From contig MCFH01000011.1 of assembly GCA_002104945.1 (NCBI GenBank), positions 310,001 through 374,000 on the forward strand: 64,000 nt of DNA. The letters run 5' to 3'. The notes under the pieces are model-generated. The model ran no database searches and was not told the DNA's origin. It saw only the letters and a program-made list of their open reading frames with translations. Source of the stretch: Piromyces finnis finn. Lineage: Eukaryota > Fungi > Neocallimastigomycota. This document shows, piece by piece, positions 1-64,000 of the stretch (positions are counted from its first letter, which is position 1; each line of letters begins with the position of its first letter). A program made the translations under genes and the position numbers.

Positions 1-2098
1 TTGAATACGATCAGATTCAAAATCAGAATCTGTATCAGAACTCGATGAACTTGATGAATTGTCATCATTATTATTTCCTAACATTTTATTTTCATCAATT
101 GGCTCTTCCAGTGAAAATTGATTAGAATTTGGTATATCCATATTTCGAGAATTATCAGAGTGTAGTAATGCTTTGTATTCTTGAATTAATTGTTCAATAT
201 TATTCAAGTTTTTATTACAAGTTTGAACAATATTTTGCTGTAATTCATAGAGCTTTACATCTTCTGAATCCTCAGATATTGGTAAGCTTCTAGAGATTTT
301 AAGTGGAGTTGGAATAGGAAGAGCGTATAAAAATAAACCAGTACCAACAGCTGTAGCAATTAACATTGATTCCCCGATTGATATATTAAATTTCAACCCA
401 AATATTGAATTTACACCATATATTTGCATTTTATATAAAAGTTGTCTATGTAAATCATACTGAATAAATGGTAATGCATCACTAACTTGAGCTGCATTTA
501 ATTCACCATCTTTCCTCTTTTTGTGTCTACAAACTTGTGCTTCAATAAGATGACCTGGACCAATTGTCTCTATATCACTTGGTGGTTCAATTGTTAATAA
601 TAACATTTCTGGAACAAACTTCTTTTTACAACAATTACATTTTGTATAATTCATTGTTGCAGCATATGGCCCATTTAATCTATTAAATGATACATGGCAC
701 AAACGGCAACCTGAGAATAATATATGTAATTAAATAATATATATTAATTAAGCAAAAACAATAACAAATAATTTTTAAGTGTTAAAACAAAAATGAATTG
801 ACTTTATGGTTTAAAAAAATTTTTTTAAAAAAAAATAATAAATATTTTAATTACTTTTTTTTTTCCTTTTTTCACGTAATTTTTGATATATTGATTCATT
901 GTATGATACTGATTTTTTAGGTGAATAACGAGATGAATGTTTTGAGGTTTGAGATACAAAAGTATTATAAGACATATTTTCATATGGGGCGTTATTATCA
1001 CCATTTCTTATACTTGATTCATATTTAAAAATATCTTCAGAATCAAAATTTTCTAAAACAGATTGATCTAAAACGGCAGCTGTTCCTGAAGCTGACAAAA
1101 TACATAATTCGTCTTTAATTGCTGTTGTTTCAGTATATCCTATTTTGTTTTCATTATTATTATTTATTTATTTATTTTAAAAATACAAATATATTTACAC
1201 ATATGATAATCAATATATATATATATTAAAATTTATTTATTTATTTATTTTTTTTAATAATCAATAGCATAAAATATATATAATATTACAAACCTATTAC
1301 ATGAGTACAATTTAATGATCTTGCATGAAGTCTTATTTCTTCGCGAAGTTCAGTCCACCATATTTCACGAATTTCTACATGGTCATTATCAATAAGTTTA
1401 ATGCAACGAGAAGCAACAATACCACTTGTTGATATTATTGCACATGATGGGAAATATTTCATTGTAAGAATTTGTTTTTCCAATGTTTTAAAATTACTAC
1501 GTTGAATTAAATTATATGGTGTAGTATTTTCAAATGAATGCTTTAAATCAGAGTATGAAGCTTCATCATCAGATGATGTAGATGAGGATGAAGATGAGGA
1601 TGAAGATGAAGATGAAGAAGAAGTGGAAGTGGAAGTAGAAGAAGAGGAAGAGGAAGAAGATGAGGTTGATGTAGAAGAAGAAGAGGAAGAAGAGTGATGA
1701 TGTTTTTTATGATATTTTGATTTATGCTTTTTTGTAGATACACTATGTTTTGAATGATCATTTATAGTTTCTTTTTTATTTTTCTCTTCATTATTAATTG
1801 AATGTTTGATATTTTCTGATAATGTGCTTCTTAAATTATTACTTTCTATTGATTCTTTTAATAAAGAAACATCATTTGTTGATTTACTTTCTTGTTTCAT
1901 TTCTGGTTTCGATATTTGTAAATTATTGTTTGGAAGGGATTTAATGTTGCTTCCAATTTTATCACTCTCATTATTAATTTTATAATTTTCTTTACCGCTA
2001 TCATTCTTATTATTTTGGCTTTCATACACATTATTATCAATAGCTCCATTAATTTCATAACTAATAGGATCATGTTCTTTAGTATTAATAATATTTTG

Positions 2099-2131
<33 letters not shown>

Positions 2132-2220
2132 GATATTATTATTTAATACTTTATTGGAGTTTTTTCTATCATTTTCATTATTATTTCCAATACTATAATT
2201 ATTAGTAATATTATTATTAC

Positions 2221-2251
<31 letters not shown>

Positions 2252-3552
2252 TGTATCATTTATAGTTTGTGTTTTATTTATTCCATTTACTTTGCAATTT
2301 GATGTATCTGATAATTTCAAGGTATCTGGGTAATCCGATACTGATGATGAAGAAGATAAAGATCCAGATGATGTAGATGATGAGGATGATGAGGATGATG
2401 AACTATTTTTCTTATTATCTGAATTATTGTAATATTGATTTGATAATAATGGCGATTGTACAATTGGAAACCAATTATTATTTAAATTATCGTTTAAATT
2501 TCTATTATTAATACCAATAATTTTACATGCTGTTCCTTGGGCTCTAACAGTAATTGAATTTTCAATACTTTCCATATCATAATATTGTCTGAATGAAATA
2601 ACTGCATTTCCTCCCATTTCTAGTACTTTTTTACCTAATTGACGTTTTACACCATTTGCAATTCTATGTAAAAAACGTTCTCTTGCTTCATTTGATGTTC
2701 TTGGTGTTCTAAAATTATCACTATTATTATTTAAGTTATTTATTATTGTAATATTTTAATTCAAAAATACAATTATAATAATAATAATAAAAAAAAAATT
2801 TTTTTTTTAAAAAATAAGTATCAAAATTATCAAACTTTATATCACTATTTTTATATTTTTATACCTCCAATGATATTCTGGGTCATCTTCTGTGTTTATT
2901 GCATCTACAAAACCCAAAATTGATACAATTTGAAAGAATGGTGGTAATACATTTGTTGAAAAAAGTTGAACACCAGCTGAAGAATCTTTGAAAGGATTAT
3001 TATCTCCGAAAAATTGAATTTTAACTTGAATAGAAACTTCCCCTCTTATCTTTAGTTTCCATTATAAATTGTAAATATTTTTCCATTAATGTATTATTAC
3101 ATTTAGTTTTTATTGGCATTGTCATTTTTTTAAAAAAAATAATTATAATAAAATAACATTTACTCCTCTAATAGTATCATATAAAGGGAACCAACCACAA
3201 ATTTGATCATTTGAATCCCAGGTTAATAAAGGATTTAAATCTATAAATACCGAACCTACTGCGTCGTTCGCAGTAATAGCATCATGATCTAATACTTTAA
3301 TTTCTAAAGGCTCATTTTGTAAAATGGAATCATCATTGACCTTATATTTAATAATTTTAATAATATTAAGAGTAGTAATACTTAAATGTTAATAAAGTTT
3401 ATTTTAAGTCATATAAATTAACCTATTTTATACTAACCTCAAATCTAAATTCTTTTTTAAAAATCATTATATTATAATAAATTATAAATTTAATTTTTTG
3501 AAATTAAATATGCAAGATATTTTGAATTATTATTATTATTATTATTATTATT

Positions 3553-3590
<38 letters not shown>

Positions 3591-3918
3591 CACACTATGA
3601 TACAAAAATTTATAAAAATTTTAGTAAATACCTTCATTCCATACTGGATTTAACGTTCTTCTACAAATCTTTGTTGACTCCTCAAATGAATCAAATTTCA
3701 ATTCCACATAAGCATCAGTTAATTCTATTTAATTAAATTATTCATTATTTAAAAAATTGATATTTTAGTTTTGGATATTTATATCTTTCTCTTTAATATA
3801 ATTATTTAGTTGTATGATAAAAATAAATGTATCGTCATATTTAATGTATACCTGTTTTCCTATCCATAATGGGTAGGTTTCTTGCCCCATTAATTTTTAC
3901 TTTTAAAATGCATGGCAT
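1..3918 (-). CDS. C2CD5: C2 domain-containing protein 5 (C2CD5/CDP138)-like, multi-exon, 3' end runs off the left edge
   Basis: Spliced N-terminus reads MPCILKVKINGARNLPIMDRKT-ELTDAYVELKF...RRTLNPVWNE-EFRFE-VNDDSILQNEPLEIKVLDHD...CGWFPLYDTIRG (C2 domain, ATG at 3918). It is followed by YbjQ-like segments (GGNAVISFRQYYDME...AQGTACK; RLHARSLNCTHVI), Asn/Ser-rich linkers and the conserved ALPFIQYDLHRQLLYKMQIYGVNSIFGLK block. Exons are bounded by GT..AG in consistent phase. Confidence 0.82.
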
Positions 3919-4971
3919 TACTAATTAAAATATTGTAATATATATATAACCAAATAATATATTTTTAAGCTTTTAAATGATATTTATTTACTTAAATATA
4001 TTTTTATTTTATCTTTTAAATTATTTAGCTTATTTTTTTTTTATTATAATAAATAGATATATTATAATAAAATGTAATAATTTCCTATAAGGAATCTTTT
4101 TTTTTTTTTTTTAATAATTTACTAATGTTAATTTCAATACAAAAAAAATTATTTTTAAATATTTATTCTACAATGAAAAATAAAATTGTAAAATTGTTTT
4201 GATTTAATTAAAATTATTAGCTTGATAACAACTTTTTTTTTATTTTGTATATATAACTTTAATATATATAAAATTTTATCAATTTATATTAAATATTTTT
4301 TTTTGAATGAAAAAATATAAAAAAGTCTTCTTTTATATAACTATAATAATAAATTAATATAAAAAATGTTATCCTTTTTTTTTTACTTTTTTAAAAAAAA
4401 AGTATTTTCTTATATATAATATAAAATATGAATTACAACATATTTAATATTTAATAGGCATGATTATTTGATTCTATAAAAATATATAAAGGATAATTAC
4501 TTTAAAAGAAGAAATAATATATTATAATTTATATTGTTTGAGGTAGCACAAAAAAAAAACTTGGTATAATTAGGTTAAATACCAATTTTAATTTTTTTTT
4601 TTTTTTTTCTTTATACCAAATATTAATTATTAAACACATAAATAATATTGATAATATATTTATTCACACTCAAAAATAAAAGAACACATTTCTCATTTAC
4701 ACTAAACAAGTTAATATTAATAGATTTTAATAATCTTTAAAACTTATACAACAAATTATTATTAAATTTATTAATTAATTTTTTTTACCTGCATTTGTAA
4801 GTTTGCATATTTTAATTTTTATTTATTTCTTTTTTGCATTTTTTTATTATTTCTATTTGTAACTTTTATTATTATATTTATTTATTTTTTTTTATTTGTT
4901 TGTTTATTTACTTATTTATTTTACTTTATTTTCACTTTTTTTTATTTTTTAATTCTATATATATATATATA

Positions 4972-6436
4972 TTAGTTGTCTTTTTTATTATTATCTGGTA
5001 TAATTTCTGGTTCTATACCCTTTTCAAGTCCAACCATCTTTAAACTCATTTCATATAATTTTTTATGAAGAGCTGGCTTATAAGAAAGATAGTTAAATGA
5101 TATAGCTTTTTTACAACCACTGTAATAATGACCTATCATTTTTTTTAATTAAAATAATAATTGTTAAATATATATAAATTTAATAAAATGATATTAAATA
5201 AAAATAATATGAATTATAATTTAAACGATATATAATAATTTAAATATTTATATATACCAGTTTCAGTTTCACATTCTTTACTGGTAGCAACATAAATTTG
5301 AGTTTGAGCTCCTTCTTCTGGAGTTATCATGAAAAATTTTCTGAATAAATTATAAAAACCTTCACCAAATGGGAAAAATTTCATATAATGAATCCAAAGT
5401 CCTGTATCTACAATACCTGGATGAACAGCATTAATAGTAATATTTGTACCAACTAAACGTTTGCTCATTTCATAAGCAAAGAAAAGGCAAGCTAATTTAC
5501 TTTGACAATAACCTCTCCATGGAGTATATCCTTTTTCTAAATTTATATCATTTTTAAAAATGGATGCTTGAGGCATCATATGTGCAGTTGAAGATAAGCA
5601 AACAATTCTAGCTGGTGCAGATTCCTTAAGTACTGGTAATAAAAGATGTGTTAAAAGGAAATGGCCTAAGTAGTTTGATTGGAACTTTTTTTTATTATTA
5701 TTGTTCATTTTAATAATAATAGAAGTAATAAAAAGAAAATAATAAATCATATGTATAATGAATTAATAATATTAATAATTTAATTTTATTAATATTCATA
5801 AAATATTATATATATCTGTGTTTTTATTTATTTTATAACAGATATGACAAATAAAATTTTTTAATATTATATATATTACTTGAACTTCATTGCCATCTTC
5901 AGTAACTTGTCTTTCCTTAATTGCCATAACACCAGCATTATTTATTAAAATATGAATAGGTTTTTTACTATCAATATATGACTTTGCAAAAGCACGAATT
6001 GTATCGAACTTACATAAATCCATATATTGAACAGAAATATTTTGATTATTTGTTTCATCCTTTAATTTTGTTACGCATTCATTGGCTTTATCTAAACTTC
6101 TTGCTAATATTATAACTTCTGCATTTGCCTTGGCTAAAGCTTTAGCGTTATAATAGGCCTTTTATAGATTAGCAAATGGAAAAAGATGAAATGTAATTTA
6201 TATATATATAAAAAAAGAAATTTAAATTTTAAATTAGTTTTTAAAAATGTATTCTATTATTTGTCTTTCCTTTTTCTTCAATATTGACTTTATTACTACT
6301 TATTATTAAACTTTTTTTTTTAAAAAAAAAAAATTCTATTATATTATTTATATTTTTATTAAATACATACTAAACCTCTATATCCAGTGATAACAGCAAC
6401 TTTACCTGTTAAATCTGGAACTTCAACTTTACGCAT
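4972..6436 (-). CDS. Short-chain dehydrogenase/reductase (retinol dehydrogenase/WWOX-like subgroup), 4 exons
   Basis: MRKVEVPDLTGKVAVITG..., MDLCKFDTIRAFA, ILINNAGVM, FQSNYLGHFLLT, RIVCLSS, catalytic YCQSK (YxxxK), VHPGIVDT, GAQTQIYVA. Introns GTATGT/GTAATA/GTATAT..AG. Stop after ...NKKDN. Confidence 0.88.
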
Positions 6437-7853
6437 TTTCAACTGTTATTTAAACAATAAAGTGTCTAATTTTATTTATTAAATAATGAAAACAATTAAC
6501 TTTTTTTCTTTTATATATATATATAACTTTCTTTTGTTTTGAATATTTAATATTTATAAAAAAAAAAAAAAAGAATTGCTTGATTTTTTAATTTATATTT
6601 AATTATTCCATCAACAAATTAAATTGCACTTTAATTAAAACTTTATTTGTATTCTCATTTTCATAGGTTTTATTTATTTTTTTATTAAAATGTATTGATA
6701 ATAAATAAAACTTTATTATTAATCATGTGCGGAAATTTAAATTTGATTCAACATAATTTTTCCTTTAAAAATATTAAAGGAAAAAAAAAAATAATGTATG
6801 ATGGATAATGATCAAAAATCTAAATAGTAATTATCAGTTTATTATTGTTAAATTGTAAAAAAAAAATAATAATATATAATATGTATATCATATACTAAAT
6901 AATACAATATATATTATATTTTATATAACAATTTATAAAAGTACTGATATTAATACTAATATTAATAATAATAAAATTTTTTATTTTTTTTAAATATAAA
7001 ATTGAATAATTTTATTCATGAATATCATGGATCAAATGTATAAAGAAATATGATAACTACTAAATTAATATTTAATACTTAGGTGTATTGCATTCATTTT
7101 GATACACACATCCTAATATAGAAAATTTTTTTTCTCTCTATAGTATAGTTTTTTCATCATCAAAATAAATATATATATTTTTTATCATCTATTATAATTA
7201 CCTATTTTATATTTCATTCATATTTATTAAAGTTCATTAATATTTATGACTTTTTTTCTATATAATAAATTAAATATCTTATATTGATATGTAATTATAC
7301 CAAAAAATATTAATAAACAAAGTTTAATCAAATTGTTATTTTCATAATAAAACACATTAACTATTATTATTATTATTATTATTTTTTTTTTTTTTTAATT
7401 TTTTTTATCAAATTTAATTTTTTAATGAAATTAATTATATATATATTTTATTTTTAGACTTTGTAATTAAGAAAATGTCAAAAAATTAATTGTTGTGTTG
7501 AATAGTTGAATATGTGAATATATAAACTTTATTTTATAATGTATTAATAAAAATTTGTGTAAATTTTTGGAATGAAATCTTTAATTTCTAATTAAAAATT
7601 TTAATTATTATTATTATTTTTTTCAATAAAAGTATTATCTATATTTTCTTTTCATTTAAATTTAATGGTTTTATACGCTTCCCAAATAAAAAGAAATAAT
7701 TAATGTATTTATCTTTGATTATTCATAAATTGGAATACATATCGCTTTGGTTTAAAAAAATATAATAAATAAATAGATTTAATTGTACTTTTTTATTTTT
7801 TTTTTATTTAATTTTTTTTATTCTGTTTTATTTAAAATAATATAATAAAAAAA

Positions 7854-9176
7854 ATGAAAAACTATAAATTTTGGTGTGGATTAATAGGCTTGATTGATGT
7901 CCTATTTGTAAATTCAAAAGGTATATTATACCTTATTTATATAACAAAACATTAAATTTATAAAATTATATATATTCACTATTTTTTATTTATTTAATAC
8001 ACCCCCATATGAAATTTTCTCAATTTTTAATGATAATATATTAAATAAAATTATGTAGTTAATAATATTCCAATCTCTACCTCTAAATGTGGACCAGGTA
8101 TTGCAGTTTGTGATAAAGGATTATGTTGTAGTAAGAAGGGATACTGTGGTTCTTCTGATGCCTATTGTGCTATAGGATGTCAAAGTGATTTTGGAAAATG
8201 TCTTCCAACTTCAACTTATAAATGTGGTTCTGGTGTAGGTGTTTGTGAAAAGGGATGTTGTAGTAAAAAGGGATACTGTGGTACTACTGATGCCTACTGT
8301 GGAAGTGGATGTCAAAGTGAATTTGGTCAATGTGGAACTACAACAAAATCAACAACCAAATCTAAAATTACTACAACTGTTAAAACTACCACTACCACTA
8401 CTTCTAAACCAACGACTACCACCACAACTACCACTACCACTAGTCTTCCAACTTCCAGTAATAAATGTGGACCAGGTGTTGCAGTTTGTGATAAAGGATT
8501 ATGTTGTAGTAAGAAGGGATACTGTGGTTCTTCTGATGCCTATTGTGCTATAGGATGTCAAAGTGATTTTGGAAAATGTCTTCCAACTTCAACTTATAAA
8601 TGTGGTTCTGGTGTAGGTGTTTGTGAAAAGGGATGTTGTAGTAAAAAGGGATACTGTGGTACTACTGATGCCTACTGTGGAACTGGATGTCAAAGCGAAT
8701 TTGGTCAATGTAGAACTACAACAAAATCAACAACCAAATCTAAAATTACTACATCTGTTAAAACTACCACTACCACTACCTCTAAACCAACGACTACCAC
8801 CACAACAACTTCCAAAACATCAATAACTATTGATCAAACACTTCCAACTTCCAGTAGTAAATGTGGACCAGGTGTTGCAGTTTGTGCTCCAGGATCTTGT
8901 TGTAGTGAATACGGTTATTGTGGTACTTCCAATGCCTATTGTGGCTCTGGTTGTCAACCAAAATATGGTATGTGTAGTAGTGTCGATATTGATGAAGTTG
9001 CTGATGATGATACTACTGTATCAACCGACCAAGATCTTCCAATTTCATACAATAAGTGTGGACCAGGTGTTGCTAAATGTGGTAAAGGATATTGTTGCAG
9101 TAGATATGGTTACTGCGGTAGTTCATCCATTTATTGTGGTAGTGGATGTCAACCTAATTATGGTAAATGTGATTAA
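7854..9176 (+). CDS. Secreted chitin-binding protein with six hevein (CBM18/Chitin_bind_1) domains and Thr-rich linkers, no catalytic domain
   Basis: Exon 1 (7854-7920) encodes a signal-peptide-like MKNYKFWCGLIGLIDVLFVNSK and ends at a GTATAT donor. Exon 2 (8059-9176) is one open frame with six CG-x4-5-C-x3-4-CCS-x2-GYCG-x4-YC-x3-CQ-x2-(F/Y)G-x-C units. The ORF track shows only the last part because the frame has no internal start codon until 8970. Confidence 0.9.
8088..8810 (+). repeat. Internal tandem duplication (378-bp period) of a two-hevein plus Thr-linker module
   Basis: Domains 1-2 (first Cys codon at 8088) and domains 3-4 (first Cys codon at 8466) are nearly identical at DNA level, including the ACTACAACAAAATCAACAACCAAATCTAAAATTACTACA linker. 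Confidence 0.9.
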
Positions 9177-10632
9177 GAGCAATAAATGGATACTACTTGG
9201 AAATAATATAATTATATAATGTATATATAAATATTTCATGGATCTTAATTACACTAGACAAAAAAAAAAATTACACCCATTTATTAATATTTTTTTTTAA
9301 ATTTTAATTTAAATAAAAATTCTATAAAGTCTTAATTGATTTTTGATTATAAATATAATATTTATAATATCTTTATATTTTATTTATAAATAAAAAAAAG
9401 ATTTTTTTTTAAAAAAAAAAAAAAAGAATAATTCTCCTTTATATTGCTTTTCTATTTTAAATTTTTCATAAAACTAATATTTATTTATTGTTCGGTGTTA
9501 ATACACATCACATTAAATAACAAAAAAAAATATTTATTACATTAAAAAATAATAATAATTACTAGAAAATAATTTCTTTTCTTTTTTTCATAGTATAATT
9601 CATTAATATTATTTTAATAATATATATAATAGAAAAAAATTTTAAAAAAATAATCTTTTTTTTTTTTTTTTTAATTTTTAAATTATTCATCCAAATTTTA
9701 AATCTTTTTGAAAATATTATTTTTAATATAAAAAAAAGAATAAATTTTCCAATTAAGTTATGATAAAGTTGCCAATAAAATTTAAGTTTTTTAATTAAAA
9801 AAAAAAAAAAAACAATTTCATCTAATTTTTATCAATTATAATTTTCAGATATAACAAAAAATGTTAAAAAATGATAAAGAAAAAATGATAAAAAAAAAAA
9901 ATATTTATGATAACAATTAATTTTTTTTTATTTTTATCTCTATTTCTAACTATACTACCAAATCCTTTTTTTTTTTTTGACTTATTATGTGAAGTAAATT
10001 TTTCTTTTTCTTTTTTTCAGTATAAATAATAACAAGGAATAATAAAATGTTACTTCAAATAATAAATTTAAAAGAAAATTATGGATTCCATAAATATATT
10101 TTTTTACTATGGAACCATAAAATAATAATAATGAAAAATTCAAAAGTTTTATATTTTTTTAAAAACACTTTCTTTTAAATAAAATAGTTTATTATGAAAT
10201 AAATTATGGTTTATTTTTATTAATTTTTTGCTTAATTATAATTATAATAATTAATTGTATGTGTATTTTTTTTTAAAAAAAAAAGTAATAAAAACAATTT
10301 ATCTATTATTAAAATTGTCTTTTACTTTGATTTTTTATAAATTACATAGATGATTATTGTTTCTTTTTCTTTTTAAATATCTATTAATTATACATAAATA
10401 AAACAAATAAATTCAGGTAACGCCCTTTAATAACATTTTAAAGAAATTATATATTGATAAAATTATTTATATAAATGTGTTGTTGCTTTTTATTTTTTCT
10501 TATTACTGATTGTTAGAAATTTAAATAATTTTGTTATAGAAATATTTCTTATTTTCTTTTTGTATCATCTTCCTTTTTTTTTTATGAAAATGAAAATCTA
10601 TACTTTATAAATTTTTATTATTGAATGTTTAT

Positions 10633-12459
10633 TTAATGGTTCATCTTTCTCTTCTTGTTGGAAACTTCATTAGCAAGCTTTAAAGCTTGGTCAAGATCAT
10701 TAATAATATCTTCAGTTTCTTCAATACCAACAGAGAGACGAATAAGGGTATCAGTAATACCGAGCTTGGCTCTTTGTTCTGGTGGAACAGCAGCGTGAGT
10801 CATAACACATGGTAATTCACATAAACATTCAACTCCACCTAAACTTTCGGCTAAAGTGAAGATCTTTAAACTGGAAAGGAATTTGTTAGAGGTATCAAGG
10901 TTACCCTTAATTCTAATACTCATCATAGCACCAAAACCTTTCATTTGCTTCTTAGCAAGTTCATGTTGTGGGTGACTTTCTAAACCTGGATAGTAAACTT
11001 CTTCAACAAGTGGGTGAGCTTCTAAGAACTTAGCAACAGCTAAGGCATTCTTTTCATGTTGTCTCATACGAACAGCTAAAGTCTTAACACCACGGTTAGC
11101 TAAGTAACAGTCAAATGGACTTGGAATAGCACCAACAGAGTTTTGAATGAAGTGTAAACGTTCATTGATTTTTTCATTATTAGTAACAGCAATACCCATA
11201 ATGACATCAGAGTGACCATTAATATATTTACTAATAGAGTTGACACAAATATCAGCACCAAAAGTAATTGGGTTTTGGAAGTATGGACTCATGAAAGTGT
11301 TATCAACAACAACAATAATTTCATTGTTAATGCTCTTTACAGTTTTAACAATAGCTTCAATGTCAACCATTTTCATAGTTGGGTTGGTTGGAGTTTCAAT
11401 CCAAATAAGTTTGGTGTTACTCTTAATAGTACTCTTAAGAAGTTCTGAATCACTAATATCAATGAAAGAAGTTTCAATACCTTGAGTGTTGGCAACTCTG
11501 CTAAGGAAACGGTTAGTACCACCGTAAACATCATCAATACTAATAACATGATCACCACTCTTAAGTAAGTTAATAATAGCAGCAGTAGTTGCTGAACCAG
11601 AAGAGAAGGCAATACCTATATATATTTTTTTATTTAAATTGGATATTAATTATACATATAATCCATTATTTTTAAAAAACTTTGTAAATTCATTTTCTTA
11701 ACTAATCTATTTTGTAACATTGAATATAAAAAATTACCATATTTAGCACATTCTAATGAAGCGACAGCCTTTTCAAAACCATTTCTAGTTGGGTTACCAG
11801 TTCTAGAGTATTCAAAACCCTATTAATAAAATTTAATTCATTAATATTTTAAAATTTACATACATAACCATTTTTTATTATTTTTTAATATTTACAGTAT
11901 GAACACCAGCAGCACTTTGCTTGAAAGTAGTAGCTAAAGAAAGAGCTGGAATAACAGCACCGGTAACTGGGTCTGGTTCTTGACCAACGTGAATAGCACG
12001 AGTAGCGAAACCAAAGTTTTCTTCAGACATATTTGTTATTCTATTAAATTAATTTTTCAAAAAATTGAAAATGATTTAAATGTTATTTTCCTTTTTAACT
12101 TATTTAAAGCTAAACTTCAAAACTAAATAAAATTTTGTATATTAAAAAAATATAACTTTTTTATGCTGATTCTACAACTATTATTTCTATTATTTTATAT
12201 CATTTAAAATGTTGATCTTATATCCTTTTTTTAAAAAACTTTTTTATAATTGATTATTAATTTGTCGATCTTACATTGATTCTTTATTTTGTTCTATTTG
12301 TTCCTTAGTATTTGTTGTTGTGCTTAACATATTTTTATTATTTATAATATTTAAATTAAATTGTATATTATTTTTTCTTAAATTAATGTTTACTTTTGGT
12401 AATATACTTTTAAAATTTAAGTAATTAAATTTATTTGTAATTCCAGCAACACTAAGCAT
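10633..12459 (-). CDS. CYS3: Cystathionine gamma-lyase (Cys/Met metabolism PLP enzyme). Catalytic part starts at ATG 12030, with a probable leader exon at 12459-12275
   Basis: MSEENFGFATRAIHVGQEPDPVTGAVIPALSLATTFKQ, FEYSRTGNPTR, AFSSGSAT, DDVYGGT, WIETPTNP, VDNTFMSP, PLP-lysine NSISKYINGHSDV, LAESLGGVE, LIRLSVGIE. Confidence refers to the catalytic gene. The leader exon is less certain (see findings). Confidence 0.95.
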
Positions 12460-14921
12460 ATTTATAACTAAATTTTATTATATTAAAATAATATTCTTTA
12501 TTACTTTATATTTGTGATACAGTTAATTATTTCGATAAATAAAATTGTATTATATTAAAAATTTATTTTAACTAATTTTCTTTCCATATATTTATATTAT
12601 CTATATATTTTATATATATGGTTAATTTAAGGGATAATAATTGTTTAAAAAATAGAGAATAACTATTGGTTAAAAAATTTATCAAATAATTTTAAAAATA
12701 CTATGTATATAATATATTGTATTATATTGTATTATATATTATTTTATGATATAATATATAATAAAAATTTTATTGTAAAAATCTCAATGAGTGGTGAAAA
12801 AAAACCAGTAACAATAACCAGCAGCTTAAATTATTCAATATTTCTTATTTTTATTCTAATACTATTATCACTTTTTTTTTTTTACTAATTACTATTTAAT
12901 TTTTATGTTTATAGCTATTTTTTTTATTATTTTATATACATAATTACTTATAATTAATATATATTTACCTTTTTTTAGTTTGATTATTAAAAATTTTAAG
13001 TGAATCAAAATTATAGAGTATAAAAATATTATTATAAAAAATAAATATTATAAATATAATTATGTTATTTAAATAAATGATCAATATTAATAATATTTTT
13101 TTTACAATTTTATCTTATAATATACCTTGTTTTAAGAGATTTTTAATTAATAAAATTTCTAAACTAAAAAAAAAAAAGAAAAAATTTTACAATTTCCAAT
13201 TTTCAAATGCTTTTTTTTTTTCTGGATCTAAATTAACACATATTAGTTATATTGGTCGAAATTACAGCATCATTAGCCAATTAAATGATTGATCGTACTT
13301 TCCTTCAATTCATAAAATGAAATTAATTAAAAAAAGGAAAAAAAAAATTAATTAAATGAATAAATAACTATATAAATAAATAAATAAGAAGAAATTTAAA
13401 ATTACAAACTTTTATATAATTTACTACAATATGCAAAGTTAAGATTTAAAAAAAAATCAAAAGAATATAGGAATAGAATGTATAAATAACCAATATTTTT
13501 TGTATATGTTGACTTTTTTTAAACTAAAAAATAAAGTTAACTTTTTTTTTTAATTAAAATGAATGGATTTAAAAATTTGTTTAAATTACAATATATGTAA
13601 TATATGTAATATTGGCTATTTTTATATTATTATTATTAATATTACTAATATTTAAACATTAAAAAAAGCCATTAATAATGTTTCATTTTTTTAAAAAAAA
13701 GTTCAAATTATTAATGTAAATATAACGTATACATAGTAATATGTAATTTATTTTTATTTAAATAGTTTTTTAATTGTATTTGCATATTTGCATATATGCA
13801 GGTTTACATTATAATATAGACAAGTGTCTCCAGAAGTTTATTTTTCTTTAAAAAAAAGTAAGCATTAGTTTCTTTTGTTGGTATTTCCAATTTTATTTTT
13901 TTTTTGTGGATACTATTCTTCTTAATAACTCTTACAGAATTTACTTTTAAAAAATATATATTAAAATAAATAATAATGAATTTTTAAAATACAAACATTA
14001 TTCCTAAATATAAAAATATATTATTTATATCAATACGTAATATTCTATGGTTGAATAATAATTAAAAACTAATTGAATTTTACATAAATGATATTATACT
14101 GCTCTACTAATTAGATTTAATAAAAAAATATATATTATTTATTAATGATTATTCATCAAATACATATTAAATATTAAAATATATGATATTTAAGAAAAGA
14201 AAATATACAAAGCATCACCTTCATTTAAAAATATTTAAAGTAGGATAAAAAAAATAATAAAATAAAAACATTACTTTAATAATTAAAACGATGATAATTT
14301 CCACCATATATTTTATTATTTACCCAAAGTCATTACATTTCTAATTGTATATGAATGTAATGTTAATGTCTGATATATAAAAATACATTAAAATATTAAT
14401 ATTATTACATTATATGAATTAGATATATGTCCTAAAATAATAACTGTGATTTAATAAATATAAAATATGATGTATAAAGTTTTTTTTAAAAAAGAAACAA
14501 AATGCCTCCAATAATACCATTTTTAATAATTAGGAATTGTATATATAAAATAAAATAATAAGTTCATAATTACTTATATAGTTTATTTTATATATTAATT
14601 GTTATGTTTACCACAACAACACAATACAACAAGTAAACTACTAAAATTTTTAAATGTCAACTTTTTCATTTATTATAATGAATAATGAAATTTATTTAAT
14701 TTACACATTCATACATTTACTTTATTTTTATTTAAATAAATTAATATATTACAATATACTATAATTAATTTCAATATATGATCAATGATTTCTAAATAAT
14801 AATAAATTAAATTCAAGGTCAACTAATATTACAACATCAAAATATATTAAAATTAAAATTAATCGAATTTATATTTGGATAAATTACTTAACATTAGTTA
14901 ATCGTTGCTTTAAAAAGGAAT

Positions 14922-14957
<36 letters not shown>

Positions 14958-16134
14958 GGATATAAAACAATATTATAAAAAACAAATTGGGTGTGAAGAA
15001 CTTATCTTTTTTTTTTTAAATATTTTTATAATTAAATAAATTAAATACATATAATCTATCAACAGACATAGAACAATTTAATCCAATAGAAAGTATTATT
15101 AAAATATATTTATTCGTACTTGGAATGAAATGAAACAATATACGAAATGTTAACTATAATCATGAAACATGGGATATTTAAAAAAAAATAGAGTAAAAGT
15201 TATTTTGATTCATCTAAAAAATAATATAAATAAAATTACTATTTTTTATAAACTTTTTATAAACCATTTTATTTATTATAACTAAATTTAATATTTATTA
15301 AATAAATATATTCATTTATTATTTATTTAATTATAAAAAACATTACTACCATTATTATGCTAATAAAAATAAATGCTCAATTAAATATCATAATTATCAT
15401 ATTTCAATTAGTTACATAATGATTATTCATCCAAAAGCATCACATTTATTGAATAATAAACCAGATACTTTTTTTTATACATAATTCTGAAATATACAGA
15501 ATTTTAGTTTATTTTTATTTTTATATTTTATAAAAGAAAAAAAAGAAATAGAAATAAAAAAAATTTTAGGGCATAAAATTAATAAAAGAAAATTTCTTAA
15601 AAAAAAAGTCATTGTATTATTAATGTTTGAATTGAAAATATTAAAAAACAATTACAAATTAAAATAAAAATACTTTACTTTTTTTTATTAAACTATTTTA
15701 AAAATGTATTTTTTATATTATAATTTTATTGGTAATATATATTAGTATCATTATTTTCTCTTTATCTTTTTTAATTATCAACCATTTTCTTTTGTTTAAA
15801 CTCAAATTTATCTTTTTGTGTAGAATAAATTTTGAAATTTTAAAATATGAACCAAAGTAGTAATTTTTGAATTTAATAATTTATTAATATTTAAAGTTTT
15901 TAAATTTAAAATTTTCAGAATTAATTGGAATTTATTTTTTAAATTTTCCGAAACATTTCTCTTAATACTATCATAATCTTTTTAAATCTTTTATATCTTT
16001 ATTTCAATATTTAATTTGATATAAATGCACAATATCATTATTACAATGTTACAACAATACTAATAGCAATATTATAGAAATAATTTAAATACTAATGAAT
16101 ATTATTTATTAAAAAAAATATTATATATTAAAAT

Positions 16135-22147
<6,013 letters not shown>

Positions 22148-22973
22148 GCTATTACTATAACTAACATTTTATTTTTTGAATATCAATTTGCTTATTTTTA
22201 ATAATTAAAATTAGTCTCTGGATAAAAATAGTATAAAATTAAATATTATAACATTTCTTTTTATTTATAAATGATATTATTTATTGAGTGATAATAATAA
22301 TTAACTCTACTACAATAAATTATCAGATTAAATATAATAATTCCAATCCATACTATCTTTCATTATACTAATAATATTAAAGAAAAATGTATAATATAAT
22401 AAATAATAATAAAAAAAATTAAAAAATAATTAATTTCATGTTTTATACAATTTTTAGGTTTTCTTTCTTTTTAATATTATATTATTATATACATATATAA
22501 TGATTTAATAATATTATTATATCAATATATTATATTAATATTATATCCTAACACTCTTTTAATTAAATAAAAAAAACATAAAACAATTTGAATACTTTTG
22601 ATAAAAAAAATTTTTTACAAACTTTATTTACTAGCTATATAAATGTCAAACTACTATATAAGTATTAAATTGATTATCTATCAAGTTTTAATGATTAAAA
22701 AAAATAATATAAAAGTGTACTTTTTTATTTTTATTTGTATTGTATTTTATATTTGAGCTTAAATATAATAAAATAATAAATAAAAAAAATAATTCATTTT
22801 TTTAACATTTTTTTTAATCAGAGAAAATAAATATTAAAAGAAATATTTATATATATATATATATTTTTCTTTTTTTCTTTTTCTATAATATATTCATTTA
22901 TTTTTATATTTTTATAATATATAATAGTTTGGTTAATAAAATATTTCATTATTATTATTTTTTTTTAACATAC

Positions 22974-24170
22974 ATGTATCAAATACTTGGATTTACATTT
23001 TTAATATTTGGTATTTTAATTGGTAATAATAAAAAAAGAAGAAAAAAAAAATTTTTTTTATTTAATATTTAAAATTTTAATGAATAGGAAATATTAATTT
23101 TATATTATATTATTTATATTTATTACATTAATTTTAGGTAAATCGTTAACTAATTACAATTCTATAACAATTAATTCAACATCAAAAAATATCACTGAAT
23201 TTAAATCTAATAGGAAAGCCCCGGTATTTACAGATTGCTTAAAACCTGGACAAGTTGTTTTAACCTGTAATATATTAATATATATATAAATATGTATTAT
23301 TTTTATTAGAGTAAAAAAAATGGAATAATTTAAATTATTATATATAAATAATCTTATTATATTTTAACAACTATAGTTGATGATGGACCTAATCCTGAAA
23401 CTACCCCAATAGCTTTAGAAATGTTAAAAAAATTTAAAATTAAAGCTACTTTTTTTATGAATGGTATAAATTATGGTAATCTTGAAACAGATCCTACATC
23501 TATTGAATTAGTTAAAAAAGTGTATTTAGAAGGTCATGATATTGGATCCCATACGTATTATCATAAAGATTTGTTTCAGGCATTAAAAGATAATACTATG
23601 AAATTTAATATTGAAAAAATGTCCATGGCTCTCTATCAAATTTTAGGGAAAAAACCAGCATTCTTTAGGCCTCCTAATGGCAACGGTGGATATGAAGAAG
23701 TTGATCCTATAGAAAAGGAAATGAACGATATCATACAAAAATATTTAGGTTCTCAAGGCTATAATATCATTATGTGGAGTGCGGATACTAATGATTGGAA
23801 ATTTAAAGATGATATAGATGCAATAATACAACACTTAAACGATGAACTTCAAACAGCCAATGCATCGCCTCAAACTCATAGTTTTATTACTTTATTACAT
23901 GATGTACACCCAACTACTGTTAATATAGTACTTCCTAAGGTAATAATGTATTTTCAAAATCTTGGGTATACCTTTGTATCACTTTCTGAGTGTATTGGTG
24001 TATCACCATATCAAGACATAATTAATTCTACAAATTCGGAGTTAATTACCCTCAAGAAAGATTTTAATTTTATTTCATCAACATCAAAGTCTATTAAAAG
24101 CAAATTAATTATTCTTAAAGATATTATTATTTCAATATTAATTTTTGTTTTTTATCGATATTCCCAATAA
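22974..24170 (+). CDS. Polysaccharide (chitin) deacetylase, CE4/NodB family, secreted, with a C-terminal hydrophobic anchor (GPI-like), 3 exons
   Basis: Signal-like MYQILGFTFLIFGILIG (ATG 22974). Motif 1 LT-FDDGP is split by an intron. Other motifs: KATFF, GHDIGSHTYYH, FFRPPNG, WSADTNDW, LLHD, GYTFVSLSEC. A Ser/Thr spacer precedes a hydrophobic tail (LIILKDIIISILIFVFY). Confidence 0.9.
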
Positions 24171-25740
24171 TAATTTTTTTAATGAAATAAATATTAAAAA
24201 AAATTTTTCACATATCTTTTTCTTTCTAAAAAAAAAAAACTATATATATAATAAATTATTATTGATTTGAATTATCGTACATTATTATTTTTATAATTAT
24301 TATCATCGAGTGTAGTTATTTAAAAAAAAAAAAAAAAAAAAGCAAAAAACAATAAATAAATAAATAATAATTATAATAATAAAAATTTGTGATATATTCA
24401 TTACATATATTTTAGTAAAATGAAAAAGTTTTAATTTACATTTTTTCTTTAAGAGATAGTACAAATCATGAAAATTTCTTGGACATTATCAAATATTAAG
24501 ATATTTGTCATTTTATAAATAAAATTGAAAATTGATTTTATTTCAAAAAAAAAAAAATAGTAAAATAAATTATTATTTATAAATTATTTCTACTATTTAT
24601 CTAAAATTCTATATATAATATTTAATGTATAGAAATAGATCATTTTATATTCTAATGTTTTACTATTTTTTACATTGATATTGATAAATATAATGATATA
24701 TTATTTATTTAATTACCTTAAAATAATAATGACAGTTCATATTTTTTGTATCTTTAAAAAATAGAACATTTTTATAATAGAATATTCTAAATTTATATTA
24801 ACTTTTAATTTATTTATTTTATATAAAATAATCAAACTTTTTTAATTATTAATTATTGAAATATGATCAAAAATACTCATAATATTTAGTAATAGTTTAA
24901 AAATACTATTTTATAGTCATTCAATTAAAAAAGTAAAAAACCTTAATACGACTAGAAAGAATTATAAATGTTGATTCATCCTCACATAATAATCAATATA
25001 TAGAAAGATTAAAAAGTTTTATGTGTAGTTTTTAAATTGTTAATTTAATTTATTGAAAAAATATATTAAATTAGCAGCTTGCATGTAAATTTTCTACTTT
25101 TTATGATCCAGGAATGCAGCTAATAAACTATAAATGGAAGACTTTTTTACTTACATTTTGCTATTTAAACTACTAAAAATCATTGTTCATGCATATTCTT
25201 AGAACATGTGAATTACTAATACATTACCAATTATTATTGATATATAATTACTTTTAACAAATATAATTAATAAATATTTTCTATTCTTATTTCATTTTAG
25301 AAATTTAGAAATTACATCTATATAATTTTTTTTTCATTATTAAAAATAAAAAATATACAAGATAAAATAATTATTTCTTTAAAAAATCAAATTTAATATT
25401 ATATTATATAATTCTTTTTTTATATTAATATATATTATATATGTGTCTTATACTAAATATTTTTTAATTACAAATATAATAATATTACACATATCAAAGA
25501 AATATATATTAAGTAACAGCTATAAAATAATATAATCTCTAAAATTAGACAACTCTTAATACAAAATTATTTCTATTATAAATAATAATTTTTTCTTTTT
25601 TTCTGTTAAAAGGTTAAATATTTAAATATTAAAAAAGCTTAATGTACAATTATTTATTATTTAATTTAATTAAATGATCCATTTAAATTTTTATTAATAT
25701 ATATATCTTTTAAAAATTAAATAAATAAAAAAATAGATAA

Positions 25741-27593
25741 ATGGGTGTACCGAAAATTCCTAAAGCAATTGCAAAGGCATTAAAAGATTATAACAATGAA
25801 ATTGAAGTATTTTCCACTAATTCAGTTAGTGGAGGTTGTATTAATGAAGCTTTTCACTATGTAACCAATAAAGGTGATTTCTTTGTTAAAGTAATTTTTG
25901 ACCATGAACAAATTTATTTTATTTTCTTTTATAAATTATATTTTCATACTTTCATACACAACTATATAAATAATTATATTATAATATAAACGCTTTTTTT
26001 CTTTTTCTTTTTCTTTTCTAAAAAACATTATGTAAAAATATGATTTTAACTTTTTTTTTAAAAAATATTCTCATATATATAAACATTATTAAAAATTAAA
26101 ATTACAAACAATAATTTTATTTTTTTTTTTTTTTATTAAAAAATAAATAACAATGCTGATTCAAAAAAACAAACAAACAAACAAAAAAAAAAAAACAATT
26201 TAAATAACAAACCCATAACTATTGTATAACAAGATAAATAAAAGTAATGATGCCTATGATATGTTTATGGCAGAGAGTAAAGGTCTCGAAGAAATTAATC
26301 GTGCCGTTCCAGATTTTGGTCCAAAACCAATTTACTTTGACTATTTAAATGAAAATAAAAAAGGAGGTGCTTTCCTTATTACTACCTACATTCATCTTAC
26401 TTCAAGTAGTTCTCGTGAAATTCAAGTTGAATTAGCAAAGCGTTTAGCTAAAATGCATACTTTTGTTCCACTTAATTTAAAGTATGGTTTTAGCGTTTCT
26501 ACTATGTGTGGTAGTACTCGCCAAGATAATTTTTATGAAGAAAGTTGGGTTGAATTTCTTAAAAAAAGAAGATTTATACCAATTATTCATCATTGTATTA
26601 GTGTTTCCAGTAATCCAAAAAAATTAAAGGAAAAAGGTGACTTTTTAATTAAAAATTTAGATATCTTATTTAAAGACTATGTTCCACAACCAGGTCTTAT
26701 CCATGGTGATTTATGTAAGAGAATAATATATATTTATTGAATTTTGAAATGTATATTTATAAATATAGAATCAATGTATAATTCAATTCATTTAATTTAT
26801 TTTTAAAAAATTAATAATTTATTATATAATTTATATTAAAACTTTTTTTTTTTTTTTTTTTTTAAAAAAATATATTAATATATTATTATTTATATAATAT
26901 AAATACTTTCAGGGAGTGGTAATTGGGGTGTTAACTCAAGTAAGTTGAAAAGCTTTTTTAAATGTTATTAGTAAATATACTATTTACCAATAGCATAAAT
27001 ATTTGCAGTATATAAAACTAAAATATATATATATATAAATTAAAAGTATGAAAAAAAAAATTTATTTAAACAATATTAATATTTTTTTTTACTTTTACAA
27101 CCAGAAACTGGAAAACCTGTTATTTTTGATCCAGCTGTAACTTTTGTAAGTAAAAAAAAAAAAAAAAAATTAATCCTAATTTACAATGTAATATCATTTC
27201 ATTTCTAAATAATTATTTTTAACTTTTTTTTTTTTTTTAAAAAAAAATAAAGGGTGACCATGAATATGAATTAGGTATAATGCGTATGTTTGGTGGTTTT
27301 GGATCATGTAAGAGCTTTTTTTTTTTTTGGATATATTAACATTTAATAAAATATATTAAATATATATATATATTTTTTATAAATATATTTATATAGACTT
27401 TTACGAAGAATATTTCAAACATTTCCCAAAGAAAAAAGGTTTTGAAATGCGTATGAATTTATATGAACTTTATCACCATCTTAATCATATGCACCTTTTC
27501 GGTAGTGGTTATGAATCATCAGCTATGGCATTACTTTACGTAATTAATAAGCATATTGAAACAGCATTAAATGAATCTGATTATATATATTGA
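25741..27593 (+). CDS. FN3K: Fructosamine/ketosamine-3-kinase, 6 exons
   Basis: VSGGCINEAF, FFVK, MFMAESKGLEEI, LAKRLAKMH, YGFSVSTMCGSTRQDN, GLIHGDL-WSGNW, PVIFDPAVTF-GDHEYELGIMRMFGGF, RMNLYELYHHLNH...FGSGY. All splice phases are consistent. Confidence 0.9.
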
Positions 27594-28152
27594 AATAATA
27601 ACACTTAAAAACACAAACTTGCTTTTATGTAGATTGTAAAAAAAAAAAAAAAAAAATTAATAAAATCTATAATAGTTTATTTTTATAGTAGTTACTTTAT
27701 ATTTTTATTAATTAAATATTTATATTTTAAAGTTTCAATAATTTCTTTTTTTTTTATTTCTTTATTGTTATTGTTTAATTTTATAAATATTAATTTGTTT
27801 TTTGTAATAATAAACAAAAACAAAATAAATACAATTATATACATAGAATTAAAAAATCATCTAAATTACTATTATAAAATAATTTAATTTTTTATTATTC
27901 TTTTTTTTTTTTTTTGAAATATATTTAATAATCTATATGCTTTATTAGTATTATTATTTAATTTTTTATGATTAATCTTATTCCTTTCTAAATAATAATA
28001 ATTATAAAAATAAATAAAACCTTTATTATAAATAATTAATTCCTAAAATATATTAAATAATCTAGCATAATGATTTTATAAATATATTATTATATGTTTG
28101 AATAAATCAAAAGTTCGATAGGGTAAAAAATTATTTTGTAATTATTATTTTT

Positions 28153-29298
28153 TTAATACATCTTGTTGAATCTTCCTCCTCCGTTTGAAGCATTACTATA
28201 GAAATCAAGATTATTTCTTTGAGGTGATGATCCGTAAGATGCATTTGTGAAAAAATCAAAGTTATTTCTTTGTGGTGATGTACTATAACTCAAAGAAGCA
28301 TTATTGTAGAAATCTTGAAGTGTAGTGTTTTGAATACTACTATTAATATAAGTAATATTAGTATCATTATATGAATAATCATATGGGGCAATATTTGAAA
28401 TAGTAGAATGTTGTGATCTGTTGGTACTATGATTACGTGAAGAATGTGAATGTTGAGAAGTGTATGATTTACCTTCATTAGAATTATTTAATGTTGAATT
28501 CTTTGATCCACTATTGTTTCCAAATACATATCTACTGTTGTAATGATCAGTAGCTTTTATTTTATAAGTAATTTGGTTTCTAGAATTTCTTGCATTTTTT
28601 GAGTTCTTTTCGTTTGCTTTCTTTATCATTTTTATACCATAAACAATTAAACCGGTAATAATGATTACACCAGTAATACCAGCAAAAACTAAGAAAAGTG
28701 GGACACCATTATTATCTTTAGCCTATTTAAAATTATTTTATTATTTACAAATTAATATTTTATTCTTTATATTATTTTAAACTTTTTTTTTTTAATATTT
28801 TTATTTACTTTGTAAAATACTTACACCTTCCTTTTGAGCACGAGTTTGACCAGCTTTAGAAGTTTCATCAATTTGAAACTTTGCATTTATTGGAATTTTT
28901 AAATCATTACTATTTTCTATATTTTTATCTTCAACAATTTGTGTTTCATTTAAAATACCAATTATACATTTTATATCTTCTCCTTTTTCTTCATATTTAT
29001 AAAAAACACTATCTGGTTCATTATTAAATATATTTAAACATTCTTCTTTTGATATGCTTGTTTTTATTATTTTTTGATTAAATATGGTATTATCTTCTAT
29101 TTTGTCATAAAAATAACAAAGATTTGTACTTTTGTGGTATTCTACTACTTTGCAATTTGAAATTATTTTATTACAATAAGTGAAACATTCCTTTGGGTCA
29201 ATAACCTTTTCTTGTTTAACATCATTCATATGTTGGATATGCATTTTTGACAAATTTTTTTGTTGTTGTTTTTGTTTTAAATAAAAATTATATTTAAT
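28153..29298 (-). CDS. Predicted single-pass membrane protein with PAN/apple-like Cys ectodomain and Ser/Asn-rich tail. 5' exon not identified
   Basis: ORF 28801-29253 carries ECFTYCNKIISNCKVVEYHKSTNLCYFY. A GTAAGT donor after ...QKEG joins in phase 0 to AKDNNGVPLFLVFAGITGVIIITGLIVYGIKMIKK (TM helix plus basic stop-transfer), which continues into ORF 28153-28629. Confidence 0.62.
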
Positions 29299-30336
29299 CT
29301 TTAATTTTTTATTTATTTATTCCTTTAAATTATTAATGTTGTTTATATTAAATTGTATTATATTATTAACTCTATAATTTTTTTTAAATTAAATAATTTA
29401 CTATACAGATTAAAATATTAAAATCTATAAATGACATTTAAACTTTTATTATATATGTTTAATAGGTATGTTTTTTTTTTAATCCTTATTTTTTTTTTTT
29501 TTTTACTTTTTTTGAAATAAAAATATAACTGGTTTAATGTTAAAGAAATTGTAATTTTGTAATATTTCTATCATTAAATTCTTCAAAAATTTGTTTTTTG
29601 GATTTACTTCAATAATCTCATTTCCTTCCCCTCTATACCTAATTTTTTTTTTTTTAAGGAAATAAAATAAATACAAAAATCAGAGAAACCGTTTTTCTTT
29701 TATATCTATTATAATTTTTTAATTATGTTCCATATTAATTAATTATAACAATAAACAATGGAACTAATTTTTGAAAAAATGATATAATTTTATTTAATAT
29801 AGAATTTATTAAATTACACAAATAAAGTATAAAACAAGAATTATTATATAATAAAGTTATATATCGTGAGGGATAGCATGGCATAATATATGAATTAATA
29901 TATTCACAATACCATTAAATAATTTTATTAATATATATTTTGAAAAATTTTTTACAATAATATAGTAGGTTAGAAAACAGAAATTGCTTTTCTAACTAAA
30001 AGTTTTGCTGTAAATGAATTAATTATGACTATTTAATAATTTATTATATTATATAAATTATACTATTAGAAAATTAATTATTAATCATAAGCAATAAATT
30101 ATTTTATTTCTTATTCAATATTATACGTAAATAAAACAAGGTATAATTTATATATATAAAATAATTTTTTATAAAGATATTTATTATATAAAATTTTATA
30201 TTTATTTTTATATAAAATAAAAACCAAAAATAACAATAAAATTTAATAGGATCAGTTATGAATTCCATATTAAATTAAATAGAAAAAAAAGTTTATAATA
30301 TTTTGATTTTTTAAAAATGAAATCTGTAAATCTTTA

Positions 30337-30427
30337 ATAAATGAAAACAATTAATTCAAATATATATTAATAGTTATTTGAATATATTTATTATAAATGA
30401 AAACAATAAATTCAAATATATATTAAT
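30337..30427. repeat. 35-bp direct repeat x2 (56-bp period, 1 mismatch), intergenic
   Basis: ATAAATGAAAACAAT(T/A)AATTCAAATATATATTAAT at 30337 and 30393. Confidence 0.75.
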
Positions 30428-32894
30428 TATTATAAAAAAAATAAAATTCACAAAAGAAATAAAAAAAACTTTATTATATAATATTATATTTTACCTGCTC
30501 TATTTTTATTGGTTATTTAATTTAAATGGATAAAATTAATTAATTTTATTATTTATTAAGATTTAGTTTCACAGAAATATTATTGGATATAATTGTTACA
30601 TAAGTTTTTAAATTAATGTTACTAAAGCAAAATAAAATAATATATCTATAATATATACGTTTGAATATAAAACAAAATGTTTTTGATGTATTAAACCTTT
30701 TTTAATATTAAATTTTTATATACAATCTACCAGGTATTTTTTATAAAAGTCTAGATTGAAAATAAAGATGGAGAATTTTTTTTTGTGAAAGTATATGAGC
30801 AAATTTATTTGGTTTGGACAGAATTTATACTTTTATTCTTTTTTTTTCATATTAAATATATTTATTTCAATAATATTGTAAAAAAAAAACTATTTTAAAT
30901 AAAAAAAAGTTATTCATTTTTTATATTAATAACCTTTTATAAATCAATTTTTTTTAACTATTATTATCCTGTTATTTCATAACAAAATACTTAGAATGAA
31001 ACCTTTATATATATGGAATAATATGGTTTCAATTTATTTCTATTTTAATATATAAAATTAAATAACAATAAATCATAATCATTACTATAATAAATTTTAA
31101 ATAGAATAAAGTTTTAAAAAAAAAATAGCCTATAAATTTAATTTATTCCAATAATATTTTATTTTCCTGTAAACTTTTTTGTTATTCCAAAAATCATATG
31201 GTTTTTTTTTTATATTTAATAGGTTAATATAAAAAAAAAAAGAGATTAAATCAAATGTTAATAAAGAAATAATTTATAGTATATTTTATTTAATTAACAA
31301 AATAAACCCATTTTTAATCTATCATTATAATATCTACCATTGAACTATATTATTATAAAACAACAATAAAAATATCTCAATATTACTTTTTAAATATTTG
31401 TATAAATTTCTAAAATAAATAAAAAAGAACTATAAAACATTAATATATAATGTTTATTATATAATAAATTTTATTAGAATATTAATAATTAAAATTTATT
31501 TTGTGTTCCAAATACCATTGAATCGTTTAATTTCAATAATGAAACTATTAGTTACACAAATTTCATTATAACTTGAAAAAAAAAAAAAACAAAAAGGTTT
31601 TTTAACACTAAAAAAAAAAAAAAAGTATTTTCATTTTAATAAGATGATTTAACTAAACACTAGTAATAAATATAAAAAGTAAATATTAACTAGAGTAAAA
31701 AATTATAAAAGCAAGATAATTTTACCTTTGAAAGAAAATTAATATTCCATCATAAATTTTATTTTTAAATAAACAAAAAAAAAAAAAAAAAAAAGATTTA
31801 TTAAAATTTCATTCGACCAATAATTATGTAAAGAATAAAGAAATTTAATAAAATTTTACTCCAATTACTAACGATAAATGTAGTGATAAAAGGGCTTTAT
31901 TTTATTATCCATTTAAAATATTTAAACTATATAAATTAATGAAAATGATGGTAAATAACTATTTTATATTAAAAAAAAAAGCGGTATTTTTAGATGAAAG
32001 GACAAGTATATTTTTTTTTCTTACTTTAATCTTTAGTACAGCATTGTTCATTAAATAATAATATTATTATATCATTTTTCTAATAAATAATGCTTAATTT
32101 ATGGCTTTTTTTTTTAATAGGTATCTAAAAAAAAACAACATATTTTAATGTACTGCTGAATATAAATTTTGATTAATTTTTTGTTAATAATATAAAATTC
32201 AATAGTGTCTACTTTTCGTAATAATCAACTATCATATAAAATAGTAATTATTTGTTATATATAACCTTAAAAATCTGTTTTTAATTATGAATAATACTTA
32301 AAATTGAAACACATATCTTTTAACAATTTATAAAATTATCTGTAGATGAATTTAAATTATTTTTTTTTTTTTTTTAATTTATAAAACTACAACCAAGAAA
32401 AATACTTTGCATTTTTCTTATTGTTCATGATGTATTGTATCCTTTACTTTGCCTGGCTGAAATTATACCAAAGGTCCAATTTCCTCTGGCTAGAAAGTCT
32501 GGCTAAATCCTTCCAAAAAGTAAGATAAAGTATAAATCATCAATGATGCCGTTCTATTACATAATTAAAATTTATTAGTTAATCATTATTAAAAAACTAA
32601 TAAATTTTTTTTTTTTTTGTAAAATTTACTTATTAATATTTAGGTTGTACAATCATTTCAAAGGTAATTAAATTAACATTATTCCACTTTTTAATCCAAT
32701 AATCATAAAGAAAGTGGATATTTTGTGTAAGTAAAATTTTTTATATCAACTTTAATTTATATTAAAAAACTAAATTTTAATAATTAAAATTGAAGTCAAT
32801 GATTTAAATAAGAATTAGTGATTTTAATTTAATTTTTGATTAAAATAATAAATACATTTGGCCATATAACAACAACTAAATCTTTATAAAGCGC

Positions 32895-32897
<3 letters not shown>

Positions 32898-32990
<93 letters not shown>

Positions 32991-32997
32991 TATTATA

Positions 32998-33054
<57 letters not shown>

Positions 33055-33084
33055 GTTGTTGTTGTTGTTGTTGTTGTATTATTA
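32898..33084. repeat. Compound (ATT)n-(GTT)n microsatellite, intergenic
   Basis: About 155 bp of ATT repeats with few interruptions, followed by about 8 GTT units. Confidence 0.95.
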
Positions 33085-34221
33085 TCATTTTGAATACTAA
33101 AAATGTAAAGCTTATTCCATTAAAAAATAATTGATCGCTTTATAGTTTTTTAATTTTAAATCTTTCATATGATTAAATAAGTTAAAGTTTCGATTTTAAA
33201 ACAAGGATTTTTTTTTAAATAAAATAATAAAGGTAATAAAAAAAATATGACCATTTAAAAATAATTTAAATAAATTATGAATAATAAACTAATAATAAAT
33301 AAAAACTTTGTTATTTAAAGATCAAAATATTTAATGAATATGGATAATTACAAAGGTATTGTACCTATAAAACTGGAACAAAACTTTTATAATTCATTAT
33401 ATACTTTGATCTTTAACAACTTTAAACCTTTTTTATTAATAAAAATAAATAATTTTAATAAATTATATTTGACCGGTAAATCTGTAGGATATTTGTTTTA
33501 TCTTTATTAATTATATTATTATTATCTTTATTTAAATTATTATAAATTATGATTTTCAATAAAAAAATCTTCAACAAATTTATTATTTTTTATTATAGGG
33601 AATTTCAAATTTTAAATATTTATATAATATATATTCAAATTAATTTTGAATATATTAATAATAAATTGTGAATTAAATAAATGGTTTTTTTAATAAATGT
33701 ATCAAATGTCATTACTTGATTAAGAAATAATTAAATTAATAGAATAGAAAAAAGTGCGGCATCTCCTTAATTATATACTATATATGGAATATTAAAGCAT
33801 TTACAAATTGGTAATTTATAATGGAATATATTAAACTACATAAAATAATATATAATACTCATTATTAGTTTTTAATAATATAAAAATTTAATAATAAAGT
33901 TTTGCCCAAAAGTAGATAAAATTAGTTATGCATTTATATGTATTTATTACATTTTTTTTAGTAAATAATGTAATGTAATTAATGATTTTTAAAATTGTAA
34001 TATTTTAATTAATGAAAGATTAATTAATGAAATATCCATTGTTGCGATTTTTATTAAAAAAATTATAGTTAATTAAATGAATAAATAAATAATAATAATA
34101 AATTAAATAATAATAATAATTAAATGAATAGATATAATTAATAAATTATTATTATTATTTAATTTATTATTATTATTATTATTATTCAAAGATTTATATG
34201 CGTTATTTGAATGAATGTTAT

Positions 34222-37409
<3,188 letters not shown>

Positions 37410-38033
37410 GATGAACTTGAAATCTTTTTATATTTTAGGTATTGATATTATTTTTATTTTTAAAAATTTATAGGATAGTAGGGTATATATATATATATTT
37501 AAAAAAAACCAATTATAATAAAGAATAAAATAATAAATCCATAGTATAATCTAATATATAAATAATAGTTTTATTATTTCAAGTTTTAAAATTATAAATT
37601 ATATATATATATTATATATTTTCAATTTAATGAAATTAATAATAATAAGATTTCTATTCTCTTTATACCATTTATTTTTTAAACTATAAATTTAATTATT
37701 ATAATTCAACTGGATTTTCAAATAAAAAATATAGTTTAAAAATTTTGGTGTAACAATTCATTCAATAAAAATTAATTTTTAAACTCAGCTCATGATACTT
37801 TAAAAAAAAATTTTTTTAAAAATAATGGTAATACAAAAAAAAAATTAGTTTTTTATTATTTTTATTCAATAATGAAATGATGAAGAATTGACTTAAAATA
37901 TATATATATCATTGTACCATAAATGATATCATTATTTTAATAGTACATAATTTACATAATAATATATATTTATATAAAAGGTAAATAGGGATGGAAATTT
38001 TTATTTATATTTACATAATGACTATTTATCGGA

Positions 38034-39272
38034 TTAAAAATCAATATCATCAAGATCAAAGATGAGCTCATTTGCTTTCAAAGTAATTTCTGGTTCAGTC
38101 ATTTTTGTTTTATTAGTAGATGTTGTTATTGTTTCTGTCGCACTTTCAGTGATTAAATCTTCTTCTGTAAGTTCAATAACTTTATTTTCTTTTTTTGGTG
38201 GATTTATAGCATCTCTTAACCATTGTGGCATTTCATCCTTCTAAATTTCATATATATATATATTTGAAATATTTATTATTATATTATTATCGTTTTTTTT
38301 TATAAAAGATAAATTAAAAAAAATTAATGCTATATTATTTCTATGACTTTAAAATATATATTAAAAATAATTACTTGTTTATTTTTTGGTTCTTTTTCTT
38401 GTTTTGTAAGTAATTCATCTAATTTATTTACAAAATTTTCTGTTAAGAAAATCTTTTCATTAAAGTCAAATAAATCTGTATTGGTTTCACCATCCTTATA
38501 TATATAATCTTCTAATGGTGTTTTAGATTTTTCATTATGCTCTTTTTTATCTTCAGAGGAATTAATTAATTTTGGCCTTATTTCAAAGATATTATTCGAC
38601 CACCATTCTGATTTCATTTTTGGAAGTAAACATTTGATGGCTTTTACAGTTCGGGTAATTCCTGGTTTAGTTTTTTCTTTTTCTTCTTCTATTATTTCAC
38701 GATCATCTGGTATATCAATAACCATAAATCCACATTCATTTATGTTAACTGGTGAAGCTAATTTTATTAAATATTGATATAATTGATTATCTTTTTGAGA
38801 TTTAGCTTCAAGATAAAACTATTATTAATTTAAAAAAAATAATATATTAATTTAAATTTGTTAATTATTTATTTTATTTTATTTATTTTATATATATTAA
38901 AAAAAAAAAAAGAATTGTTACACATTATACTTACTGTATTTCCCAAGAATTTATTTTCAATTGTAGAAAGACTTACGTCTGGGATATAAAGTAAGATTTC
39001 TAATTGTTCCATAGTTTGATGAATTTTAGAATAAGGTATTTTGGCGTTTTCATACATTACAATAGCATAATCTGTTATTTTTTTAATTATTTCTTCTTCT
39101 TTTTCTTCTTTCTTTTCATTTTTACCTTCTTGAGTTTCTTCAGTAGTTTTCTTGTAGAGATTATCTTCAGTTTCAAGTAGTTTTCCATTCTCATCCATAA
39201 CTTCAATTGGAATATTTTCATCATTAGAGGTCTTTATAAAAAAATTAAATCAATATTTATTATTTTAGTAAT

Positions 39273-39362
<90 letters not shown>

Positions 39363-41484
39363 GTAGTAGTAGTAGTAGTATAAAGGTAGTGAAGTATATT
39401 CGAAAAATTCCTTTTTTTTTTTTTTATGTTTCTTTATTACATTACCTCAACTAATACTTCTTTTTGTGGTACAACTGGTAAATTCAAAACAAGATTTCTA
39501 TTTTTTTTATCGAATGTTGCAGTACCTTCATCTTCAATAATCTCATAAGGTAATTTTATGTAAGTTCATTGTAGCAATAATGGAAATGAAAAAATTATAT
39601 ATATATATATATTATTTTATCACAAAAAATAGAATAAAAAAAGTTAAGGTATTATCATTATTATATAAAAATAAAAAACTTTTTTTTTTTTTTTGAGTGC
39701 ATTATTATTATAAAAAGGATATATTTAATTTATATTTATCTTTCACAATTAAATCAAGGGTATTTTCGGTAATTTCTAAATCTGCTTCTGATTGACTAAT
39801 CATTTTTGGTAATTCAATTGTAATAAGAAGAGATGATGGTCGACTATTATTAGCATATTGACGATTATTTACATAATTACTGATTTGAATTTCACCACGA
39901 TGAACAATTTTATATTTAGGTGTTTCTATTAAATTGGAATATTCAACTTCACCATCAATTTCTTCAATTAACGGTTTCTTTTTATTTTCAGATGATGCTT
40001 TATTGATGACCTTGTTATCTGTAGTTGATTTTGAAGATTTTGTTGAATTATTACTGGCTGCTGCTTTATTTTTATTTTCATTATAGAGTCTTTCAATAAA
40101 TTCCTTAGATGTTTCCTCTTTTTGTTCAGTACCCGATTTTTCTCTAATAACAGTGGCTTGTGGAGTACCTTTACATTTCATTTTTGGGATTTTATATTCT
40201 TTTTTTATTAATAGGTTTATTTATTTGTTTTTTCATTATGATAGCATACATGAAAAATATATATTAATATAAAGTTATAAATTATATAAACAATAAAAAC
40301 ATTCTTATTTTTTATATTACTCTTTTCTAGTTTAACATTAAATTGGCGTTCAACCCCTTCGATAGCTGTTGTAATAATTAATTCTTTAAAACGATAATTA
40401 GAAGCCAATCTAATAGTATTTGGACTGAAAATACAATCGTACACAACACAATCATTATTTGCTATATAATATAAATTTATATATATTACACAAAGGTTAA
40501 AAAATGATCCTGAAATTAAAATCAAACGAATACTATTATTATTAGTCATTTTTATGTACCTTTATCTTTATCATTTCTACCATAGGTTAAACTATATGGA
40601 ATAGACCAACTTTGACCTCTAGAATTATTTTTAGTAACATTACTTTTTTGAAGGAGAGCATCCTTGATTTCTGAAGATTGACAAATATTAATAAATACTT
40701 TTAATCCTGGTTTTATATCAATACTTGATATTGAATTGGTTTGATCGATTGTTTTTTGACGCTGTGGAGATTGAATTAATGGTGTTTTTACTTGATTTTT
40801 ATCATATTTGGTTTTAACAACAAATTGACCTTCCGGTTTTACCCAACGAATATTATTTCCTCTTTCTTTTTCTAATAAAGCTATTTCTTCTTCATATTTC
40901 TTTTTTTTTTTTTTTTTTTAATTTTTAAATATATTTATATTTAATTATATTTAATAAATAAAAAACATATAAAATTATGTATATTGATATTTTGAAATAA
41001 CATTAATAATTTAGTTTAATCAGTATTAAATTATAATGATAATAATAATTATAAATTTTTGAATAATAAATACTTGTCTATTTTGTGGATCTGAAATTTC
41101 ATCTAAATAATCAAAGAATAACTTTTTAAATTCATCTTTTTTCATTGCTTCTTTAAATTTATTAAGTTCCTAAATTATATATCGATAACGATGTTCAATA
41201 GAGACAAATGTCATTTAGTATTTGTATTATTAATTTGATTATTACTATCAAAATAAGATAACGTTTTAATTTAAAATTTCTTTCTTTTTTTTTTTTTTTT
41301 TTTTAATTGTTTTGAAATTTCAAAATTAATTTTTAAAATCTAAATTTTAATAATTTAAATATATAATAATTTCAATGGTATTATCTCATTCACATATTAC
41401 ATATAATATTGTTCTTGTTAATTATTTTTTTTAAGAAATGAAATTTACTTCTCTTGTAATTTTAAAATCATCACTACCCATCAT
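38034..41484 (-). CDS. DNAAF2: Kintoun / dynein axonemal assembly factor 2 (PF13), PIH1 plus CS domains, multi-exon
   Basis: Spliced N-terminus MMGSDDFKITRE-ELNKFKEAMKKDEFKKLFFDYLDEISDPQNRQ-KYEEEIALLEKERGNNIRWVKPEGQFVVKT matches the kintoun pattern. Also YDCIFSPNTIRLA...FKELIITTAIEGVERQF, PKYKIVHRGEI and LLITIELPK (PIH1_CS). Ends ...IFDLDDIDF. Confidence 0.88.
39277..39380. repeat. Compound (AAT)n-(AGT)n microsatellite in a DNAAF2 intron
   Basis: About 28 AAT units followed by about 6 AGT units. Confidence 0.93.
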
Positions 41485-41656
41485 TTTGGTGAAACTGTAA
41501 TTTGGTATAAGAAAAAAATGTACAGGTGAAGCTTTTTTATTTCTTTTTACTTTAGGTAATGAATGAATATTAACTTTTTATTTTCTCTTGTTAACTTTGC
41601 TGTTTTATTATAAAAATTTTTTTATTTGAGAACTTTATTTTTTTATAAATTGAAGA

Positions 41657-41972
<316 letters not shown>

Positions 41973-42937
41973 TAATTTATCCAATATTAAAAAATTTAAT
42001 TTGTTCAAGATAAAAATTTTATTTCTTATATTTATAAAAATCAAAAATTAATAAATTAAATAAACTTTAATTTTGTGTAATTTAAAATTTAAATAAAAAA
42101 AAAAAAAAAAAGAATAAGATATAATAAAAGTAAAAAAAAAAAAGTAAATAACATTATTATATTATTTTTTTCTATACACATTCATTATATAACAAAAAAG
42201 AAAATAAAAATAAATATTTATTAAATATATGAAAATATTAAGGAATATTATAAAGTTGAGCATATATTTATAAAATATTTTAATTATTTTTTTTTCATAT
42301 CTATTTTTCAATTACATATTTCAATCTCCGAAGGTTAAACCATATGTAATATTGCTCTTTAAAAAAATAAAATAAAATAAAATAAAATAAATAATAATAA
42401 CAATTAGTCTATGTTGTACAATTTTTTTAAATACTATTTATAATAACATTTTCAATTTTAACTTTTTTATGCATTTTATTTGACTGTTATTATTATTTTG
42501 TGGCCTTTACTTTTTTTTATCAACGGCTAATATATTAAGAATTATATATTTTTTTTTATTATTTTATTTTTATTTATTTAAGCTTAATTTTTTTTTTTAT
42601 TTTTTTTTTTCGCTATTTTATATATAGATATTTGCATCAAAAATGTATTAAAAAAAACATTATAATTAATTTATTATTATATTTATACGAATAGATATTT
42701 TACTATTTTACATATGCTAAATGTTTTAAAAATAATGATAAAAATTATTTTATTATTATTTTCATTACCAATTAGTTTATATATAAGTTATTTATTAATA
42801 CTTAATTATTTATTTTTTAAATCGAATGCAACCATTGTAGAATTATTAATTATTTTTTTTTTTTTTTAAAAAAAAAAAAATAAATAAACTATCTTGTTTT
42901 TTTGTAGTAAAGTATATTTATAAATTATGAAATGGCT

Positions 42938-45008
42938 TTATAGAAAGTATTCTGGAATTTCCTATAAAATAATTTAAAGAAAGAAACATTAGAAATTATT
43001 ATACATACATATCATTAGTTATAATAGGCTAATTTAAATTTCTATTAATTTGTCATTTATTATTCAGAAATTATATAAAATTTTTCTATGTATATTATTA
43101 TCATTATTTGAAGAAGAAGAAAGAGTCAATATTTTAACTTACTTTTTCTTTATTAAGAATTTCAGAATTATCACCTATATCTTCAATATCATTCATTTCT
43201 TTATGCATAATATTTTCAGTGGCATCTTGTAAAAGATCATCAATACGACGTGAATCTCTATTATCAAATTCTGTATTTGGTTTTTCTCTTTCATTATCTG
43301 GACATTCAGAAAAGACGTTGAAAAAACGTTCTAAATTTGGACCAATTTCTAGTATACTTGCTTTATTACCACATCTATAACAATAATTTGGTGCTGACCA
43401 TACAGTGGAAAGCATATCATCATATAAAATCTAGAATTTAAAAAATTATTGAAATAATATAATCACATTAAATTATATTATTTTTTATTTATTTATTTAT
43501 TGAATGAAAGATGAGTTCAAAAAATATTATTAATAATTTCAATTAATAAATAAAATCAATTAATATACATATTTTAATTTGATAACTATATATTTATTTA
43601 TATATTTATTTATACATCTCTTTCATTTTATTTACCTGATATCCTTCCATACAAAGTTGGTGTGCACGACAAATATGCCCTAGCCCATTAATTTCTAAAA
43701 ACTTTCTTGTAATTTCTCGTCCAAAAACGTATCCAGCACCACGAGGAGAAATTAAAAAGTCACTACGATCTAAATCACTTGAAAATGATGATGAGTTAGG
43801 TAGAGGATCTGACCATACTAAATCAGTCATTGGACCTTCATGAGGTATTTCTAAATAATAGTTCAATAATGGATAAAAAGTTGTCATAATTCATCATATT
43901 AGATTTATTATTAAAGTTTATATAGAATAAATATCCATATTCAATATATTTTTATATGGCATTGTAAATCCAAAATTAAAATGATTACTTTTTTTTATGC
44001 ATACCTTTAAATCTATCAATCATTTTTATTTGATCTATAGTATGAATTGATGGACTTAATCCACCATGAACACAGAAAATAGAATTATTAATGATTACAC
44101 CCAAACCAAGAAAATCAAACATATCTGTGAAATATTTCCATACATTGGAATTACCATATTTTCTAAAACATTCAGTGTAAAATCCGTATGTCTTTTGTAT
44201 AATATTATATAATAATCATCATTATTGAATTATATAAAAATTATGTATAAAAAATAATTATTTTATACTTAATATTTTTATAAAATAACAAAAATTCCCT
44301 TAAACAATATTCTTAATTTTTATTACCTGAGTAATACTTCTAGATTCGTGATTACCTCGAATTAATTGAATGCGATTTGGGTATCTTAATTTTAAACATG
44401 TAAGTAAAGCTATGGTTTCAACTGAATAATAACCTCTATCAACATAATCACCTTTTTTTTTTTTTTTTTTTTTTTTTTGTTTTTGTTTTTGTTTTTGTTT
44501 TTGTTTTTGTTTAAAATTCCATTATGTTTATATTATTTATTTTCGTAATTGAATTATATGTTGGATAAATTAATATATATTTTTTAAAAGAAAATAAATT
44601 TAAATTAATTCTTGATAAAATAAAGAAATAAATATTTAATTACATTTATATAAATTACCTAAAAATACATAGTTTGTGTCTGGACAATATCCTCCAATTT
44701 TAAAGATTTCCAATACATCAAAGAATTGACTAAAATAAATAACAATTATAATAAAATTCTTTAATTAAAATTTTGTTTTTGGATAATTATTTTGAATTGA
44801 CTATTATTACTACTGTTACTATTATTATTTAATTATTTTTGAATTACCCATGAACATCCCCAACTACTGTAACCGGAGCTTGAATATATTGTATATTTCC
44901 TTCACGACATAGTAATTCTTTTGCTTTATCACAAATTTCTTTAATAGAATCTTCTGGAGGTAATTGTCTATTATATAGCATAGATATGAATTTATCTAAA
45001 TCAAACAT
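42938..45008 (-). CDS. PPG1: PP2A-related Ser/Thr protein phosphatase, fungal Ppg1 type, multi-exon
   Basis: [16 protein letters not shown]..., [92 protein letters not shown] 24-nt terminal exon (42961-42938) gives EIPEYFL*. The insertion after WSDP and the KASILE/FNVF segment favour Ppg1 over PP2Ac, PP4 or PP6. Confidence 0.85.
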
Positions 45009-45566
45009 TTTTATTATTATTATTTATTTTTTAACAGACGAATGGTTGAATTAGCAAAAATTAAATTAAACAATTATTGATTCAAAAATAATTATTGAAG
45101 TAATAAAATTTATGTTCAAATTTGATTTATAAATAATTGTTGAAATGGTTTTGAAATTCTAATAATACAATTTTAATAAAAAAAGAATAATTGTATCAAT
45201 ATGTTTCTTTATTGTTTATATATTTATAGCGTTATGTTTTTATTATTATTAAAAACGAGATTATTTTTTATTTTTCATTATAATATACATATATTTAAGA
45301 AATTTAATTTATGAAATTATAATGTTTAATGAAATTTAATTTTTCTTGTCTTTTCCTTCTTTCTTTTAATATTTATAAAAAGTGAATTTTATGGTTATTA
45401 CGAAAATTGTATGCTATAAAAGACAAAATTATTGTAAATATCGTATTTTAGGTTTTAAATATTTTCATGTAAATTTTGAAATTTGAAATTTCAATAATTT
45501 ATTTTTAAATTTAAAATTTGGTATAATATTAATATATTTTGCATGTATGTAATAAAAACTTGTTAA

Positions 45567-45597
<31 letters not shown>

Positions 45598-45895
45598 GAT
45601 TATTTATATATAACTGAAGAAAAATAAAAATATTGTTTGGATTTTTAGTGAAATAAAGAATATTGTATTATATCATTTGTTTTGTTTATTTATACATTTG
45701 ATTTAGTTTTATATTAATATAATAAAAAAAATTATTTATTTATTAGTTAGTTTATTATTTAGTTTATAAACTTTTATTTATTAAATATTAAATTAATGAA
45801 TATAAATTAACAAACATTTTAATTATTTATTTAAATTTATTCTCTTCATTACTTTTATTTTAGTCTTTCTTTGCTCCTTTTATTATGGCTATTGC

Positions 45896-45896
<1 letters not shown>

Positions 45897-45968
<72 letters not shown>

Positions 45969-46016
45969 ATTATTATTATTGCTATTATTATAATTATAAT
46001 TATAATTATAATTATT
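45897..46016. repeat. (ATT)n / (TAATTA)n microsatellite, intergenic
   Basis: ATT repeats with GCT interruptions, grading into TAATTA hexamer repeats. Confidence 0.9.
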
Positions 46017-47822
46017 GCATATCAATTTTTTTTTTTTAATAAATAATTAAATAAATTAAAAAAATTTTTAGTTCATATTATTAATATTTAAAAATAATAT
46101 AATTAATTAAAATTTAAATAAATGTATGGCTCTTGAAGGAGAAAATTAAAAAATAAAATTTATTATTAATATTATAATTTTTTAAATCAAACCTACTCTC
46201 TAGGTAAGAATATATATTTAGCAAAGATATATTATGGATAATGTAAAATGAAATGAAAATAAATAAAAATATATATATATACAATTATTAATAGTCATAG
46301 AATCAATTTATTTATTAGTTTATTAATAATGTATATTTATTAATAATATATATTTTAATTATATAATATATAAATCTTTTTTTTTTATAAAAAAAATAAA
46401 AATAAAAATTAATAAAAGGGATCATCCATCAATTAAAACTTTCATAAATTATAGTTCAAATTAATTGTTCTACAACATTTTTAATATAATTTATTTGTAC
46501 GTATATTTTATATTTATCTACTCTTGATCGTAAATCTTCTTTCATTATTACAAAAAAAAACTTAATATTGTATAATCTAATAGATTCTACTATTATTATA
46601 TAATTCACTTCTATTTTATATGTTCATAATATTATTATTTATAACAACACATTTTCATTAAATATATTTCAAAAATTATTGAAATAGAAATGATGATTAT
46701 TTATATATCTTGGTCTTGATGCTTATATAGTAACTTCCTTTATCCATAAATGAAATTAATATTTTATATTCTATTCTATAGGATTTTTAATCCATGAAAT
46801 TATGATCATTTAGTAAACCTTTAAACTATTTTTTATAATATTTATTCTTATTATATATTTATTTTTTTTTTTTAAAGTTTTAGTTTCACTATTATTAGTT
46901 TCGTGATTCTATTTCCTATTTCTCTTTCCCTCTTTTTTTTCTTTATTTAAATGTTCTTTTTAATTATCTCTCCACTTTATTGTTTATCATCAAAGAAATA
47001 ATTGAACTTATCTTTTGAAATTTTAAAAAGATGCTGATTTCTTTTTATTTAATTTATATCTCAATATATTAGCGAAAATTAAAAATCAATAAAAATCAAA
47101 AATTATTAATTATTTTAGCCATATAAAAATAGTTAATCAATAATAAATATTATCAAAATATACACTATCATTTTATAAAGCCACATTAAACTAATATCAA
47201 ATTAATATTTGTCGGAAATGTCAAAATTTAAATATTGGGAATTTTACGGGAATTGCTATATAAGATTAGGAAAACCAAATATGATTGTTAGAGCATAATT
47301 AGTACTTTGTACCTATGAAAACAATGATTATAAAAAATTAAACACATTTAATAATAATAATTAGTATTATTATTATTCTTTCTTATTTAATACAAAATAA
47401 CTATATAATATCTATATTTTAATAGTTTTATATTTTTATTATGTTGTTCACTCATGATTATTCAATTTCATAATATAATATATTAATTTATATTAGATTA
47501 AATATAAAAAATCATAAATTTCATTTTAGTATTTTTTTAAAGGTAAAATTCTTATTAATATCAAAAAATTAATAAAATATACCAAAGCATCAAAAATAAA
47601 AATTTTAATTATTAATAAAAGTTTAAAATTTAGAAAAAAAAAAAAAAGTTCATTTTTTAAATATTTTTATTTTATCAACTTAATTCCTAAAAAAAAAAAA
47701 AAAAAATTGTAAAGATATAATGATTTCTAATTAAATAATAATAATATATAGAAATAAAAGTAATAGTAATAATAATTTATTTATTTATTTTATTATTTAT
47801 ATTCTAAAATCAGTAATTGAAA

Positions 47823-49744
<1,922 letters not shown>

Positions 49745-50262
49745 ATAAATAAAAAATCAGTGAAATAATAAAAATAAAAATTAAAAAGTATTATGTTTAT
49801 ATAAATAACTCAATACTAAAGAAATAATCACATAAAATTCAACAATATTCAACCAAAATGACAATAATAAATAATATATCCATAATTTCATAATTTTATT
49901 AAAAAATAAATATTTCATTATAATATATATAAACCAATAATGTAATTATTAAATAATTAGAAATCGCGATAAAATAAAAAGTATCTATTCATATATGTAA
50001 TAATTTATTTTGTCTATTAAATCTTATTTTACAAAAAAAAAAAAAAAAAAAAAAAAAGCAAATTAATTAAAATATATATATATATTAATAGTATAATTGT
50101 ATGCTTATATATATATAAATAATATTGTTTTAAAATTCTAACAATTTTATTTTTAAGAGGAATTATGATGATACAAGATATACTTTTATTTTAATATATG
50201 ATAATAATATTTATTAAAAATAAATTAATTATTGATACAAAAAATGAAGAAGGTTTTCAAAT

Positions 50263-51755
50263 TCATAAAGGTAATATTTCTTGGTATAATTGCAATTTTA
50301 TTGAGGGATTATTAATTGAGTATATAGATAATAATTCAGATGTTTTTACATCATCATTATCATCATGATCAATAGCTAAGTCCATATTATCTTCATCTTC
50401 ATCTTCATCCATTTTTTCTTTTTCACCATCTTTATAATGACCATCGCTAACTTTTTTCTCTTCTTTTCTTTGAATTGGTGTTAAATATTCATCTTCTGCT
50501 AAAACCCATGGAAATCTCTTTATGCATATATTGAAATATATAAAAACAAAATTAATATAATATTAAAAAATAATTTTGAATGCACTTTTTTTTTCTAATA
50601 AAAAAAAAAATAAAAAAATTAAGAAATTTTTAAATTACTGAATTTTCACTAGAATCTCCCGATTCACCATCTCCTTTTAGCTTTACCATATATTGAAATA
50701 ATAAATCATCTAATAATAATTTTATATTGAGTAAATAACTAATTAAACCCTTCATTAAAAAAATATTTAAGTATTATTTTAAATATGTGTATATATTACC
50801 ATCAACATCAGTAGTATCATCAAGATTTGAACATCCCCAAAGTTTTTTAATAGTGGTTCTAAATAAATGAGTTATTTCCACAAAATTTATTTCTTGATTA
50901 TAATTGCTGATATAAATATTAAGCATATCAAAAAATTTATTAAAATAAAAATAATTTAATATATATAAATATATATATATATAATAAAGAAATAAATGTT
51001 TTGATAAAAACTATATATACTTTTGAACTAAGTCTTTAACTGTGAATACAAATCGTTTCACTGGCTTATTTTGACTATTTATAATTAATATATATATATT
51101 TTCTATTAAGTCCTGTTTAAAAAAAAAAATACATTTAATATTTTAATTATATTTATGAAGAATTTCAAATTAGTCTTTTTAAATTTAACTATTTTTACTA
51201 ATAATATTTTACTTTTTCTAAATATTCTTTTAAAGATATTATAACATCATATATATATCCATTAAGTTGAGGATGACGAGACATCATTACAGGTGTTCCA
51301 TATTTTTCTCTCTTTTCGAAGAAATCTTTATATAAATAATATTTTTCACAAAGTATATATAAATTAGAAATTTTTAAAGAATAAAATGAATAAGCATAAA
51401 TAAATTTTTTTATATTCCATAGTGAATAGATACCCATAGGATAAACACCAACTAAATATAGTATTAAATGCGTTGAAACTTCCAAAAGTTCTCCAAAAAT
51501 ATCTTTTTTTTAAAAAAAAAAAAAAAAAAATATAAATATATATAATTTGGAGAAAATTAAATTTTGTCAAAATGTATTTAATATAAATGAAATTTCAAAA
51601 TCATTTTAATTGCATCAATTTATATAAGAAAAAATAATAAATAAATAAAAAGTTAATTTCTCATAAATTATGATAAACTACAAAATAGTTTAAATACCTA
51701 TAATTTTATGTTTATTTTCAGCAACAATTGATTTATCGGAATGATTATTGTTCAT
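50263..51755 (-). CDS. REV7: HORMA-domain protein REV7/MAD2L2 (DNA polymerase zeta accessory subunit), multi-exon
   Basis: MNNNHSDKSIVAENKHKII-DIFGELLEVSTHLILYLVGVYPM...FEKREKYGTPVMMSRHPQLNGYIYDVI...KRFVF...FPWVLAE. This matches the REV7 pattern LEVAVHLILY..VYP..IF.KRKKY..PV.MS.HP.LN.YI and FPW. Confidence 0.85.
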
Positions 51756-52566
51756 TTTTTTAATATGTTCTTTTAATAGATTAATTTCCAATAATTAAAA
51801 ATAGTATGAGAAAAAAAAAATAATAATTGCAATATTGTATATTTCCTTTTTTTTTTTTTTGGAATTTAATTAATTTTTTATTTTTTATGGTATATAAAGT
51901 AATAAAATACCTTTTGCTTAAAAATTAAAATTTCTTTAATGGAATGGTATATTCATTGATATATAATAAAAATTAAATATAAATAGCCAGATTTTAAAAA
52001 TTTATATAATAGATTTCATTTCTTCAAAATCGTTATACATTCAAGATGTATAATTTTTATGAACTAATAGACAAAAAAAAATTATAAATAAATAATAATA
52101 ATAATAGTAAAGAAAGAAATGAATAAATTGAAAATAAATCGGATAGAATAAAACAATTACTGAATAAGATCTTTTTGGTTATTAATTTAGTTATGCTAAG
52201 TACTAAATTTTTAAAATTTTAACACTAAATCAAGCCACAGAAACAATATATTTTTTTTCCTTAATAAAAATTTATGAAAAAATTATGAAAATAATAATGA
52301 TTCCTTTTTAATAAAATAAAGAAAAAAATTAAAATATTTATTTTAAAATTTTTAGATTTATATAATTAATAAAATATTATTTTTTTTTTATTTTTCTTAA
52401 ATATTATTTTCATTTTTGTTGAAAAAATTAAATAAAAAAAAGAAAAAAAATAAAAATCTATATTTCTATATATTGTTAAATATATTGTTAAATATTTTAT
52501 TATTGAAAAATAAATAGATTAAAAAATTTATAAACTAAATAGTATTAAATTAAAGAGTTAGAAAAC

Positions 52567-54503
52567 TTAATGTTTTGGTTTGTATTCCTTTGGGCCAATC
52601 ATGTTCTTTGGGTTAACCCATTCTTGATATTGTTCAGCAGTTAAGAAACCTAACTTGATACCAGTTTCCTTTAAGGTAGAGTTTTCCTTGTGAGCAGTCT
52701 TAGCAATCTTAGCAGCCTTTTCATAACCAATGTGTGGGTTAAGAGCGGTAACAAGCATTAAACTGTTTTCTAAGTACATTTTAATCTTCTTTTCATTTGG
52801 AACAATACCAACAACACAGTTCTTAGTGAATGAGACACAAGCATCAGCAATTAATTGAATAGAATCTAATAAATTCTTAATAATAACTGGCTTGTAAACG
52901 TTTAATTCAAGATGACCATTGGAACCAGCAACAGTAATGGTGGTGTTGTTACCAAATACTTGACAGCAAACCATAGTTAAAGCTTCACATTGAGTTGGGT
53001 TAACTTTACCTGGCATAATACTGGATCCTGGTTCGTTTTCTGGGAGAAGTAATTCATTGAAACCACATCTTGGACCACAACCCATTAAACGAATATCATT
53101 AGCGATTTTCATTAAAGAGGTGGCAATAGTATTTAAAGCACCGCTAGCTTCAACACAAGCATCGTGGGCAGCTAAAGCTTCGAACTTGTTTGGAGCAGTA
53201 ACAAAATCAAAACCAGTAAGTTCGGAGATCTTAGCAGCAACTTTAACATCAAAACCAACCTTAGTGTTTAAACCAGTACCAACAGCAGTACCACCTAAAG
53301 CTAATTGAGAAAGTCTTGGAAGAACAGCTTCAATTCTTTGAATACCGTACTTAAGTTGAGTACTATAACCAGAGAATTCTTGACCAAGAGTTAATGGGAC
53401 AGCATCTTGAAGATGGGTTCTACCACACTTAATAATATCCTTGAACTTCTTGGAACAATTATCTAAAGCTTCGTAAAGAGTAGTTAAAGCTGGAATTAAA
53501 GTCTTCTTGATTTCAGTAACTGCGGCAATGTGCATAGTAGTTGGGAAACTATAAATAACAAATAATGAATAAATTATTATTTAAATATATATTTATATTT
53601 TAAATTTAGTATTTATAATTTATACTAATATTTTAATAATTAAAAAAAAATAATAAAAATACATACGTATCGTTAGAAGATTGAGACATGTTAACATGGT
53701 CATTTGGATGAACCTTAATTTCATTACCTAAAATTTCACTAGCTCTGTTAGCAACAACTTCATTAACATTCATGTTGGTTTGAGTACCGGAACCAGTTTG
53801 GTAAACAACTAATGGGAAATGGTCAATAAGTTCACCAGAAATTACCTTTGTTAATTAGTTATATTTTATAAAAAATATATTTTTAATATTTGTATTTATG
53901 TAAGTAATTATTAATAATAATAATAATACATACTTCATCACAAGCTTTTACAATAGCTTCACCAATCTTCTTATCAAGACCGAAGGTCATGTTAACTATG
54001 GCGGCAGCCTTCTTTAAAATACCGAAAGAACGGATAACACTTTCTGGCATAACGGCTTTCTTTCCACCAATTTTAAAGTTTTGGAGAGATCTAAGATTAT
54101 TTAATTGAAAATATTTAATATATATATTTCTTTCATTATAAATTTTATAAATAATTGTATTTACCTTTGAGTTTGAGCACCCCAGTAACGATCATATGGA
54201 ACACGGATTTCACCAAAAGTATCATGTTCAATCTTGTATTTTTTTTCAACAGCAACTTTCCTATTTTATATATTGATAGAACAAATTATTAATACTAAAT
54301 AGATTTTTCTCTTTTATATATTATCTATTTATGAAGAAATCAAAATAATTAAAATATAAATAATATATAACACTATTTATATATGATTTTTATTTTATTC
54401 TTTTTTTTTTTTTTTTATCATCTCTTTTATATATATATTTTAAAAATTCATAATCATACTTTGATTGATTTTCTTCAGAATTTTCTTCTCTTGGATGTTT
54501 CAT
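52567..54503 (-). CDS. FUM1: Class II fumarate hydratase, 5 exons, without an N-terminal mitochondrial-type presequence
   Basis: [98 protein letters not shown] and signature [15 protein letters not shown]. First exon reads [14 protein letters not shown]. Confidence 0.96.
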
Positions 54504-55494
54504 TTTTAATTTTATTTTTTTAAAAAAGGAAAAGCTTTATAATACAAAAAAAAAAAAATAAATAAATTATAAATTAGATTTGTTACGCGAAATAAAATAT
54601 TAATTTATCTGACAATTAAAAATATTTTATTTAAAAATAAAGTGGAATAATAATTTTTTTTTTTTTTTTTTTTGGATACTTTAATTTACTTTAGGAATTG
54701 TAAAATTTACTGATTATCTTTTTTTCCTAAAATATTGTTGGATGAAATTATCACCTATAATATATATAAAAACATAAATTGTGTAATCGTACAAATTATA
54801 ATAAATATCTTCATTAGCCATAATTTAATTACAAATTTTATTCTTTTTCAAAAACAACAATTCCATTATTTAATTATTGATTATTAAATATGAATGAAAA
54901 TATTTACAAATAATATTATTGTAAATTCATTGAATAAACTAAATATCTATATACTTACAAAAAACTATTAAATTTTAAATATATATATACTTTTAATGTT
55001 ATTTTAGATAGATTAAAAATTTTCTATTTTTCTTTTATTTTGGTTTTTGTTACTTTGATTATTATATTTAGTATTAAATGATATAAAAAATTAATAAAAA
55101 AATAAAAAAAATTGATATACAGATTATTAAAATAAATTAGAGATTAATCTTAATATTAATTCTAGTATTGATTCTATTTAATAATATAAAGGAATAAATA
55201 AATAAATTCAAAATGATTTATTTACTTTTATAGTTATATTAATTTAATAAATTTAAAAGTTATGTATTAGGTAGTATTCAAATTAAATACTCTTTGATAT
55301 TATAGTTTATCATTTCTCTGATAAAAAACTATTATTTATCATTTAAATTTATTGTAGATTGAAGCTACACAATTAATAATATATATTTCATAAAAAAGTA
55401 TTATATATATAAATAAAAAAAGTTTTATCATATTATAAATAAAAATTTATGTCGTAAGTGAATAAGAATAAAGTATTACAAATATATATGTTGT

Positions 55495-58400
55495 TTAATC
55501 ATAATAAGAGTCGTTTCTTCTTCTTTTTTGTAATGGATAATTATTATAAGATGGTGAAGATATTTGTGCTACCATGTTTGCTATATTTGATGCAGCATTA
55601 ACAGCTGCTCTTCTAGTTTCACGGCCACCAATTTCATTATAAAGGTGATGAATAGTATTATTATTATTTACTTTTGATTGATTATTAGTGGAGTTTGGAA
55701 TATTGGTTCTATTAGTTCTCATTGGTTCTCTATCGGGTAAAGCAATAGTTCTTCTACCACGATGTTGTCTTCTCTTACGTCTATGAAAAATAAATTACAT
55801 TATTTATTTATTACCTATTTAGTAAATTTATTTATTAAAAAGAATGATAAAATATAACATATATATACCTTGATTCTCTTTCATAATCTCTTTCTAATCG
55901 TTCTATATCATCTTCATTTAAAGTATAAATATCTGGTGCAAAATCTAATACAATTTTGTCATTCCGTACTATTGACTTTCTTTCTAATGGAATTAAGAAT
56001 GATTGAGCAACATCATCATCAAGTATTGGACCACCGTTAAATTGATATCCTGATAAATATAATGATTTAACATGTGCTTGAATTTGTTCTCTTATTGAAT
56101 GTGATACAGCAGTCCTTGAGTAATTCAAAAAAGAAAAAGAAAAAAAAAATAATAAAAAAAGTTAATAAAGGAATAATTATTTTTAAACATAAATATTTTT
56201 TAGTTCCATTAAAAATCAAAATCATAATTTATATATTAGGAAAAAAGAAATATTCATAATAATTACTTAAATTCAGGTACTAAACCTAAATCTTCAACTA
56301 ATTTTTCAGCAAATTCTTCAGGATTATTTCTTTTATTACATAAATCCCATTCAAACTTATCTTTCAACCATTGTTTTCCAATAATAATGTCCAACTAAAA
56401 ATAATTAATAATTGTTATATAAATAAAAAATAAAGTTAGAAAAAAAAAATTAAAATTAATAATATTTTATATTAACTTTTACTTTTTAGTAATCATATTT
56501 TTATATTTTACCTTAATTATCATTCTTAATTCATCTAATTCATCATTTGCAATAACGTTATGCTTCATTACATCATTAACAGTATTTCCTTCTTTAATGT
56601 CAATTATATCATTTTCATTTGTTTGTGAATACATATAATATTCATCAATTTGTTCTTTTATAGTTTTAACAATGACAGGTTGAAATGTAGAGTGGGATAA
56701 ATTGAAATCTTCACATATAAGATCTGCAAAATATTCAGGTGTTATGATCGTTTCATTTAAATTCCAAGTAAAAGAATCTCTAAATTTTACGCCATTTAAA
56801 TCAATATCAATGCGTATTGGAACAAGTACTTCCTCTTTTTCTGCAATTTCATTTAATTGTTTTTGATTAAAATTAATTAATTTTGTTCTTCTATTTCCTT
56901 TATTGGGCTGTGCTACTACTAAATTAAAGTATTTTCTTCCAACAGGGGATTTAATTATTCGCTGTAGTTTTTCTCTTTCTTTTATTTCACTTTCCACTCT
57001 TTTTTCTTCCAATATTTGTCTTAAATGATAATCACGAACTCTTTCTGAATAATCATGAATAACCTCTCTCTGGATATATTTTTGAAGTTCGATATTATGG
57101 ATATTATCTAAATAACTTTCTTCTAATTGTGGTATATCGGGTAATACTGGAGGTTTCTCTATTCTCTGAGGTTGAATTGGTATTGTTAACTTATTTAAAT
57201 TCACCATTTGTTCTGGATTAATTATAGTATTTTGTTGATTTCTTCCCTTTCTCCCTACGGGTTTTCTTCCTCTTCCTTTACCTCTAATAGATCTTGATTT
57301 ATTTCTATTCATTTCTTCCTCTTGTTGAGCCATAATGACATCATAATTTGGTACATTATTTACGTTTATTGGAGCTAATGATGCATTTTGCGGATGTAAT
57401 TGCTGCTGACGTAATTGTTGGTATTGAATATGTTGCTGTTGGATCTGTTGCTGTTGGATCTGTTGTTGTTGGATTTGTTGTTGTTGGATTTGTTGTTGTT
57501 GGATTTGTTGTTGTTGGATTTGCTGTTGTTGGATTTGTTGTTGTTGAAATTGATGTTGTAATTGATGATGCTGTTGTAATTGGTGTTGCTGCAATTGATG
57601 TTGTTGTAGTTGTTGTATTTGCTGTTGCCTTAACTGTTGTTGTAATTGTTGTTTTTGAGATTCTTGTATAGGAACTTGAGGATTAGTTTGTTGTTGAAAT
57701 TGTGCTTGTTGTTTTTGTTGTACATACTGAGTTTGACTAAGTTGTGGCTGTTTTTCCTGTTGTTGCTCTTTTAGTATTATTGGAGATTGTATAGGATGTT
57801 GAGATGAAATTCCAATTTGGATCTGTAGTGGGACTTGAGATTGATTTTGTATATTTTGTTGTTGCTGTCCTTGCATTGATTGTTGTCCTTGGGATATTTG
57901 GGACGAAATGGGTGGTATTTGGATTAATTGTTGTTCTTGTTGTTGTATTTGTGTTTGTTCATTTTGTTGTGGTGTCGGCTGAGATAGTTGCTCTTCTTTA
58001 AGTAGTGATACAGTCTCAGTTAATAGTTTCTGTTCTTGAACATTTGTGGCATCATTCGAAAATTGTTGTATAGGCGTTATATTAGTTGAATCATTCTCCT
58101 GAGGTTTTTCATTATCATTCATTATTTGTGTTTCTATTGATTGAGGAATATTATCTAATGTTGTCTGGTTATTTTGTTTATCCTGAGGTTTCTCAGATGC
58201 TATTTCTATTAATTTATTTAGTGATTGAGAGGCATTAATAAGATTTGATGTTGGAGGCAATGATTTATCTGTTGATGGATCATTAAATGTATTAACTATA
58301 TTTGGCAATGTTGCACCTGGAGTATTTGAAGATGCTGAATTTATTGGTGTAGGTGTTATTATATTAGGACTAGTAAGAGTATCTTTAGTTGATATACTAT

Positions 58401-59335
58401 GCAATATTGAATTTTCTGGTAAGGACCGTGGTATTGATGTTGATAATGATGCATAAAGAGTGGAAGCTTGTACTTGACTATTATTAGGCAAGTTTTTTAT
58501 AGAACTTTCTTGTTGTAATTGAATGCTAGGATTTTGTTGATGAATATTATCTTGTTGTTGCTGTTGTGACAAATATGATATTTGAGTTGGATTATCAATA
58601 ATTAAGTTTGTTTGAGTAATGGGTGAAGAAGATGCGATAAGTTCATTATTAAGAGTAGTAATATTAGCTAAATTAGTTGGTGAAGTTAATGATGAACCTT
58701 TTCCTATTGGTATATTAATATTAGTGTTAGGGAGGGCCATTATTGGGGATGTTTTATCTAAATTATTAATTGAGGATTTTATTGTCGATTGAGGATTTAT
58801 TAATTTTGGTGATATAGTTATTGCTTCATTAGGAAAATTTATATATTTATTTTGGTCTTTTAGGGGTATATGAGTTTTAATTATATTAGTACTATCTGTT
58901 GCTGATGAAGCTCCTGATTGTGGATTTAAAGCAAGAGCTTGTGATCCACCAACAATTTGTGAATTATTTAAAGCGGGTGATTGATTTAAACCTTGCTGTA
59001 ATTGCAATAAATTTATGTTATTATTATTAATACCTTGATACACATTTGTTAATAAATTCAAATTATTCAATGGATTTTGATTGGCGTTTGTTAAATTTGT
59101 TTTTTCATTTTTGTTTATATTGTAATATGCATTTAATGGGATTCCTTGACTTTTATATAAAATATATAAATAATTAAATATATAATAGTTAATTTTTAGT
59201 TTTCTCTTTTTCTTTATTATTATTTTTATTATAGTTATTTCATTTTATTAACGAAAAATATCGTATTGTTACTAAATATTATTAACTTATTATAATAACA
59301 AAAAAAAAAAATTACTTATTCCAATTTGGATCCAT
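55495..59335 (-). CDS. SNF5: SWI/SNF chromatin-remodelling subunit SNF5 (SMARCB1) with a long Gln-rich N-terminal region
   Basis: SNF5 repeat 1 EEVLVPIRIDIDLNGVKFRDSFTWNLNETIITPEYFADLICEDF and repeat 2 IIIGKQWLKDKFEWDLC...NPEEFAEKLVEDLGL...AVSHSIREQ, followed by LNEDDIERLERDYERESR-RRKRRQHRGRR. Proposed 20-nt first exon MDPNWN (59335-59316) joins a phase-2 acceptor near 59150. Confidence 0.88.
57431..57545 (-). repeat. 15-bp coding tandem repeat, (QQQQI) x~7, in SNF5
   Basis: Minus-strand CAACAACAACAAATC units with minor variants. Confidence 0.9.
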
Positions 59336-61385
59336 TTTTTTATTTATGTATTATAAATCTTCCTAAAAATTCAATTACCAATTTATATTATTACTTTTTA
59401 TATATTAAAAAAAAATGTTTTTTTTTTTTCTTCTTCTTCTTCTTTATTTTCTTTTTCCTTTTTTTTTAAAAAAAAAAGGTGGATGATATTGATTCCTGTT
59501 CAAAACTGTTTTTTCTAATAATATGTTGTGTTGTAAGCTACGAATATATTTATTATATTTTTTGATAAGTAATCTAATTAGAATAATATGATAACGAATA
59601 TACTTCCAATATTTTCATAAAGATAAGTATTTTTGTAAATTTACAAAATTTTAAGTTCTTTAAATTCAGTATTTTATATAATAAACTACAATTGTATTTT
59701 TATTCATTTATTTATAAAAATAATTGCAACAAATATTTTAAATTTTTGAACTTTTCAAAAAGAAAGGAAATAAGTGAATTATTGAAAATTCAAATTAGGA
59801 TTATTAAAATAAATAATTGTTTTTGAAGTTTTAAAATATTGTATTAATTAAATATAATAACTTTAAATATCTTTAAAGGTAATATTAAATAATATTTTGA
59901 ATAATATACTTCAGTTATAAAATAATATGGTTTTAATATTTAAATTATTGCTAAGATTTTATAAACTTGAGTTCAATATTAATAATATTCTCTTTATAAT
60001 ATTTTTAGTATTTGTATTTGTATCCTTTGATTATTAAGTATATATAATGTTTATATATAAGTATTAATATCTTATATTTTTTACTTGTTACAAATCTTAT
60101 TAATAATTCTACTATTTTTAATGCTTCAATCTACTGATCCAAACAATTTCTTTATAAATATAATTATAAGATTTTTTTTTTTTTTTATGTAATTATTTTC
60201 CAAAAAAAAAAAAAATAAAATAAAATAAAATAAAATAAATAGAATTATAATAAATTCTAATATATATCGAAGTATATGTTTATATATATAGTTAGAATAA
60301 TTTTTTAAATAATTATGCAATATAAAATTTAATGTACAATATATATACATTTTAAATTGTATAATAATGTAGCAACTTTCTCTCTGATAAATAACAATTA
60401 TAATTAATATAGAAAAAATGGAAAAGAAAATATTTATACTACTGTATCTAATCATTAATATAGATGCAGTAGTGTAGTATAGATTTCTAATTATATTATT
60501 TTAAATATCAATGTCATTAACTTTTTTTTTAACATATATAATTTTATAATTTTAATTGCATAAGATGTATATGTATAATACATAAAAGTTTAATAAATTA
60601 AAATTTCAATATTTTGTAATTGATAATTTTAAGTATAATAAATATTGTTATTTGTAATAATAAATAAATTATATCCAATAATGAATTATAATTATTGAAA
60701 AGTTATATTTTAAAAAACTATACATAATCTAAACTAAATAATCATCAACAAAAAAAAAAATGTATTAACAGTAATTTAGATATATATAATTAATATAATA
60801 ATAGCATCATTCAAATATTCAATATTAAAAAAGTAGATAAAAGCAAATATTTTTTCTATATATTAATTAACAAAATATTTTATATACTAGTAATCCTTAT
60901 AAGCAACATCATATTAATAAAATAAAACATTAAAAAATTTATCAAAAAGATAAAAAAGTTAAAATAATATAAAAAAAAACTATTTTATAAAAATAATTTT
61001 ATTTATTATAAATATTATACTTATTTAACAGTTAAATAAATGAATAATTGTTAATATTCTATGCTTTAAAGAAAATAAAAGTAAATTATAATTATGAGTT
61101 AATGGTTACATTATTAGATGATTACGGCATTCTTTTGTTTATTTTTATTTCGTTCATATAATTTGTTTTTGCAGAAATAATAATACTTTATTTACAAAAA
61201 AATTGGAATTAGTTGTTTCAAAATTTTAAATTTATAATTAAAATATATAGTTGTTAATAATAATTAAAATATATTATTCATTTATCTATTTAGGTTTTTT
61301 ATAATTTTTTTTCTATTTGATGGTTTATTAATGTTGTTGTTGTTTGTTCAAAAAATAAATTGGTTTTATTATATCAAATATATCT

Positions 61386-62990
61386 CTATAGATCGTCATC
61401 AGTTAAATTATCAACCTGTGACTCTTCTACTGATATTATAATTGCAACCTCAGTGGGCTCTCTTTTTTTTTGTTCAAAATTTTTCAAGTTCATAACAATA
61501 TTACATATAATTATTGTTAATGCGCCAATAAAAGAACTCCAATTTGGAAATTCACTAAATATTGAAATTCCAATAAGAAATGAAAACACTACATCAAGAC
61601 TTCTTATCTTAAAAAATATTAAAAAATTTATAAAATTATATTAATAAATGAGAATATTAAGTTAGTAATTAATTAATTTTAATAATATCATATTAAATAG
61701 AAATTTTTTTTTTTTATAATATATAATGAATATATTATCAATTAAGACAAAATTTATATACCATAGTTCTTTTTTTGACAGTGCAAATTTGTATTCCTTT
61801 ATTTGTAAAGCATTGAGCAATAAATGCAGATATTGCTATCAAAATATGGATTATCCAATCAAAGGTAGATTCAGGAAGAATTGGATCTTGAGAATGAAAA
61901 ACAAATAATAAAAATCCAGAAATGATACTTGATACTATACCAGAGAAAAATATATGAACTAAAAAGTGTACACCATTCCCTATATAGCGTATAAAAATAT
62001 AAGCAAAGGAACTCATGCATGCACCGAAGAAAGGTAATAAATAAAATACAGCATTGTATTGATAATTATTTGGTAAAATAAACTCTGGTGAAGCTATCAC
62101 CACTATTCCAAGTAAACTTGTAAATGATAATAACCCATCACTTCTTGTTAACTTTTCATCTAAAATAAACCAAGCAATAATAGATGTAATAGCAGGACCT
62201 GAAAATAATACAACTATATTTATAATTAATATATTAAATGTTAATTTGATACTATATTTAAACTTTCTCTTAATATCAACTTTTTTATACAAGAATAACA
62301 TCCTAATTTCTTATATGATATATTATATTCTTTATATAAATTTATATCATTATAATTTTGCATTAATAGAACAAGAAAATATATATTACCTGTATTATCT
62401 GCTAAAGGTAAATAAGCTATACCAGCAAAAAAAAGAATCATACCAATTGAGCTACATGTTCCTCTACATATTAACAAAAAATTATGGTCTGTATCACCCC
62501 AAGGTCTAATTCTTATTATTTTACAACCTATATAGCCAGCAATTACTTGGAATATAGAACGTGTGAATACAGCTTGTAAAAATGAGTATTTTTTGTTTGA
62601 GATTTTCACACATAATGTCATTAATGAAAATGCTATTGTAGATAGTATCTTTATAATTAAAATTGATAAGATTAATAAATATTATATATATATTATTATT
62701 ATTATATTAAAAAAAAAAAGCTTCAGGTTGTTTCTAAGGTGACAAAAAAAAAAAATCTAATTTATTAATAAATTAAAGCGATGTATTGCATTTACCATTA
62801 ATATTATACCCCAATACTCATTATTTTTTCTTTTTCTATAAATACTTAAGATATTATTATGCCTCAATAAACTAACGTCTTCATTATCGATAGTTTCAAT
62901 TTCAGAATCTAAATTTTCTATATTTATGGATAATGTTTTTCCTGATAAAGAATCAATTGTTGTTACATTACTAATACCAGAATCCGTCAT
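61386..62990 (-). CDS. EamA/DMT-superfamily transporter (SLC35G-like), about 10 TM helices, 4 exons
   Basis: YWGIILM-AFSLMTLCVK, QAVFTRSIFQ, LLICRGTCSSIGMILFFAGIAYLPLADNT-VVLFSGPAITSIIAWFILDEKL, GIVVIASP, AYIFIRYIG, AFIAQCFTNKGIQ, WSSFIGALTII. Confidence 0.85.
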
Positions 62991-64000
62991 TCCTTCAATT
63001 CACTTTTCTTATATATATATGTTTTTTAATTATCTATTTACTTCTAGTTCTTATATATTTTCTTTTATTTTTTCTATTATTCTATTATTATAAATAAACT
63101 TGTTTATATAAATATATTCTAAATAATTTCTCTATATTGCTTTATTTTAATAATCTTTTGTCTATAGAGTAATTTGAATTGAATTAAAAAAAGTAATAAT
63201 TTGAAGTACTTAAAATTAAATTTTGATATACTGAAATACTAATTCTTCATGATGCACTTTATATTAAATTGTGTTTGTATTTTTCAATAAGCTTTAAAAT
63301 ATCAATTGAATTTCATATTATTACTATTTTCTTATTTCCTTTAACTTTAAAAACTTTTTTTTTTTTACTTTCATATAAATACTTTTTTTTTTTCAGTTTT
63401 ATTTTTTATTATTTTTTTACATAATATATTATTAAATAACGTCTACTATTATACTATATATTATAATTATATTTTAAAGAATTGTGTTACTTCTAAATTA
63501 AAAATTTTTTAAATTTATTTTTATTTTTATATAATAAATAAAAATTTATTCTATATATGATATCATTTTTTCATTTACTACTTCCAAAAAAAAATATATA
63601 TATATATAATAAATAAAAAAACTATAAATAAACAAAAAATAGACATTAAAAATTATATTTTAATAATATAAATCAACAAAGAAAAATAATACGATGCCAA
63701 TATTAAAAAAAAACTTTTTACAATTAAAATCCTATCTACTCGGATGGATATTTGAATGTCATTCAAACAACCCCGCAATGTCACAAATTGAAAATAAAAA
63801 GTATGATTTTTTTTTTAATTTAACCATATAATTACAAACAATATATACATATATACATAATATATTTAATAATTAAAAATTAAAATCAAAAGAAATCCAA
63901 CTAGGTATATTAGTATATAATTAAATTAATATTTAAATATTAAATAAACTAAACATTATATTTAGAAAAAATCAATTATCTAGTAGCTGGTACGAATAAA

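Follow-up and report, generated by a model that had tools for sequence, protein, structure and literature searches.

The cystathionine gamma-lyase (CTH) gene of the anaerobic fungus Piromyces finnis carries a conserved leader exon, coding for a putative presequence, upstream of its annotated start codon. An earlier note on this DNA had proposed that an apparently separate leader ORF is a hidden 5' exon of CTH. This proposal proved right: the exon is conserved in related species, and in their transcripts the homologous positions are spliced in frame, identifying it as a real coding exon of CTH. Since the leader was spliced in frame in some transcripts and skipped in others, it is best described as an alternatively used 5' coding exon. 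The features of the P. finnis locus are given below, with positions counted along the window, i.e., the whole 64,000-nt stretch of DNA that was analyzed.

12468..12469, minus strand: candidate acceptor AG (tttag/ttataaatATG) directly 5' of the leader ATG, identified in the sequence and found in the same context in Neocallimastix
12275..12459, minus strand: coding portion of the leader exon, in phase 2 and 185 nt long (61 full codons and 2 further bases), with homologs in four other lineages
12269..12274, minus strand: splice donor GTAAGA (GT at 12274-12273), identified in the sequence, with the same donor in Anaeromyces robustus and Neocallimastix californiae
12041..12274, minus strand: 234-nt intron between the leader exon and the first enzyme exon, identified in the sequence; the homologous intron is spliced out in transcripts of relatives
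12031..12040, minus strand: in-frame linker of 10 nt from the acceptor AG (12042-12041) to the annotated ATG (12030), identified in the sequence; RNA contig X1 record 1 begins at 12040
11896..12030, minus strand: first enzyme exon, 45 codons including the annotated start codon, covered by spliced RNA contigs X1, X3 and X4
11820..11895, minus strand: intron of 76 nt, with 11819 joined to 11896 in contigs from three runs
11738..11819, minus strand: second enzyme exon, 82 nt, supported by sequence and RNA contigs
11616..11737, minus strand: intron of 122 nt, with 11615 joined to 11738 in contigs from three runs
10633..11615, minus strand: last coding exon, containing most of the PLP-enzyme domain (Pfam PF01053, E 3e-135) and ending with the stop codon at 10635-10633
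10300..10632, minus strand: 3' untranslated region of at least this length; X1 record 1 reaches 10300, the edge of the stretch examined

The large exon downstream of the leader ORF matched BCR36DRAFT_581857 with 100% identity; UniRef names this 399-aa protein cystathionine gamma-lyase. This third exon covered profile positions 72-381 of 381 in PF01053 (Cys/Met metabolism PLP-dependent enzymes), and in the long ortholog P0013 the same domain occupied residues 72-447, i.e., it followed the leader. When solved structures in the PDB were compared by sequence, the top nine relatives (E 1e-109 to 1e-122), including the human and yeast enzymes, all bore the name cystathionine gamma-lyase, and synthases, beta-lyases and methionine lyases ranked below them. 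Chytrid Cys3 orthologs shared 58-65% identity with the P. finnis protein. The PLP-binding lysine motif S-x-x-K-Y-x-x-G-H-S-D was found in the translation of exon 3 as SISKYINGHSD, and the column of the PLP lysine (K264 in P0013) was invariant among 41 family members. A complete PF01053 domain, human and yeast CTH as the best solved relatives and the PLP-lysine motif together indicate that the P. finnis gene encodes a cystathionine gamma-lyase, an assignment that we regard as solid.

Inspection and translation of the minus strand bore out the gene structure suggested in the earlier note, including the leader ORF, its GTAAG donor, phase 2, the acceptor at 12042-12041, the 234-nt intron and the in-frame junction. 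The leader ORF begins with the ATG at 12459-12457 and runs for 61 codons to 12276, and the 2 bases of the split codon end at 12275. The predicted junction reads ...KES-I-ITN-MSEENFG with the frame open throughout, and the predicted long product was counted as 464 aa, comprising a leader of 65 residues and the ordinary enzyme of 399 aa. The leader starts with MLSV, contains NMLST at residues 43-47 and finishes with an acidic tail. Through the candidate acceptor at 12469-12468, a non-coding exon farther upstream could be spliced to the leader exon in P. finnis.

The earlier note had also cautioned that short ORFs arise by chance in AT-rich DNA, and this caution was fair. The G+C content of the leader exon (0.15-0.17) was the same as that of intergenic DNA, the enzyme exons having 0.31-0.41, and 17 ORFs of at least 61 codons were present in the low-GC DNA of the window, so that the ORF by itself says little. 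Among random 500-nt stretches matched in composition, 0.3% contained an ATG-initiated ORF of at least 61 codons on the gene strand. That the leader exceeds chance follows from its conservation in other genomes and in transcripts. An ORF that arose by chance in AT-rich intergenic DNA and lies in frame with CTH by coincidence is extremely improbable, being contradicted by the comparative data: conservation, phase, donor and the transcripts of relatives all speak against it, as does a random expectation of 0.003 per 500 nt.

The proposed leader was sought in related genomes, and its ORF and frame were found to be kept in A. robustus, N. californiae, Neocallimastix lanati and a fungal metagenome contig (L054) that represents a fourth lineage. 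The corresponding gene structures are as follows.

P. finnis: leader exon 185 nt, phase 2; donor GTAAGA; intron 234 nt; 10 nt from acceptor to enzyme ATG
A. robustus (L005): leader exon 188 nt, phase 2; donor GTAAGA; intron 312 nt; 10 nt from acceptor to ATG
N. californiae and N. lanati (L044, L001): leader exon 170 nt, phase 2; donor GTAAGA; intron 394 nt; 10 nt from acceptor to ATG
Metagenome contig L054: leader exon 176 nt, phase 2; donor GTAAGC; intron 314 nt; 10 nt from acceptor to ATG

At all four genomic loci the 10-nt linker was free of stop codons. In N. lanati (GCA_016946835.1), the orthologous CTH model P0011 (458 aa) already includes a separate phase-2 leader exon that is joined 10 nt ahead of the ATG of the enzyme. 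Its leader is 38% identical to that of P. finnis, with MLSV and NMLST kept, and the long form is present in the public annotation and dominant among transcript contigs. In contrast, the public CTH models of P. finnis, A. robustus and N. californiae (398-399 aa) omit the leader. Each of these three models thus misses a conserved coding exon and is corrected here. We found no paper that comments on the long CTH form of N. lanati.

Segment-wise global alignments of the three named genomes, compared with shuffled sequences, gave z values of 10-11 for the leader exon and 21-23 for the first enzyme exon, which shared 81-87% identity with relatives. The 200 nt located 5' of the leader had z values of -1 to 1.5, and the intron had -0.2 to 1.4 (0.1 and 1.4 for P. 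finnis against A. robustus and N. californiae, respectively). The leader exon appears, in these alignments, as a conserved island between unconserved upstream DNA and an unconserved intron. A permissive blastn comparison of the upstream region with relatives was dropped in favor of these alignments; it gave no information, since alignments at ~60% arise throughout AT-rich DNA. In a codon-blind DNA alignment of the leader, the gaps had lengths of 9, 3, 6, 12 and 9, each a multiple of three. In each of the ten leader pairs, which are not independent of one another, third positions differed more often than first or second positions. These patterns indicate that the leader evolves like coding sequence.

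Several close CTH homologs exceeded the P. finnis model in length by ~60 residues, and their N-terminal extension was plainly homologous to the leader. Leader identity across homologs was 38-71%, with an MLSV opening and an NMLST motif that is invariant at positions 43-47; this motif could act as an alternative start or mark a site of recognition or processing. CTHs of non-anaerobic fungi and animals were mostly 378-410 aa long and lacked the leader. The leader had no match to any Pfam family, and a homolog search with residues 1-62 of P0013 returned nothing beyond the query. A search with a leader profile against 1.84 billion representatives detected two stand-alone leader ORFs on fungal metagenome contigs, one of which yielded L054; a third match was a false, low-complexity hit and was rejected. 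According to this search, the leader is common to no other protein family. We also scanned metagenome contigs with a degenerate 26-nt pattern derived from the leader start. Two of the 30 matches were CTH transcripts of known types (L038 and L041), and the other 28 were rejected as MLSV openings unrelated to CTH. The leader extension appears to be confined to Neocallimastigomycota.

Transcripts of relatives showed how the exon is used. Three Neocallimastix contigs (L002, L003 and L004) had the leader exon joined to the enzyme exon exactly at the homologous donor and acceptor and encode proteins of 458 aa. The leader was likewise spliced in frame in the P0013 lineage (L010-12 and L038, 461-aa protein) and in the P0018 lineage (L050, 463-aa protein). 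The exon was entered by two routes: either transcripts started directly 5' of it (L003, L004 and L050), or, in L002, a non-coding exon ~1.3 kb upstream was spliced onto the acceptor tttag/ttataaaatATG. Other transcripts skipped it. In Neocallimastix L047, one or more upstream non-coding exons were joined straight to the enzyme exon, and among the transcripts of the closely related protein P0009, L051 skipped the leader exon and its sister contig L052 included it. The three transcripts examined from A. robustus (L006-8) all skipped the leader and encode the 398-aa enzyme; they used one UTR exon and two micro-exons, all of which lie upstream of an intact, unused leader exon. The CTH gene of relatives thus yields two classes of mRNA, one for a long form and one for the ordinary enzyme of 398-399 aa. 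The earlier note had suggested that dual forms might arise by translation from the second MLS or from the downstream ATG. This was not how the isoforms of relatives were produced; they came from inclusion or skipping of the leader exon by way of alternative 5' exons or starts. A further protein, P0002 (442 aa), was considered as a third N-terminal form and rejected, its extra N-terminus resulting from a gene caller that read TGA as Trp; under the standard code its ORF begins at the second MLST, and its 5' part may be a chimera. Regulated use of alternative 5' exons is thereby documented in a phylum of fungi for which few descriptions of splicing exist.

For P. finnis itself, the RNA data consisted of assembled contigs from the four runs that contained the gene. 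Spliced contigs from three runs confirmed both annotated CTH introns. The earlier note had also predicted a 12275^12040 junction in RNA; the homologous junction was spliced in relatives, and among P. finnis contigs from the four runs none covered 12275-12459 or the junction. Of these contigs, X1 record 1 was the longest (1567 nt, depth 268), and its 5' end fell precisely on 12040, the base directly after the proposed acceptor. Contigs X3 and X4 terminated within the first enzyme exon. The position of this 5' end suggests that the acceptor is in use, as an assembly graph branches where different upstream contexts meet. It offers indirect support for use of the acceptor before 12040 in P. finnis, with the contig leaving the joined exon unnamed and a repeat-induced break at this point being possible. 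We infer that the leader exon is used in P. finnis, and the leaderless form seems to be dominant there under the sampled conditions, as in A. robustus.

The same transcripts could be taken to mean that the P. finnis exon acts mainly through its RNA, its ORF serving as an upstream reading frame that modulates translation of the ordinary enzyme, or is little used, with the long protein rare or absent. In addition to the leaderless P. finnis contigs of all four runs and the consistent skipping in A. robustus, four Neocallimastix-type contigs that contained the leader exon lost the reading frame at a poly-A run, so that some exon-containing mRNAs would not give the long protein. We nevertheless consider this explanation rather improbable. 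The frame, phase and stop-free linker were kept in four genomic lineages, and, together with the multiple-of-three indels and the third-position excess, this is a sign of selection acting on the fused protein. Moreover, the P. finnis copy of the exon is intact and has no poly-A run after MLST, and complete in-frame long ORFs were present in transcripts of three lineages.

If the extension is made, its properties bear on its function. The earlier note had described the composition of the leader as presequence-like, and this description held for most lineages: residues 1-43 contained 5-8 Lys and Arg and no Asp or Glu in four of five lineages, with the first acidic residue at 53-54. The A. robustus leader, which has a Glu at position 6, departed from it and was counted against a presequence, as was the intergenic-level G+C content of the leader. 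A basic pair (RK or KK) was conserved at about residues 27-30, and the basic part was followed by the short acidic tail. No cleavage motif of the MPP type was recognized, which likewise counts against a presequence. In an AlphaFold2 model of P0013, a natural long ortholog, residues 1-59 had pLDDT below 50 and no secondary structure, and the enzyme body was modeled with confidence. Judging from this model and from the later start of the Pfam domain, the leader is wholly N-terminal and lies outside the enzyme fold. No hydrophobic core of the secretion-signal type was found in the leader. We regard it as on balance probable that the leader is a mitochondrial-type matrix-targeting presequence, which would direct one isoform to the hydrogenosome and leave the skipped isoform in the cytosol. 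This reading is preferred because an optional, basic and disordered N-terminal segment is attached to a normally cytosolic enzyme in a lineage that has a mitochondrion-derived organelle.

It is also conceivable, if unlikely, that the exon is translated and that the extension is no import signal but a disordered tail, which might control stability or oligomerization, serve as a tether or lead to another destination. Several features fit such a tail. The maximal hydrophobic moment over 18 residues at 100 degrees was 0.22-0.47, and the fraction of shuffled sequences that equaled or exceeded the observed value was 0.18-0.97; by this measure, which is crude and not a trained predictor, the leader did not rise above shuffles and gave no amphipathic-helix signal. 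A conserved I/L-x-L-x-L-x-I/L-Y stretch alternates in a strand-like rather than helical manner, the invariant internal NMLST and the acidic tail are atypical of presequences, the leader is long (~60-65 aa), and the leader-profile search showed a similar leader on no other protein. On the other hand, a strictly N-terminal, basic and disordered segment that is nearly devoid of acidic residues for ~43-52 positions would be less expected of such a tail. The same applies to its supply by an optional exon, which is the classic dual-targeting arrangement, to its restriction to a lineage with a mitochondrion-derived organelle, and to the lack of a secretion-type hydrophobic core.

Under the presequence reading, inclusion of the leader exon, whether the transcript starts just 5' of it or a more distant non-coding exon is spliced to it, would place translation initiation at the ATG at 12459 in P. 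finnis. Removal of the 234-nt intron would then give the 65-residue N-terminal extension and the predicted 464-aa protein, and skipping of the exon would give the ordinary 399-aa enzyme from the ATG at 12030. The long isoform would enter the hydrogenosome and the short isoform would remain in the cytosol. Imported CTH might provide a local supply of cysteine or H2S in the organelle; a role of this supply in Fe-S and hydrogenase maturation is speculation. The fuller proposal, that hydrogenosomes import leader-bearing CTH and thereby possess their own cysteine or sulfide source for Fe-S assembly and for those steps of [FeFe]-hydrogenase maturation that depend on cysteine, in an amount set by inclusion or skipping of the 5' exon, is possible but doubtful.

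Some of these elements have counterparts in known systems. Yeast Cys3 and human CTH are regarded as cytosolic. Both (PDB 1N8P and 2NMP) belong to the same family and fold as P. finnis CTH (E 1e-109 to 1e-120), but they begin at the enzyme domain and have no leader exon, unlike the P. finnis gene. In Neocallimastix frontalis, malic enzyme and the beta subunit of succinyl-CoA synthetase reportedly carry cleavable hydrogenosomal presequences. They measure ~27 residues, with an Arg close to the point of cleavage, and are reported to be removed or to mediate import. The CTH leader shares with them an N-terminal location outside the mature fold, an ML start and a basic, hydroxylated and acid-poor composition. 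It differs from them in its length of 60-65 residues, twice that of the known presequences, its richness in Lys and Asn, its acidic tail and its internal MLST.

An analogous arrangement involves malate dehydrogenase of Yarrowia lipolytica, which is dually targeted by alternative splicing (PMC3372373), with two mRNAs that differ solely in an N-terminal targeting segment. The CTH gene, in relatives of P. finnis, similarly gives two mRNAs that differ in their N-terminal segment. In contrast to the Yarrowia enzyme, the organelle would be the hydrogenosome, CTH is not known as an organellar enzyme, and separate localization of its isoforms is hypothetical. We found no paper tying CTH to the hydrogenosome in anaerobic fungi. 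The type of mechanism, in which one gene produces isoforms that differ by a presequence exon, is already known, and the CTH case is a gene-model correction together with a plausible candidate for an organellar isoform. A fumarase gene in the window (52567-54260, minus strand) was considered as an internal control for an organellar enzyme and set aside, as RNA data would be needed to place its first exon. The protein content of the fungal hydrogenosome has largely been deduced from predictions, and CTH offers a concrete candidate for an unrecognized activity of this organelle. Were the long isoform to be imported, the hydrogenosome would combine sulfur amino-acid metabolism with its known energy metabolism.

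Three Neocallimastix transcript contigs (L046:125-338, L048:30-243 and L049:54-268) were found to include the CTH leader exon when compared with the genomic locus of this fungus (L044:2900-3110). Directly 3' of the second MLST, each of these contigs has a poly-A run of eight residues (A8), whereas the genome has seven (A7). The additional A shifts the reading frame, and gene callers therefore reported only the 398-aa protein, which corresponds to CTH without the leader. In a sister species, the leader-including contig (L052:1-110) also contained a poly-A run that puts the frame out. Such out-of-frame contigs could originate from a different allele or paralog, from transcriptional slippage or from assembly error.

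Another unusual sequence was P0002 (L009:1-240), whose 442-aa form was rejected as an artefact of a gene caller that translated TGA as Trp. Under the standard code, the ORF in the corresponding contig starts only at the leader's internal, second MLST, and the 150 nt located 5' of this ORF are not related to other leaders. The contig may be a chimera from the metatranscriptome assembly; alternatively, it represents a third 5' form, in which translation would start at the internal MLST.

Neocallimastix also possessed a second CTH paralog (P0021 and P0022, 411 aa; ~86% identity across exon 3), in which the long leader was absent and the N-terminus carried a short, unrelated extension of 13 residues. 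No second protein of P. finnis was present among the best 120 matches.

The CTH 5' UTR of A. robustus was composed of one exon and two micro-exons (~27 and ~22 nt), all of which are located upstream of the skipped leader exon:

L005:1484-1580, 5' UTR exon
L005:1749-1775, first micro-exon
L005:1933-1954, second micro-exon

At the last junction, a single base of a leader-skipping transcript (L006, position 142) agrees with the genome sequence on neither side. In P. finnis, a patch slightly richer in GC (window 13200-13340, minus strand) precedes the leader exon by ~750-880 nt, and its 3' end is a donor-like AAATT|GTAAAA near 13190. This patch is a candidate counterpart of the non-coding first exon of the relatives.

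A further gene in the window codes for fumarase, a classic dual-localised enzyme elsewhere:

52567-54260, minus strand, class II fumarase gene (Lyase_1 and FumaraseC_C domains)

Its furthest-upstream recognisable exon begins at an acceptor near 54262, and thus the start codon must come from a further 5' exon. Three long ORFs (470, 460 and 877 aa), which had no Pfam match at E 1e-5, occur on the plus strand at 16135-22147. Several additional ORFs of 61-300 codons are located in very low-GC DNA of the window.
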